In this document: piece by piece, positions 1-64,000 of the stretch
Layout of the letters: each line of letters begins with the position of its first letter
Position numbering within the stretch: the stretch's first letter is position 1
Source: an uncultured delta proteobacterium
GTDB taxonomy: Bacteria > Desulfobacterota > Syntrophia > Syntrophales > Smithellaceae
Direction of reading: 5' to 3'
Assembly: GCA_963753975.1 (NCBI GenBank)
Contig: CAVWEH010000001.1
Coordinates: forward strand, 224,001 to 288,000
Length of the DNA stretch: 64,000 nucleotides
Translations under genes and position numbers: made by a program
The notes under the pieces: generated by a model
What the model saw: the letters and a program-made list of their open reading frames with translations, nothing else
The model's database searches: none
Told to the model about the DNA's origin: nothing

Positions 1-86
1 ATGAAACTCAGCTATTATCCCGTTCCGGGATGTCGCGTTTGTGAAAATAGCCTTCGGCTCCTTCCAGGAGGGCTCCACAAGCGCAG

Positions 87-194
87 TGCAGTTCGAAGCG
101 TAAGTGGAATTGATCCCGTATAAGCAGGGATATAATACCCCGCAATTTGCTGCGGAATCGGTTTCCAAGGCTCGCTTTAGGGTTCATACCCATG
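87..194 (+). repeat. Dispersed REP/MITE-like element, family A, copy 1 (may extend to position 1)
   Basis: gttcgaagcgtaagtggaattgatccc...aataccccgca...ggttcatacccatg closely matches 46954-47050. Confidence 0.7.
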
Positions 195-627
195 ATTTCT
201 TTTGAAAAATGTTAAATTTATGGTGAACTAACATCTTTTAAATGTTCTGTAAATATTTATTTGGATAAATAAGTAATAAATTGTAATAAAATATGATTTA
301 TTTAAGTCAGAGCTAACTAAGGAAACTTAGCGACTATAGAGACGTTCCTCGAATCGATCTATATGAATGTTTAAATAATTCAATTATACAGAAATAGATG
401 AAGGTTTTATTCGTTAATATATTGATTTTTTTGACTGATAAATTATCGTCATTGAATATAATCTAAGGCTTGTGTTTGTTTAGCGGTTAAGTACAGATAA
501 CTTCTTTGCCTGGATGATGGAATAAAATATTATAAAAAGAATCATTCATTTATCACATAGGGCGGTTGACGTTAAACACCTTCAGCTTGAAAATATCTAC
601 AAATTGACAGCTGGCGACAAATTATCG

Positions 628-918
628 TTACGTCTTGGAATTTTTTAATTTGTTTAACGCTTCCTTATATCTCTCAGCTTCAGCCTTCACCAACTCGATT
701 TCTTCTTTAGCTTTTTCCAATTTTGCTTCTTGGCTCTGGCGTTCTTCGCTGATTTTATCCTGTATTTCGTCGATTCCCACATAAACAGCCAAAGCTCCTC
801 CCAAAAGCAAGAAAATCGGAAATGCTCCTTTTACTATCGTCATGAAATCCGACCACCAAAATATTAAGCTGATTAATCCTAAAACGGCGGAAATGATTCC
901 TCCAATGAGCAAAGACAT
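628..918 (-). CDS. Small two-TM membrane protein with C-terminal coiled coil, MamI-like N-terminus
   Basis: ATG at 918 preceded by GGAGG; hydrophobic hairpin LGL..WW..GAFP..G; charged helical tail. Confidence 0.75.
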   Translation of the reverse strand: MSLLIGGIISAVLGLISLIFWWSDFMTIVKGAFPIFLLLGGALAVYVGIDEIQDKISEERQSQEAKLEKAKEEIELVKAEAERYKEALNKLKNSKT

Positions 919-1108
919 AGGTAACCCTCCTGCGGACATAAAAAAATTAATAAAAAATAATAGATTACATTTTACTCTTTTTTTCCTATCACGAAAAGAA
1001 TGCTTAGGCAAGTTGGAAATAGATGATTATTAAGGGTAAAAATACTTCTTGATTTAAAGTAGTTCATCATTTAAATAAAAATTAAATTAATGAAGACATA
1101 AGGATAAA

Positions 1109-1483
1109 ATGATTGAACTTAATTTTGCCAAAGGGGATGGTTTAATCCCCGTGATTGTTCAAGATGTTGAAACTAAAGAAATTCTCATGCTGGCTTATAT
1201 GAACAGCCAATCATGGGAAGCGACTCTGCAGACGGGTAGAGCAACTTATTGGAGCCGCTCACGTAAGAAGCTCTGGGTAAAAGGAGAAACATCGGGACAT
1301 TTCCAAATAATTAAAGCTGTTTTTATCGATTGTGATAATGATTCGATTTTGTTGCAGGTAAAACAATTAGGTGAGGCGGCTTGCCATACGGGTTATAAAT
1401 CCTGTTTTTATCGAAAGCTCGTGGGCGATAATTTTGTTGTCGTCGGGGAAAAAATTTTTAATCCCCAGGAAGTATATAAATGA
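1109..1483 (+). CDS. hisI: Phosphoribosyl-AMP cyclohydrolase
   Basis: [21 protein letters not shown] and ACHTG..SCF motifs. Confidence 0.97.
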
Positions 1484-2352
1484 AAATTTTAAAATTAGGA
1501 ATTCCCAAAGGATCACTGGAAGAAAATACCGTAGATTTATTTAAAAAGGCGGGTTGGCGTATTACCTATGACAGCCGTAGCTATTTCCCCGATATCGATG
1601 ATCCGGAAATTTCGTGCACTCTGGTTCGGGCGCAGGAGATTTCTCGTTATGTCGAAGATGGCACTTTGGATTTGGGTTTGACGGGCATTGATTGGATTTT
1701 GGAAAATTCATCGGATGTAGTTACCGTGCAGGATTTGATTTACTCCAAAGTCTCAATGCGGCAGGCGCGTTGGGTGCTTGTTGTCCGTGAAGATTCACCT
1801 TATCAGACAATTGAAGACATGGAAGGGAAAAAAATATCGACGGAATTGGTTAATTTTACAAGAAAATACTTTGCCCAGAAAAATATCAATGTTCATATTG
1901 AATTTTCTTGGGGGGCGACTGAAGCCAAAGTAGTGGAAGGCCTGGTAGATGCCGTTGTGGAAGTTACGGAAACCGGCTCCACGATTAAAGCCAATAAACT
2001 GCGGATTATTCACGAACTCATGAAGACCAACACGCAGTTGATTGCCAATCGCACTTCTTGGAACGATTCCTGGAAGCGAAAGAAAATAGAGCAAATCAAG
2101 ACAATGCTTACGGGTTCGCTGCAAGCGATGGGGAAAGTAGGACTAAAGCTGAATGTTTCTAAAGAAAATTTAAAGAAGGTTATGGCCTTGCTTCCTTCAC
2201 TGAAATCACCCACAATTTCCAGCTTGTCTTCACAGGAATGGTTTGCGGTAGAATCCATTGTAGATGCAAAAAGCATGAGAGATCTGATCCCTGTGCTTCT
2301 GGAAGCGGGGGCGCAGGGTATAATAGAGTATTCATTAAACAAAGTTGTTTAA
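1480..2352 (+). CDS. hisG: ATP phosphoribosyltransferase (long form)
   Basis: [28 protein letters not shown] motifs; C-terminal regulatory domain. Confidence 0.97.
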
Positions 2353-2366
2353 GTATTGAGGCGATT

Positions 2367-2954
2367 ATGGCTAGAAGCGCAAAAATTATCCGCAAAACAA
2401 CGGAAACAGACATACAACTGGAAATCAGCCTGGATAAAGTTGGTGAAACAAAGATTGCCACAACCATCCCTTTTCTCGACCATATGCTGGAACTCTTTGC
2501 GCGTCATGGTTTTTTTAAACTCATTGTCAAAAGCAAAGGGGACACTCAAATTGATGACCATCATTTGGTGGAAGATCTAGGCATTTGTCTGGGACAAGCC
2601 GTGGGGAAGGCATTGGGTAAGAAAACCGGCATTAATCGTTATGGTTCGGCCTCGGTACCGATGGATGAATGCTTATGCCGCGTAGATTTGGATATTTCCG
2701 GCCGGCCATATCTGATTTATAATATCAAATATGAACGCAGAAAGATAGGCGGCTTTGATCCGGCTTTGATTAAAGAATTTTTTAAGGCGTTTACCGATCA
2801 CAGCGGCGTAACATTACACATCAACCTGGTTTATGGCAGTAATAGTCACCACATTATTGAAGCGGCATTCAAGGCTTTTGCCCGAGCCTTGAGGAAAGCC
2901 GTAACTTTAAACAAAAATATAGAAGGAGTCCTATCTACCAAGGGGAGTCTTTAA
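2367..2954 (+). CDS. hisB: Imidazoleglycerol-phosphate dehydratase
   Basis: RKTTETDI, DDHHLVED, NSHHIIEAAFKA, STKG motifs; ATG at 2367. Confidence 0.97.
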   Translation: MARSAKIIRKTTETDIQLEISLDKVGETKIATTIPFLDHMLELFARHGFFKLIVKSKGDTQIDDHHLVEDLGICLGQAVGKALGKKTGINRYGSASVPMDECLCRVDLDISGRPYLIYNIKYERRKIGGFDPALIKEFFKAFTDHSGVTLHINLVYGSNSHHIIEAAFKAFARALRKAVTLNKNIEGVLSTKGSL

Positions 2955-2974
2955 AAAAAGTGAGGTAAAAAAAA

Positions 2975-3664
2975 TTGTTCAATTATTTTCGGAAAAAACT
3001 TAGCTGTATTGCCGGATTTATCTTAGTCGCTCTTTTGAGTTTGTCGGCTACAACTCAAGCCGCGGAAGAAAACATGGAAAGTCCTAAAGCACCAGTGCGC
3101 ATCGGCGTCATTTCGTTTCAACCCTTAATCCCGGAGGAAGGTGGATTGGGAACTGCAGTCGTCTGTCCACTTTGCAGCACGGGTTATTCCAGCGGAAGAA
3201 TATTAAAGGGAGCGGAAAAAATAGTCGAGAATATCTTTATTGAAAAATTGCGTGAGTTGAAAGAAGTACAAATAATTCCTCTTGATAAGGCGCAAAGCGT
3301 CTATAAGAGAATTTCTTCGGAATCGTTCAAAAAGCCTTTACTGGAGGTTTTGAAAAAAGTCGGCAATGAATTGGGAGCGGATGCCTTAGCCCTGGGTTAT
3401 ATTTACCGTTATACCGAAAGAGTGGGTTACGACTTTTCTACTGAACATCCGGCTTCTGTAGCTTTTGAGATTTATATTATTAAACCAATTGACGGCAGTA
3501 CAATTTGGCGGGGGATTTTTGATAAAACGCAAAAATCACTTATGGAAGATTTATTCCAAGTATCTTCGTTTTATAAAGGCGGCGGTAAATGGGTTACCGC
3601 AGAAGAACTGTCGAAACAAGGCATGGATGAAATTTTCGAGACATTTCCGGGCTTTGTACGTTAA
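2975..3664 (+). CDS. Exported hypothetical protein (CsgG/LpoB-like alpha/beta fold possible)
   Basis: Signal-peptide-like N-terminus; LGADALALG...SVAF pattern; CPLC motif. Confidence 0.65.
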   Translation: MFNYFRKKLSCIAGFILVALLSLSATTQAAEENMESPKAPVRIGVISFQPLIPEEGGLGTAVVCPLCSTGYSSGRILKGAEKIVENIFIEKLRELKEVQIIPLDKAQSVYKRISSESFKKPLLEVLKKVGNELGADALALGYIYRYTERVGYDFSTEHPASVAFEIYIIKPIDGSTIWRGIFDKTQKSLMEDLFQVSSFYKGGGKWVTAEELSKQGMDEIFETFPGFVR

Positions 3665-3750
3665 AAATTACCATTCAGGCGATAATTGTTTTTTCTTCTC
3701 GAAATTTTTCCACCGTGATTTTGAACTTTTTTCCGCTAGGGAGTGTTTAT

Positions 3751-4482
3751 TTGGTCATTATCCCGGCAATTGACATCAAAGATGGTAAATGTGTACGGCT
3801 GGCTCAGGGTGATTTTGACCGCGTTACGCTCTATGCGGACAATCCGGTAGAAATAGCGCTTACCTGGGAACGAAAAGGCGCCGAATTGATCCATGTGGTT
3901 GACTTGGACGGTTCTGTCGCTGGTTCACCCCGTAACGAAGCGGTTATCCTGGACATTGTTAAAAAAGTTAATATACCGATTCAGGTTGGCGGCGGTATAA
4001 GAGACATGGAGACAATTGAGTTCTATTTAAAAAATAATGTCTCCAGCGTTATCCTGGGTACAGCAGCACTGCAAAATAAAAAAATAGTCTGCGATGCCAG
4101 CGAGGTTTTTCCCGGGAAAATAATTTTAGGTATTGATGCTTTGGAAGGGAATGTGGCCATTCACGGATGGACACAAAAGACTAGTCAAAATGCAATCGAG
4201 TTGGCTCGGCGTTATGAAAACTGTGGTTTAAAAGCCATTGTTTATACTGATATCAAACGTGACGGCATGGAAACAGGAGTGAATATTGAAGCAACGAAAA
4301 CTTTGGCCGCAGCAATAAATATACCGGTGATTGCTTCCGGCGGTGTGGCAGACATTCGCGATGTGAAAAAACTTCTGGAAGCTGAAGATTCTGAGATTTA
4401 TGGAGTAATTATTGGTCGCGCTCTTTATACGGGTGCGGTTTCTCTGGAAGATGCTATTAGAATAGGGAAAAAAGCCTCTTAA
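3751..4482 (+). CDS. hisA: ProFAR isomerase
   Basis: IIPAIDIKDGKCVRL, HVVDLDG, QVGGGIR, IASGGV motifs; TTG start at 3751 after GGGAG. Confidence 0.95.
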   Translation: MVIIPAIDIKDGKCVRLAQGDFDRVTLYADNPVEIALTWERKGAELIHVVDLDGSVAGSPRNEAVILDIVKKVNIPIQVGGGIRDMETIEFYLKNNVSSVILGTAALQNKKIVCDASEVFPGKIILGIDALEGNVAIHGWTQKTSQNAIELARRYENCGLKAIVYTDIKRDGMETGVNIEATKTLAAAINIPVIASGGVADIRDVKKLLEAEDSEIYGVIIGRALYTGAVSLEDAIRIGKKAS

Positions 4483-4504
4483 TTAAAATAGGGAGGTAAT
4501 ATTT

Positions 4505-4849
4505 ATGTCCGATTGCATATTTTGCAAGATTGTCGAAGGTAAAATTCCCTGCACCAAAATTTACGAAGACGATCAAATGCTGGCTTTTGATGACATTCAT
4601 CCGATGGCGCCGGTACATGTTATCGTCATTCCTAAAAAACACGTTTCTACTCTGATGGACATTGATACAAAAAGCAGTAGTGTAGCCAATTATTTAATTA
4701 ACACTGCTCAAAAAGTGGCGCGGATTAAGGGAATTGCGGCCAGAGGCTTTCGTACAGTCATTAACTGCAATGACGAAGGCGGACAAATTGTTTTTCATTT
4801 ACATATGCACTTACTGGGAGGTAGAAGGCTCCAGGACAAATTAGGCTGA
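4505..4849 (+). CDS. Histidine triad nucleotide-binding protein (HinT-like)
   Basis: DCIFCKI...HLHMHLLGG. Confidence 0.95.
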   Translation: MSDCIFCKIVEGKIPCTKIYEDDQMLAFDDIHPMAPVHVIVIPKKHVSTLMDIDTKSSSVANYLINTAQKVARIKGIAARGFRTVINCNDEGGQIVFHLHMHLLGGRRLQDKLG

Positions 4850-4867
4850 ATAGAAGGGTGAATAAAA

Positions 4868-5314
4868 ATGGATATAAATACAAAACTAAATCAAGAAATA
4901 GCTCTCGCCGCGAAAGCCAGAGACAAAATCCGTCTCTCCGCAGTTCGTATGCTGAAAACAGCGCTGCATAACAAAGAAATTGACTTGATGCGGCCGTTGA
5001 ACGAAAGCGAAATCTTGCAGACTCTTTCCGCGGTAGTAAAGCAAAGAAAGGATTCCATCGAACAGTTTGCAAAGGGTGGAAGAAATGATCTTGTAGAAAA
5101 AGAAGAGGCGGAATTGAAGGTGGTGCAGGAATTCCTACCAGCACAAATGTCTGATGAAGAAGTAGAAACTCTGATAAAAAAGGCGATGGCAGAAGCCGGC
5201 GCTGTTTCCGTGAAAGATATGGGCAAAGTAATGAAAATCTTGATGCCGCAGCTGACCGGCAAGGCCGATGGCAAAGCAGTGGGCGAAAAAGTGAAAGCGC
5301 TCTTATCTCAGTAA
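4868..5314 (+). CDS. GatB/YqeY domain protein
   Basis: VKQRKDSIEQF...GRNDL...KDMGKVM. Confidence 0.93.
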   Translation: MDINTKLNQEIALAAKARDKIRLSAVRMLKTALHNKEIDLMRPLNESEILQTLSAVVKQRKDSIEQFAKGGRNDLVEKEEAELKVVQEFLPAQMSDEEVETLIKKAMAEAGAVSVKDMGKVMKILMPQLTGKADGKAVGEKVKALLSQ

Positions 5315-5362
5315 AAGGTTAAAAAATAGGCAGGATTAATATCCAGTAGGTTAAATATTTAC

Positions 5363-7126
5363 GTGCGTTTTGATGACAATAAGATTGAAGAAATCAAAAG
5401 CAGGGTAGATATCGTTGAGCTGGTCTCCGAATATCTTGCTTTGAAGAAAGCGGGACGGAATTTTATCGGTCTCTGCCCCTTTCATCAGGAAAAAACGGCA
5501 TCTTTCACGGTTAATCGTGAAAAACAAATATTCTACTGTTTTGGATGCGGCGAAGGCGGGAACGTTATCACTTTCCTGATGAAAATTGCCAATAAGACTT
5601 TTCCGGAAGCAATTAAAGATTTAGCGGAAAAAACGGGAGTTATTTTACCGCAGCGGCAAGTAAGCAAAGAAAGCCAGGAAAAAGATAGGCTGCGCGAAAG
5701 CATCACCGGCATTAATTTAACGGCGGCGCATCAATTTACGCGCAATCTACTCTCCCCTTTAGGCAAAGACGCTCGTGAATGCTTGACAAATAGGGGTATT
5801 GCCGAAGAAACCATCAAACAATTCCGGTTGGGCTATGCGCCCGATAGCTGGCGGTCATTGGCAAATTATTTAGAGGGCAGCGGCCTATCCCTGAAATTAG
5901 CCGAGCGAGCGGGCTTGGTTATCGCCGGCAAAGACGAAGGTTTCTACGATCGGTTTCGTGGCCGGCTGATTTTCCCCATTGAAAATATTTTTGGCGAAAC
6001 GGTGGGTTTTGGCGGCAGAGTTCTGGAAAAAGGCGAACCGAAATATCTGAATTCGCCGGAATCGCCGGTTTACAGCAAAGGGAAAATTCTATATGGTTTG
6101 AATAGGACAAAAGAGGAAATCCGCAAGCAGGGTTTTGCTCTTATTGTCGAAGGCTATTTTGATTTGATTTCTCTATGGAATGCGGGTATCGGCAATGTCG
6201 TTGCCACTTTAGGGACAGCACTGACCAGAGAACATATTGAGCTTTTAAGGCGTTACACTCCGGAAGTCGTTGCCCTTTTTGATCCGGATGAAGCAGGGAT
6301 AAAAGCCCTTAACCGCAGCCTCGAATTATTTTTGAGCATGGGAATACGGACGCGGGCGCTGATTTTGCCGGAAGATTGCGATCCGGATGATTATGTAAAA
6401 AGATACGGCAAAGATAAACTTAATGAACTTATTACTCACGCTCCGGCAATAAGTGATTACTATATTGATCATGTTTTGGGCGGCGGAAAGACTTTCGAGG
6501 ATAAACGGGAAATGATAAAAACTGCCATGGAACTTATTAATAAGATCAGCGATAAAAAAGAAAAGGATATTTTTATTAAACGGATAGCGGAAAAAACAGG
6601 CATTAATCAAGAGTTGCTGATAAAAGAAATTTATGAAAATGAAATGCAAATAAGGCCGAAAATTGGGAAAGAAAGACTACGACTTAATATTAATAATGAT
6701 TTAGTGGAAATGCATTTAATTCAGCTTCTGCTGGAGTATCCGCAGAAAACGACTCAGATCGAAAATGAAAATATATTAGGTTTTTTTCTTCAGCCGGAGC
6801 TGAAAATTCTAGGGGGAAAAATTGTTGAAACCTATAAGCTGCTTGGTTTTGTTGATATTAACATCATATTGTCTGCAGATGAAGATAAACCTTTACTCGA
6901 AAGAATACATAAATTAAGAATGGAAACACCGCTGGTTGATGATGTCAAATTAGGGAAGCTTTTTGACGATAATATCCGGCAAATTAAGAAAAAATGGTAT
7001 AAGGATCAACACAAACAAATTAAATTGAAGCTGGGCCAAGCTCAAGAAAGCGGCGATGAAGAGCTTTTGAGCACGCTTCTTCGCGAAAAAGAAAAGTTGC
7101 TAACCAAAGAAAAAGAATTACATTAA
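5363..7126 (+). CDS. dnaG: DNA primase
   Basis: CPFH..CFGC zinc finger, KYLNSPES, EGYFD, DPDEAG TOPRIM motifs. Confidence 0.98.
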   Translation: MRFDDNKIEEIKSRVDIVELVSEYLALKKAGRNFIGLCPFHQEKTASFTVNREKQIFYCFGCGEGGNVITFLMKIANKTFPEAIKDLAEKTGVILPQRQVSKESQEKDRLRESITGINLTAAHQFTRNLLSPLGKDARECLTNRGIAEETIKQFRLGYAPDSWRSLANYLEGSGLSLKLAERAGLVIAGKDEGFYDRFRGRLIFPIENIFGETVGFGGRVLEKGEPKYLNSPESPVYSKGKILYGLNRTKEEIRKQGFALIVEGYFDLISLWNAGIGNVVATLGTALTREHIELLRRYTPEVVALFDPDEAGIKALNRSLELFLSMGIRTRALILPEDCDPDDYVKRYGKDKLNELITHAPAISDYYIDHVLGGGKTFEDKREMIKTAMELINKISDKKEKDIFIKRIAEKTGINQELLIKEIYENEMQIRPKIGKERLRLNINNDLVEMHLIQLLLEYPQKTTQIENENILGFFLQPELKILGGKIVETYKLLGFVDINIILSADEDKPLLERIHKLRMETPLVDDVKLGKLFDDNIRQIKKKWYKDQHKQIKLKLGQAQESGDEELLSTLLREKEKLLTKEKELH

Positions 7127-7163
7127 GAAAGTTAGATAAATAAAAAATTTGGGGTGATGCCGA

Positions 7164-8915
7164 ATGGCTAAAGAACTGCAATCCGATGAATTTAAAAAAT
7201 TACTTTCACTGGGTGAAGAAAAAGGATTTTTAACTTACGATGATGTCAACGATATGTTGCCGCCGGATGTAACCTCTTCGGATCAAATTGATGATATTAT
7301 TATACTTTTTGGAGAAAAAAATATTGATATCATTGATACAGAACAGGGTGAAAAGCTCGTGGTGAAAAAGCCCGCAGAAGATGTTGCGCCTGCTAAATTT
7401 CCGGAGACATTGGCGGCGTTGGTGCCCGGCGCCGGAAAAACTGGAGATCCAGTCAAAATGTACTTGCGCGAAATGGGCTTGGTCTCTCTTTTGAGTAGAG
7501 AAGGGGAAGTGGAAATAGCGAAAAAAATAGAAGAGGGCGCGCGCGAAACGATGTCGGCAATTTTTCGGCTGGCCGTTTCGATTAAAGAGGTTCTCAATCT
7601 TGCCGATAAGCTGCAAACTGGAGAAATTCGAATCAAAAACGTCGTCGATAATATTGAAGATGAAGAAGGTTTTGTCGAAGAGGATGAACATAAAGAGAGG
7701 GTTCTAAAGCTGATTTCCAGGATTAAACTTTTCAATGACAGAAATAACGTTTTGCTCGTTAAACTCAAATCCAAGACTATGCGTAGCAAGAAGCGTGAAT
7801 TGTTAAATGCCGAGTTGGAAAAAAACACGAAGAATATAATTACGCTTTGCCGGAAAATTCGCTTCAGTAAAAAACAAATTTATCGATTTGTTTCCCGTCT
7901 GCGTCACTATAGCGAGGAGATAGAAAGAGCAGAAAAAATTATTGCCCAATATAAAAAGGAAACCAGATTAACCCTTGCTCAATTGGAAAAAGCATGGGCG
8001 AAAATGAAAAGATCGAAGTCTGATGAAAAACGAGCGGCTAAAGAAAATCGTGTTTCCATTGATCTGCTTAAAAAAAGCAAGGTCGCCATAAATGAAGCGC
8101 ACAAAAGAATAAAGCAAATTGTGCGGGAAGTAGGTATACCGACAGCGACCCTGAAAACTGTTGTTAAGTCCATTGACGAAGGTGAACTTAAAGCAGAAAT
8201 AGCTCAAAGGAAACTTGTCGAGGCAAATTTACGCCTCGTCGTAAGCATCGCCAAGAAATACACCAATCGCGGCTTACAGTTTCTTGATCTAATTCAGGAG
8301 GGCAATATCGGCCTAATGAAGGCCGTGGATAAATTTGAGTATCAACGCGGCTATAAATTTTCTACGTATGCGACATGGTGGATTAGACAGGCCATCACAC
8401 GCGCTATTGCCGATCAAGCAAGGACAATAAGGATTCCTGTCCACATGATTGAAACAATCAATAAACTCATCCGCACTTCCCGTTATTTAGTGCAGGAATT
8501 GGGTCGCGAACCTACCCCCGAAGAAATTGCCAATAAAATGGAATATCCGTTGGAGAAAGTAAGAAAGGTATTAAAAATTGCGAAAGAGCCCATTTCCCTG
8601 GAAACTCCTATAGGCGAGGAAGAGGACAGTCATTTGGGCGATTTTATCGAAGATAAAAAGATCATGTCTCCTTCGGAAGCGACGATCAACATGGACCTGG
8701 CGGATCAAACAAGAAAAATATTGTCAACACTTACTCCTCGTGAAGAAAAAGTTTTACGTATGCGTTTTGGCATCAGTGATAGGTTAAACTCTTCGTCGGA
8801 AGACGAAAAAGTGATAGCGGATTTAATGGAAACATTGATAGAAGAGTCTGAAGTTATTGAAGCTCCGGCATCGAAAAAAACTAAGAGCAAATCACGAAAG
8901 CGTTCTTCAAAATAG
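7164..8915 (+). CDS. rpoD: RNA polymerase primary sigma factor with degenerate region 4.2
   Basis: Regions 1.1, 1.2 ([11 protein letters not shown]), 2 ([27 protein letters not shown]) and 3 are intact; follows dnaG; C-terminus diverges after MRFGI. Confidence 0.95.
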
Positions 8916-8981
8916 TATTGACAAGCTATATATTTGGGTATATCAAGGCAAGCCCTTATATACATTAGATAAGTAGACGGC

Positions 8982-9057
8982 GGGCCCATAGCTCAATTGG
9001 TAGAGCCACCGGCTCATAACCGGTAGGTCCCTGGTTCGATCCCAGGTGGGCCCACCA
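8982..9057 (+). tRNA. tRNA with CAT anticodon, probably tRNA-Ile2 (lysidine-modified)
   Basis: Cloverleaf GGGCCCA...CTCATAA...GTTCGAT...TGGGCCCACCA; position after rpoD resembles E. coli ileX; lacks the initiator GGG/CCC anticodon stem. Confidence 0.92.
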
Positions 9058-9208
9058 AACAAACGAGGGAAGAAAACAGTGATAAAAGTCGCAATCATTT
9101 TCGGCAAAGGAAGGCCGAATTTCGCAACCAGTGTTATACCTGCCGTAAAAAAACAAGTAATGTCGTCATTTCACGGCACACGCGGTAAGGTAATAAGCCG
9201 GTATTTTT

Positions 9209-9241
9209 AAAAATGCACCCCTAACAAGGTGCATTTTTTTT
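9209..9241 (+). terminator. Intrinsic terminator, possibly bidirectional
   Basis: aaaaatgcacc-cctaacaa-ggtgcattttttt. Confidence 0.8.
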
Positions 9242-9419
9242 GTGAGACTACCTTTTCAATAACGAAGCATATAACCTAATAACCTGAAGGTCACGTGAGG
9301 TTACATGTTGAAAAGGGTAAGTCAAGCAATCCCGCTGCAGCAGGTATAATACGCCGTCCTTTAAGGCGGAATAAATGTTGATGTTTTAGGGATCCTAATA
9401 ATAAAGAAGGAGAAGATTA

Positions 9420-10139
9420 TTGAAAAGGAATTTATTATCGTTAATTGAACTTCAGGAATGTGATTCGCAATTGGTTAAGCTGCTGACCGGGAAAAAAAAT
9501 CTGCCGGAAAGGCTGGATAAACTCGACACAGAATTCTTAGCATTCAGAGATGAAATCGAACAAAATAAAAAAAAGTATGATCAGCTTAAATCTCTGCACT
9601 CGGATAAAGAAAAAGAAATTAAAAAACTCAATGAAAATAGCGCCAAAGCCAAGGAAAAGCTTCTGGAAGTCAAGAACAATAAGGAATACCATGCTATGCT
9701 TAAAGAGATTGAGGTTATCGAAGCATTATACGGCGATGTTGAAACTGAAATAATTTCCATACTCGAGGAGATGGACAAGGTGTTGCTTCTAGCAAAAAAA
9801 GATGAGGAATCTTTGAATCAGCAAAAGAAGAAATATGAAGAAGACAAGAAGAAGATGAAGGCGGAGCTCAACACAATAGATGAAGATTTTGTGAAGTGGG
9901 AGCAAAAGCGCAATGATTTGAGAAAAAAAATTCCTGGCGATCTTTTGGCCAAATATGAAAAGATCAAAAACAGAAATAACGGCATCGGCGTAATTTCTGT
10001 TTGGAAGGAAGTATGCAACGGCTGCCATATGAATATTCCACCGCAACTTTATAATGAACTGCAAAAGTCGTCGGAGTTAATCAGTTGCCCCAATTGCAAT
10101 CGAATAATTTATTTCCAAAATAGAGAAAAATCGACCTAG
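9420..10139 (+). CDS. Coiled-coil, C4-type zinc ribbon protein (DUF164 family)
   Basis: Long coiled coil then CNGCHM...CPNCNRI. Confidence 0.9.
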   Translation: MKRNLLSLIELQECDSQLVKLLTGKKNLPERLDKLDTEFLAFRDEIEQNKKKYDQLKSLHSDKEKEIKKLNENSAKAKEKLLEVKNNKEYHAMLKEIEVIEALYGDVETEIISILEEMDKVLLLAKKDEESLNQQKKKYEEDKKKMKAELNTIDEDFVKWEQKRNDLRKKIPGDLLAKYEKIKNRNNGIGVISVWKEVCNGCHMNIPPQLYNELQKSSELISCPNCNRIIYFQNREKST

Positions 10140-10144
10140 AAATT

Positions 10145-10552
10145 ATGGTTGAAGAAAATTACAGGCTGTATAGTGATGGTGCCTGCCGCGGCAATCCGGG
10201 TATTGGCGGCGCCGGCGCCGTGATAACCGACGCCGCAGGAAATGTCGTCTGGGAAGGTAAAGAATTCCTTGGCCATTGTACGAATAATATCGCCGAATAC
10301 AGAGCGCTGATTTTAGGTTTGAAAGGAGCGCTGGCTCAAGGGTATAATAATTTGAAAGTTTATTTGGATTCGGAACTTCTAGCTAGGCAAATTAACGGTT
10401 CATACCGCGTGAAAAACGAAAGTTTAAAAAATTTAATGACGGAGATTCGTAGTCTGCTTTCATCCATGGAATCGGTTCAAGTTAAACACGTCCTGCGTTC
10501 GCACAATAGCCGCGCCGATAAGCTGGCCAATATGGCGATTGATGATCATTAA
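10145..10552 (+). CDS. Ribonuclease HI family protein
   Basis: DGACRGNPG, TNNIAEY, DSEL, ADKLAN motifs. Confidence 0.93.
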   Translation: MVEENYRLYSDGACRGNPGIGGAGAVITDAAGNVVWEGKEFLGHCTNNIAEYRALILGLKGALAQGYNNLKVYLDSELLARQINGSYRVKNESLKNLMTEIRSLLSSMESVQVKHVLRSHNSRADKLANMAIDDH

Positions 10553-10911
10553 AGTATTAAATGTAAGCCCATTGAAATTCGGGCTTATGGTTTTTCCGTC
10601 TGTTTAGCCGTGATGCATTTGACAACATTATAATTTTTGCGAAGATCGCTTGAAAGAAATCAAAATCAAGAGTAGAATGCATGTCAATGGAATAAGGATA
10701 AAAATAACTGTTGTGTGCAGTGGGAAAAACAAGGGCTAATCAGCAGTTGTTTCAAACTGCAAGTTATTGAAAATTGTTCTTGATTATGCTGTTCATAAAA
10801 ATTAGTATGAACTAGAATGAGAATTTTGTATTGCTCACGGTTAGTACTGCGCCTCACAAGGGTTCGTGTTTTGTTAAAGATTGTCGCTATTGATAAGAAA
10901 AGGAGATCAAA

Positions 10912-11106
10912 ATGAAGAATTTCCCTTTCATCCATTTGATTGCTTTGGTTGTGGGCGGCGTTATTCTTTTCATGGTAAAAAGAAAATATCAGAAGATGCG
11001 GATCATTGAATTAATCATAATATTCATCCTCTACTTTATATTAGTGGCCCTCTTCACAGAGCCGGTGCTAAATCTGACGAGGAAGCTCGTTGGTAAATTA
11101 CAGTAA
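10912..11106 (+). CDS. Small two-TM membrane protein
   Basis: AGGAG RBS; two hydrophobic segments. Confidence 0.65.
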   Translation: MKNFPFIHLIALVVGGVILFMVKRKYQKMRIIELIIIFILYFILVALFTEPVLNLTRKLVGKLQ

Positions 11107-11515
11107 TACTCGCACGTGTAATAAATAAAATGAAAAGCTAACTTTTTTCCACATAGAATGTAACGAAATCACAGTCACATATTCGAAAAAGGAAAAATAA
11201 AAACAAACGTAACCAGACTTGCTAACTGCAGGCGTGTTTGCGTCTGCCGGAAGCAGCCATTTTTCATTTTCCGATTTTTATATCTCTCGAGTTAATCTTT
11301 TTACACTTTTCGTTCATTGGTTTTAATATTTCATTCAAAAGAATGAGTAAAGGCGTAGAGTCTTGGGTGGAGAACTACTCGCGGAAGATTCTGGTATTAT
11401 GTTGTTATTTCTTGTATTATAATAATAGCTAATGCGTACTGTAAATTTGGCATGATAATTTCATTAGCATAAGTTAAGCACTTGCCGAAGAAAGAGAATA
11501 AAGGAAGAATAAACC

Positions 11516-11758
11516 ATGCCAACGACAAAAAACAAGCCAAACGGTGAGCAGTTCGTCAAGGTCGGCGAGATATTGATGTTATCGGCTTGGGGGTTTGCGA
11601 TGGTAATATCTTCATTCCTGTTTCTTTATGTCGGTTATCTTGTGGATGAAATTCTGGGAACCACGCCGAACTTCATGCTGGCTTCTTTCTTTCTGGCGAT
11701 CGTTCTTTGTGTTTGGAGGCTTTATCAGGAGGCCTGGAAAAAAAGAAAGGATGTATAA
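11516..11758 (+). CDS. AtpZ/AtpI-like (ATPase_gene1 family) membrane protein
   Basis: Two TM helices joined by GYLVD..LGTTP.F, the family pattern GxxLDxxxGTxP. Confidence 0.8.
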   Translation: MPTTKNKPNGEQFVKVGEILMLSAWGFAMVISSFLFLYVGYLVDEILGTTPNFMLASFFLAIVLCVWRLYQEAWKKRKDV

Positions 11759-11930
11759 CCAACCACTGCCCTGATTTATTTTTAGCAAGCCCCTTAGGCC
11801 AAAACCCAAGAGGAGTTTGTTTACCGGTGAAAGTCAAGATTTGATGTTATGACAAATGTCAAATTAAATTACTTACAGTAAACATATCTTGAAAGAAAAA
11901 ACAATTAAGTGTAAATTTAACAATTAGGCC

Positions 11931-12297
11931 GGAGAAGATCAGATGATCGCTGGCAGAATTTATCTGCCGGAGGAAAGTCCGAGCTCCATAGGGCAGGATG
12001 GTCGCTAACGACGACTGGGGGCAACCCTAAGGAAAGTGCCACAGAAAACATACCGCCAGCGTATGCTGGTAAGGGTGAAAAGGCGAGGTAAGAGCTCACC
12101 GCTTTCCTGGCAACAGGAAAGGCATGGTAAACCCCATCCGGAGCAAGACCAAATAGGAGAACGTTTGAGGGCTGCCCGCTCGATGTTCTCGGGTAGCGTC
12201 GCTAGAGGCGTGAGGCAACTTACGCCCCAGATGAATGATCATCGCCGTGCTGAGGGTAACCTAAACACGGTACAGAACTCGGCTTACGATCTTCTCT
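11931..12297 (+). ncRNA. rnpB: RNase P RNA (type A)
   Basis: GAGGAAAGTCCGAGCTCC, AGTGCCACAGAAA, GGTAAACCCC, ACAGAACTCGGCTTA; P1 stem gagaagatc/gatcttctc. Confidence 0.97.
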
Positions 12298-12371
12298 TGA
12301 GCCTTTTATTTACATTCGCCGATTTAACGCTTAGACAAATGTTTACAACAGGAAAGCAAAAATTGAGCAAA

Positions 12372-12399
12372 AAAAGGCCGAATTTAAATTCGGCCTTTT
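12372..12399. terminator. Bidirectional terminator between rnpB and the Cache-protein gene
   Basis: Perfect 28-bp palindrome AAAAGGCCGAATTTAAATTCGGCCTTTT. Confidence 0.85.
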
Positions 12400-12401
12400 A
12401 A

Positions 12402-13718
12402 TTATTTATCATCATCTTCGTCGTCATCGTCAAAGGAAAGCGGATTTTTTGACCCTTCCGGCACTACGGCCTTAAGCGAGCGATAGATACCGCGAACAAG
12501 CAACCACATAATCAAGAAAAGAATAATCATCGAGGCAATAAGAATAAAGATGATGGTTGCGGTCCATGCTTTTGCTTCTTTGTCGATATTTTTGGAAACT
12601 TTTATGACGGCTTCATTATATTTTTCTACATCCAAACCCATACCGACCCAGCCAAAGCCTCCCGGTGGGGGAAGATTTGCTGCGTAAAACTTAATCGGCG
12701 CGTACGCTACAAATTTGGTATGACCACCAAATTTATATATCATGATTCCAGAATTACCGGATGCTGCATCTTTTGCGATTTTCGGCAAATTGGGATCCAT
12801 GAAATTAAGTTGATAGAGGTTTAATACCTCCTCACCTCTCTTGGTCAAATTTGCTGCATTTTGTTCAGTAAGAGCGGGAACAGGCGTACCGTTTTTATTA
12901 AGCCCCGCTATGTGGTAATCATTAGGATGGGAAATGACAAAACCGCGGTTATCTACCATGTAAGCATAGTTGCCGGTGGAAGCGTCCGCTTCAAATACCT
13001 GTTCCGACTGTGTAGGAATGATGTGATCAGTAAATTGGGCCAAGAAACGATAATCTAAGGCCAATGTAAGGATACCTGCAAAACCTTCTTTATTAAAAAC
13101 CGGGGTAGCAAAACGAACAACTCCAGAAAATCTGGCACCGTTTACAAAGGCTGCCCTCGATACGTACCAACCAGTAACCGGGGAAACATATACTTCACCC
13201 TTATTTAAATTTTTAGTTTCAGCAAAATAATTTTCCGTTTTATAGGTTGTATTAGCCGGAGTGCTTACATTAATTAGTTTCGCGGTCGGTGCTGCTTTAC
13301 CACCGACTATTTTAATCAGTTCTTTGCCCTTCTTATCTATAAGAGACATCTCTTTATATAGGGGGATCAAAACCTTTTGGATTTTTTTCCCCTCTTTGAT
13401 CCAGAGAGATTTTTTGTTTTCGAGGACAAACTGCTTGTATGCAGTTTCCGATGTTGGAATAATTGTTGCTATAAGTAAGTCTTTCTTGCTTTCCATAAGG
13501 AAACTGGCAATTTCATCTGCGGTATTAATGGCACGAATTTTTATTTCTTCCTGTGATTTTTGATCAAGAACATCAACTGTTCTCTCTTTTATGGTAACCC
13601 CAAGCTTAAACATGCCGTTGGCAATTAAGAAGGCCATCAGTGATAAGGGGATTACGATAAGCAGGAAGAACACGCCTCCGATAGTAAAAAACTGCTTATT
13701 TTTTTTAGTTTCTGACAT
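12402..13718 (-). CDS. Membrane-anchored dCache sensor protein with no cytoplasmic output domain
   Basis: TM, then VRFATPV and GNYAYMVDNRGFVISHP Cache motifs, TM, ~30-aa acidic tail. Confidence 0.85.
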   Translation of the reverse strand: MSETKKNKQFFTIGGVFFLLIVIPLSLMAFLIANGMFKLGVTIKERTVDVLDQKSQEEIKIRAINTADEIASFLMESKKDLLIATIIPTSETAYKQFVLENKKSLWIKEGKKIQKVLIPLYKEMSLIDKKGKELIKIVGGKAAPTAKLINVSTPANTTYKTENYFAETKNLNKGEVYVSPVTGWYVSRAAFVNGARFSGVVRFATPVFNKEGFAGILTLALDYRFLAQFTDHIIPTQSEQVFEADASTGNYAYMVDNRGFVISHPNDYHIAGLNKNGTPVPALTEQNAANLTKRGEEVLNLYQLNFMDPNLPKIAKDAASGNSGIMIYKFGGHTKFVAYAPIKFYAANLPPPGGFGWVGMGLDVEKYNEAVIKVSKNIDKEAKAWTATIIFILIASMIILFLIMWLLVRGIYRSLKAVVPEGSKNPLSFDDDDEDDDK

Positions 13719-13763
13719 TATAATTCCCCCCTAACCTTTGTTAATTTTTTAGTTAACGTATCA

Positions 13764-14138
13764 TTAACCCAAAAAATAACGCATGTAAGGGTTAGCATAG
13801 AGAAGTACGAGAGAGACAACCAAGGCATAAATAGCGATGGATTCCGACATAGCCATTCCTACCAGCATCGTCATCATAATCTTTCCCTGTACGCCCGGAT
13901 TTCTTCCTACTGCGGAGCACGCGCCACTGGCGGCTGTTCCAATACCCAGACCTGCGCCGACGGCTCCCACGCCAATAGCGATACCTGCAGCGAGCATCGC
14001 ACCCACGGCAAAAATAGCTTTGGAGTAAGATTCACCTGCGGATATAACGTCTGCTGCAAAAACGAGCGGACTCGATAAGAGCAGAACAATTATTGCAACG
14101 AATGTGCTGAGAATTTTTTTTCTAAAGTTGTGTGACAT
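13764..14138 (-). CDS. atpE: F0 ATP synthase subunit c with N-terminal signal-like extension
   Basis: GxGxGxG helix, RNP loop, ESIAIYAL carboxylate motif, ANP tail; AGGAG RBS. Confidence 0.93.
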   Translation of the reverse strand: MSHNFRKKILSTFVAIIVLLLSSPLVFAADVISAGESYSKAIFAVGAMLAAGIAIGVGAVGAGLGIGTAASGACSAVGRNPGVQGKIMMTMLVGMAMSESIAIYALVVSLVLLYANPYMRYFLG

Positions 14139-14267
14139 TATTTATCTCCTTTCCAGTTAATTGTTAATATTAAGGCCAAATATTAATAATAATCTTTCTC
14201 CATCACTAACATAAATTAGATGTCATGAAAAGAGGAAATCATTTTATTTAGACCGATTGATAATATT

Positions 14268-14284
14268 TGCACAATATGTGCCAT
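14268..14284 (-). promoter_or_regulatory. Sigma-54 (-24/-12) promoter upstream of atpE
   Basis: Minus strand reads TGGCACATATTGTGCA, an exact GG-N10-GC. Confidence 0.7.
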
Positions 14285-14518
14285 TGTCTTGAAAGGAGAT
14301 ATCTCCTATAGAAGATTGCCGTACATCAGTACGAGGAAGTCAAGGAACCAGTTGCCTAATTCATTGAGATTGCTTTATTTAAACCATAGCTGTTCAATGA
14401 CGTTTGGGAATAAGGATGTTTGATAATAAAATTTTTATGGAGCTGAAATTAAGTTCAACCATGGTCTCGATTTAAAGTTTTGTTAAATCACCAGCTATAA
14501 AACATTCAAATTACATGT

Positions 14519-14636
14519 ATGAGTCTCAGCATAATTTGGGGGTGCAATCCCACGTCGCTTAGCTCCTGGGATAATTCGACTAACGTTTCAAACTTCATCC
14601 CGACTCGTCGGGATTCGTTTTCAGCGAGTCTCATTA
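14519..14636 (-). repeat. REP/MITE-like element, family A, copy 2
   Basis: Reverse complement taatgagactcgctgaaaacgaa...tgaagtttgaa...gaattatccc matches 46927-46985; terminal inverted repeat atgagtctcagc/gcgagtctcat. Confidence 0.7.
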
Positions 14637-14732
14637 TATTTATATTGAAATTTTGTCTGGAGGCCGTTAATATCTGGCATATTATCTTTGCGGCGATTCT
14701 TAAGTGCCATAATCTTTTATTAAAGGATTGTT

Positions 14733-14915
14733 ATGCAGGAAATTTTAACCGCTGTTACGTACCCGATAGTCTGGCTTATTTGCTCTTACGTTTTAAAAAT
14801 TGAGAGCGGCTTGGCGAAACTTCTTATTTCACTTACGGCATCTATCTTAGTTTATGTCTTGATAGGCATAATGCGTTCCTCAAAAGAAGATAAATGGGAT
14901 AAAGAAGATGAATAA
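14733..14915 (+). CDS. Small putative membrane protein
   Basis: AAGGA RBS, two hydrophobic stretches, acidic tail. Confidence 0.45.
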   Translation: MQEILTAVTYPIVWLICSYVLKIESGLAKLLISLTASILVYVLIGIMRSSKEDKWDKEDE

Positions 14916-15032
14916 TATCATTAACATCTTTATAAAAGTTGGTCCGCAGATACGGCGTTTTATTCCAAGCTGCTCTGTTACTGAAAAATCAAGATTTCAT
15001 TTAAACAAAAATACTTGTTATTGAGGGTATAG

Positions 15033-17597
15033 ATGCGCATTTGGTTTGCCAGCTTAACTGTAATCGTCTTGATCATACTGCTCGCTTTGACGGTTAACAA
15101 TGCCCGGGAAAAAGAAATGGTTGAGCTTTTCAGCCGCCAGCAGCTTGCCTATGCCCAGAGTACAGCTGCAAGAATGGCCGATATATTCACGCAAGTCGAA
15201 AAAAATATAGCGTTGCTTTCTCGCCTGGAACATCAGGATAATATGCCGGAAAGAATCGATGATGATTTAAAAGTTATTTATTCCGGTTGGGAAAATATAG
15301 TCAATGCCGTCATCTTGCTGGACAAAGAAGGGAGGATAAAACGCGTCTTCCCTAAAGGTGCGTTTTCAGTTGTAAACATTGCAGGACATTTTAAAATTCT
15401 GAAGCAGAAACAAAAACAATATTTAAGTTTAGCGCCGGCGGAAAAATCACGTGCAACCGGTATAAAACAGAAAACGGACTGGCATCTAATTATTGGTTAT
15501 CCCCTTTGGCGTCAGGAAAATATTTTTTCCGGGGCCTGGATAGTGTCTCTATCTCTGGCGGCAATAATTGAAGGATATGAGAAGCAAACAAAAGATAATG
15601 GATTGGGTGATCTTTGGTTGTTAGATGAACAAGGCAACTTCATTATCCATCCTGATCCGTCTTTTATCGGGAAAAACATCAGCAGTTTGGTAAAAAACAT
15701 GAATGGATCTGAACTCGATTTCTCTTCCGAACAGGGAAATTATATGGATTCATTAGTTCGGCAAAATAATAAAGAAGAGAAAAGAAGTATTATTGCTTAT
15801 TATCCTTTACAAGCCGGTGGGAAAAAATGGTTTATATTGGTTGCCTCGCCATACAGTAACGTCATTCTGCCCGTACGTAAAACATTCGCTTATACGCTTT
15901 TCAGCGCTATTCTGCTTATTCTGGTTGTGGTTGTTGCCAGTATGTCTTTTGCCTTCAGGGAAGGTAAAAGGTTACGGATGAAAGAAGGGCAAAAAAGATT
16001 AAAAGAACGGGAAGATTGGCAGGAGAAACTTCTGAGGGAAAAGAAAACTATCGATGGTATTATGCAAGGCTCGCCGATCCCCGCTTTTGTCATCAACAAA
16101 GCGCATGAAGTTATCCTATGGAATCGTGCTTGCATGGAGCTTACCGGTTACTCGACCGCAGATATGGTCGGTACAGACAAACATTACATCCCTTTCTATT
16201 CAGTAAAAAGGCCGGTTATTGCCGATTTGATCATTGATAATGATATTGAAGGCTTGAATCAATATTACGGTGAAAAAAAGATAAAAAAATCGGAAAAAGT
16301 ATTGGGTGCCTATGAAGCGACCGATTATTTTGAAAATCTCGGCGGCCACAGCCGGTTTTTGTATTTTCTCGCAGCCCCTATTTACGATGAAAAAGGGGAA
16401 ATTATAGCGGCAGTTGAAACACTGCAAGATGTTTCTCGCGATGAAGAATTGACCAGAAATTTGCGCGAATATGCTGAAACACTGCAAAATGAATTGACCG
16501 AGAATATTGAATTGCGCCGAGAAATTGAAGAACTTTACAATTATTTACAATCAATCGTAAAAAGTTTGCCGGATAAAATTTATGAAATGGACGAAAACGG
16601 CATCGTCAATTACATAAGTCGAGGTAGAAAGAAGGACGGGGGAGTATCGTCACGTGAATTTAAAGGTGTGTATTTTCTGGAATTTGTTGCTCCGGCGGAC
16701 AGGGATTTTGTCTTGTCTATGTGGGAAAACGCGAAAAAAGGTATTTACACACCCTATGAAATGGAAGCTGCGGCAAAAGACGGCCGAAAGATAAATTTAT
16801 TGGTCACCACGTCACCTGTCATCGGCACTAACCGCTATATTGTAGTTCAACGCGACATTACCGAATTTAAAAATTTGGAAAAAAAGCTCTATGAAAGTGA
16901 AAAGCTGGCCGCTCTGGGACAGTTATCGGCGGGAATTGCTCATGAAGTGCGCAATCCGCTATCATCAATTAAGATGAGTTTGCAGATCCTGGAGAAGCGC
17001 ATGAATCCGGCAGGCAATGATCTAAAAAGATTTAAAATAGCCGAAAAAGAAGTGGAGCATTTGGAGACGCTGGTTAACAATGTTTTGGTTTTTGCCAAGC
17101 CGCTGGAACCAAAAAAAATTCCTGTAGATTTAGCCAAAGTACTCGACCATGCTATTGCTATGGCCGAAAAAGAAATTGCCGACAAACGAGTTGAGTTGCA
17201 AACAGAATTCAGTAATATACCCGCTATAACAGTTGATCCAGCAATGATGACCGATGCTTTTTTAAATATTATTCGTAACGCTGTGGAAGCAGTAACTGAG
17301 TTTGGCAATATTACAGTTTCCTTGCGATATTTTGATGAAACAAATCAATCAGTGGTAGTGGAAATTAAGGATAACGGATGCGGTATCGATGAGGAAGATA
17401 TGCCGCATATATTTAATCCCTTCTTTACGGTAAAAAAATATGGTACAGGTTTAGGGCTTTCTCAGGTAAAGAAAATAATTGATCTTCATCGAGGGACTAT
17501 TGATATTTTGAGTAGAAAGAATGAGGGTACGATGGTTCGTATTGCTTTGCCGTTGGAAATCGCTGATGCACGGATGGTTAGTCTACCTGAAAATTAA
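15033..17597 (+). CDS. Sensor histidine kinase (dCache, 2 PAS, HisKA, HATPase_c)
   Basis: AHEVRNPL H-box, DNGCGI, GTGLGL; two TM helices flanking a Cache domain. Confidence 0.95.
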   Translation: MRIWFASLTVIVLIILLALTVNNAREKEMVELFSRQQLAYAQSTAARMADIFTQVEKNIALLSRLEHQDNMPERIDDDLKVIYSGWENIVNAVILLDKEGRIKRVFPKGAFSVVNIAGHFKILKQKQKQYLSLAPAEKSRATGIKQKTDWHLIIGYPLWRQENIFSGAWIVSLSLAAIIEGYEKQTKDNGLGDLWLLDEQGNFIIHPDPSFIGKNISSLVKNMNGSELDFSSEQGNYMDSLVRQNNKEEKRSIIAYYPLQAGGKKWFILVASPYSNVILPVRKTFAYTLFSAILLILVVVVASMSFAFREGKRLRMKEGQKRLKEREDWQEKLLREKKTIDGIMQGSPIPAFVINKAHEVILWNRACMELTGYSTADMVGTDKHYIPFYSVKRPVIADLIIDNDIEGLNQYYGEKKIKKSEKVLGAYEATDYFENLGGHSRFLYFLAAPIYDEKGEIIAAVETLQDVSRDEELTRNLREYAETLQNELTENIELRREIEELYNYLQSIVKSLPDKIYEMDENGIVNYISRGRKKDGGVSSREFKGVYFLEFVAPADRDFVLSMWENAKKGIYTPYEMEAAAKDGRKINLLVTTSPVIGTNRYIVVQRDITEFKNLEKKLYESEKLAALGQLSAGIAHEVRNPLSSIKMSLQILEKRMNPAGNDLKRFKIAEKEVEHLETLVNNVLVFAKPLEPKKIPVDLAKVLDHAIAMAEKEIADKRVELQTEFSNIPAITVDPAMMTDAFLNIIRNAVEAVTEFGNITVSLRYFDETNQSVVVEIKDNGCGIDEEDMPHIFNPFFTVKKYGTGLGLSQVKKIIDLHRGTIDILSRKNEGTMVRIALPLEIADARMVSLPEN

Positions 17598-17608
17598 GGT
17601 CGCTTATT

Positions 17609-18991
17609 ATGTCCAAAATTTTGGTTATTGATGATGATGCTTCGATTAGGGAAACCCTGGATTTGTATCTGACGGAAGAAGGTTATACTGTGGAAACCGC
17701 TCAAAACGGTACAGATGGCCTGAACAAATACGTGAAAAATCCTGCTGATGTAGTGATTTTAGATATCAGGCTGCCGGATGTAGATGGCTTCTCTGTGCTG
17801 GAAGACCTGAAGGAGGAAAATGAAAACATAAAAGTGATTATGATTACCGCTTATCATGACATGGAAACAACGATTAACGCCATGAAAAGCGGAGCCTTCG
17901 ATTATATTCATAAACCGGTCAATGTCGATGAACTGGATATTGCGATTAAAAAAGCCCTGAAATCGCTGGAAATGGAAAAAAAGATAGACGGTCTTTTGAT
18001 GGAGCCTTCGCGCAATTTCCGGGTCGGTGATATTATCGGAACCGGCAATGAAATGCGGGAAATATTTAAAACGATAGGAGTAGTTTCGCAGAGCCGGACG
18101 ACCGTCCTCATCCAGGGCGAAAGCGGCACGGGCAAAGAATTAATTGCCAAGGTTATCCATAACAATACTTCGCCCGACGAACCGTTTATTGCCGTTAATT
18201 GTTCGGCGATTGTCGAGACACTCCTGGAATCAGAATTATTCGGCCATGAGAAGGGCTCGTTTACGGGCGCCATTGCCCGTAAGTTGGGCAAATTCGAGCT
18301 GGCTCGTTACGGTTCAGTCTTTCTGGATGAAATCAGTGAAATGTCCGTCAACTTACAGGCAAAACTCTTGCGTGTTTTACAGGAGATGGAATTCGATAGA
18401 GTGGGCGGCAAAGACAAGGTCAAGGTTAACGCGCGGATTATGGCCGCGACCAATAAAGATTTAAAGACTCTGGTGAAAGAGGGAAAATTCCGCGATGATT
18501 TGTATTATCGTTTGAATATCGTTTCGATAAATATTCCGCCGTTGCGAACACGCCGTCAGGACATTCCACCGCTGATCGATTATCTGCTGGCAAAAATCAA
18601 TATGGATCTGCACAAAAAAATTATCGGCGTTTCGGACGAGATGATGGAAATATTCATGAATTACAACTGGCCGGGGAATATCCGCGAATTGGAAAATCTG
18701 CTGGTCCGGGCCTGTGTTGTCGCTAAGGGTCAGGTATTAGGCAAAAATGATTTTCCGGAACTTGGTAAGGACGAGACAACTAAGCTGCAAAAGGATACCG
18801 CCGGGGATATATTTACAGTAGTCGAGCCGGGTAAATTCTTAACACTGGACGAAGTCGAAGAACGTTACATCAGAAAAGTCATCAAAGAAACGAATAAGAA
18901 TAAAGGCGAAATTTGCGAGTTATTGGGAATTTCCCGTCCTACCTTCGAACGCAAACTAGAAAAATATGGGATTACCTTTGAACGAGAATAA
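17609..18991 (+). CDS. Sigma-54-dependent response regulator (NtrC family)
   Basis: REC domain, GESGTGKE, GSFTGA loop, WPGNIREL, C-terminal HTH. Confidence 0.96.
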   Translation: MSKILVIDDDASIRETLDLYLTEEGYTVETAQNGTDGLNKYVKNPADVVILDIRLPDVDGFSVLEDLKEENENIKVIMITAYHDMETTINAMKSGAFDYIHKPVNVDELDIAIKKALKSLEMEKKIDGLLMEPSRNFRVGDIIGTGNEMREIFKTIGVVSQSRTTVLIQGESGTGKELIAKVIHNNTSPDEPFIAVNCSAIVETLLESELFGHEKGSFTGAIARKLGKFELARYGSVFLDEISEMSVNLQAKLLRVLQEMEFDRVGGKDKVKVNARIMAATNKDLKTLVKEGKFRDDLYYRLNIVSINIPPLRTRRQDIPPLIDYLLAKINMDLHKKIIGVSDEMMEIFMNYNWPGNIRELENLLVRACVVAKGQVLGKNDFPELGKDETTKLQKDTAGDIFTVVEPGKFLTLDEVEERYIRKVIKETNKNKGEICELLGISRPTFERKLEKYGITFERE

Positions 18992-18996
18992 GGAGT

Positions 18997-19175
18997 GTTG
19001 CCCAAGAATCCTTTTCGCTGCCTGCAAGCATTTTGGATAAATCTAAGGCTCGCTTCGGGCGATTACAAAACTCGCCTGCGGCTCAGACATTTGTAATCGC
19101 TAATCTTACGCTTCGCCAAGCTTTATTAGCCAAAATGCTTTCAATGGCCGCTCAAATGGATATCTTTTGGGCAAC
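18997..19175. repeat. Nested palindromic REP-like element, family B
   Basis: Paired arms gttgcccaaga/ttttgggcaac, aagcattttgg/ccaaaatgctt, gcgattacaaa/tttgtaatcgc. Confidence 0.75.
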
Positions 19176-19220
19176 TGATCGTCCATGACCCGATCCCATT
19201 TTTTTCTCTTCCTCCTGCCT

Positions 19221-19700
19221 TTATGCCATTTCTTCCAATTTTGAAAGATGGTATCTAAGAGGGGCAACTTCCCGCCAGAGAACTTTATCACCAGATTTTA
19301 TCTTACTCTTCTGATAAAATTCAGCAATTTTTCCTCTTTCTCTGAGTCTGTTTGCGGGGGATAGGGCATCAGTTTTGAAAACTTGACCTACCGATGTTTC
19401 AACTTCGAACTCTCTTTCATCAGTTGGAATTAGCCCATTCTTTATGGCCTTTGTGATTGAAAGGTAGTTTTGCTTTATAGCGCCCTGTGTTATTTCCCAT
19501 GAGGTTGACTTTTCGGATTCTTCAAATTTATTACTTTCAATATTTTCAATAGCATGCTCCACTTTTTGTGCTTCTTTTTTAATCCTTTCGATATCTTGAA
19601 CTATTGTATTTAATTGCGCGATCCTTTTTGACTCTTTTTTTTCAATAGAAATTTTCATAAGGTTCCAAATTTTTTCTTCCAAATATCTAATTTCCTTCAC
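19221..19700 (-). CDS. Hypothetical protein: coiled coil plus possible DNA-binding pseudobarrel domain
   Basis: GGAGG RBS, GTG start, 159-aa ORF. Confidence 0.7.
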   Translation of the reverse strand: MKEIRYLEEKIWNLMKISIEKKESKRIAQLNTIVQDIERIKKEAQKVEHAIENIESNKFEESEKSTSWEITQGAIKQNYLSITKAIKNGLIPTDEREFEVETSVGQVFKTDALSPANRLRERGKIAEFYQKSKIKSGDKVLWREVAPLRYHLSKLEEMA

Positions 19701-20037
19701 GTGAACACCTCCTTTGTCATTTTGTCAGTATTACTAACAAACAATTTAACATTTGTCAAGCAAAAATATTTAACCTTGGCCTTTATTTAAAAACCATTAT
19801 AGGGATCTTTAAATATAAGTTTTTTTGTGTTGACAGAATGGATAGTCATTTCCTTGGAGCCTGCCCGGCGAATGCGGGGAGCGAAATGAGACAAGGCAAG
19901 CAGGAAATTATCCTTGCATAAATGGCGGAATAGGAAATATAAAAAGGGCCATATAATCAAATCGAGTATCGACGAAAAACTAAGGTAAGAAAATTGCTCA
20001 GACAAGTAGCTCGTGTCGTTAAGGATTATTTTAAAAC

Positions 20038-20628
20038 ATGAAAATTACTAGTGCGGAATTTATAAAAAGCGCCGTATGGCCTCCTCAATATCCACCGGCG
20101 ACATTGCCGGAGATAGCTTTCGTGGGTCGCTCCAACGTGGGCAAATCATCTTTGATCAACACGCTGGTCGGGCGCAAAAATCTGGCTAAAACGAGCAATA
20201 CTCCGGGGCGGACGCAGTTGATCAATTTTTTCTCCATTAACGAAAGCATTTCATTTGTTGATTTGCCTGGATATGGCTTTGCCAGAGTTCCTCAGTCTGT
20301 TAAGAAAAGCTGGGGGGAAATGGTGGAGACTTATCTTCAGGAACGGAAGAACCTCGCATTGGTGATTTTTATTTTAGATATCCGGCGTGATCTAAGTGAA
20401 GATGATTTGTCTTTGCGGGATTGGTTGGAGCATTACCGGATAGCTTATTTGTACGTTTTAACAAAGACTGATAAATTGTCCAATAATCAGGCTATAAGTC
20501 AACAGACTAAAATCGAACGCGTTCTGCATGTGGAAGCGGGGAGGGGAATAATCCTCTTTTCCACTAAAACCGGGCAAGGTAAAAATGATATTTGGCAGGT
20601 ATTGGAAGAATATCTGCGGTTGCCGTAA
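20038..20628 (+). CDS. engB: Ribosome biogenesis GTPase YihA/YsxC
   Basis: GRSNVGKSS, DLPGYG, TKTDK motifs. Confidence 0.96.
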   Translation: MKITSAEFIKSAVWPPQYPPATLPEIAFVGRSNVGKSSLINTLVGRKNLAKTSNTPGRTQLINFFSINESISFVDLPGYGFARVPQSVKKSWGEMVETYLQERKNLALVIFILDIRRDLSEDDLSLRDWLEHYRIAYLYVLTKTDKLSNNQAISQQTKIERVLHVEAGRGIILFSTKTGQGKNDIWQVLEEYLRLP

Positions 20629-20830
20629 AGAAAGGATCTATAAGTATATAATCAGTAGATTATTTTATATAGCTTGGCTTTGAGTCATGGTTTGAAAAAA
20701 TATTCTTGCCATGTATAAACTCGGCAGAATATAGATAATTTTGAAAGAAACTGTCTCTAATTAAGAATCCTGATTTACTAGTAATTTTCATCTTTACACA
20801 ATTTTAACAAGGTTGAAAAACAAATTTATC

Positions 20831-20845
20831 TTGACCGATGGTCAA
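20831..20845. promoter_or_regulatory. Palindromic operator candidate upstream of the hdr-flx cluster
   Basis: TTGACC-GAT-GGTCAA overlapping a -35-like hexamer, with TATAAT downstream. Confidence 0.5.
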
Positions 20846-21003
20846 AAATTTTTTATATAATATGCATTAACAAAGAAGACATAAAAGAAGCTGCTAACCT
20901 TGACAGGATGATTAAATTATGTTAGCGGAGCCCAGTTTATCCGACCGTAAATTAAGTAATATTTTAAAGGCTTTGCATATAGAGAATATATAAGGGGTAT
21001 CAA

Positions 21004-24000
21004 GTGCTAAAAGATAACGAAAAAGTTGGTGCAGTAATGGTAGTTGGCGCGGGAATCGCCGGCATTCAGGCGTCCCTCGATTTAGCCAATTCCGGAATGA
21101 AGGTATATCTCGTAGAAAACGGAATCAGTATCGGCGGCGTCATGGCGCAGCTCGATAAGACCTTCCCTACAAATGACTGTTCTGCCTGTATATTATCGCC
21201 AAAACTCGTCGAAGTAGGTCGTCATCCCAACGTAGAAATCAAGACACGCAGGACTGTGGAGTCAGTCGAAGGTGAACCGGGTAAATTTAAAGTTAAATTA
21301 ACCAGTGCTCCACGCTTTGTTAATCTGGATAAATGTACGGGCTGCGGCGATTGTGCCAATGTTTGTCCCGTTTCTGTAAAGGCTGAATTCAATGGTAATT
21401 TGAGCGAGAGAAAAGCAATTTACCGCCATTTTCCCCAGGCTATTCCCAGTGGTTTTGCGATCGATAAACTGGGTACTTCTCCCTGTAAGGCCAATTGTCC
21501 GACGCACATCAGTGTCCAGGGTTACGTCGCTTTGATCGGCCAGGGTAAATTTAAAGAAGCGCTCAAACTGATCAAACAGGATAATCCCTTCCCGATCGTT
21601 TGCGGCCGCGTCTGCAACCATCCCTGCGAGACGGCTTGTATGCGCGGGAAAGTGGATGATCCTATCGATATTATGCATTTGAAGCGCTTTGTCGCTGATC
21701 TTGATCTCGCGAGTGATACGCGCTATCTGCCGGAAAAGAAGGAAAGCAAAGGCAAGAAAGTTGCCGTTATCGGCGCTGGGCCTTCGGGACTTACCTGCGC
21801 TTATTATCTGGCCATCGAAGGCTACGCTGTGGAAGTTTTTGAAGCCCTGCCTGTGGCGGGCGGCTGGATGGCCGTTGGTATTCCCGAATACCGCCTCCCC
21901 AAGAATGTTTTAAATGCGGAAATCAAAGTCATTCAAGATCTGGGTGTCAAGATTCACCTCAATACAAAAATTGGGAAAGATATTTCTTTTGATCAGCTTC
22001 GGAAAGATTATGGCGCGATATTCATCGGCTGCGGTACGATGAAGAGCAGCAAGCTCAATATTCCCGGTGAAGATATGCAGGGCGTTGTTCATGGCGTTGA
22101 TTATCTGATGAAAATCAACCTCGGAGAGAAGGTATCTTTGGGTGACAGAGTAGCCGTCATCGGCGGTGGCAATGTGGCCATGGATGCTGTTCGTACAGCT
22201 GTTCGCACCGGTTCCAAGAATGTATTCATTCTCTATCGGAGGACCCGTGCGGAAATGCCCGCTTCACCTGAAGAGATTGAGGAGGCTATCGAAGAAGGAA
22301 TTGAAATGAAATTCCTCGTGGCCCCGAAGCGCGTCGTGGGCAAAGACGGAAAAGTCACCGGTATCGAATGCACCCGTATGGAATTGGGTGAACCGGATCA
22401 AAGCGGCCGTCGCCGTCCCATCGAAATCAAAGGTTCTGAGTTTATCGTCGAATGCGACGCTATCGTTCCGGCTATCGGTCAGGAAGCAGACCTCTCCTTT
22501 ATCACCAAGGAAAGCGGCGTTTTCATCAATAAATGGAATAACGTTGATTACGATAAAGTAACTTACGCGACAAACATCGCCGGTGTTTTCTCCGGGGGCG
22601 ACGTCGTTACCGGACCGCAAACAGTCGTTAAGGCTGTTTATTCCGGTAAAGAAGCGGCTAAGTCTATCAATCGCTATCTCATGGGCGAAGATGTCCAACT
22701 CGACCGCGAAAAAGATTGGACAAAAGACCTGGCCGATAAAGCTGACGTCTCGAATGTGCCCAAGAGCCCCCGCAAAAAATATCCGCTGATGAAACCAGCA
22801 GAACGCCGCACAAATTTTAAGGAAGTCGGCATCGGTTTTGATGAAACGCAGGCTGTGGCTGAAGCACTGCGTTGTTTGAATTGCGGCATTTGTTCCGAAT
22901 GTTATCAGTGCGTGGAAGCCTGTATTGCCAAAGCCGTTGACCATGATATGAAGGTTGAAGAAGAAACCATTGAAGTCGGCGCAGTCATTGCATCGCCTGG
23001 TTTTGAAATATTTGATGCTCGTATTCGCGGTGAATATGGTTATGGAATTTATAAGAATGTCGTCTCGGCGATTCAATTTGAAAGAATTCTGTCCGCATCC
23101 GGTCCTTTCTTCGGTCATGTACAGAGAATATCCGACGGTAAGGAACCGAAGAAGATTGCGTTCATTCAATGCGTCGGCTCACGCGACGTGTCCTGCGACA
23201 ACAGCTGGTGCTCGTCGGTTTGCTGTATGTACGCGACGAAGGAAGCGATCATCGGTAAGGAACATGCCAAGGGATTGGAACCGACAATTTTCTACATGGA
23301 CATTCGCGCTCACGGCAAGGACTTCGATCGTTTTGTCAATCGCGCCAAAGAAGAATACGGCATTCGCTATATCCGTTCGATGCCATCAGTGATTAAAGAA
23401 CTGCAGCAGACCAATAATCTGCTCATTAAATATGTTAATCAGGACGGAACATTTACCGACGAAGAATTCGACATGGTTGTTCTTTCCGTCGGTCTGATGC
23501 CGCCTAAAGAAGCCAAAAAGCTGGCTGGTAGTCTCGGAATCGAGTTGGAAGGGCATGGATTCTGTAAGACACAGTTGGAAAATCCGGTTCAGACATCGCG
23601 CCCCGGAGTTTTTGTCTGCGGCGCATTCGGCGGACCGAAAGATATTCCGGAAACAGTTATGGAAGCCAGTGCCGCCGCCGCCTGCGCGGAAGGACTGCTG
23701 GCCGCCAGACGCGGTACGATGATCACCGCAGAAGAAAATCCTGAAGAAAAAGATTTGCGCGGCACTGGAGTGCGCACCGGTGTGTTTGTCTGCCACTGCG
23801 GCATCAATATCGGCGGCGTTGTCGACGTGCCCGAAGTCCGCGACTATGCCGCGACATTGCCTACGGTCGTCTATTCGGCCGATAATCTCTTTACCTGTTC
23901 GCAGGATACGGCCGTGAAGATGGCCGAAGTCATCAAAGAAAAAAATCTGACCCGAGTTGTTGTTGCTTCCTGCTCGCCCCGTACCCATGAAGGTTTGTTC

Positions 24001-25432
24001 CAGGAAAACTGCGAGAAGGCCGGATTGAACAGATATTTGTTTGAGATGGCCAATATCCGTGACCAGAATTCCTGGGTGCATATGCATGAACCCGAAGCGG
24101 CAACTCAGAAAGCCAAAGACCTGTTGCGCATGGCGGTAGCCAAAGCCCAGTATTTAAAACCCTTAAAACCGGGCCAGCTTTCCGTCAATCATCAGGCGTT
24201 GATTATCGGCGGTGGTTTGGCCGGTATGACCGCGGCCCTATCTCTGGCTGATCAAGGGTTTGCCTCGCTGATTGTGGAAAAAGAAGAACGCCTGGGCGGT
24301 AATTACAATCACCTTTATAAAACACTGGAAGGTCTGGATACGCGCGCTCACCTGAAGAATCTTCTGGAAAAAGTTTACAAGAATCCTTTGATTCAGGTAG
24401 CTACCGGCGCGAAGATCGAGAAGATCGAAGGCTTTATCGGCAATTACAAAACAACGGTCAAAGTTAAGGAAGGCGAAAAAGTTTTCGAGCATGGTGTGGT
24501 AATTGTGGCCACCGGCGCCAACGAAAATAAGCCCAAAGAATATCTCTACGGCCAAAGCGCGAAGGTGAAGACGCAAAGAGAGCTGGAAACGCTGATTTAT
24601 GAAAAAGACCCTGAACTCGCGGCTGTGAAAAATATTGTGATGATCCAGTGTGTCGGTTCGCGCGATAAGGAGAGGCCTTATTGCAGCCGTTACTGCTGCT
24701 CCGAAGCGGTTAAAAACGCACTGGAACTCAAAGCTGCCGATCCCTCCCGCGACATCACGATTCTTTACCGTGACATCCGCACCTTTGCTTTTAAAGAGGA
24801 CTATTACAAAAAAGCGCGTGAGGCCAATATTAAATTCATATCCTTCGAAGAGGATCAGAAAGCCTCAAGTTGTTGCCGCAGGCGACAAGGTCGAAGTAAA
24901 AGTATTTGATCCGATTCTTAATGAAGCGGTTGTTTTGCCGGCGGATGTTGTGGCACTCAGTGTCGGTGTAGTGCCTAATCCCGGAAACGCCGCCATCGGT
25001 CAAATGCTGAAAGTACCCACCAATCAGGATGGGTTCTTCCTCGAGGCGCACGTGAAATTACGTCCGGTGGATTTTCAGACGGACGGTGTGTTTATGTGCG
25101 GGATGGCGCATTCACCAAAATTCAGCGACGAATCGATAACTCAGGCAAACGCCGCCGTGTCGCGTGCCTGCACGATCCTCACCCTCGATTTCATTGAGGC
25201 GGAAGGCAAGACTGCTTATGTTAATAAGGATAGATGTTCGGCTTGCGGTCTTTGCGAAATCAACTGTCCATACAGCGCGATCCAGGTGGATCTTAAAGAA
25301 GGCTGCGCTGTCGTCAATACTGTTTTGTGCAAAGGCTGCGGAGTCTGTACGGCATCCTGCCGCATGAACGCGGTTGATTTAAACGGATTTAACAATGAAG
25401 AAGTGCTGGCGCAAATCGATAACTTAAATTAG
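21004..25432 (+). CDS. HdrL-type heterodisulfide reductase A protein (tandem HdrA modules with an inserted GltD/NfnB-like NAD(P)H domain); one +1 frameshift near 24860
   Basis: GAGIAG..FPTNDC, GAGPSG/GGGNVA, two IQCVGSRD..C..CC motifs, CHCGINI, C-terminal 2x[4Fe-4S]; ORFs 21004-24909 and 24650-25432 join if one base is removed. Confidence 0.9.
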
Positions 25433-25477
25433 AGCAAAAAAGCGGCAGGATGTGAAAAGCCGAAAGATGGAGAATAT

Positions 25478-25918
25478 ATGGCTGAGAATTTGGCAAGTAA
25501 AGGGTGGGAACCGAAAATTGTTGCCATCGTCTGTAACTGGTGTACTTATGCCGGAGCCGATCTGGCGGGGATCAGCAGAATTCAGTATCCACCGAATGTA
25601 AGAATTATCCGCGTTCCCTGCACCGGAAGAATCAATCCTTTCTATATTGTGAAGGCCCTGCAGACCGGCGCCGACGGAGTTTTGGTTTCCGGCTGTCATC
25701 CCGGCGAGTGCCATTATATATCGGGAAATTTAGTTGCGCGCCGGAAGTTTGCCGCCCTGAAGAGTTTTTTGTCGTATATCGGCATGGAAGGTGACAGAAC
25801 CATGTTCACCTGGGTTTCCGCATCCGAAGGCGACCGCTTCGCGCAGGTCATTAAAGGTGTAACCGCCAAGGTGAAGGCTTTAGGACCGGCCACTAAGCTA
25901 AAAAAGAAACTTGGTTAA
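25478..25918 (+). CDS. mvhD: MvhD/FlxD [2Fe-2S] subunit
   Basis: CNWCTYAGAD, RVPCTGR, GCHPGECHY, WVSASEG. Confidence 0.93.
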   Translation: MAENLASKGWEPKIVAIVCNWCTYAGADLAGISRIQYPPNVRIIRVPCTGRINPFYIVKALQTGADGVLVSGCHPGECHYISGNLVARRKFAALKSFLSYIGMEGDRTMFTWVSASEGDRFAQVIKGVTAKVKALGPATKLKKKLG

Positions 25919-25960
25919 ATTGGGAATAAAAGAATTAAACTAAACGGGGAAACAATTACT

Positions 25961-26968
25961 GTGGAAAACATCGAAACAAAATTGCGGGAAGAAGCAAAAA
26001 GGCTGCTCTTGGAAAAAAAGGCCGATGTCATTGTCGGCTATGAAAAGGGCACGCTTCCACTCACGGCAACGCCTTGTTTTATCACGACGCCGGAAGAAGC
26101 TGATAAGCTGGTATGGAATGACCTCTGCACGCAGAATCTGGCTAAATTTGTGCATGATCTGATTACGGCGCATAAAAATTCACAAAAGAGAGTTAAGCCG
26201 GAAGACCGCAAGAAAAAAGTGGTGGGTGTCGTCGCCCGCGGTTGCACAACTCGTTCGCTCATTATCCATCTTCAGGAAAGGCAGTACGGACGTGATGAAG
26301 TTTATATCATCGGCGTGCCCTGTACCGGCTATATGGATGCGAAGAAATTGAAGACCGCGATCAACGGGGCGGATGTCATAGAAGGATCAATTGCCGGCGG
26401 GAAGATCTCGATTAAGACGGAGGGAGGCGATAAGTCGGTTGCCTTAAAAGATGTTTTGGCCGAAAGCTGCCGTACCTGTCGCTTTAACAACCCGATTATT
26501 TCCGATGTCATGGTTGGTGAACCTGCAGCCGCTATGAATCCTGATGCGGAATATAACGATGTCAATGAATTTGAAAAGAAATCGACGGAAGAACGGTGGG
26601 CATATTTTATCAAGGAAATGGAAAAGTGTATCCGCTGTAATGCCTGTCGCCAGGCCTGTCCTTCCTGCTACTGCCCGACTTGCTTTGTGGAACAGAGTCA
26701 ACCCCAGTGGGTAGGTATCGGTGAAGACAAGACTGATACGCAGGTATTTCAGCTCATGCGTCTCTACCATATGGTCGGACGTTGTGTTGATTGCGGTTCC
26801 TGTGTAGCCGTTTGTCCGATGGGCGTTGATCTGCGCAAGTTCTTGAAGAAGATCGACAAGGACTGCTTTGAGCTTTTCGGCAACCGGGCCGGTTCTTCGA
26901 TGGAGGATACGCCGCCGCTCGGCAAATACAGCGAAAATGATAAAGAAGAATTTATCTTCAACCCATAA
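25961..26968 (+). CDS. FlxC-like iron-sulfur protein
   Basis: CIRCNACRQACPSCYCPTC and CVDCGSCVAVCP; follows mvhD. Confidence 0.85.
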   Translation: MENIETKLREEAKRLLLEKKADVIVGYEKGTLPLTATPCFITTPEEADKLVWNDLCTQNLAKFVHDLITAHKNSQKRVKPEDRKKKVVGVVARGCTTRSLIIHLQERQYGRDEVYIIGVPCTGYMDAKKLKTAINGADVIEGSIAGGKISIKTEGGDKSVALKDVLAESCRTCRFNNPIISDVMVGEPAAAMNPDAEYNDVNEFEKKSTEERWAYFIKEMEKCIRCNACRQACPSCYCPTCFVEQSQPQWVGIGEDKTDTQVFQLMRLYHMVGRCVDCGSCVAVCPMGVDLRKFLKKIDKDCFELFGNRAGSSMEDTPPLGKYSENDKEEFIFNP

Positions 26969-26992
26969 TTAGTTAGAGATGATGGAGTAATC

Positions 26993-27522
26993 ATGGAAAC
27001 TTTTCTGGAAGAAGTAAACAGGAAGATCAACGGTGTGCCGCTGCAGCGATGTTATCACTGCCGTAAATGTACGGCTGGCTGCCCCGTGGCGTCGCATATG
27101 GAATATAACCTCAATAAGGTTGTCAGAATGATCCAGAACGGCAAGCGTGATGAGGTACTGAACAGTTCCACAATCTGGATTTGCCTGTCCTGCGAAACTT
27201 GCATTACGCGCTGCCCCAACGAGATCGATATTGCCCGCATGATGGATGTGTTGAGAGAGATGGCCCTTGAAGAAGGCATCGGTGCCCGCGAAAAGAATGT
27301 GTTGAAATTCCATGATGCATTCCTCGCCAATATTAAAATGGGCGGCAGAATCAACGAGCCGCTCATGATGGTTCAATATAAGCTCAAATCCGGGGATTTA
27401 TTCTCCGATGCGTTAATGGGCGTGAGAAATGTTTAGGAAAGGCAAGTTGTCGCTTCTGTCGCCGCGAACGAAGGATATCAAAATCGGTAAAAGATATTTT
27501 TGAGAAAACAAAGCATTCGTAA
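26993..27522 (+). CDS. hdrC: Heterodisulfide reductase subunit C; two apparent +1 frameshifts near the 3' end
   Basis: CYHCRKCTAGCP and CLSCETCITRCP; removing two bases gives MFRKGKLSLLSPRTKDIKSVKDIFEKTKHS*. Confidence 0.85.
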
Positions 27523-27540
27523 AGAAGGCTGAGGAGGTTG

Positions 27541-28392
27541 GTGTTGAAAGTTTCATATTATCCCGGATGTTCGCTGCACGCGACGGGAAAAGAATACGAT
27601 CAGTCAATGAAATCGGTAAGCCACGCTCTGGGAATCGAACTGAAAGAAATCGATGATTGGTCCTGCTGCGGAGCTTCGTCCGCACACAGCACAAATTTTG
27701 ATTTAGCGATTGCGCTCTCGGCGCGCAACCTGATTGCGGCGGAAAAAGAAGCTCTGGATGTAATGGTCCCCTGTGCCGCCTGTTTCAATCGCTTCAAAAT
27801 GGCCGAGCATCATTTAAAAGCCGATAAGAAATTAAAAACAAAGATTGAAGACGTGGTCGGCGCCAGATATCAGGGCGGTATTGCGATTCGTAATCCCATC
27901 GATATCATTTTTAACGAGATCGGCATTGACACGCTCACGACGAAGGTCATGAAGCCCTTGACGGGGTTGAAGCCGGTTTCGTATTACGGCTGTTTGCTTT
28001 TGAGGCCGCCGGATGTCTGCGAGTTTGAAAATTATGAAAATCCTTTTATGCTGGATAAGATCCTGGGCTCAATCGGTGCTGATGTCCAGATGTGGTCTTA
28101 CAAGACAGATTGCTGCGGCGGTTCGCTGGCCATCAGCAAGACCAGTATCGTTGTCGGCATGTGCGATAAGTTGATGGGTGCGGCAAGGGAAGCGGGTGCC
28201 AATTGCGTGGTTACAGCCTGCCCTCTTTGTATGAATAATCTGGATATGAGGCCCAGCAGAAAATTAAAACTGCCGGTGTTTTATTTTACGGAATTAATCG
28301 CTCTGGCCATGGGCTTGGAAGGATCAAGGGAAACATTTAAATCGCACATGGTTGATCCGCAGCCGCTTTTGAAACAATTGCAGCTGATTTAA
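27541..28392 (+). CDS. hdrB: Heterodisulfide reductase subunit B
   Basis: YYPGCS, two CCG motifs, CAAC, ACPLC. Confidence 0.93.
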   Translation: MLKVSYYPGCSLHATGKEYDQSMKSVSHALGIELKEIDDWSCCGASSAHSTNFDLAIALSARNLIAAEKEALDVMVPCAACFNRFKMAEHHLKADKKLKTKIEDVVGARYQGGIAIRNPIDIIFNEIGIDTLTTKVMKPLTGLKPVSYYGCLLLRPPDVCEFENYENPFMLDKILGSIGADVQMWSYKTDCCGGSLAISKTSIVVGMCDKLMGAAREAGANCVVTACPLCMNNLDMRPSRKLKLPVFYFTELIALAMGLEGSRETFKSHMVDPQPLLKQLQLI

Positions 28393-28444
28393 AAAGATTT
28401 ATAAGTTCCGAGGAGCTGAAGAAAATTCTTAATTAGGAAAAAAT

Positions 28445-29467
28445 ATGGAAAAGCGTTTAATAAAAAAAGATGCGCTAGAGAGCATTGCCAAGAAAATGGC
28501 CGGCGACTTCCTGGTTTGGGCGCCGGTAAAAAAAGAAGATAATATTCTTTTTGAGCCGCTGCAGAGAGGCACCGAACCTTTTTTTGCTTATCTGAATTCC
28601 AAGAATGCGCCGAAAAATGTATTTTTCCCGCATACGGAAACTATGATGAAATACACACGCACGCAAAAAGGCATGGCTTTTTCAGCCGAAGAAAACAAGG
28701 CGGATGAGTCGGTATTATTCGGCGTGCGTCCCTGTGATGCCCATAGTTTTGCCCTCTTGGATAAACTTTTCGATCAGGAAAAATACAGGGACGGCTACTA
28801 TATTGCCAAAAGACAGAAAACTACCGTTATTTCTTTAGCTTGCGTTAAACCTCCCTATGCGAGTTGTTTTTGCACATCGGTTGACGGTGAGCCTGTTTCC
28901 TCGGAAGGCGCGGACATTCTCCTGACCGATATCGGGTCCGATTATCTGGTTGAGTTCATTACTCCCAAGGGAGAGAAACTAGCCAGGTATTTCGGTGAAA
29001 CGAAAGCGGATGCTGCTGCCGAGACAAAGAAGAACGAAATTGCGGCGAAAGCCAAAGCAGCCATCACCTCGAAAATTCCCGCTCATGAAATTAAACCGAT
29101 CCTGGATAAAAATTTCGATAATCCCTTCTGGAACACGATTCACTCTAAATGTTTGGCTTGCGGCACCTGCACTTATCTTTGTCCGACGTGCCATTGTTTC
29201 GATATCAGTGACGAAGTGAAAGGCAGCGATGGTGTGCGTATCCGTTCCTGGGATTCCTGCATGTTCCCCTTATTTACAAGGGAAACATCCGGTCACAATC
29301 CACGCCCCTCACAGAAGGAAAGATGGCGTCAGCGCGCCATGCATAAGTTCAAGTACTATGTGGATAATTTTAACGCAATTGCCTGTGTGGGTTGCGGCCG
29401 CTGCGTCATGTATTGTCCCGTGAACATTGATATTCGGAAGATTGTAGAAGATATTTCAAAATTATAA
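28445..29467 (+). CDS. FlxB-like (AsrA family) iron-sulfur protein
   Basis: GVRPCD, CFCTS, CLACGTC..CPTCHCF, WDSC, CVGCGRC..CP. Confidence 0.88.
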   Translation: MEKRLIKKDALESIAKKMAGDFLVWAPVKKEDNILFEPLQRGTEPFFAYLNSKNAPKNVFFPHTETMMKYTRTQKGMAFSAEENKADESVLFGVRPCDAHSFALLDKLFDQEKYRDGYYIAKRQKTTVISLACVKPPYASCFCTSVDGEPVSSEGADILLTDIGSDYLVEFITPKGEKLARYFGETKADAAAETKKNEIAAKAKAAITSKIPAHEIKPILDKNFDNPFWNTIHSKCLACGTCTYLCPTCHCFDISDEVKGSDGVRIRSWDSCMFPLFTRETSGHNPRPSQKERWRQRAMHKFKYYVDNFNAIACVGCGRCVMYCPVNIDIRKIVEDISKL

Positions 29468-29481
29468 TTAGGGAGCTAGTA

Positions 29482-30321
29482 ATGCAAAACCCGTACATAC
29501 CTTATCCCGTTGTCGTGGATAAAATCATAACCGAGGTTGATACGAAGGACATCAAGACTTTTCGCTTTAAATTCGTGAATCCGGAGGATGAAGAAAAATA
29601 TAAATACATCCCCGGCCAGTTTGGGGAGCTTTCCATTTACGGTAAAGGCGAATCGCCCATCGGTATCGCTTCTTCTCCGACGCAAAAGGGCTATGTCGAA
29701 TTCACGGTTCAAAAGGCCGGCGTCGTGACATCGGCTCTTCATGAAATGGAAGAAGGCGCGGTCATGGGTATCCGCGGACCGTTGGGGAATTCCTGGCCGC
29801 TGGGATTTCTGGAGGGGAAAAATATTGTCATTGTCGGTGGCGGTTTTGCTTTCACCACACTGCGTTCGCTGATTAATTATATGATTCACGAGGGTAATCG
29901 CCAGCGCTTCGGCAAGATCACGATTATTTATGGAGCAAGGACACCGGGGCTTCTGCTGTATAAAGATGAATTGGAGCAATGGGGCAAAAGAACCGATTTG
30001 AATCTGAATGTAACTGTTGATAAGGGTGATGCCACTTGGAAGGGCAGGGAAGGTTTTGTTCCTGCAGTATGTAAGGAAGTCGCTCCCAGCAAGGAAAACG
30101 CTGTAGCAGTAATTTGCGGCCCACCCGTGATGATCCGTTTTACCTTGCCGGTATTTTTTGAACTTGGTTTCTCCAAGGAAAATATCATCACCTCTCTGGA
30201 AATGAGGATGAAGTGCGGCATCGGCAAGTGCGGCCGCTGTAATGTCGGCAGCAAATATGTCTGCAAAGATGGTCCGGTCTTTTCGCTCGCGGAGCTGGAT
30301 AAGCTGACCAAAGAGTATTGA
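29482..30321 (+). CDS. FlxA-like FAD/NAD-binding oxidoreductase
   Basis: PGQF, RGPLGN, CGPPVM, MKCGIGKCGRC..C. Confidence 0.9.
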   Translation: MQNPYIPYPVVVDKIITEVDTKDIKTFRFKFVNPEDEEKYKYIPGQFGELSIYGKGESPIGIASSPTQKGYVEFTVQKAGVVTSALHEMEEGAVMGIRGPLGNSWPLGFLEGKNIVIVGGGFAFTTLRSLINYMIHEGNRQRFGKITIIYGARTPGLLLYKDELEQWGKRTDLNLNVTVDKGDATWKGREGFVPAVCKEVAPSKENAVAVICGPPVMIRFTLPVFFELGFSKENIITSLEMRMKCGIGKCGRCNVGSKYVCKDGPVFSLAELDKLTKEY

Positions 30322-30403
30322 TAGTCATTAATAGTCATCAATTTTCATTAATTTTTATTAATAGTTCGGCTAGGGACTTGATGAATTGGGAATTTGCGTA
30401 TAT

Positions 30404-30432
30404 AGAGGGAGCCATTGGACTCCCTTTTTTTG
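30404..30432 (+). terminator. Intrinsic terminator between flxA and nfnA
   Basis: GGGAG-ccattgga-CTCCC followed by a T tract. Confidence 0.6.
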
Positions 30433-30452
30433 TATAATTACGGAGAGAAACT

Positions 30453-31289
30453 TTGAATAACATCATCGAAAAAGAGAATTTATCCGAAAATGTGGTTCGG
30501 ATGATGCTCACAGCACCGGTCATTGCGCAGAAGAGAAAGGCCGGCCAGTTTATCATTTTGAAAATTGATGAAAAAGGGGAACGGATACCCTTGACCATTG
30601 TCGATTCCGATGCCAAGGCCGGAACCGTCACGATCATTTTTCAGGTTGTCGGTAAGACGACAGCGACACTCGCAAAAATGAAAGTGGGCGATACGATTCA
30701 GGACGTGCAGGGGCCGCTGGGAAATCCCACGGAAATCGAGAATTACGGTCGCGTGATCTGCATTGGCGGCGGCGTCGGTGTCGGCGTTGTTTATCCGTTG
30801 GCTGCCGCCCTGAAGAAAGCGGGCAACGAAGTAATTTCCATTATCGGTTCGCGGACAAAGGATCTGCTCATTTTGGAAAAAGAAATGGGCGCAATATCGG
30901 ATAAATTAATTGTAGCGACGGATGACGGCAGTTATGGTTTCCACGGATTTGTAAGTCAGGTGTTGCAGGAAATGATCGATAAAGGCGAGAAGATCGACCG
31001 CGTTTTTGCCATCGGTCCGGTGCCGATGATGAAGGTAGTAAGCGATGTTACCCGGCCGCGGGGCATCAAGACAATCGTCAGCCTGAATTCCATTATGCTC
31101 GATGCGACGGGGATGTGTGGTGCCTGCCGCGTCGTTGTCGGGGGGAAAACGAAATTTACCTGTGTGGACGGCCCGGAATTCGACGGCCATGAAGTTGATT
31201 TTAAGTTGCTTGCCGACCGGTTGAAAATGTATTGCGATCAAGAGCGACAGGCTTACGATCTGCATAAGTGTGGGTGTGATGGAAACTAG
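30453..31289 (+). CDS. nfnA: NADH-dependent ferredoxin:NADP+ oxidoreductase small subunit (NfnA/SudB)
   Basis: GERIPLTI, GPLG, DATGMCGAC, CVDGPEFDG. Confidence 0.9.
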   Translation: MNNIIEKENLSENVVRMMLTAPVIAQKRKAGQFIILKIDEKGERIPLTIVDSDAKAGTVTIIFQVVGKTTATLAKMKVGDTIQDVQGPLGNPTEIENYGRVICIGGGVGVGVVYPLAAALKKAGNEVISIIGSRTKDLLILEKEMGAISDKLIVATDDGSYGFHGFVSQVLQEMIDKGEKIDRVFAIGPVPMMKVVSDVTRPRGIKTIVSLNSIMLDATGMCGACRVVVGGKTKFTCVDGPEFDGHEVDFKLLADRLKMYCDQERQAYDLHKCGCDGN

Positions 31290-32694
31290 CGAGCCGAAAG
31301 ACAAAAAAGAAAGAGTACCGCGGCAAAAGATGCCGGAGCAGGATCCGCAAAAGAGGGTCGGCAATTTCGAAGAAGTTCCTCTGGGCTATTCCGAGGAACA
31401 AGCGATAGCCGAGGCCAAACGCTGCATCCAATGCAAAAAGCCCGGTTGCATCGGCGGTTGTCCTGTTGATGTTAAAATTCCTGAATTTGTCAAAGATATC
31501 GCCGAAGGGAAATTCATCGAAGCCGCCCAAAAGTTAAAAGAAACGAATAGTCTTCCGGCGGTTTGCGGCCGGGTCTGCCCGCAGGAAGATCAATGTGAAA
31601 AGCAATGTATTCTGGGTAGAAAGGGCGAGCCTGTAGCCATCGGCCGTCTGGAGCGCTTTGCCGCGGACTATGAGCGAAATGCCGGAAAAGTAACAATTCC
31701 TCCCTCAACTAAAGCCACCGGCAAAAAAATTGCTGTCATCGGTGCCGGCCCGGCGGGCCTCACTATTGCGGGCGATCTGGTCAAATTGGGTTATGATGTG
31801 ACAATATTTGAGGCCTTGCATAAAGCCGGAGGAGTGCTTGTCTACGGTATTCCCGAATTCCGTTTGCCCAAAGCCATTGTGGAAGCGGAAGTGGAATATT
31901 TGAAGAAGCTGGGTGTAAAGATCGAAACCAACGTTGTCATCGGCCGCACTAAAACCATCGATGAGCTTTTTGCTGCAGGTTATGACGCGATATTTATCGG
32001 CGTGGGCGCCGGAGCGCCTGTTTTTATGAATATCCCCGGCGAAAACTTAAGCGGCATTTATTCCGCCAATGAATATTTGACCAGGTCCAATTTAATGAAA
32101 GCGTATCGCTTTCCCGAGTATGATACGCCTATTGTTCGCGGCAAACTCGTAGCGGTAATCGGCGGCGGCAATGTGGCTATGGATTCGGTGCGCACGGCGC
32201 TGCGCTTAGGCGCCGAGAAAGCCATGATAATTTATCGCCGTACCGAAGTGGAAATGCCCGCGCGCAAAGAAGAAGTCCATCATGCCCGGGAAGAAGGCGT
32301 GGAGTTTCTGATGCTGACAGCTCCTGTGGAATATATCGGCAATGCTGCCGGTTGGGTTACCGGTGTGAAATGCATCAAAATGGAATTGGGCGAACCGGAT
32401 GCATCGGGAAGAAGACGCCCCGTGCCCGTCAACGGATCGGAATTTGTGATAGATGTTGATACCGTTGTTGTTGCTGTGGGAACAATGGCCAATCCCATAG
32501 TCCCGGCGACTACACCCGGACTTGCGACGAACAGACTCGGTTATATTGTTACGAAAGATGAATCGGGGCTTACCAGCCGCGAGGGCATTTATGCCGGCGG
32601 CGACATTGTCACCGGTTCGGCGACGGTAATTTTAGCGATGGGCGCCGGCCGCAAAGCGGCCAATGCGATTCATGATTATCTATCCAAAAAGTAA
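31279..32694 (+). CDS. nfnB: NfnB/SudA large subunit (GltD-like)
   Basis: RCIQCKKPGC..GCP, GRVCPQEDQCE, GAGPAG, GGGNVAMD; directly follows nfnA. Confidence 0.9.
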   Translation: METSEPKDKKERVPRQKMPEQDPQKRVGNFEEVPLGYSEEQAIAEAKRCIQCKKPGCIGGCPVDVKIPEFVKDIAEGKFIEAAQKLKETNSLPAVCGRVCPQEDQCEKQCILGRKGEPVAIGRLERFAADYERNAGKVTIPPSTKATGKKIAVIGAGPAGLTIAGDLVKLGYDVTIFEALHKAGGVLVYGIPEFRLPKAIVEAEVEYLKKLGVKIETNVVIGRTKTIDELFAAGYDAIFIGVGAGAPVFMNIPGENLSGIYSANEYLTRSNLMKAYRFPEYDTPIVRGKLVAVIGGGNVAMDSVRTALRLGAEKAMIIYRRTEVEMPARKEEVHHAREEGVEFLMLTAPVEYIGNAAGWVTGVKCIKMELGEPDASGRRRPVPVNGSEFVIDVDTVVVAVGTMANPIVPATTPGLATNRLGYIVTKDESGLTSREGIYAGGDIVTGSATVILAMGAGRKAANAIHDYLSKK

Positions 32695-32834
32695 AGTGTC
32701 TTGCATCTCCGAGTGTGCGGAGATCTAGAAAACAATGTATCCCAGCGTGACCATTACTTTGTCGTTGCGCGATGTCTCTCCGGCAGAGTTTGCCAAGCAT
32801 ATGCCGGGTGGCAATTTTATTCTCCCATAAACTG

Positions 32835-33470
32835 TTATTGGATAAAGAACTTATACGTCTGATAGAGAAAATAAAAACCAAATCCGACAAGAAATATTCC
32901 GGCGATCAGAGAAATGTACCCGGTTATTTTTTCATTGATGATTTTTTTGCCCCAATGCAGAGCAATGGTAAAAGAAACCACCCAGAGAAAACAACCCAGC
33001 AAAATAGAAAGACACGATAAGAAGGCGGATAAGTTTGTTTGCGCATGAGTTTGTGAGGCCAGTAGTGCTCCAAAAACTCCGGTCCACCAGACAATCGTCA
33101 TCGGAGACGAAATAGCCAGAACATAGCCGGTAACAAAGGAATTATTGAACAGCCGTCGCGGCTGATTTTCCGCAATAGCAGCTTTATGGAAAAACTCTCT
33201 GGCGCTGATTAACCCGAGATAAATCAAAATAACGCTTCCGGCGCTGCCTAAAATAATTTTCATTAAAGTGATATGTAAAAAAGAAGTAAGGCCGAAAAAG
33301 ATCAGAGTCAAATAAGTTGTATCGGCACTCATAGCGCCGGCACCGGTAAGAAACGCCTCTCGGAAGCCGTAATTTAAACCACGTTTGATTATTTCCAGAT
33401 TCACCGGCCCAATCGGCGCGGCAAGGGAGAGACCTAAGATTATATTTTGCAGTAAGGAATATTTTTCCAA
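32835..33470 (-). CDS. LysE family translocator
   Basis: LAAPIGPVN..RG, multiple TM helices, SSP..IVWW. Confidence 0.88.
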   Translation of the reverse strand: MEKYSLLQNIILGLSLAAPIGPVNLEIIKRGLNYGFREAFLTGAGAMSADTTYLTLIFFGLTSFLHITLMKIILGSAGSVILIYLGLISAREFFHKAAIAENQPRRLFNNSFVTGYVLAISSPMTIVWWTGVFGALLASQTHAQTNLSAFLSCLSILLGCFLWVVSFTIALHWGKKIINEKITGYISLIAGIFLVGFGFYFLYQTYKFFIQ

Positions 33471-33738
33471 GTCAAACCCTTCCCTCTGAACCGGGGCAAT
33501 TTTTTATTGCATATACATTACCATGTAATCTTGCATAATTTTTTTTATTTGTCAGCATAAACAGAAACAGTTGCGATTAATTGTAGTAAAAGAAGTGACC
33601 TTTAAACCCATGGCTTGTAAAAACATCTTTCTGGAAGCAGGATACCTCATCTAAATATTTTTAATGAACTTGTCTATTGTTTAATGATAGAATCAATAAA
33701 TAAAATTATTCATATTAAACTTATCGGGCGATATAGCT

Positions 33739-34584
33739 ATGGGAAAGCCGTATTACTTATTTAAGTACAACTACATTAAAGGCGACGAATTTACAACCAT
33801 CGCCCACCGCGGCGCTTCCGCTTATTATCCGGAAAACACCCTGAAATCATTTCAGGGCGCAATCTCGATGGGCGCCGATATGATCGAGTTCGATGTTCAA
33901 CTGACCAGAGACGGAGAAGTGGTAGTATTTCATGACGAAAAACTCGCGCGTTGTACAAACGGCAAAGGCCGGATTGCCGATTACCCCCTTGCCCAGCTAA
34001 AAAAACTGGATGTCGGAAGCTGGTTTGGTAAGGAATATCAAGGTGCAAAGATACCTATTTTGGAGGAAGTTTTAAGCCTTTGTCGGGATAAAGTTGCGGT
34101 CAATATTGAAATTAAAACCGAAGCAGTTAGCGAAAATATACGCAATGGCATTGAAGAAAAGAGCCTGAACATTGTGGAGACTAGAGGAATGCGGGAACAC
34201 GTAGTGTTTTCGAGCTTTGATCCACGGGCCATTACACATCTCAAGGAAATAGATCGCACTATAGCTGCAGCCGTGTTATTTGAAAAAGAGTATTATGGCT
34301 CAAAGCTGCCTTCGGAGATAATTGAATTACTCGGAGCCGATGCCTTCAACTGTTTCAAAAATGAGCTCAGCAAGAAATGGCTTATAAATCTTAAAGCGAA
34401 TAATATTCCTGTAAATATTTATACCGTAAATGATAGAAAGAACATGCATCGTTTTATCGAGTTGGGCGTCAGCGGAATATTTACCAATAAACCGGACATA
34501 TTAAAGGCGGTATTAGCGGATATAAAAGAAACTCAAAAAAAGACGAAGGTAAAAACTGATGACTATATCAAACACTCTGATTAG
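33739..34584 (+). CDS. Glycerophosphodiester phosphodiesterase
   Basis: IAHRGAS..PENT, EFDV, FHD, NIEIK, YTVN, IFTN.P. Confidence 0.93.
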   Translation: MGKPYYLFKYNYIKGDEFTTIAHRGASAYYPENTLKSFQGAISMGADMIEFDVQLTRDGEVVVFHDEKLARCTNGKGRIADYPLAQLKKLDVGSWFGKEYQGAKIPILEEVLSLCRDKVAVNIEIKTEAVSENIRNGIEEKSLNIVETRGMREHVVFSSFDPRAITHLKEIDRTIAAAVLFEKEYYGSKLPSEIIELLGADAFNCFKNELSKKWLINLKANNIPVNIYTVNDRKNMHRFIELGVSGIFTNKPDILKAVLADIKETQKKTKVKTDDYIKHSD

Positions 34585-36733
34585 AACCATTGAGGTTACA
34601 TTGGATGCCTTGACTAAGGCATCGGGTACGGACATACGCATCCATGGAACAAGCAATGTTCCCGACGAGCCCGTCCTTTATGTCATCAATCACTTTACGC
34701 GCCTGGAGACTATTTTAATGCCCTATATAATCAAAAAGAGCATCAAAAAGTATCCAATTTCCTTGGCGGCCAGTGAGTTTTTTGGCGGGAGAATGGGCGA
34801 GCTCATGGACAAATTGGGTGCGATTTCCACCGCGAATCCGGAGAGAGACACACTTTTGATCAACGCACTTCTTACCGGTTCTAACCCGGTCATTATTTAT
34901 CCCGAAGGGCAGATGATCAAGGACAAAAAGATTATCGAGAAAGGCAAATACATGGTTTACAACACCGGCATCAGAAGGCCGCCGCACACGGGCGCGGCGC
35001 GTATCGCCCTGCGCTCTCAGTTCATTCGCGAAGAATTACGCTTCCTACGCGACCGAGGCGATGATTCGTCCATTATTCAAATCGCGAAACATTTTGGTTT
35101 TGATCCTGTGGCTTTAGACCAAATTTTGAAGCAGGAAACATATATTGTGCCGGTAAATATTACCTATTATCCGATCCGGGCGAGGAATAACGCCATCAAC
35201 AAGCTTGTCAATATATTTGTCGATAAGGTTTCAACGCGGTTTGAAGAAGAGATGCAGGTCGAGGGCTCCATGATTATAGACGGCGTGGACATCGATATTA
35301 ACTTCGGCCAGCCGATGTCAATGAAAAAGTATATCACGGCGAGTGTGGGAGTGAAAAAGATGCTGGCCGATAATAATCTTTATTTGCACCCCGGAGAATT
35401 GAAATATGTTTCTCCATTTAAAAAACTCTATATCGAAATTATGTATGATTATATGAAGGCCATATACTCCATGACGACGGTCAATCATGATCATCTTTTT
35501 TCTTATATCTTGACTAAATACAGTAGAAGCAAAATTAGTGAGAACGATTTTAAAAACCGCGTTTTTCTGGCCATCGAACATTTGCGCGCCAGCGGTTTAA
35601 CGAACTACCATACGTCTCTGAATAAGAAGCAGTTCTATCTTCTCACGGATGATTATCATGAAGAATACGAAAGTTTTATAAAGGCGGCCGTCGCCGACAA
35701 TCTCATTATTATGAAAAACAGAATGATTATCAAGAACAGGAAATGTTTCAGCAAAAAATATGATTTTCAGACTATCCGGAAGGATAATATTATCGAGGTT
35801 CTCAAAAACGAGATAGAGCCTCTCCAAGAGTTTACCAAAGCCTTGGATAGTCTAATGTTCCTGCCCGCTGCTTTTATCCGAAAGAAGATAAGGGATCACT
35901 TTATCGAGTTGGAAGCTCAGCTTTTCGAACAAGATTATGAGCAGTATTATATAAAAGGTGAAAGCAAGCCCAAAAATATCGGAGCGCCTTTTTTTATGAA
36001 GCGTTTCTTCAGTAAGAAAGGAACGATTCTGGTTCACGGATATATGGCGGCTCCGGAAGAAATTAGGCCGCTGGCGGATTATCTCTATAAAAAGGGCTAC
36101 AACGTATACGGCGCGCGTCTGCGTGGGCATGGTACGGCCCCGGAAGATTTGGCGGGCCGCAGCTGGCAAAAGTGGTATGATTCCGTAAGCAGGGCATATA
36201 TCATCATGAAAAATTCCCTGAAATCTTTTGCCATTGGCGGCTTTTCCACAGGTGCGGGAATAGCTTTATTACAGGCTTCAAATAAGCCCGGCAGGTTTGT
36301 GGGAGTAATATCTATTAACGCGCCTTTAAAACTGCAAAATATCTCCTCCAGGTTTTCATCTGTGGTTGTCGTCTGGAATAAATTTCTTTCGAAAATCAAC
36401 ACCAGCAAAGGGAAAATGGAATTCATCGCCAATGACCCGGAAAATCCAGATATAAATTACCTGCGTAATCCTGTCAGCGGCGTCAATGAACTGGAGAAGC
36501 TCATGAATTTCGTTGAAGAGAGACTTGAATACATCAAAGACCCAACTCTGGTCATACAGGGTTCGGAAGATCCGGTAGTGAATCCGGTAAGCGGGCGCGA
36601 AATTTTGGAAAAGCTGAGAACCAAGAAGAAGGAGCTTATCCGAATCGAGGCCAAACACCACGGGATATTGAGGGGAAAAGAAGCGGATCAGGTAAACGTG
36701 ACAGTATTGAAGTTCTTAAGGAGCGTTTTTTAA
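34559..36733 (+). CDS. Acyltransferase (PlsB/PlsC-like) fused to an alpha/beta hydrolase
   Basis: NHFTRLE and YPEG motifs N-terminally; HGY, GFSTG, QGSEDPVV and a His C-terminally. Confidence 0.85.
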   Translation: MTISNTLIRTIEVTLDALTKASGTDIRIHGTSNVPDEPVLYVINHFTRLETILMPYIIKKSIKKYPISLAASEFFGGRMGELMDKLGAISTANPERDTLLINALLTGSNPVIIYPEGQMIKDKKIIEKGKYMVYNTGIRRPPHTGAARIALRSQFIREELRFLRDRGDDSSIIQIAKHFGFDPVALDQILKQETYIVPVNITYYPIRARNNAINKLVNIFVDKVSTRFEEEMQVEGSMIIDGVDIDINFGQPMSMKKYITASVGVKKMLADNNLYLHPGELKYVSPFKKLYIEIMYDYMKAIYSMTTVNHDHLFSYILTKYSRSKISENDFKNRVFLAIEHLRASGLTNYHTSLNKKQFYLLTDDYHEEYESFIKAAVADNLIIMKNRMIIKNRKCFSKKYDFQTIRKDNIIEVLKNEIEPLQEFTKALDSLMFLPAAFIRKKIRDHFIELEAQLFEQDYEQYYIKGESKPKNIGAPFFMKRFFSKKGTILVHGYMAAPEEIRPLADYLYKKGYNVYGARLRGHGTAPEDLAGRSWQKWYDSVSRAYIIMKNSLKSFAIGGFSTGAGIALLQASNKPGRFVGVISINAPLKLQNISSRFSSVVVVWNKFLSKINTSKGKMEFIANDPENPDINYLRNPVSGVNELEKLMNFVEERLEYIKDPTLVIQGSEDPVVNPVSGREILEKLRTKKKELIRIEAKHHGILRGKEADQVNVTVLKFLRSVF

Positions 36734-36793
36734 ATTCCGATGGTAATACTTCTTTCCGTGGTCTAAGCGATATAGAGTTAGATTAAAATATCA

Positions 36794-39700
36794 TCAAGCG
36801 GCCAGATTGTAATTCTTCTCGCGGAAAAGCCGCATACAGGCATCGACAAGATCAGGATCATAGAGGATACCCTTGTTTTTAGTGATCTCATCCAATGCTA
36901 CTTCAATCCCGTGGGCAGCTCGGTAGGGCCGGTGGGAAGAGATGGCTTCCACTACATCGGCTATGGCCAAAATACGGGATTCCAGGAGGATTTGCTCTCC
37001 CGTCAGGCCGTTCGGGTAGCCGGAGCCGTTTATACGTTCGTGATGCTCCAGAACAATCCGGGCAATGGGCCAGGGAAACTCGATGTCTTTGAGGATATTA
37101 TATCCGGATACCGGGTGGGTTTTAATTAAATTGAATTCCAGGGTAGTAAGTTGAGTGGGCTTGGTGAGAATCTCGGAAGGAATGGATATTTTGCCGATAT
37201 CATGAATCATGCTGGCCATGCGCACACTGTCAATTTGCTCGCTTTTCAGATTCATCTCCGTGGCGATGGCGCGTGCCAGATCAGCCACTCTTCGTTGATG
37301 GCCTGCCGTGTAAGGATCTCTCGTTTCCACGGTTACGGCCATGGCATTAATCGTGGCGCCCAAGGATTTTCTTAAGCGCTCGATGTTTTCGCGGCGCTCG
37401 TCTTCTATTTTCTTTTTTTCTGTAATGTCCTGATTAATTCCCTGATAATAGAGCAAGCGTCCCTGGTCATCCCGGACGGCACGCATGTTGATGGATACCC
37501 AGATGCGACTACCGTCTTTTTTATAATATTCTGTTTCAAAATCCGTAACCGACCCTTTCTCATTCACCAATTCGAGCAATTTCCTGCGGTCGTCCGGATG
37601 GACATAAATCTGTTGGGCAATGTCGGTAATAGTTGCCATGACTTCTTCGGGGGAAGCATAGCCGAGCATACGGGCGAGTGCCGGGTTTAAGGTAAGGTAT
37701 CCGACGGCTGATTGGTAGATACCTTCCTGAGCGTTTTCGATAAGGCTCCGGTATTTTTCTTCACTCTTGCTTAATGCCTCCTCCGCCCGCTTGCGTTCGG
37801 TGATATCCCGAGAAATACCCCGAAATCCGATCGGTTTACCTTCGGCATCCCTGATAAGAGATACTGAAACTTCGTTAAAACCTTTCATTCCGTTTTTTTT
37901 GATAATTTCAACATCCAATGCCTTAACCGGTTCACTTGTTCTGTAGACTTGGCTGAAGAGTTGATACATTCCTTGAGCAGCTGTTTCATCCTGATAACGC
38001 CGGTTGTTCATCCCGATCAATTCCTCTCTGGGATATCCTATATTTCTGCACTCGGCGTCATTAATGAAGGTAAAATTACCGGCAAGGTCAAGTTCAAAAT
38101 AGCCCTCCTGCATATTCTCCAGAATATTCCTATATTTCTCCTCGCTCTCGCGCATTTTTTCCTCGGCCTGCTTGCGCTCGGTGATATCACGAACATTCAT
38201 GATAAAACCTGCAACGGCTGGATTATCTAAGAGATTTTTCCCCAACCCCTCGAAATAGTGTTCTGAACCGTCTTTGTGCACTATGAGAAATGCATTGGGG
38301 ATCGCGGAATCTGTTGTCAGAATAGCCTTGCCGAAATCAGCGACGGCGCGTTTTTTATCATCCGGATGAATAAGTGTGAGCGCATTTCTGCCGATCAGTT
38401 CCTCGGGCTTGTATCCGGTAAAACGCTCGATAGAACGACTGCAATATTTTATGTCGCCGTTTTTATCCGTAATGACAATAATATCTGAAGAGTTTTCTGT
38501 AATCTCCTTAAAGTAATTTTCGCTCTCCCGCAGCGCCTCCTCGGCCTGCCCGCGTTCGGTGATGTCCCGGATGATTCCTCTAAACCCTATCAGTTTACCA
38601 GAAGAGTCTTTACGTAACGATATAGATGTCTCAATGTATCTTTTGGCCCCATCTTTTCTTATAATCTGCCAATCGAATGCTTTGGCGGGCTCCCCTGTTC
38701 TATAAACTTCATTAAAGGTTTTAAAAAGTTTTTTTGCGGTCTCTTCGTCTGTAAACTGACGGTTATTCATGCCCATCATTTCTTCCTGGGAATACCCAAG
38801 GATTCGGCACATGGAATTGTTGAAAAAGGTGAAATTACCATTAAGATCTACTTCGTAATAACCGTCTTCGATATTTCCCAGAATATTTCGGTATTTCTCC
38901 TCACTTTTACGCAGATCGTCGAGCGCAGCCTCCCTTTGTGACTCCGCCTGTTTGCGCTCGGTGATATCCTGAGCGAAACCGATGAGGCCGATGGGCATGC
39001 CGTCTTTATCAAGAATCGGGACCTTGTCTGTATGTACCCACCGTGTGCCGCTTGCGGATTCATATTGCTCCGTTATGTTAAGTTTAGGCTGTCGCGATTG
39101 AAAAACTTCCCGGTCATCGTCGGTCATGCTCTGAGCAGTCCACTTCGAATAAAAGTCGAATACTGTTTTTCCCGCGAAATTTTCTTCGGGTATGTTCAGC
39201 ACTTTGGCAAAGGTTCTATTGACGCGTATAAATCTTCCTTTTCTATCTTTATAAAAAACTATGATCGGCGAAGAATCGATGATGAGTTTCAGTTCCTCCC
39301 GTTCTTTTTCCAGAATGTCTTCTAATTTCTTCCGGTCGGTGACGTCATGGTAGATGATCTGAAACTGTTTTGCGCCGTTCCAAACGACTTCCTTGCGGAA
39401 AACCTGAACATTACGGATTTCACCGTTTTTCTTCACGATATTTATATCATATTCAGGCGAGCCAAACTCGCTCCGTTCTCTTTTTTTCTTTCTTATCCGG
39501 AATTCGGCATAACTCTCCGGAGTGTAACGCTCCTTTAGGGGTGTTTTTCTCAACTCTTCGATGCTTTCGTAGCCATACATATCCAGAGCCGCCTGGTTGG
39601 CATAAAGTGTCTCGCCTTCCGCCGTCACAACACAGACTCCCAGAGGGGAATCATCCAGAGAGCGGCGGAAATTTTCTTCGCTCTCCCTGAGCGCCTCTTC

Positions 39701-40972
39701 CGCTCGCACGCGTTCGGTAATATCTCTGGCCACACAGGAGATACCGATAATTTTACCCTCCTGAACAATGGGTGACCCGGTAACTTCGCCTGTTCTCGTC
39801 AATCCCTCCTTCGTTATAAAATTGTAAACCACGTTTGGAACATCCGCTCCTGAAAGAACTCGCCCCACATTAAGGATTGCTCTCTCCAGCGATTCCGGCG
39901 TCATAAGATTCAAATCCGGGAAGGGTTTGTTGATTAATTCTTCCGGTTTGTAGCCCAATATTTTCTCAACACTGGGAGTGATATTGGAAATTTTTAATTC
40001 AGAATCCACCGTAAGGATAATGTCAGAGGTACTCGCAAAAGTAAGCCGGTATTTTTTCTCGCTTTGCCGCAATTCTTCCTCCGCCCTCTTGCGCGCAGTG
40101 ATATCGCGCGTCATCCCTCTAAAACCAATTTTTCTCCCCGCAGAATTTTTAAGCAATAATATAGAGGCGGAAACATAGGCTTTAGCTCCATTTTTCTTAA
40201 TAATCTCATAATCATATCCTTTAACGGGCTTTTCCGTTCTATAGACTTCATTAAATACTCGATACATTTTTTCTGCGGTTTCTTTAGTTGTATACTGCCT
40301 GTTGTTCATGCCTATCGATTCTTCCCGGGAATATCCGGATATTCGGCAGATGGAATCAGTGATAAAAGTTAAGTTACCGGTAAGATCAGACTCATAATAA
40401 GCCTCCTCGATGTTGTCCAAAATGGTTCGATATTTTTCCTCGCTCTCACGCAACATTTCTTCTGCCTGCTTGCGCTCCGTTATATCATCATATATGGCTA
40501 CAATTTCACCGGTAGGCAGCTTATAAACGTAATTTTCCTTCCAGCCCTGAATACGGGTATCTTTATAAAAAGCAGTAGGGTGATATTCCGGCTTTCCGGT
40601 TTTCCATACCCGTTGAAACACTTTGAATAATCCTAGATCCTTTACGCCCGGAAATACTTTAAGCACCGATTTACCGATAATTGTTTTTCTATCAATTTGC
40701 TCCACTTTTTCGGCTGATTTATTAAAATCTTTGAAAACAAAATCTTTTCCGTTTGCGCTTGCCGTATAAATGGCCACGCAACTGCTCATATTTTCAAACA
40801 GCTGCTTGAAGCTTTGTTCGTCCTCAAAGAAAGCTCTATGGGTTTTTCGTGCCTGTAGAGAATTTGGGCTTTTTTTGATTATATTTTTAGGTTTTTTAGT
40901 TGCTTTAAATTGTTTTCGCAGTGCGCTCGTCTTCTTCATAAGTTTTTGTTTGGAATGGGCTTTTGCTTTCAC
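36794..40972 (-). CDS. Multi-PAS (9 domains) HD-GYP phosphodiesterase
   Basis: Repeated PAS/PAC units ending in DIT/DVT; HDIGK and HHERINGSGYP; GTG start at 40972 after GGAGG. Confidence 0.93.
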   Translation of the reverse strand: MKAKAHSKQKLMKKTSALRKQFKATKKPKNIIKKSPNSLQARKTHRAFFEDEQSFKQLFENMSSCVAIYTASANGKDFVFKDFNKSAEKVEQIDRKTIIGKSVLKVFPGVKDLGLFKVFQRVWKTGKPEYHPTAFYKDTRIQGWKENYVYKLPTGEIVAIYDDITERKQAEEMLRESEEKYRTILDNIEEAYYESDLTGNLTFITDSICRISGYSREESIGMNNRQYTTKETAEKMYRVFNEVYRTEKPVKGYDYEIIKKNGAKAYVSASILLLKNSAGRKIGFRGMTRDITARKRAEEELRQSEKKYRLTFASTSDIILTVDSELKISNITPSVEKILGYKPEELINKPFPDLNLMTPESLERAILNVGRVLSGADVPNVVYNFITKEGLTRTGEVTGSPIVQEGKIIGISCVARDITERVRAEEALRESEENFRRSLDDSPLGVCVVTAEGETLYANQAALDMYGYESIEELRKTPLKERYTPESYAEFRIRKKKRERSEFGSPEYDINIVKKNGEIRNVQVFRKEVVWNGAKQFQIIYHDVTDRKKLEDILEKEREELKLIIDSSPIIVFYKDRKGRFIRVNRTFAKVLNIPEENFAGKTVFDFYSKWTAQSMTDDDREVFQSRQPKLNITEQYESASGTRWVHTDKVPILDKDGMPIGLIGFAQDITERKQAESQREAALDDLRKSEEKYRNILGNIEDGYYEVDLNGNFTFFNNSMCRILGYSQEEMMGMNNRQFTDEETAKKLFKTFNEVYRTGEPAKAFDWQIIRKDGAKRYIETSISLRKDSSGKLIGFRGIIRDITERGQAEEALRESENYFKEITENSSDIIVITDKNGDIKYCSRSIERFTGYKPEELIGRNALTLIHPDDKKRAVADFGKAILTTDSAIPNAFLIVHKDGSEHYFEGLGKNLLDNPAVAGFIMNVRDITERKQAEEKMRESEEKYRNILENMQEGYFELDLAGNFTFINDAECRNIGYPREELIGMNNRRYQDETAAQGMYQLFSQVYRTSEPVKALDVEIIKKNGMKGFNEVSVSLIRDAEGKPIGFRGISRDITERKRAEEALSKSEEKYRSLIENAQEGIYQSAVGYLTLNPALARMLGYASPEEVMATITDIAQQIYVHPDDRRKLLELVNEKGSVTDFETEYYKKDGSRIWVSINMRAVRDDQGRLLYYQGINQDITEKKKIEDERRENIERLRKSLGATINAMAVTVETRDPYTAGHQRRVADLARAIATEMNLKSEQIDSVRMASMIHDIGKISIPSEILTKPTQLTTLEFNLIKTHPVSGYNILKDIEFPWPIARIVLEHHERINGSGYPNGLTGEQILLESRILAIADVVEAISSHRPYRAAHGIEVALDEITKNKGILYDPDLVDACMRLFREKNYNLAA

Positions 40973-41310
40973 CGTTAAGCCTCCGTAAATCACAACCATC
41001 AAAATAAAAACGTCGCCTTGATTAACGAAGACGAGGTTCCGCATGCAAACAATCTTCCCCTATGGGGAGAGCAATATCGAAAACAGTTTTAACAATATCA
41101 AAACATCAAGGTTATATTAATTTTACTCCCGAATTATTTAAAGTCAATCCTAATATTGTCAATCGTTTCAACACATTTTGCCTGATGTCAATGTTGGGAG
41201 ATGAGGGCATAATTCCCGGGCGGTGTTCATTATTAAGTCTGTGGCAATTAATTATGGAAATTCTTCTAATTATTTCATATATTCTGTAACGATCATTTAA
41301 AGAGGTTTTC

Positions 41311-42201
41311 ATGAAAGACCATCAGTTGGGCCGTCTGCGGTTTATTGGCGGTGAAAACCGCGGTAAATACCCGTTCAACCATTCGTTCTATGTTAAAGGA
41401 TCTGAGGCACGAGTCATTATCGATCCGGCCTGCAGTTGGGAAAAGCTCTCGCGCCTGCGCGATAAGGAAGGAGTCGATATGGTCTGGCTTTCCCACTGGC
41501 ATGAAGATCATTTTCATTATGTATATCTTTTTGAGGGGTTACCTTTGTGGATTTCCGGGCGGGATTTTCCGCCGCTGACGGACATCGAGATTTTTCTGGA
41601 TTGGTATGGCGTTTCCGATGGACGCAGCCGCGCTTACTGGAAAAAGGTAATGAGAGATGAATTCAATTTTCAGCCTAAGTCTCAAGCGCGCTTTATCGGG
41701 GATGACGAAAAGATTGATCTGGGGCAAGTAAGGGTTCAGGTAATTGCCACGCCGGGACATAGCCCCGGGCACCTGTCTTTCTTTTTCCCCGAAGAAGAGC
41801 TTCTTTTTTTGGGGGATTATGATTTAACGTCATTTGGCCCCTGGTATGGCGATGTTGCCTCCAGTATTGATGAAACCATCAAATCAATCCGGCGGCTCAA
41901 AGAAATTCCCGCCAAAACGTGGATTGCCTGTCATGAAGACGGTTTGTTTGAAGAAAATCCGGGAAAGCTCTGGGATAATTACGAAAACATTATCTACGAA
42001 CGGGAAAGGAAGATTCTGGAGTTTTTAAAAAACCCACATACATTCAAAGAAATTGCAGCCGCGTGGCTGATTTATGGCAAGCCTCGAAAGCCGCTGGAAT
42101 TTTTTGAATTTAATGAACGAGTCCTCGTGAATAAACATCTGGAGCGTTTGGAGAGGCAAGAACAAATTATCCGCGATAAGGATCAATACCGGAAAGTGTA
42201 A
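41311..42201 (+). CDS. MBL-fold metallo-hydrolase
   Basis: SHWHEDH, TPGHSPGH, GD motifs. Confidence 0.9.
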   Translation: MKDHQLGRLRFIGGENRGKYPFNHSFYVKGSEARVIIDPACSWEKLSRLRDKEGVDMVWLSHWHEDHFHYVYLFEGLPLWISGRDFPPLTDIEIFLDWYGVSDGRSRAYWKKVMRDEFNFQPKSQARFIGDDEKIDLGQVRVQVIATPGHSPGHLSFFFPEEELLFLGDYDLTSFGPWYGDVASSIDETIKSIRRLKEIPAKTWIACHEDGLFEENPGKLWDNYENIIYERERKILEFLKNPHTFKEIAAAWLIYGKPRKPLEFFEFNERVLVNKHLERLERQEQIIRDKDQYRKV

Positions 42202-42272
42202 ATTTCATTTGACTTGAAAAAATATCGGCCGGGTTGTAAAAACTCTATAGATAATAGCCGGAGGAATTATAA

Positions 42273-43571
42273 ATGTATTGGGAAAAAAATGTGGAGACTC
42301 TCAATCGAGCTATGCTGGAAAAAATGCAATTGGCACAGCTCAAAGATGCTATCGGAAGAGCTCAGAAGTCTTTTTATTACGGCAAAACCCTGAAAGAAAA
42401 GGGATTGAACGTAAAATCGCTCAAGTCCCTGAACGATATTCACAAATTTCCCTTTACGACTAAAGATGATTTGCGTGAACACTGGCCTTACGGATTTATC
42501 GCCGTGCCGAGGGAGGAACTGGTGCGAATGCATTCGTCTTCGGGAACCACCGGCCGTGCCACGGTTATATTCCATACAGCACAGGATATAGCTGTCTGGT
42601 CGAATCTCCTGGCGCGTTGCATGTATATGGCCGGTATGCGTAAAAGCGACGTTTTTCAAAACATGATGACTTACGGACTTTTTACGGGCGGCCTCGGCTT
42701 CCATTACGGCGCCGAAAAAATCGGCGCGCTGGTTATTCCCGCCGGCGCGGGCAATTCTAAACGTCAAATTCAACTGATGATGGATTTTGCAACAACAGCT
42801 ATCCATGTCATCCCCAGCTACGCTTTGCATCTCTCCATTGTTTTCACCGAACTTAAAGTTGATCCGCGCAAAGATACGAAAGTTAAAATCGCTTTTCTGG
42901 GTGCGGAGCCACATACGGAAAAAATGCGCAAAAAGATTGAAGAAATATACGGTTATAAAGCTTTTAATTCCTATGGCCTTTCTGAAATGAACGGGCCGGG
43001 CGTGGCCTTTGAATGCCCTTATCAAAATGGCATGCATATCTGGGAAGACAGTTTTCTGGTGGAAATTATCGATCCGGACACTCTGGAGCCGGTTGCCGAA
43101 GGCCAAGAAGGCGAGCTGGTCATGACCACGTTGCAGAGGGAAGGCATGCCGCTCATTCGCTACCGCACCAAAGATTTAACCAGAATTATTCCCGAGTCCT
43201 GCGCCTGCGGGCGCACCCATCGCCGGATCGAGCGCATCAAGGGAAGAACAGACGACATGCTGATTCTGAAAGGCGTTAATATCTTTCCCATGCAGATTGA
43301 AAAGAAACTGATGGAGATAGAAGGCGTCGGTACTAACTTTTTGATTGTTCTGGAGCGCGAAGGATTCAACGATGACATGACGGTGAAAGTCGAGGTAAAC
43401 AAAAAGTATTTTGTAGGCGATGTGCAGCAACTGGAGAGTCTCAGAAAGAAAATCGTCGAGGAATTAAAAAGCGAAATTCTGGTTACACCCAAGGTCGATT
43501 TGGTTGAGCCGGACAGCATTCCGAAAGGAGAAGGTAAGGCGGTGCGGGTAGTAGACAACCGCAAAGACTGA
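42273..43571 (+). CDS. paaK: Phenylacetate-CoA ligase family protein
   Basis: HSSSGTTG, YGLFTGG, YGLSEMNGPG, RYRTKD, GRTDDM. Confidence 0.88.
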   Translation: MYWEKNVETLNRAMLEKMQLAQLKDAIGRAQKSFYYGKTLKEKGLNVKSLKSLNDIHKFPFTTKDDLREHWPYGFIAVPREELVRMHSSSGTTGRATVIFHTAQDIAVWSNLLARCMYMAGMRKSDVFQNMMTYGLFTGGLGFHYGAEKIGALVIPAGAGNSKRQIQLMMDFATTAIHVIPSYALHLSIVFTELKVDPRKDTKVKIAFLGAEPHTEKMRKKIEEIYGYKAFNSYGLSEMNGPGVAFECPYQNGMHIWEDSFLVEIIDPDTLEPVAEGQEGELVMTTLQREGMPLIRYRTKDLTRIIPESCACGRTHRRIERIKGRTDDMLILKGVNIFPMQIEKKLMEIEGVGTNFLIVLEREGFNDDMTVKVEVNKKYFVGDVQQLESLRKKIVEELKSEILVTPKVDLVEPDSIPKGEGKAVRVVDNRKD

Positions 43572-43573
43572 AC

Positions 43574-43718
43574 TGATGATGCGATAAAAAGTCCATATGC
43601 TGGGTCCCACCTTCAGGTGGCGTTGCGCTGCATCCTTAGTCGTTGCGGCGTATGAAAAAATACGCCTCACTCCTTCGGCTTTGCGCGTCTTGCCTCTAGA
43701 GCTTTTTATGAATCATCA
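43574..43718. repeat. REP/MITE-like palindromic element, family C
   Basis: Terminal inverted repeat tgatgat..ataaaaag / ctttttat..atcatca; inner stem ggcgtat/atacgcc. Confidence 0.7.
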
Positions 43719-43819
43719 AAAAAAGATGTAAGGAATGGTGGCGACCATTCTCTCCACCGCCGCGTTCTACTTTGGAAATCAAGTTTGTGAAGATATTTGA
43801 TTGATATAAGGAGAAAATT

Positions 43820-44251
43820 ATGATTGCTTATCAACTTTCGATTTTTGCGGAAAATAAGCCCGGAAAACTTGCTCTCGTAACAGGAGTTTTGGCCAAAGAA
43901 AAAATCAACATCCGGGCGACGACAATAGCAACTGCCGATACATTCGGGGTAATCAACCTGATTGTTGACGACCCGAAGCGCGCGGAAACGGCTCTCACTA
44001 AAGCGGGAATGACAGTGCATCTGCGCGAGGTGTTGGCGATTCTTATTCCCGACAAACCCGGCGGTCTGGATAGCCTTACCCAATTGTTCAATCAGGAAGG
44101 CATCAATGTTAATAATGCCTATGGTTTTGTACTGGAAGAGTCAAAAAACGCGGTATTTGTAGTTGATGTAGATCAGATGCAAAAGACAGAAAAGCTTTTG
44201 CAGGAGAAGGGCTTTAAAACTTTAGATAGCCGGGCTCTTTCCGGCATGTAA
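43820..44251 (+). CDS. Tandem ACT domain protein
   Basis: QLSIFAENKPGKL and DKPGGL; commonly linked to paaK. Confidence 0.9.
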   Translation: MIAYQLSIFAENKPGKLALVTGVLAKEKINIRATTIATADTFGVINLIVDDPKRAETALTKAGMTVHLREVLAILIPDKPGGLDSLTQLFNQEGINVNNAYGFVLEESKNAVFVVDVDQMQKTEKLLQEKGFKTLDSRALSGM

Positions 44252-44292
44252 AAACCGGTAAGTAAGTTAATTGTTTAATAGGGCAAGAAATT

Positions 44293-44727
44293 ATGACACA
44301 TCTGGACAAAGGTAAATATTTTGAAAAACACCCCGGGGATTCCCCAATAGATGATGATTTAAAACGGGAAATTATTGGAGAGATAAAGGATAATAATATT
44401 GCCTGCAAGAAAGCCGAGGAAATTGCCGGGAAAAAAGGAATGGCAATTCGTGAAATCGGCAAAGCTATCGATATTTTAAATATCAATATTGCCGAATGCC
44501 AATTGGGTCTTTTTGGCTACAGCCCGCATAAAAAAATTGTCGAGCCCGCCCAAGAAATTGCGCCGGCTTTGAAAGAAAATATTTTAGCGGCGCTCGCAAA
44601 TGACCGGCTTCCCTGCAGCGCGGCCTGGGCAATCGCCGCGAAATTGAATATCCCCCGCATGAAGATTTCCGCTGCATGTGAAGGTCTGCACATAAAAGTT
44701 AAACCGTGTCAACTGGGCGCTTTTTAA
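44293..44727 (+). CDS. Conserved hypothetical protein with an internal duplication
   Basis: Two repeats of C..A..IA...I..CQLG.F. Confidence 0.75.
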   Translation: MTHLDKGKYFEKHPGDSPIDDDLKREIIGEIKDNNIACKKAEEIAGKKGMAIREIGKAIDILNINIAECQLGLFGYSPHKKIVEPAQEIAPALKENILAALANDRLPCSAAWAIAAKLNIPRMKISAACEGLHIKVKPCQLGAF

Positions 44728-44732
44728 TTTTT

Positions 44733-45443
44733 TTAAGAGTCCAATTTCAGATAACCGTGCAGCAATCGAATCATCAGATCAGCGTTTTTACTGATGCCGC
44801 CGAGTATCTCTTCCATGCCTAAAGGTTTACTAAGCAAGCCGTTACCGAAATTATCGATGGAACACGCAGACGCGTAAGGCATATCTAATTCCAGAGCGAT
44901 TGCCGCTTCGTTAGCCATAGTCATGCCGACAATATCGGCAAAATTGGCCATCATTTTGATTTCCGCTTTTGTCTCCAGCCGCGGACCCTGTGTTTGCCAG
45001 TAAGTTCCTTTATCTATAACTTGAATCTTGCAAATTTGTGCTGCCCGGATGAGTTTTTGCCGCACTTTTTCGTTTAATGAAGGGGTGATGTGACGAGTGC
45101 CGTTTTGATAAATGGTGGGAGTGGTGGTAAGCGTGATAAAATCGTCGGGAATAACGATCATTCCCGGACATAAATTATTTTTTAAAGAACCGGTCGAATT
45201 AATGCCGACTATTTCTGTTGCGCCGATATCCTTGAGCGCCTGCAAGTTGGAGCGATGGTTGATCAAATGAGGCAAAATATGATTATTAGGGTCATTGCCA
45301 TGTCGCAAAATCAAGGCTATTCTATCCGTGAGCAATACTTCTGTCCGGCCGAATTCGTTTTTCATCAGTCTGGCTTTACCTTTTCTTAATAAATCGCTTC
45401 TTTCCATGACTAATTTGGTGGAAATGACGCCTAAGAGACTCAT
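44733..45443 (-). CDS. MTAP family purine nucleoside phosphorylase
   Basis: RHG, STGSL, GPRLETKAE, VGMT, DN motifs; ATG at 45443 after GGAGG. Confidence 0.9.
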   Translation of the reverse strand: MSLLGVISTKLVMERSDLLRKGKARLMKNEFGRTEVLLTDRIALILRHGNDPNNHILPHLINHRSNLQALKDIGATEIVGINSTGSLKNNLCPGMIVIPDDFITLTTTPTIYQNGTRHITPSLNEKVRQKLIRAAQICKIQVIDKGTYWQTQGPRLETKAEIKMMANFADIVGMTMANEAAIALELDMPYASACSIDNFGNGLLSKPLGMEEILGGISKNADLMIRLLHGYLKLDS

Positions 45444-45727
45444 AAAAACCTCCTCCAATTCGCATCCTATTCGTATACTTTTGTTGACAAAACCTGCGCG
45501 GCGTGTTCCGGTCATCGACTCTTCAATCCGCCGCCGCGGACCCCTGAATCGCCTTTTTCTCGCCGTCAAGGTCCTCTTTTGACTGTAAAGTGGCATTAAT
45601 TCAAGTTTTTTAATATAAAACAAATTGTCATTTAGCAATCAAAAACTATTGCCAAATAGCATTTGACTTTTGGGGTTTCTCTATGACATATAGGCGTGCA
45701 TTAAAAAAGCTAAGGAGGGCGCGATTA

Positions 45728-46057
45728 ATGAGCAGTGAATTTTTAGGCGTCGCCACCGACGATAACTTCGAAGGTGAAGTTCTAAAAAACGCCAAACCGG
45801 TGCTCATTGATTTTTGGGCACCGTGGTGCGGGCCGTGTAAAGCTATCGGCCCTATAGTCGAAGAGCTTGCCTCTCAATTTAAAGACAGCATCAAAATAAT
45901 GAAATTAAATGTTGACGAAAATCAGAAAACAGCGCTTAATTTCGGCGTGCGCAGCATACCGACCCTGATCCTTTTTAAGGAAGGCAAAGTACTCGATACT
46001 CTCATCGGCCTTGTTCCCAAGGCAAAACTGGAAGAATTTATTAAGAAAAGTTTATAA
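45728..46057 (+). CDS. trxA: Thioredoxin
   Basis: WAPWCGPC, SIPTL; ATG at 45728. Confidence 0.96.
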   Translation: MSSEFLGVATDDNFEGEVLKNAKPVLIDFWAPWCGPCKAIGPIVEELASQFKDSIKIMKLNVDENQKTALNFGVRSIPTLILFKEGKVLDTLIGLVPKAKLEEFIKKSL

Positions 46058-46090
46058 ATCAAGAATGTTCCGCTGAAAGGTAGTGAAGGC

Positions 46091-46864
46091 ATGTATTTAA
46101 GAAGATTGCGGGAAACATTGAATTGGAAAGTATTTATAATTGCTTTATTGGTATTATGCTTCAGCGGTTGTTCTTCATTGAATATATTTGGCAAGAAAGA
46201 GGTGGTCAAAAACACTCCGGAAGGACTTTACGCGCGCGGAGCTGCTGAATTTCAGGAAAGTAATTATTATCATGATTATAAAAAAGCCCGGGAATATTTT
46301 ATGAGGGTTAAAGAAGAATATCCCCTGCATAATCTGGCTATTTTAGCGGAAATAGGAATAGCCGATTGCTATTACAGCGATAAGGAATACCAGGAAGCGG
46401 AAAACGCGTACAACGATTTTGTCACTTTTCATCCTACTAACGAGAATGTTCCTTATGCCTTCTACCAAATAGGCATGTGTCATTACAAGCAGATGGATGC
46501 AATCGATCGTGATCAGACGGCGGCGATTAAAGCGAAAAAAGAATTCGAAAAACTTGTGTCCCGTTATCCTGATAGTAAGTTTTCCACTATGGCCGAGAAG
46601 TTGATTCGCGAATGCAAGCAAAAGCTGGCGGAACAAGAATTTTATGTGGGACATTTTTATTTCAAACAGAAAAAATATCAGGCCGCCCTCGCCCGTTTTG
46701 AAACAATAGTGCGAGATTATGCGAACGTCGGACTTGATTATAAGGTAGAATATTTTATTAACGAAACCAAAGCGAAAATTGCTGAAGAAGAGAAATTGAA
46801 AAAAGCCGAGGAAGAAAAATTAAAAAAGGCCCAGCAAGAAAAAAGCAGAACTGCAAAAAAATAA
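46091..46864 (+). CDS. bamD: Outer membrane assembly lipoprotein
   Basis: Lipobox FSGC, TPR repeats, DRDQ, LAEQEFYVG.FY. Confidence 0.9.
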   Translation: MYLRRLRETLNWKVFIIALLVLCFSGCSSLNIFGKKEVVKNTPEGLYARGAAEFQESNYYHDYKKAREYFMRVKEEYPLHNLAILAEIGIADCYYSDKEYQEAENAYNDFVTFHPTNENVPYAFYQIGMCHYKQMDAIDRDQTAAIKAKKEFEKLVSRYPDSKFSTMAEKLIRECKQKLAEQEFYVGHFYFKQKKYQAALARFETIVRDYANVGLDYKVEYFINETKAKIAEEEKLKKAEEEKLKKAQQEKSRTAKK

Positions 46865-46926
46865 TACCAAGCCGTAATGAGACCCAAGTTTCAGAAACAG
46901 AGTGCGCCGAAACTTGCAAATCGAAT

Positions 46927-47050
46927 TAATGACACTCGCTGAAAACGAACTACGTGAAGTTTGAAGTGTAAGTGGAATTAATCCCGCGTGCGAAGCGTAA
47001 GCGGGGCAATACTAAATACCCCGCAGCTTGCTTTGGGGTTTATACCCATG
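46927..47050 (+). repeat. REP/MITE-like element, family A, copy 3
   Basis: 5' half matches the reverse complement of 14519-14636; 3' half matches 87-194. Confidence 0.7.
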
Positions 47051-47190
47051 GGGCTGCTCTTAAACGGTTTTCTAGTAAATCTATCAGCGGTTAAACTATC
47101 CCGACAATAACATATGATAATCAGGGCAAAATTTATTCTTGCTTGCAGGTTCCTTTCGTGGTTATTTCACCAAGCTATGAAATGGAGTGA

Positions 47191-47844
47191 ATGATGTTCA
47201 AGAAACTGCGTAAATTAGCCAAGACCAGATTTGCCGGAGCACTTCTTTACTGGGTAGTACGGCTGTACTCCGCTACATTTCGTCTGAAGATAGAAAATGA
47301 AGCCGAATGGTTTAAATATCTGGAGGAAGGCGGAAGGATTATTATTTGCGCCTGGCATCAGCAGTTTTTTGTCGGTGTTCGGGTTTTTAAGAGATACAAA
47401 AAATACTCGCCCGCTTTGATGTCTTCCCGAAGTTTGGATGGACAAATTGCCGCCGGTGTTGCTCAGAGAGTCGGATGTTATACCGTATGGGGTTCTTCCT
47501 CCCGCGGCGGCGGAACTGCCCTGAAAGAAATGATAAACAGAATAAAACAGCACCGGCTGGCGGCGCACATTATGGATGGGCCAAGGGGCCCGGCAGGTAT
47601 TGTTAAGGCCGGTGTCATTGCCCTTGCCCACGGCGCTGATGCCGCTATTGTTCCCGCGTACGCCAGGGCCGATCGAGCCTGGTACATGCACAGCTGGGAT
47701 AAATTTATGATTCCTAAGCCTTTCGCATGCGTTACCGTTAACTTCTGTCCCCAAATTAAACTGCCGCCGGCAAAAGCTAAAGCGGATATTGAAAATCAAA
47801 GACAAATGCTGGAAAATTTCATGCGGCCTTACCTGTATCGCTAA
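47191..47844 (+). CDS. DUF374 / lysophospholipid acyltransferase family protein
   Basis: WH, S.S.DG, GSSSRGG, DGPRGP, SWD....PKPF. Confidence 0.88.
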   Translation: MMFKKLRKLAKTRFAGALLYWVVRLYSATFRLKIENEAEWFKYLEEGGRIIICAWHQQFFVGVRVFKRYKKYSPALMSSRSLDGQIAAGVAQRVGCYTVWGSSSRGGGTALKEMINRIKQHRLAAHIMDGPRGPAGIVKAGVIALAHGADAAIVPAYARADRAWYMHSWDKFMIPKPFACVTVNFCPQIKLPPAKAKADIENQRQMLENFMRPYLYR

Positions 47845-47900
47845 GTATCTTCGGTTGGTAAAAAATCAGAGAGCATTGTATTGCCGCCCGGAAATTAGCA

Positions 47901-48971
47901 TTAATGTTCCAGCCACCTGGCTATAAGCTTCAACTCACGCTCTTCCCATTGGGGTAAATAGCGGATGTGTAAAAAAGATTCGAAAAGGTTATCCATTGTT
48001 TTTACTGCGTTTTCAATAAGATAAATTCTTTCCAATAGATTTCCCGCAGGGTCTTCTTGAGTTTTCGGCGAGAACATTCCCGGCAGGTTCAATGAATGAA
48101 AATTAAAAGAGTCGGCTTTAAAAGTGAATTCCCATTCATTTTGATTATAACTTAGCTTGATTCCTGCTTCTTTGACTTTTTTCCCCTGGCGGATAGCTTC
48201 CTTGCCTTCTTTAAGTTCGTTGTGTATTCCGGAACAAACAACACCCTGGGAATACTCGCCTTCGCCCGATTCCAAAACAATTCTTTTTAAGAAATGAAGT
48301 TCAACTTCTTCAGTGTCGGTTAACGCTATCCTGCCGTTGCGTTCTTCCGATTTAAACCAAAGCCAGGTTAAAAATTCACGGCCGATAATAGAGACAGTTT
48401 CCGCGGATTCATCATTTTTTACTATCCGCGGATTTTCTTGCGGCAAAATACGTTTAAGATTTAGAGAAAAAGTTTTTTTGAATAGATCAACAAATTCGTC
48501 AGCGACCGTGTCGGCAAGAGAAGAAAAATAAATCTTGTTTTGTCCTATGGCCCAGCAGACGTCATAAAAAGAAGGCACGGGATCAAGTTTAGTCATTAGC
48601 TCCAATTTGACCTTGTCTTTGATAGCTGTTGCAGTTTGTTTATTAATCCGGCCGGAGCCTGCGCTTTGGGCAAGATAGTTTCGTTCCTCTGTCATTAATT
48701 TAAGTTTCATCAACTTGGGCGGGATCGACCTACGGTCAATGCGCAGGCAGAAGATAAGATAATCGCCCAGCGCGTAATCAGCCTTTTTGAAGTCGGTATC
48801 CAATACATCAATAAGAGAAACCCAACCTAATTGTTTTTCTTCTGTTGATTTGGTCGTTTCTCGAAAGGCATGAGCTCTAATCCTTTCATTGACGAAATTC
48901 AAGAATGCCTGCGGCAGCTGGCCTTCCACATTAAATCTCATAAAAGTAAAATTGCCTTTGAGTAAACCCAT
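47901..48971 (-). CDS. RdgC-like recombination-associated protein
   Basis: GWV..D..F, LRIDRRSIP, GREFLTWLWF, EGKEAIRQGKKV, ERIYL. Confidence 0.75.
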   Translation of the reverse strand: MGLLKGNFTFMRFNVEGQLPQAFLNFVNERIRAHAFRETTKSTEEKQLGWVSLIDVLDTDFKKADYALGDYLIFCLRIDRRSIPPKLMKLKLMTEERNYLAQSAGSGRINKQTATAIKDKVKLELMTKLDPVPSFYDVCWAIGQNKIYFSSLADTVADEFVDLFKKTFSLNLKRILPQENPRIVKNDESAETVSIIGREFLTWLWFKSEERNGRIALTDTEEVELHFLKRIVLESGEGEYSQGVVCSGIHNELKEGKEAIRQGKKVKEAGIKLSYNQNEWEFTFKADSFNFHSLNLPGMFSPKTQEDPAGNLLERIYLIENAVKTMDNLFESFLHIRYLPQWEERELKLIARWLEH

Positions 48972-49146
48972 AATTAACACCTCACTGGCGTGCACCGTAT
49001 ATTAAACGCACCGAATCTGTCAAGACTTTATCCCCGGTAATTATCCTAAAAAATCAATTGCTTTGTAAATATATCAGTAAAATATTTATGCGTAGACAGC
49101 GGCTTTTTTTTATGTTAGTGAGCTTCATGTTTCGAGGTTGTAAGCG

Positions 49147-50040
49147 ATGAAAATCAAGAAAGTCGGCATTGTTGCCAATATAGAAAAAGTAAAAATAGCT
49201 GAGTTAGCCAAATCTTTAAAAAAGTGGCTGGAGGAAAAAAACACAGAAGTGTTTTTGGAAGCTCAGATAGCCGCTAAAACCGGTATCGGCGGCGGGCTTA
49301 AATGGGATGAGCTTGCGGCAAAATCGCAGCTTATTGTTGTTTTAGGCGGCGACGGCACAATGCTCCGCGCGGCGCGCTATGTGGCGAGATACGGTGTTCC
49401 CATTCTGGGAATCAATATGGGCAGTTTCGGCTATCTCACCGAAGTAAATTTAAACGAAATGCACTCCGCGTTGGAATTAATTCTGGGAGGCAAGTTTGTC
49501 GCGGAAAAAAGGATGATGCTGACTATAGCCATCAAACACGGCAAAACCGTTGCCAATGTCGGCGATGTGTTAAACGACGCCGTCATCAATCGCGGGAATC
49601 TCTCCCGTATCACCGAGCTGGAAACAGCAGTCGACGGCGAGTACCTGACAACTTACAAGGGAGACGGTCTGATTATTTCCACGCCTACCGGTTCCACGGC
49701 CTATTCGCTTTCAGCGGGCGGCCCGATTGTCTTTCCCGCAAAAGACTTGATAATTATTAATCCCATCTGTCCTCACACCTTGACTAACCGCCCGATTATT
49801 TTTCCGCAAGATGCGAATCTGGAAATAACGCTCTGGTCCAAAGGAAGAGGCGCCACCTTGACTTTGGACGGGCAGGAGTCTTACCAAATCGAATCCGGAG
49901 ACGTCGTGACCATAAAAAAATCGCAATATGCTATCAAGCTGGTTCTTTCGCCGCATCGCAGTTACTGGGAAATACTGCGTTCCAAACTAGGATGGGGCGG
50001 TTTGCCTTCAGGAGCTGGGAAAAGGAAAAATGCTAAATGA
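49147..50040 (+). CDS. nadK: NAD kinase
   Basis: GGDGT, LND, DGLIISTPTGSTAYSLSAGGP. Confidence 0.96.
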   Translation: MKIKKVGIVANIEKVKIAELAKSLKKWLEEKNTEVFLEAQIAAKTGIGGGLKWDELAAKSQLIVVLGGDGTMLRAARYVARYGVPILGINMGSFGYLTEVNLNEMHSALELILGGKFVAEKRMMLTIAIKHGKTVANVGDVLNDAVINRGNLSRITELETAVDGEYLTTYKGDGLIISTPTGSTAYSLSAGGPIVFPAKDLIIINPICPHTLTNRPIIFPQDANLEITLWSKGRGATLTLDGQESYQIESGDVVTIKKSQYAIKLVLSPHRSYWEILRSKLGWGGLPSGAGKRKNAK

Positions 50041-51742
50041 GTTGAGCATCAAAAACTTCGCGATCATCGATGAGCTCCAGGTTTCCTTCGGTGACAGGCT
50101 GAATGTCATTACCGGAGAAACCGGCGCCGGGAAGTCGATAATTATCGGTGCGGTAAGCTTGCTCTTAGGCGACAGGGCGGCGGCGGATATGATCAGATCG
50201 CAGACGGACGCGGCCACAGTGGAAGCGCTCTTTAATATAGCCGCGAATAGTGAGCTCCGGGAGAAGATCAGGGCCATGGGTTTTGCCGACGGCGACGAAC
50301 TGATCATCCGCCGGGTAATTTCGCGCACGGGCAAAAACAAAGCGCTCATCAACGGGCAGATGGCGACGCTCGCCAATTTGTCCGCCATCAGCGAATCGCT
50401 CATTAATATCTGCGGCCAGCACGAACATCAGGTAATCCTCAATGCCGAAAATCATATCGATATACTCGATGAATTCGGCAGCTCTCTGCCTTCTCGGGCT
50501 TCCTATGCCGAAGCGTATAATCAATATACGCAAATCAGAGCTAAAATAGAAAAATTGGAAAATTTGCGTAAGAGCCGTGAAGAAAAAGCGGATCTGTTTA
50601 AATTTCAGCTGCGGGAAATTCAGGATATTGATCCGCAGCCGGCGGAAGACACGGCGCTCTCCGCTGAAAAAAAAGTTTTCGTTAACGCGCAAAAACTTCT
50701 GGATTGGGCCAACCGCGCATACGATTTGCTCTACGGCGAGAAGGATTCGGCCGTCGTGAAGTTGAAGGAAGTCCAAAATCAGGTAAAGGAAATCAAGAAT
50801 ATCGATGCGAATTTAAAGCTTGCCCCTCAAGATATTGAAGGCAGTTTCATTACCTTGCAGGAAGCGGCCCTGGTTTTGCGCGACTATAGCAAAAATCTTT
50901 TCTTTGATCCGGATAAGCTCTCGGCGATTGACGAGCGCCTGGAAATGCTGGGTCGGCTCAAACGCAAACACGGCGGTTCTCTGGAGAGTGTTCTGGCCAA
51001 AAAACAGGAGATAGAAAAAGAATTGCAGCAGGTTTTTTCCGTCGAAGAAGAATTGGAGGCTCTGGCAAAAGAAGAAACAGCCGTCATGAACAGTCTAAGG
51101 CAAAAGGCGCTGGAGCTTTCTCAGAGGAGAAGGGGAGCAGCGGCGAAGCTCAAAGACGCCGTGGATAAAGAAATCCATGAACTGAATATGCCTCACGCTT
51201 CTTTTGAGGCCAATTTTAAAAAAAGCGCTACAGATAAAAATGTCGAATCTTTCGGACCGAAAGGCGGCGACGAAATAGAGTTTTATCTTGCGGCTAATGC
51301 CGGAGAAGAGCCCAAACCCTTAAACAGGATTGCTTCCGGTGGTGAGTTATCGCGCATAGTTCTGGCGCTGAAAAATGTTTTATCGCGCACCGGCTCCGTG
51401 GATACAATTATTTTTGATGAGGTGGATAACGGCATCGGCGGAGCGACGGCGGAAATCGTCGGCCGCAAATTAAAAGATGTTTCCGCCAATCATCAGGTCA
51501 TCTGTATCACCCATTTGCCGCAGATCGCGTGTTTCGGCGAGGATCATTTGTATGTTACGAAAAAGATCGTGAAAGGCAGAACGACCACCTCCGTCGCAAA
51601 GCTCGATCCCGAGCAGAAGATCGAAGAAATCAGCCGGATGCTGGGCGGAGTGGACGTAACCCAGACTACCCGCAAACATGCCCGCGAGATGATCGACGGC
51701 TCCCTGTCTTCCGGCAATCCGGGCGGGAGGGGGAAATGTTGA
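50030..51742 (+). CDS. recN: DNA repair protein RecN
   Basis: GETGAGKS, GQHEHQ, ASGGELSR, FDEVD, ITHLPQIA. Confidence 0.97.
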   Translation: MLNELSIKNFAIIDELQVSFGDRLNVITGETGAGKSIIIGAVSLLLGDRAAADMIRSQTDAATVEALFNIAANSELREKIRAMGFADGDELIIRRVISRTGKNKALINGQMATLANLSAISESLINICGQHEHQVILNAENHIDILDEFGSSLPSRASYAEAYNQYTQIRAKIEKLENLRKSREEKADLFKFQLREIQDIDPQPAEDTALSAEKKVFVNAQKLLDWANRAYDLLYGEKDSAVVKLKEVQNQVKEIKNIDANLKLAPQDIEGSFITLQEAALVLRDYSKNLFFDPDKLSAIDERLEMLGRLKRKHGGSLESVLAKKQEIEKELQQVFSVEEELEALAKEETAVMNSLRQKALELSQRRRGAAAKLKDAVDKEIHELNMPHASFEANFKKSATDKNVESFGPKGGDEIEFYLAANAGEEPKPLNRIASGGELSRIVLALKNVLSRTGSVDTIIFDEVDNGIGGATAEIVGRKLKDVSANHQVICITHLPQIACFGEDHLYVTKKIVKGRTTTSVAKLDPEQKIEEISRMLGGVDVTQTTRKHAREMIDGSLSSGNPGGRGKC

Positions 51743-52194
51743 GGAAAGCGCGCATCGATGATGTGAAGACTATTCACCGCATGATAAATGCATCGGCGGG
51801 CAAAGGCGAAATGCTGCCGCGCTCGCTCATGGATATTTACGGTTCTTTGCGGGATTTTTTTGTTTATTACGATGAGGACGAATCGCAGGTGGCGGGTATT
51901 TGCGCGATGAACATCATCTGGGAAAATCTTGCGGAAATCCGGTCGCTTTATGTTGACGAAAATTATCGGGGAAAAGGCGTCGGGAAAGAACTGGTGGAAG
52001 CCTGTATTTCCGAGGCTATTACCCTGGGGCTCTTTAAGATATTTACGCTTACCTACAAAAAGGATTTATTTGCCAAGCTGAGCTTTATTGAAGTGGATAG
52101 GGCGACTCTGCCGGAGAAGATTTGGTCGGATTGTCTGCGCTGTTCCAAGTATCCCGACTACTGCGATGAAATAGCGATGATTATGGAGCTATGA
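51736..52194 (+). CDS. GNAT N-acetyltransferase (short ArgA-like)
   Basis: MLPRS, LAEIRSL, RGKGVG, LPEKIWSDC..C...C. Confidence 0.88.
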   Translation: MLRKARIDDVKTIHRMINASAGKGEMLPRSLMDIYGSLRDFFVYYDEDESQVAGICAMNIIWENLAEIRSLYVDENYRGKGVGKELVEACISEAITLGLFKIFTLTYKKDLFAKLSFIEVDRATLPEKIWSDCLRCSKYPDYCDEIAMIMEL

Positions 52195-53375
52195 AAAACC
52201 GGCGCAATATTATCCGATTGATATTGATTATCGCCTTCCTTACCGGGTGCGTAAGGGCTCTGCCCAAAATTCCGGCAAGGCCTCCGGAGAAACCTCTCAC
52301 ACCTTTTATTCTTGTTTCCCCCTCCAATATCGATTTTGCGGATGATCTTGATTCCGCTTCTCTGCAATTAGCGATTGAACGCAGCATCAAATATTATGAA
52401 ACTAACGGGCGGGATAAAGTCTACCGTATCGCGGATAGAGTAATCGATGCGGGCAAACTTAAAGAAACACTTATTGCCTTCGGTGAAGTTCTGCGCCAAG
52501 TGGGCGCCACCGACGATTTAAATAAAATAATCGCCGCCGACTTCGATGTCTATAAGGTGTCCGGCCCCGACCGGGACGGAAGAACGCTTTTCACCGGCTA
52601 TTACGAACCACTCATGGAAGGATCATTAACGAAAAGCGGAAAATACAAATATCCGCTTTATCGAGTGCCGGACGATTTGATTGTAAAACGAGTATCTCCC
52701 AATGAAAATAAGATCGGCCGAAATCAGGGCGGCGAGTTTGTTCCTTATTATAGCCGCAGGGAAATCGATGTCGGCGGAGTCCTGCGGGAAAAAAATCTCG
52801 AGCTTCTCTGGGTTGCCGATCCGGTGGAGTTGTTTTCTCTGCACATACAGGGTTCCGGCAAAATTAAACTGGAAGATGGAACACTTTTAACGGTCGGTTA
52901 CGCGCAGACTAATGACCGGCCTTTTCGTAGTATAACCAAGTTTATGCTGGATCAAGGCAAAATAAAAAGCAGTGAAGCTTCTTACCGTCATCTTTTCTTA
53001 AAAGGAAAGAATGAGCAAGAAATTTATGATATCTTAAGCTATAACGAAAGATACACATTCTTTCGCTTTTTGGATAAAGATCCTCTGGGCTCTTTGAGCG
53101 TGCCGGTAACTGAGGGAAGATCGATTGCCACCGATCCGGACTTCTTTCCGGAAGGCGCTCTGGCTTTTATCCGCCTGAAGAAACCGATTTTAGATGCGGC
53201 TGGTAAAGCCCGGGAGAGAGTCAATTTTTCCCGGTTTGTATTAAACCAGGATAAAGGCTCGGCCATCAAAGGCCCCGGGCGGGTCGATCTCTTCTGCGGG
53301 TTTGGGGCAAAGGCAGAAGCAGAGGCCGGCACCCTCAAAGAAAAGGGTGAACTGTATTTATTGCTGAAAAAATAA
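52191..53375 (+). CDS. mltA: Membrane-bound lytic murein transglycosylase A
   Basis: Lipobox LTGC, FTGYYEP, HIQGSG, QDKGSAIKGPGRVDLF. Confidence 0.93.
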   Translation: MKNRRNIIRLILIIAFLTGCVRALPKIPARPPEKPLTPFILVSPSNIDFADDLDSASLQLAIERSIKYYETNGRDKVYRIADRVIDAGKLKETLIAFGEVLRQVGATDDLNKIIAADFDVYKVSGPDRDGRTLFTGYYEPLMEGSLTKSGKYKYPLYRVPDDLIVKRVSPNENKIGRNQGGEFVPYYSRREIDVGGVLREKNLELLWVADPVELFSLHIQGSGKIKLEDGTLLTVGYAQTNDRPFRSITKFMLDQGKIKSSEASYRHLFLKGKNEQEIYDILSYNERYTFFRFLDKDPLGSLSVPVTEGRSIATDPDFFPEGALAFIRLKKPILDAAGKARERVNFSRFVLNQDKGSAIKGPGRVDLFCGFGAKAEAEAGTLKEKGELYLLLKK

Positions 53376-53472
53376 TATATGGTTCACTCCCCTGGTGGGG
53401 AATGAAGCATATATCTTTGTGCCTAAAAACGAAACTACTTATTTAAGTTAAGTTCCAGTAATTGTCCTGGAT

Positions 53473-53890
53473 CTAATTGTCGCAAACTTTCTTTCGGCGT
53501 GTCGTCCAGATGATGGCGCCAAAAATCAAAATCATTATTATCAGGGAAAGCAAAGTTGCCGTCGCTCCCAGTGGAGTGTCAGATAAGAAACGCCGATAAC
53601 GGGCATTAAACTCCAGCGCGTCAGCCAACGCAAGATTTAATTTTCGGCAATTGTTTGGGCAATAGGGGGACTTACCTCATAGTAAAAGTTAACCAACGCT
53701 TTTCCCACAGCGGAATTCAACAAATGGCGATCCCGGAAATCCCGCAGGATCCGGACATGCTTTTCCAGCGGTGAACCAAGGGCCGCCGTGGCAATAAAAC
53801 GCATATTACCGCTGGTTTTTACAGTTGGAGGAGCCACCGGAGTAGTCGCGGTGGCTTCGCTGGAATAACCGAAGTCTCTCCGCTATCCCA
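53473..53890 (-). pseudogene. Remnant of a surface protein with a CFI-box-CTERM anchor
   Basis: FIATAALGS...LRDFRD...[10 protein letters not shown], in-frame TAA, then LRWLTRWSLMP, a frameshifted TM and RRKK tail; no N-terminus. Confidence 0.75.
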
Positions 53891-54228
53891 GTGCGATTAG
53901 AGCCTGCCATACAATTCGCGGCAAATATCAAGCAAAGAAAGATGAACGGCGATAATCGGATGAACATGAGCGTTATATCATTTTTTTGTTAATCCATTAT
54001 ACAAGAATGCCCAAGAAACCTTGTTATCCGCAAGCATTCTACTTCTTTTGTCTATGGCTAACCCACCAGTTTGGAACGAGAAAATTGATAAGATATTCTA
54101 TTTGTTACAGAAAGTATAATTACAGTTATTTTAATGTCAACTTTTTAAATTCTTTAAAACCTCCTTGACAGCTATGGGGAAAGGCTTGGCTTGGACCCGT
54201 CACTGGTTAGATTCTTTCCTTTTGGTCA

Positions 54229-55113
54229 TTATGTGGGTGTCACAGCCCTCCAGGGGACAATCTTGGCGACAATCCAGGTAACTGCGTAAAATATTCCCAG
54301 AAGAACGACATCCGTTGGACCGACAGGCAAATCCAATTTATAGGCAATGCAGAAACCGAGGAAAGCGGCTACACCACCGATCAAAGGGGCTAGCACCGTA
54401 AACTGGTGCATGTTGCGAGCAACCAGGTGCGCCGTTAAAGCGGGAATCAGCAGGAACCCGAACGCAATCAGCGGACCGACGCTGAGCACTGCCATCGAAA
54501 CAGTCAGGCCGATCAGTAAGTAGAGCAGCACGTCCCAGAAAATGATATTCTTGCGCAGTATAATTGCCATTTCGCGGTCGAACGAGACAAGGAGCAAATC
54601 CCTGTGGAATAATACCATCACGGCGATGACCAGCGTAAGCGTAGCTGCCGTCAGTCCCAAATCGAAATTGGAGATGGCGATGACCTCTCCTTTCAGCATA
54701 TCGAGCCAGCCGATTTCACCGTAAGGATTTTTTGACAGCAACAGAATGCTCAGCGCGGCGGCCACGACGTACACGGTACCAAGCCGGCCCTCAGGTTGTC
54801 CACGTCCGCGTCGTTCTAAAAACGCCAGCACCAGGATCGCGGTCAGGGAAAATGTAATTGAGCCGACAAAAGCGAGCATGTGCGCGCTGTGTGAACCATG
54901 TTCGGACAGATGGAATCCGAGCCACAACGGAAGCGAGAGGGCGATAGCAACGCCTGTCGAGGAAATCTGAGGCAGTGCTACTCCCATGAACACCAATCGG
55001 CGCATGACAAGAAACACGCCGACGAGCGGGCAAACGAGACCGACGAGAACGCTGGTGTATATCGAATTGCGCAGGAGAAAATCTGGTGATAGAATCTGAT
55101 AAAATGTTTCCAT
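54229..55113 (-). CDS. Zn/Mn-type ABC transporter permease
   Basis: GVFLVMRR, SFDRE.A, LLIPA, DLPVGP. Confidence 0.92.
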   Translation of the reverse strand: METFYQILSPDFLLRNSIYTSVLVGLVCPLVGVFLVMRRLVFMGVALPQISSTGVAIALSLPLWLGFHLSEHGSHSAHMLAFVGSITFSLTAILVLAFLERRGRGQPEGRLGTVYVVAAALSILLLSKNPYGEIGWLDMLKGEVIAISNFDLGLTAATLTLVIAVMVLFHRDLLLVSFDREMAIILRKNIIFWDVLLYLLIGLTVSMAVLSVGPLIAFGFLLIPALTAHLVARNMHQFTVLAPLIGGVAAFLGFCIAYKLDLPVGPTDVVLLGIFYAVTWIVAKIVPWRAVTPT

Positions 55114-55114
55114 G

Positions 55115-55828
55115 TTAGTCCATCCCCATTTCAAAGATTTTTGCCATCCGTTCGGCAGTTAAGAGTTCGTGCGTTGCGCCGAGGAATATCTTGCCCTCAT
55201 GAAGCCAGATGACGTGCTCAGCATAGTGACGCACCACTGCAAAGTCGTGCGTTATAAGAAGTACCGTGATCTTTTTTTCTTTGTGGATCTGCGAAATAAA
55301 CTCCAGCACCAAATTCGTCGCTTCCCGGTCCACACCCACGGTGGGCTCGTCCAGCACCAGGACATCGGGGCGCGTAGTCAGAGCGCGGGCAATAAGCACA
55401 CGCTGTTTCTGACCGCCGGAGAGTTCGGCAAAGCGCCGCTGGGCAAACTCCTCGGCACCCGCCGCACGCAGGCATTCGCGGGTGAAGGCGCGTTCGCTTA
55501 AAGGGACGATGTGACCCGGCCGGACACGCCCGTATACGCCCATAAGGGCGACGTCGAACCCCGTGAGCAGATAAATCGGGTCGAACTGAAAAGCTTGAGG
55601 GACATAACCGAACTCGAGTGGTGCACTTGTCGATGCGGTATTAATGCGACCAGCAACTGGTGGCAACAGTCCCAGCACCGTCTTGATCAGAGTCGATTTG
55701 CCCGAGCCATTGGCGCCGAGAATAGCAGTGAAACTGGCACGGGCAATAGAAAGCGAAATACCGGATAGCACAGGTTGGTTGTTATAGCCGATAATCAGGT
55801 TGTCTAGTGTGATGAGTGCTTCATTCAT
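55115..55828 (-). CDS. Metal ABC transporter ATP-binding protein
   Basis: GANGSGKS, YVPQ, LSGGQKQR, LDEP, ITHD. Confidence 0.94.
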   Translation of the reverse strand: MNEALITLDNLIIGYNNQPVLSGISLSIARASFTAILGANGSGKSTLIKTVLGLLPPVAGRINTASTSAPLEFGYVPQAFQFDPIYLLTGFDVALMGVYGRVRPGHIVPLSERAFTRECLRAAGAEEFAQRRFAELSGGQKQRVLIARALTTRPDVLVLDEPTVGVDREATNLVLEFISQIHKEKKITVLLITHDFAVVRHYAEHVIWLHEGKIFLGATHELLTAERMAKIFEMGMD

Positions 55829-55882
55829 AATTTGTTGTGTGTCTCCGTCCGGAAAAGGCAAGCGGATACAGCCTCCATATTT

Positions 55883-56815
55883 TTATTTTTTCGTCTGTAC
55901 GGCAGCGACAATTGTTTGAATAATGTAATCCATCATCTTGATATACGTCTCCGTGTGCGGCACGCCGCCCGGCATGATGGGGAGTGTTATCATGGTTGCG
56001 TCAGTCTGTTCGGCGATCTGTTCTGGCACCTTTTCCGGAAACTGCGGTTCACGAACGACGATAGAGACATGCTCAGCCTTCATCGAGGTGATCAATTCCT
56101 GGATGTAGCGCGCTGTCGGGTCGATGCCCGGCTTCATTTCAATCGTGCCGAAGTAGTTTAAACCGAAGCGCGCCGCGAAATAGGGCCAATGCTCGTGATA
56201 GGATACGAACTTTGTCCCTTTGAATGGTTTGAGCGCTTTTTCCCATTCGGCAATCTTGGCATTGAGTATGGCGAGGTAAGCGTTGCGGTTACGAGTGAAT
56301 TCCGCTTTATGCTGCGGCGCAAATTCCACTAAGGCGTTGTAGATGTTAGCGATCGCGGTCTTTGCCAATACCGGATCAAGCATATAATGCGGATTGCCGT
56401 AAGGGTGAACGTCGCCCTCGGAATGATCGGTCGATTTGGGCACGTCGAGCGGAATGATTCCCTGGGAACAGTCAACGTAGCCTGGTTTGTTTACCTGAAT
56501 GCGCGGGTTCTTGCTCGCCTCCAGGAGAGCGGGAAGGAAGGCGTGCTCGCAATCAAATCCCACCAGGATCATCAGGTCTGCCCGGTTCATCATTGGCACG
56601 AAGCTCGGCTTCATCGGCACCCCGTGGGTGTCTTCAACGCCGGTCGCCAGGCTGTGAACATCGACCAGATCGCCGCCGACAGAACGAGCAAAATCCGCCA
56701 GATCGGTCAGCGTTGTAACTACGCGAATCTTCTCAGCGTGAGCGGGCATAGCCCACCCCCACAATACGCCAGTGAGCGCGATGATCAATAATAGACTATA
56801 TGACTTAGATTTCAT
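55883..56815 (-). CDS. Metal ABC transporter substrate-binding protein (ZnuA/TroA family)
   Basis: Signal peptide; DTH, GNPHYMLDP, YH..W.YF motifs. Confidence 0.92.
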   Translation of the reverse strand: MKSKSYSLLLIIALTGVLWGWAMPAHAEKIRVVTTLTDLADFARSVGGDLVDVHSLATGVEDTHGVPMKPSFVPMMNRADLMILVGFDCEHAFLPALLEASKNPRIQVNKPGYVDCSQGIIPLDVPKSTDHSEGDVHPYGNPHYMLDPVLAKTAIANIYNALVEFAPQHKAEFTRNRNAYLAILNAKIAEWEKALKPFKGTKFVSYHEHWPYFAARFGLNYFGTIEMKPGIDPTARYIQELITSMKAEHVSIVVREPQFPEKVPEQIAEQTDATMITLPIMPGGVPHTETYIKMMDYIIQTIVAAVQTKK

Positions 56816-56828
56816 GTTGAATTCCTCC

Positions 56829-58277
56829 TTAACGTTGCTGCCAACCATGTGAGTGTGAGCCGATGATCCACGCCCATTGCAGATAAACAGCACTGTCGGC
56901 GGGTCTGCCGGACTCTGCGTTGGGATCGGTGTATGTGTACTGAAGGCGCAATTGATTCCAGTGACTAAATGCCCAGGTAATGTAAGGAGAATAGGCAAAT
57001 GTTTTATCCTGATTATTCACCTCATTCTCTACATATTCCAACAGGAACCCGGCTGACCACTCCCGATCAAACTTGTAAGTGAGATAAGAATACAAGCCAA
57101 GGGCGCCAACGGACTGGCCGGGGAGGGCGTTATCCGATGAATCGGTTACGTCATAGCGGTTATCGCTGTAGAGCACTTCTGTGCCCCAGGTGACGCTCTG
57201 GAACTGATTGTTGCGCAGTGGCTTGTAGCTTAGAACCATGTCTGCTCCCCAAAGGCGGCGCTCGCGTTCAGTGAAGGTGTTGCCAGCTACTATAGGAAAC
57301 GGAGGATTAACACCGCCGGCTGCTGCCCACTGTGCGTCCGTACTTGGATTCCACAGGGCTGAAATGCCCGGTTCGAGTGATATATCGGAAGTCAGGTCGA
57401 AATAAGTGGACAAATGGCCCCAATAATTTAACCCGCTGCCGTTACGGAAATCGCCGACAAAGTTTGGCGGATTGTCGCCACCAAACTGGTTGCCCGCGCC
57501 AACGGTCAGGCTCACGTAGTGCTCGACCGGCAACAGCCAATTAAGCTGCAAGCCGTCTGTCCTCGATTCGCCGCCGATATATTGGGCGAGCGCCAGTGGA
57601 CGGTTAACAAACGGCAGTTCGTGGTCGTGGATATATCCCAGTCGGCCAAACTCGCCGAAAAAACGTCCTGCCTTCAGCTCCAGGTTCCAGGGCAGCGATG
57701 TCGTCTGCAGTGCGGCCTCTTCGACATTCAAAGCCGCTTCGCCGGTAACGGGATCGGCTGATGCGTTGAGCACAACATAGGCCTTCGCAAACGGGTCGAC
57801 CGCTGCCGCTGCATTCAATTCCACCGAACGTTGAAATACATCAAACCCGCCGGGACGATCGCTTCCTGTTTCCGTCGATCCCTTGCTGCGATAACTAAAG
57901 ATTGTCTCGCCCACAAGCCCGATGGATGGGTTGAACTCGCTCGGCAAGACTTTCCTTTGCGCTTCGGCTACTTGATCTACCTTCTCCTTCAGTTCTTTTA
58001 CTTCCTGCTGCATCTCGCCGGATGGTGCCGTCTTTTCGGCAGCGACGCCCTCAGGCTTTGATGAGGGGTGCATTTGTTTGGCCTCATTCTTCTTATTTTG
58101 TTCTTTCAGTTCATTAATCATTATTTGTTGCGCTTTGATCGTTTCTTCCTGTTTTTTTAATGCCTCCTCCAGTGTGCGAATCCTCGATTCAATTTCACCT
58201 TCAGCAAATGCATGGCTTGATAGCGCCGGAAGAAAACAAAGGAAAATAAATATAATTATTCCTTGTTTCATACACAC
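56829..58277 (-). CDS. Outer-membrane beta-barrel protein, probable metal-uptake porin
   Basis: Signal peptide, coiled coil, VEEA, KAGRF, HDHE, C-terminal LQW..IGSHSH. Confidence 0.8.
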   Translation of the reverse strand: MCMKQGIIIFIFLCFLPALSSHAFAEGEIESRIRTLEEALKKQEETIKAQQIMINELKEQNKKNEAKQMHPSSKPEGVAAEKTAPSGEMQQEVKELKEKVDQVAEAQRKVLPSEFNPSIGLVGETIFSYRSKGSTETGSDRPGGFDVFQRSVELNAAAAVDPFAKAYVVLNASADPVTGEAALNVEEAALQTTSLPWNLELKAGRFFGEFGRLGYIHDHELPFVNRPLALAQYIGGESRTDGLQLNWLLPVEHYVSLTVGAGNQFGGDNPPNFVGDFRNGSGLNYWGHLSTYFDLTSDISLEPGISALWNPSTDAQWAAAGGVNPPFPIVAGNTFTERERRLWGADMVLSYKPLRNNQFQSVTWGTEVLYSDNRYDVTDSSDNALPGQSVGALGLYSYLTYKFDREWSAGFLLEYVENEVNNQDKTFAYSPYITWAFSHWNQLRLQYTYTDPNAESGRPADSAVYLQWAWIIGSHSHGWQQR

Positions 58278-58343
58278 ATCTCCTTCATCCTCAATACAGG
58301 GGATAATCGTCAGTAATGCGGTTTCTTATTATTATTGATTGAA

Positions 58344-58640
58344 CTACGCAGATACTGAAACTGGAGGTGCCCGGTCAGAATATATGGGAAATTTGGATAT
58401 GGCCTGATGAAATGTTTCTTCGGGCTGGTGAAGATTAGTGCTTGAAGGATAAAAAACAAAGGAATTGTGAATTTCTAAAGTGCCGGAGAAAAATAAAGTT
58501 GCGGCAACACATAATGGACATTCAGAATGTTTGCACCCGTCATCGTGATGATGGAACGTAATTGCCAGGAAGGCAAATAGAAACATAATCGCAAAAAAAA
58601 TAAATATTTTTTTACGATTTACTTGGGAAATAGTCATCAT
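58344..58640 (-). CDS. DUF2946-like leader peptide (His/CxxC, C-terminal RAPP)
   Basis: Hydrophobic N-terminus, HHHDDGCKHSECPLC, DRAPP five codons before the stop; exact start uncertain. Confidence 0.75.
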   Translation of the reverse strand: MMTISQVNRKKIFIFFAIMFLFAFLAITFHHHDDGCKHSECPLCVAATLFFSGTLEIHNSFVFYPSSTNLHQPEETFHQAISKFPIYSDRAPPVSVSA

Positions 58641-58937
58641 TTTTATACGCCGGATAAACAAATTCTTTAGTGCAGGTATATAGGAAATGAATGATCGCTT
58701 GTCAAGAAGAAATGAGACGGAGATTATTTTGGGTGAATAGGCGAAAAAATATTTTCACCACTGCCAGTTGAAGTGTTGCATATTGGCAGGGATCTTGAGA
58801 CTCACGATTTCACGAAGAAGCACTCACCGAAAAACACCTTATCTTTTAAAATCATAGTAAGAATTTATTGTTGATTATTATTCGAAATGATCACAGCTTA
58901 GATGGATTGAGAAGTGATTCAAGATCTCTTCAGGAAG

Positions 58938-59873
58938 CTATCGGGGTCTGGCCGGACGGCCGTAGGTTACTCCCGCAATGGGTTCTTCCAAGATAGCCTG
59001 TTGCAGCTTGTTCAGGGTGTCCTGACACAAAAACATCACCCTGCGCTTCTGATTAAGGGAAATGGACAGTGACTTTACGTTAGTGTTTTCACGCGAAAGC
59101 GCCAGAATCCGGGTTCTGATCTTGCTGAACCGGGCATAGCTTGATACAGCCGTCGCCAGATCAGTATTCTGCTTTAATTTCGGGAGCGCAGTCAGTTCAT
59201 CCAGATTTTTACGAATCTGGTTGTCTTCCTTGGACATCAGGGTTTCCAATTCATCCATCTTCTGATCGCTTTCCTCAGCAATATGCGGTGGGATCAACGT
59301 CTGAAGGCGCAAGCTGCTGATCTCAGCGCCATAAGCAAGGAGTATCACCTGTTTTTCTTCTGGAGATCCGGTATTTGATGCAATCAAGCGCGATAGCGCG
59401 GTATTCATTTCGTTGATTGTAGCTCTGGCCGGCCCAAACGTTAGATTATACGCTTTGATATTGGTGTCCTTGACCGCCAGATCCAGTAAATCGTTATCGA
59501 TGCGCTGGAACTCGGTGAAAAGTTCAGAGAATTGGTTAAATAACTCCTTCTCGCTTTGGGTAGCGCCAGTTTTCAGGAGTTCGCCCAACTCCCGACGTAC
59601 CTGTTCGACTTCCGCCGTAGCCGTTCGGGCTTGGCTCGCAAATGTTTGCGAATCCTGGTCTGTGATGGCAAGGACTGCACTCTTTTCTGCTTCTGACGCC
59701 GAGGCCAGGCCTAATCGTATCCGACTTACTAAGTCAACTCGGCTCGCCTTGAAGGCCAATTGCTCAGCGGGATTCTGATTTTGGTAGAAATGAAACACTA
59801 TCAGGATAAGCAAAAGCAGCATTACTGCTCCAGCAGCCATCCAAACGACGTTCTCTTTGTCGGGTTTGATCAT
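58938..59873 (-). CDS. Single-TM periplasmic four-helix-bundle (MCP-type ligand-binding) protein
   Basis: One N-terminal TM, then two repeated helical units (AEKSAVLA / SRENTNVK); no signalling domain. Confidence 0.75.
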   Translation of the reverse strand: MIKPDKENVVWMAAGAVMLLLLILIVFHFYQNQNPAEQLAFKASRVDLVSRIRLGLASASEAEKSAVLAITDQDSQTFASQARTATAEVEQVRRELGELLKTGATQSEKELFNQFSELFTEFQRIDNDLLDLAVKDTNIKAYNLTFGPARATINEMNTALSRLIASNTGSPEEKQVILLAYGAEISSLRLQTLIPPHIAEESDQKMDELETLMSKEDNQIRKNLDELTALPKLKQNTDLATAVSSYARFSKIRTRILALSRENTNVKSLSISLNQKRRVMFLCQDTLNKLQQAILEEPIAGVTYGRPARPR

Positions 59874-60144
59874 CAGAAATTCCTATTGGAAACTAGATTG
59901 ATTGACAAGAACCTTCTTTTTCCGGCGTGAGAATATACTAAGAACGATCTTGCGAGTCAATGGAATTTTGACCAGAAAATATGGGGTGCGGTGTAGTTGT
60001 TTGTCGTCGGACGTGAACCGTGTTTATTACGGATTGAAGTCTTACCTTTTAATTAAGAAGGATAAAAAATGATACAAAAATGTACGGCAAATATCGCTTG
60101 ACAGACATATAAAAAGGGCATAGCTAGCTCGACAATGTTTTAAC

Positions 60145-60263
60145 AATGCCTAAATCCGTCAGCATTGGATGCGGGGGAACCAAGAGTTTCGGGGCGAATT
60201 TCTTAGCGAGTGAAGAAAGGGACACTTCCATGTCCGAGCCCGTCAGCTAACCTCGTCGGCGTA
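60145..60263 (+). promoter_or_regulatory. ydaO/yuaA-class c-di-AMP riboswitch
   Basis: AATCC..GGA..CGGGGGAACC..GGGGCGAAT..AGGG..CCGAGCCCGTCAGCTAACCTCGTCGGCG consensus blocks upstream of kdpA. Confidence 0.9.
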
Positions 60264-60436
60264 TGGGAGGATAAAAAAATGCCTGTTCTTCTTTCGTCAA
60301 TTCTACGGCGATTGTCTGTTGCTGAAAACCGTAAATCACTGTGGCAGCTTGCATATGGCCATCCTGGGCTTGATCGGCCACGTTGCGTTTAATTTTTAGC
60401 CGCGTTTTCCAAGAGGGGAAGACAAAGGAGGTTTAA

Positions 60437-62146
60437 ATGACAACGAACGACTGGTTATGCCTGACGTTATTTCCGTTAATCTTGACGATATTGGCTTTCC
60501 CTTTGGGAGAATATATGGCTCGGGTATTCAGCGGCGAGCGTTCATTTCTCGCGCCCGTTCTCGCTCCTGTGGAAAGACTATTCTATCGGCTGTTCGGCAT
60601 AGATACAAGCGAAGAGATGTCCTGGAAAACCTATGCCGTCTCTCTGGTTCTTTTTAATGTAGTCGGCATAGCAGCATTATTCTTACTACAGCTTATTCAG
60701 GGAATACTTCCGTTTAATCCGCAGAAATTCGGCGCAGTCCGCTGGGATACTGCTCTCAATACCGCTATCTCTTTTGGTACCAACACTAATTGGCAGGCCT
60801 ACAGCGGCGAACAAACCATGAGTTACCTCACCCAGATGTTGGGCCTTACTTTCCAAAACTTTTCTTCCGCCGCCATCGGCATTGTTTCCGTGATGGCCTT
60901 AATCAGGGGATTTATCCGCAAATCAGCAGCAGCTATCGGGAACTTCTGGGTGGATCTCACGCGCTGTGTTTTATATGTATTATTACCGCTGGCCGTTATC
61001 TGGTCTTTTGTTCTGGTCTCTGAAGGCGCCGTTCAAACTTTTAGTCCCTCTATACAGGTGCAGACATTGGAAGGAGCTAAACAAGTAATTGCTGTCGGTC
61101 CTGCAGCTTCGCAGGTAGCAATCAAACAGATCGGCACCAATGGGGGGGGATTCTTTAACGCCAATTCCGCTCATCCCTTCGAAAATCCGACGCCGCTCAC
61201 TGATTTTTTTGAAGTATTGGGACTTCTTTTAATTGCGGCCGCTCTGCCCTTTACTTTTGGAGCAATGTTGAAAAACCGCCGTCAAGGATTGGCGATATTC
61301 GCCGCGATGATGATTCTCTATCTTGCGGGCCTGGGTCTATTTACCTGGGCGGAAATGCGGGGGAATCCCCTGCTGGAAAAAGCAGGGGTAGCAAATGGGA
61401 TAAACATGGAAGGCAAGGAGGTACGATTCGGAGTTGTCAATTCCGTTTTATTTGCCGAGTCGACGACTGTTACTTCCTGCGGGGCCGTAAACACCATGCA
61501 TGATAGTTTAATGCCGCTCGGCGGACTGATTCTCATGTTTAACATAGCCATAGGTGAAGTGATCTTCGGCGGCGTGGGGACCGGCCTTATCGGAATGCTC
61601 GCTTACGCCGTCCTCACGATGTTTCTCGCCGGATTGATGATTGGCCGGACTCCGGAATTTATGGGTAAAAAGCTGGAGCTTTTGGAAATGGTTATGGCAG
61701 TAGTGATTATTATTTCTCCGGCTATTTTACTGCTCATCTTATCGAGCCGCGGCTATCTCTACGTCGGCGGGTATCTTACCAGCCTTGGCAATGCCGGGCC
61801 GCATGGGTTATCCGAAATTATTTACGCTTATGCCTCTACCTCCGGCAATAACGGCTCGGCTTTTGCCGGACTAAATGCCAATACAATTTTCTATAATCTC
61901 ACCACTTCTTTGGCCATGCTGGTCGGCAGGTTTTCCACAATCATACCGGCACTGGCCATAGCCGGAGCTCTGGCCGGCAAAAAAATAGTTCCGGCAAGCG
62001 TGGCAACATTTCCTACTACAAGTCTTCTTTTTATTGTCATGCTGGTTAGTGTAGTCGTTGTTGTCGGAGCGCTGACATTTTTTCCTGTATTTACTTTGGG
62101 GCCGCTTCTGGAACATCTTCTTCTGGCGATCGGCAGAACGTTTTGA
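60437..62146 (+). CDS. kdpA: Potassium-transporting ATPase subunit A
   Basis: TNTNWQ, GTNGGGFF.ANSAHPFENP, SCGAVN, GRTPE, NNGSAF. Confidence 0.97.
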   Translation: MTTNDWLCLTLFPLILTILAFPLGEYMARVFSGERSFLAPVLAPVERLFYRLFGIDTSEEMSWKTYAVSLVLFNVVGIAALFLLQLIQGILPFNPQKFGAVRWDTALNTAISFGTNTNWQAYSGEQTMSYLTQMLGLTFQNFSSAAIGIVSVMALIRGFIRKSAAAIGNFWVDLTRCVLYVLLPLAVIWSFVLVSEGAVQTFSPSIQVQTLEGAKQVIAVGPAASQVAIKQIGTNGGGFFNANSAHPFENPTPLTDFFEVLGLLLIAAALPFTFGAMLKNRRQGLAIFAAMMILYLAGLGLFTWAEMRGNPLLEKAGVANGINMEGKEVRFGVVNSVLFAESTTVTSCGAVNTMHDSLMPLGGLILMFNIAIGEVIFGGVGTGLIGMLAYAVLTMFLAGLMIGRTPEFMGKKLELLEMVMAVVIIISPAILLLILSSRGYLYVGGYLTSLGNAGPHGLSEIIYAYASTSGNNGSAFAGLNANTIFYNLTTSLAMLVGRFSTIIPALAIAGALAGKKIVPASVATFPTTSLLFIVMLVSVVVVVGALTFFPVFTLGPLLEHLLLAIGRTF

Positions 62147-62157
62147 GGAGAAGGAAA

Positions 62158-64000
62158 ATGAAATCAAAAAAAATCAATATCTGGCAGATGAAGTTTGTTC
62201 TGCCCGCGCTGAAAGATTCGCTGACGAAACTAAATCCGGCGATCATGATTCAAAGTCCGGTGATGTTCATAGTGGAGTTGGTCACCATCGTAACTTCGTG
62301 TATAGTATTGGATGATATATTTACCGGTAGCAGTATCGCCTTTGATTTACAGATCACCTTGTGGCTGTGGTTTACGGTAATATTTGCCAATTTTGCGGAA
62401 GCCCTTGCCGAAGGTCAGGGAAGGGCCCAAGCCGATTCTCTTAAAAAGAACCGTTCGGAAGCCGTAGCCAAACGATTATTGAATGATGGCAGCACGGAAA
62501 CGATATCCGCCCTCCAGTTGAAAAAAGAAGACATGATTCTTCTCACAGACGGCGACACTATCCCTGGAGACGGTGAGGTCGCCGTGGGAACCGCGCTTAT
62601 CGATGAATCGGCCATAACCGGCGAATCCGCACCCGTCATCAGGGAATGCGGCGGCGACCGCAGCGGCGTCACCGGCGGAACACGAGTGCTTTCGGGGGAA
62701 ATAAAAGTTCGCATTACCGCCAATCCCGGTGAAAGCTTCCTCGATCAAATGATTCAGATGGTTGAAGGTGCAAAAAGACAGAAGACTCCCAATGAAAAAG
62801 CACTCAATGTATTTTTAATTGCGCTTACAATATTGTTCGTTGTTGTCGTCGTTACTTTAAAATATTTTGCCGCCTATATGAGCGTCAATGTTGCCGTAGC
62901 CACGCTGATTGCGCTCTTGGTGTGCCTGATGCCCACCACAATAGGAGGATTATTGCCGGCAATAGGAATTGCCGGCATGGACAGATTGCTGCAGTATAAT
63001 TTCATAGCGACAAGTGGCCGGGCCGTGGAAGCGTCCGGTGATGTTGATGTTGTGCTTATGGATAAAACCGGCACAATAACGCTGGGCAACAGAATGGCTA
63101 CTGAATTTATTCCTCTGGATAAGAAAAAAGAAACCGACCTTATCAATGCGGCGCTTTTGTCATCGCTTGCCGACGATACACCAGAAGGCAGAAGTATCGT
63201 CGTTTTGGCCAAAGAAAAGCTCGGAATACGCGGCAGTGATATTCGTGCTCCGGAGGGAGCTGTTTTTTCTCCCTTTAGTGCGGAGACGCGGATGAGCGGT
63301 ATTGATTGGAGCGGCCACCGGATAAGAAAAGGAGCTTTTGATGCTATCAAAGATTTTGTTGCGGTCAAAGGGGTGCTAATGGCGGAGGATGTTGAAAAAA
63401 TAGTAATGAACATTTCCACTGAAGGTTCGACGCCGCTTTTGGTGGCGAAGGATGGGGAAATTCTCGGTGTAATCCGGCTCAAAGATGTTCTCAAAGAAGG
63501 CATCAGCGGCCGTATTGCCAAACTGCGGCATATGGGGATCAAATCGATTATGATTACCGGAGATAATCCCTTAACGGCGGCGACCATTGCGGCTGAAGCC
63601 GGAGTGAATGACTTTGTTGCCCAGGCAAAACCGGTAACAAAATTGGAACTCATTCGTAAATATCAGGGGATGGGACATCTGGTGGCGATGATCGGTGACG
63701 GAACCAACGATGCGCCGGCGCTGGCTCAGGCCGACGTGGCCGTGGCGATGAACGCCGGCACACAGGCAGCCCGGGAAGCGGCCAATATTGTTGACCTTGA
63801 TTCTAATCCGACCAAACTTCTCGACCTTGTTGAAATCGGCAAGCAGATTCTCATTACCCGCGGAGCGCTGACGACTTTTAGCGTCGCCAATGATGTCGCC
63901 AAATATTTTGCGATCATTCCGGCGATCTTTGCACTTGAGTATCCTCAGTTGCGGATACTCGATATCATGCATCTGGCCAGTCCTCAGAGTGCGGTTTTGT
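62158..64000 (+). CDS. kdpB: Potassium-transporting ATPase subunit B (runs off the window end)
   Basis: ATG at 62158; ANFAEA, TGES, DKTGT, TGDN, GDGTND, NDVAKYF in one open frame. Confidence 0.96.
   Translation, partial: MKSKKINIWQMKFVLPALKDSLTKLNPAIMIQSPVMFIVELVTIVTSCIVLDDIFTGSSIAFDLQITLWLWFTVIFANFAEALAEGQGRAQADSLKKNRSEAVAKRLLNDGSTETISALQLKKEDMILLTDGDTIPGDGEVAVGTALIDESAITGESAPVIRECGGDRSGVTGGTRVLSGEIKVRITANPGESFLDQMIQMVEGAKRQKTPNEKALNVFLIALTILFVVVVVTLKYFAAYMSVNVAVATLIALLVCLMPTTIGGLLPAIGIAGMDRLLQYNFIATSGRAVEASGDVDVVLMDKTGTITLGNRMATEFIPLDKKKETDLINAALLSSLADDTPEGRSIVVLAKEKLGIRGSDIRAPEGAVFSPFSAETRMSGIDWSGHRIRKGAFDAIKDFVAVKGVLMAEDVEKIVMNISTEGSTPLLVAKDGEILGVIRLKDVLKEGISGRIAKLRHMGIKSIMITGDNPLTAATIAAEAGVNDFVAQAKPVTKLELIRKYQGMGHLVAMIGDGTNDAPALAQADVAVAMNAGTQAAREAANIVDLDSNPTKLLDLVEIGKQILITRGALTTFSVANDVAKYFAIIPAIFALEYPQLRILDIMHLASPQSAVL

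Follow-up and report, generated by a model that had tools for sequence, protein, structure and literature searches.

How is the −35 element read in bacteria whose only primary sigma factor has lost the segment that reads it? Few DNA-reading elements of bacteria are as conserved as region 4.2 of the primary sigma, which is also the target of many activators and anti-sigma factors. The window analyzed here (the whole stretch of DNA, 64,000 nucleotides) encodes an RpoD without a region 4.2 helix-turn-helix (HTH). The original prediction, made from this stretch, described a recognition helix that had decayed in place and suggested as checks an alignment of Syntrophales RpoD C-termini, a Sigma70_r4 scan and a list of the group-1 sigma genes in the genome. 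The tail sequence it gave for positions 8775–8912 is confirmed as written. The relevant features are the following.

5363..7126, + strand: dnaG primase gene, upstream of rpoD in the usual dnaG-rpoD order
7164..8915, + strand: rpoD, 583 aa, regions 1.1–4.1 intact and 4.2 decayed; the only group-1 sigma gene of the genome
8664..8774, + strand: region 4.1 of rpoD, residues 501–537, with FGI at its end; under strong purifying selection
8775..8912, + strand: decayed region 4.2 of rpoD, 46 aa, without an HTH motif
8918..8946, + strand: TTGACA with TATCAA 17 nt downstream, likely the promoter of the tRNA gene
8982..9057, + strand: tRNA with a CAT anticodon (ARAGORN: Met)
9420..10552, + strand: C4 zinc-ribbon/CT398-like gene and RNase HI-like gene, downstream of rpoD

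The open reading frame at 7164–8915 is identified as RpoD by NF004208 (611 bits versus a cut-off of 555), falls below the TIGR02393 cut-off (336 versus 354 bits) and matches the Pfam models for regions 1.1, 1.2, 2 and 3, all above their cut-offs. The Sigma70_r4 match is confined to residues 520–536, i.e., profile positions 2–18 of 50, and its 22.9 bits lie below the cut-off of 24.1. Like other group-1 RpoDs (NF004208, TIGR02393), the protein has regions 1.1, 1.2, 2, 3 and 4.1 and the dnaG-rpoD-tRNA context; unlike them, it does not carry the HTH of region 4.2 in the same chain. It is an RpoD orthologue by descent but not a canonical four-domain member. It is also the sole group-1 match in the genome of the window (G000, a 95%-complete assembly in 6 contigs), located downstream of dnaG. 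The original prediction had considered a second intact group-1 sigma; neither tblastn nor a six-frame motif scan nor PF04545 revealed one in G000. Apart from RpoD, Sigma70_r4 is carried only by RpoH, one ECF sigma and a 94-residue protein (P0001); no RpoD-type region 4.2 other than that of P0001 was found in this genome. The zinc-ribbon and RNase HI-like genes downstream of rpoD are also seen behind intact dnaG-linked sigmas (L171, L215).

TRERIRQ is absent from all six frames over 8701–9000, as the original prediction had argued in setting a frameshift aside. Positions 8307–9011 are covered, with 43 substitutions and no gaps, by one contig of a separate sediment run (X2, record 17); at most 0.24 of the words are present in the sequencing runs, which were compared as contigs only. 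The six-frame scan, this contig and the pattern common to the RpoDs of all 29 relatives rule out a frameshift or misassembly of rpoD, and the loss is not specific to one assembly. An RNA-library contig covers 8774–8975, although coverage alone is no proof of transcription.

All 30 RpoDs compared (that of the window and 29 relatives) keep region 4.1 and have lost 4.2; the named records among the close relatives are from Smithella, Syntrophus and Syntrophales. In a larger set of C-termini from 61 Syntrophales RpoDs (56 of them distinct), examined with 14 intact controls, the loss is seen in 61 of 61, and neither TLEE[VI]G nor [TS]RER[IV]RQIE is kept in any of the 56. Among these 56, the region 4.1 motif persists in 54, RQIE in 10 and R[NS]PS in 25. 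The tail after FGI is 46–48 residues long in 48 of 56, compared with 47–49 in the controls, and this near-normal length, together with intermediates among the Syntrophales RpoDs, indicates decay in place, as originally proposed. Mean pairwise identity over the 56 sequences is 0.91 in region 4.1 and 0.34 in the tail. The decay forms a gradient, partial in some families and almost complete in the family of the window, which lies at the far end. The description of the tail as charge-reversed holds in part: across the order, the first 35 tail residues have shifted toward acidity (mean charge −2.8, range −10 to +3, versus +1.9 in intact RpoDs), but the 46-residue tail of the window itself has 10 basic and 10 acidic residues.

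When 141 genomes of the order were searched with an intact outgroup region 4, no intact orthologue was present among the 30 best loci. A region 4 at least 75% identical to this query was found in only two of the 141 genomes, G296 (89%) and G219 (75%), and the tree places both matches apart from the RpoD clade of Syntrophales. A second, weaker match in G296 resembles the decayed RpoD of its congeners, so the intact copy there may be a contaminant. A full intact region 4 is present in 57 of 59 genomes from other orders; of the exceptions, G107 has no assembled rpoD, and G042 has an RpoD lacking 4.2. At least 9 of the 141 Syntrophales encode an additional group-1/2-like sigma with an intact 4.2. 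In G041, the RpoD-like paralogues with intact region 4 number at least six (514–540 aa; at L147 and other places).

The key part, a separate region 4.2 gene on another contig, could not be seen from the window, and neither could the order-wide extent of the loss. The original guess that a partner factor serves the −35 element is supported.

G000 contig C2, 663279..663563, + strand: gene of the 94-aa protein P0001, the proposed partner of rpoD; outside the window

Residues 42–74 of P0001 match Sigma70_r4 positions 18–50, complementing the 2–18 of RpoD, so that the domains for reading −10 and −35 lie on separate genes. Residues 44–84 align without gaps to residues 570–610 of Escherichia coli RpoD, and the recognition helix, which we assume makes the −35 contacts, is kept. 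The best NCBIfam matches of P0001 are of the RpoD type, far above RpoH and ECF, and its best matches to region 4.2 of RpoD reach 69–77% identity. The equivalents of E. coli L607 and F610, which we take to be beta-flap-tip contacts, are the invariant L81 and the nearly invariant F84, and TRER[IV]RQIE is kept in 86 of 87 small proteins. Four cysteines in the N-terminal 40 residues (C7, C18, C23 and C35) are invariant in 37 small proteins and at least 90% conserved in 110, and this C4 module probably binds zinc.

A model built from the 110-sequence alignment is confident over residues 11–70 (block pLDDT 88–92), whereas that from 37 sequences is weak (pLDDT 62); the confident model has a folded N-terminal module and a short helix of the protein's own before the HTH. 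Fold searches, which barely covered residues 1–38, gave no match at E<=0.001, the best (Z 3.5) being to the HTH only. A predicted complex of the beta flap, the RpoD C-terminus and the small protein scored 0.42 versus 0.00 and 0.00 for unrelated partners, and replacing the flap with an unrelated protein gave 0.62; these scores weigh neither for nor against the complex. Relatives of the small protein are named in databases as hypothetical or as sigma factor-like helix-turn-helix DNA-binding proteins; one is on record in a named species, Syntrophus gentianae (SEM34394.1).

The small gene is present in 134 of the 141 genomes of the order (each at least 90% complete); among 40 relatives it is full in 36 and fragmentary in one more. 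Five of the misses (G030, G226, G243, G258, G293) also lack the neighboring rpsA and enoyl-CoA hydratase orthologues, their best matches to these being 30–42% identical versus 57–71% in genomes that have the small gene, and in a sixth (G291) contigs end on both sides of the locus. These six look like assembly gaps; the seventh is G264. In G000, the cmk-rpsA-sppA region ends with this gene, and so it does in 7 of 7 primary-copy loci from 5 other families; the gene faces the hydratase in 6 of these 7. Because of this shared position, it is a core gene and not a mobile one. A promoter of its own (TTGACA-N16-18-TAnnnT) is found in 47 of 79 distinct upstream regions, compared with about 3 in shuffles, and in 69 if two mismatches are allowed; exact TTGACA is present in 56.

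Divergent second copies (66–81% identity) occur outside the rpsA locus in 5 of the 141 genomes (L505, L506, L507, L508 and L509, in G237, G300, G282, G254 and G247), four of them near similar sensor-like genes; it is possible that they are alternative −35 readers. Several Syntrophales also encode a second, shorter S1-like protein of about 405 aa, 31–37% identical to RpsA (L515–L518). Just upstream of the small gene on contig C2 of G000 lie a glutaredoxin-like gene (L388:7785–8117) and a ferredoxin-thioredoxin-reductase-like gene (L002:611–883), both called from weak NCBIfam matches under the cut-off; other families have other upstream genes, and a redox link is only a lead.

The close family is small, with 11 representatives at E<1e-30; the cysteine spacing and the HTH recur in more distant proteins, and the nearest atlas clusters outside the protein's own are about 95% viral, making a phage link of the small protein possible. 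No phage record covers 80% of P0001. As for the hosts of the distant C4 plus 4.2 relatives, a degenerate DNA pattern gave 0 matches, and searches with P0122 and P0133 found, among the minority of matches inspected, apparently ordinary sigma C-termini. A 73% identical copy of the small gene is carried beside an HU-like gene on an IMG/VR viral contig (L329:2977–3264), which may be prophage or host DNA.

Promoter architecture in G000 was surveyed over 1242 upstream regions. TTGACA-N17-TAnnnT occurs upstream of genes 63 times, versus a mean of about 8 at 20 spacings outside 16–18, and TTGACA-N17-TATAAT, with at most one mismatch in the TATAAT, 34 times versus 0–6 at other spacings. There is no peak at 17 in coding DNA or for five unrelated hexamers; a sixth control, TTGTCA, does peak at 17 (87), but its one-mismatch set includes TTGACA, hence it is not independent. 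TTGA is the top 4-mer at the −35 position (57 versus 13.8 expected). In 84 pooled loci from other Syntrophales, the pair is counted 12 times at spacing 17 versus 0–6 elsewhere; 86 loci from other orders, mostly coding and too few to inform, give 4 at 17 and no peak.

In the window, exact TTGACA hexamers are indeed present at 8918, 20900 and 60098, as the original prediction had listed; a c-di-AMP riboswitch (60137–60276) lies directly downstream of the last. The first belongs to the likely tRNA promoter, whose −10 (8941–8946) lacks the last T and so goes unlisted in a consensus scan. In 29 of 30 loci inspected by eye, TTGACA is kept close to the stop codon of rpoD though the spacers diverge. 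Across the order, the −10 of this promoter often lacks its final T. The arrangement suggests that the tRNA promoter leans heavily on −35. The spacing peak and the conserved TTGACA together imply that something still reads −35: the hexamer is read in register with sigma70 region 2, RpoD having no reader, while these statistics are silent on which protein does so.

Selection has followed the same redistribution. Within genera, dN/dS for RpoD is 0.004 in regions 2–3, 0.031 in region 4.1 and 0.19 in the tail, and for the small protein 0.062 in the N-terminus and 0.002 in 4.2 (by simple counting over 8–9 non-independent pairs). The constraint usual for region 4.2 of RpoD now rests on the small gene.

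Outside the order, the small gene was found in only two of 146 other genomes of the phylum, G042 and G084 (58–59% identity), which are all the sampled genomes of their own order. It was predicted beforehand that both would have an RpoD without 4.2, and both do (578 aa, region 1.1 present). G084 has in addition an intact dnaG-linked sigma of 497 aa without a region 1.1 match, whereas the dnaG region of G042 is absent from the assembly. The 4.2-less RpoD of G084 is located away from dnaG, and its small gene is apparently, by eye, next to rRNA-like DNA (loci L171, L175 and L145 in G084; L172 and L146 in G042). In the RpoD tree the two genomes are separate from the Syntrophales clade (support 100), but a single clade is not rejected (p-AU 0.158, quick LG+G4 tree); in a 30-taxon RpoB tree G042 is not sister to G000. 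The arrangement in G042 and G084 is a second origin or a transfer. The two genes thus occur together in 134 of 141 genomes in the order and 2 of 2 outside it, counts in which kin are not independent: the co-occurrence within Syntrophales is mostly one inherited event, to which G042 and G084 add at most one more.

From these sequence comparisons, we propose that the primary sigma of Syntrophales consists of two subunits, −35 being recognized in trans by the small protein, and put the probability of this reading at about 65%. The broader claim that the 94-residue protein reads −35 in trans, be it as a subunit or as an activator, appears highly probable. RpoD (1.1–4.1) would bind core RNA polymerase and melt the −10 element but, its region 4.2 sequence being lost, would be unable to read −35. 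The 94-residue protein (C4 module, RpoD-type 4.2 and C-terminal helix) would take the sigma4 place in the holoenzyme, where it would dock on the 4.1 helices that RpoD has retained and/or on the tip of the beta flap, and would read TTGACA 17 bp upstream of −10. Region 4.1 is accordingly proposed as a docking surface for the partner and/or the flap, while the cysteine module might stabilize the HTH in place of the 4.1 helices or by packing on them. Region 4.2 of RpoD would have decayed in place after the partner took over, in keeping with the gradient among families. Several points count against a two-subunit sigma: G084 and at least 9 of the 141 genomes have intact additional sigmas, the small gene is missing from 7 of 141, distant C4 plus 4.2 relatives exist, and sigma4-only proteins (Pfam PF04545) are common in bacteria and phages, according to the available part of a recent study (bioRxiv 10.64898/2026.10.08.757525).

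Alternatively, the small protein could be a free DNA-binding activator that occupies TTGACA beforehand and then brings in the 4.2-less holoenzyme for a short time, in the manner of class II activators. With its confidently modeled N-terminal module and HTH the protein looks self-contained, and given its own helix and folded module it could act alone on DNA; its gene is probably transcribed separately from its own promoter, and the second copies in 5 of 141 genomes and the copy on the viral contig indicate that the module can move alone. We nevertheless consider this unlikely: the presumed flap-tip contacts are kept in the small protein, region 4.1 of RpoD stays almost invariant, and isolated sigma4 binds DNA only weakly without core.

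Another reading is that −35 is recognized otherwise, by the RpoD tail in a new way, by RpoH or by an unseen factor, the small protein being an unrelated regulator, e.g., a repressor or a decoy in competition for TTGACA or for the activators and anti-sigmas that bind sigma4. The tail evolves non-neutrally (dN/dS 0.19) and has R[NS]PS in 25 of 56 sequences, RpoH has a related HTH, and in G084 the small gene coexists with an intact sigma. The tail, however, has no order-wide motif (identity 0.34) while TTGACA is kept; RpoH promoters differ in −10 and spacing, unlike the observed pairing of TTGACA with TAnnnT at exactly 17; and an unrelated regulator fits poorly with a gene for which 144 of 146 genomes from other orders, the majority with intact RpoD, gave no match. 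We regard this reading as decidedly improbable.

The original prediction also entertained a sigma working without −35 recognition, i.e., an RpoD dependent on extended −10 elements or activators, with the TTGACA boxes as relics. Regions 2–3 are intact and highly conserved, the genome encodes sigma54 and 6 GAFTGA activators, and TG is present at −15/−14 in 10 of 97 promoter-like sites versus a background of 5.6%. Overall, however, there is no enrichment of TG before −10 (95 of 1663 at the extended position versus 62–103 at other offsets), and the strong N17 peak and the TTGACA kept at the tRNA promoter (29 of 30) and the small gene (56 of 79), with spacers diverging, speak against relics; −35-independence is largely refuted, and we give it very little credence. 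Finally, an assembly error or pseudogene peculiar to G000, for which one could cite the 95% completeness in 6 contigs and checks based on contigs instead of raw reads of the strain, has a negligible chance in view of the loss in 61 of 61 C-termini, the gap-free contig from a separate run and the conserved open frame and tail length.

Two-subunit sigmas are known. In the available portions of the sources, Bacillus subtilis SigO-RsoA (YvrI-YvrHa) and Sig7-Sig8 of Tn916 are described as sigma70-family domains on two cooperating polypeptides (PMC7826278, bioRxiv 10.64898/2026.10.01.756105). The Syntrophales pair resembles these, as far as so described, in having promoter-reading domains on two polypeptides, with joint action proposed. 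SigO-RsoA and Sig7-Sig8 are alternative, ECF-like factors split between sigma2 and sigma4, whereas in Syntrophales the housekeeping group-1 sigma is concerned, the break lies inside domain 4 (4.1 kept, with decay of a near-full-length 4.2), the two genes lie apart and a C4 module is attached to the 4.2 half. Membership in the SigO-RsoA family was considered and rejected, the large half being group-1 with 1.1–4.1 and the small half RpoD-type; judged by sequence, the pair would work like a split sigma yet outside that family.

In phage T4 (gp55/gp33), phage SPO1 (gp33/gp34) and, as proposed, Francisella (MtvS1/MtvS2), a small separate protein occupies the sigma4/beta-flap position. Of these, gp33 is not known to be homologous to sigma4 or to recognize −35. 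As portrayed in the portions of the sources at hand, these are phage-late or single-locus regulators, whereas the Syntrophales protein would serve ordinary TTGACA promoters; the two-subunit sigmas covered there are all alternative or phage factors in which domain 2 is separated from domain 4. The main text of bioRxiv 10.64898/2026.10.08.757525, in its available part and supplements aside, has no mention of Syntrophales, Smithella, Desulfobacterota or zinc, nor of a sigma4-only protein paired with a 4.2-less RpoD, and the "truncated RpoD" of PMC12340547 appears, from the part available, to be a laboratory construct. In the open-access literature, the scope of this search (subscription papers, e.g., the S. 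aciditrophicus genome paper, lie outside it), we came across no description of a loss of 4.2 in Syntrophales and none of a primary sigma that is split.

If the two-subunit reading is true, this would be a split housekeeping sigma, its region 4.2 naturally lost throughout the order and preserved almost unchanged in a small protein encoded elsewhere. Most promoters of these slow-growing, energy-limited syntrophs, which are important in anaerobic digestion and the methane cycle, would then be under one switch, and the system would offer a natural test of domain fission and of how modular sigma factors are. Both parts are small enough for in vitro reconstitution, making the proposal directly testable. 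The chances appear evenly balanced for the fullest version, namely that an obligate two-subunit housekeeping sigma operates in the entire order, that the −35 reader of RpoD gave way to a cysteine-liganded sigma4.2 module whose relatives are phage-type sigma4-only proteins, that the supply or the metal or redox state of the 94-residue protein can gate all −35-dependent transcription, and that G042 and G084, as another Desulfobacterota-level lineage, represent a second origin or a transfer of the arrangement.

Among other observations, the window encodes a class A RNase P RNA at 11931–12301. Dispersed intergenic repeats of about 130 and about 50 bp are present in dozens of copies (L498:1785–1921 in G250/G030 and L499:4044–4092 in G270/G291, respectively).
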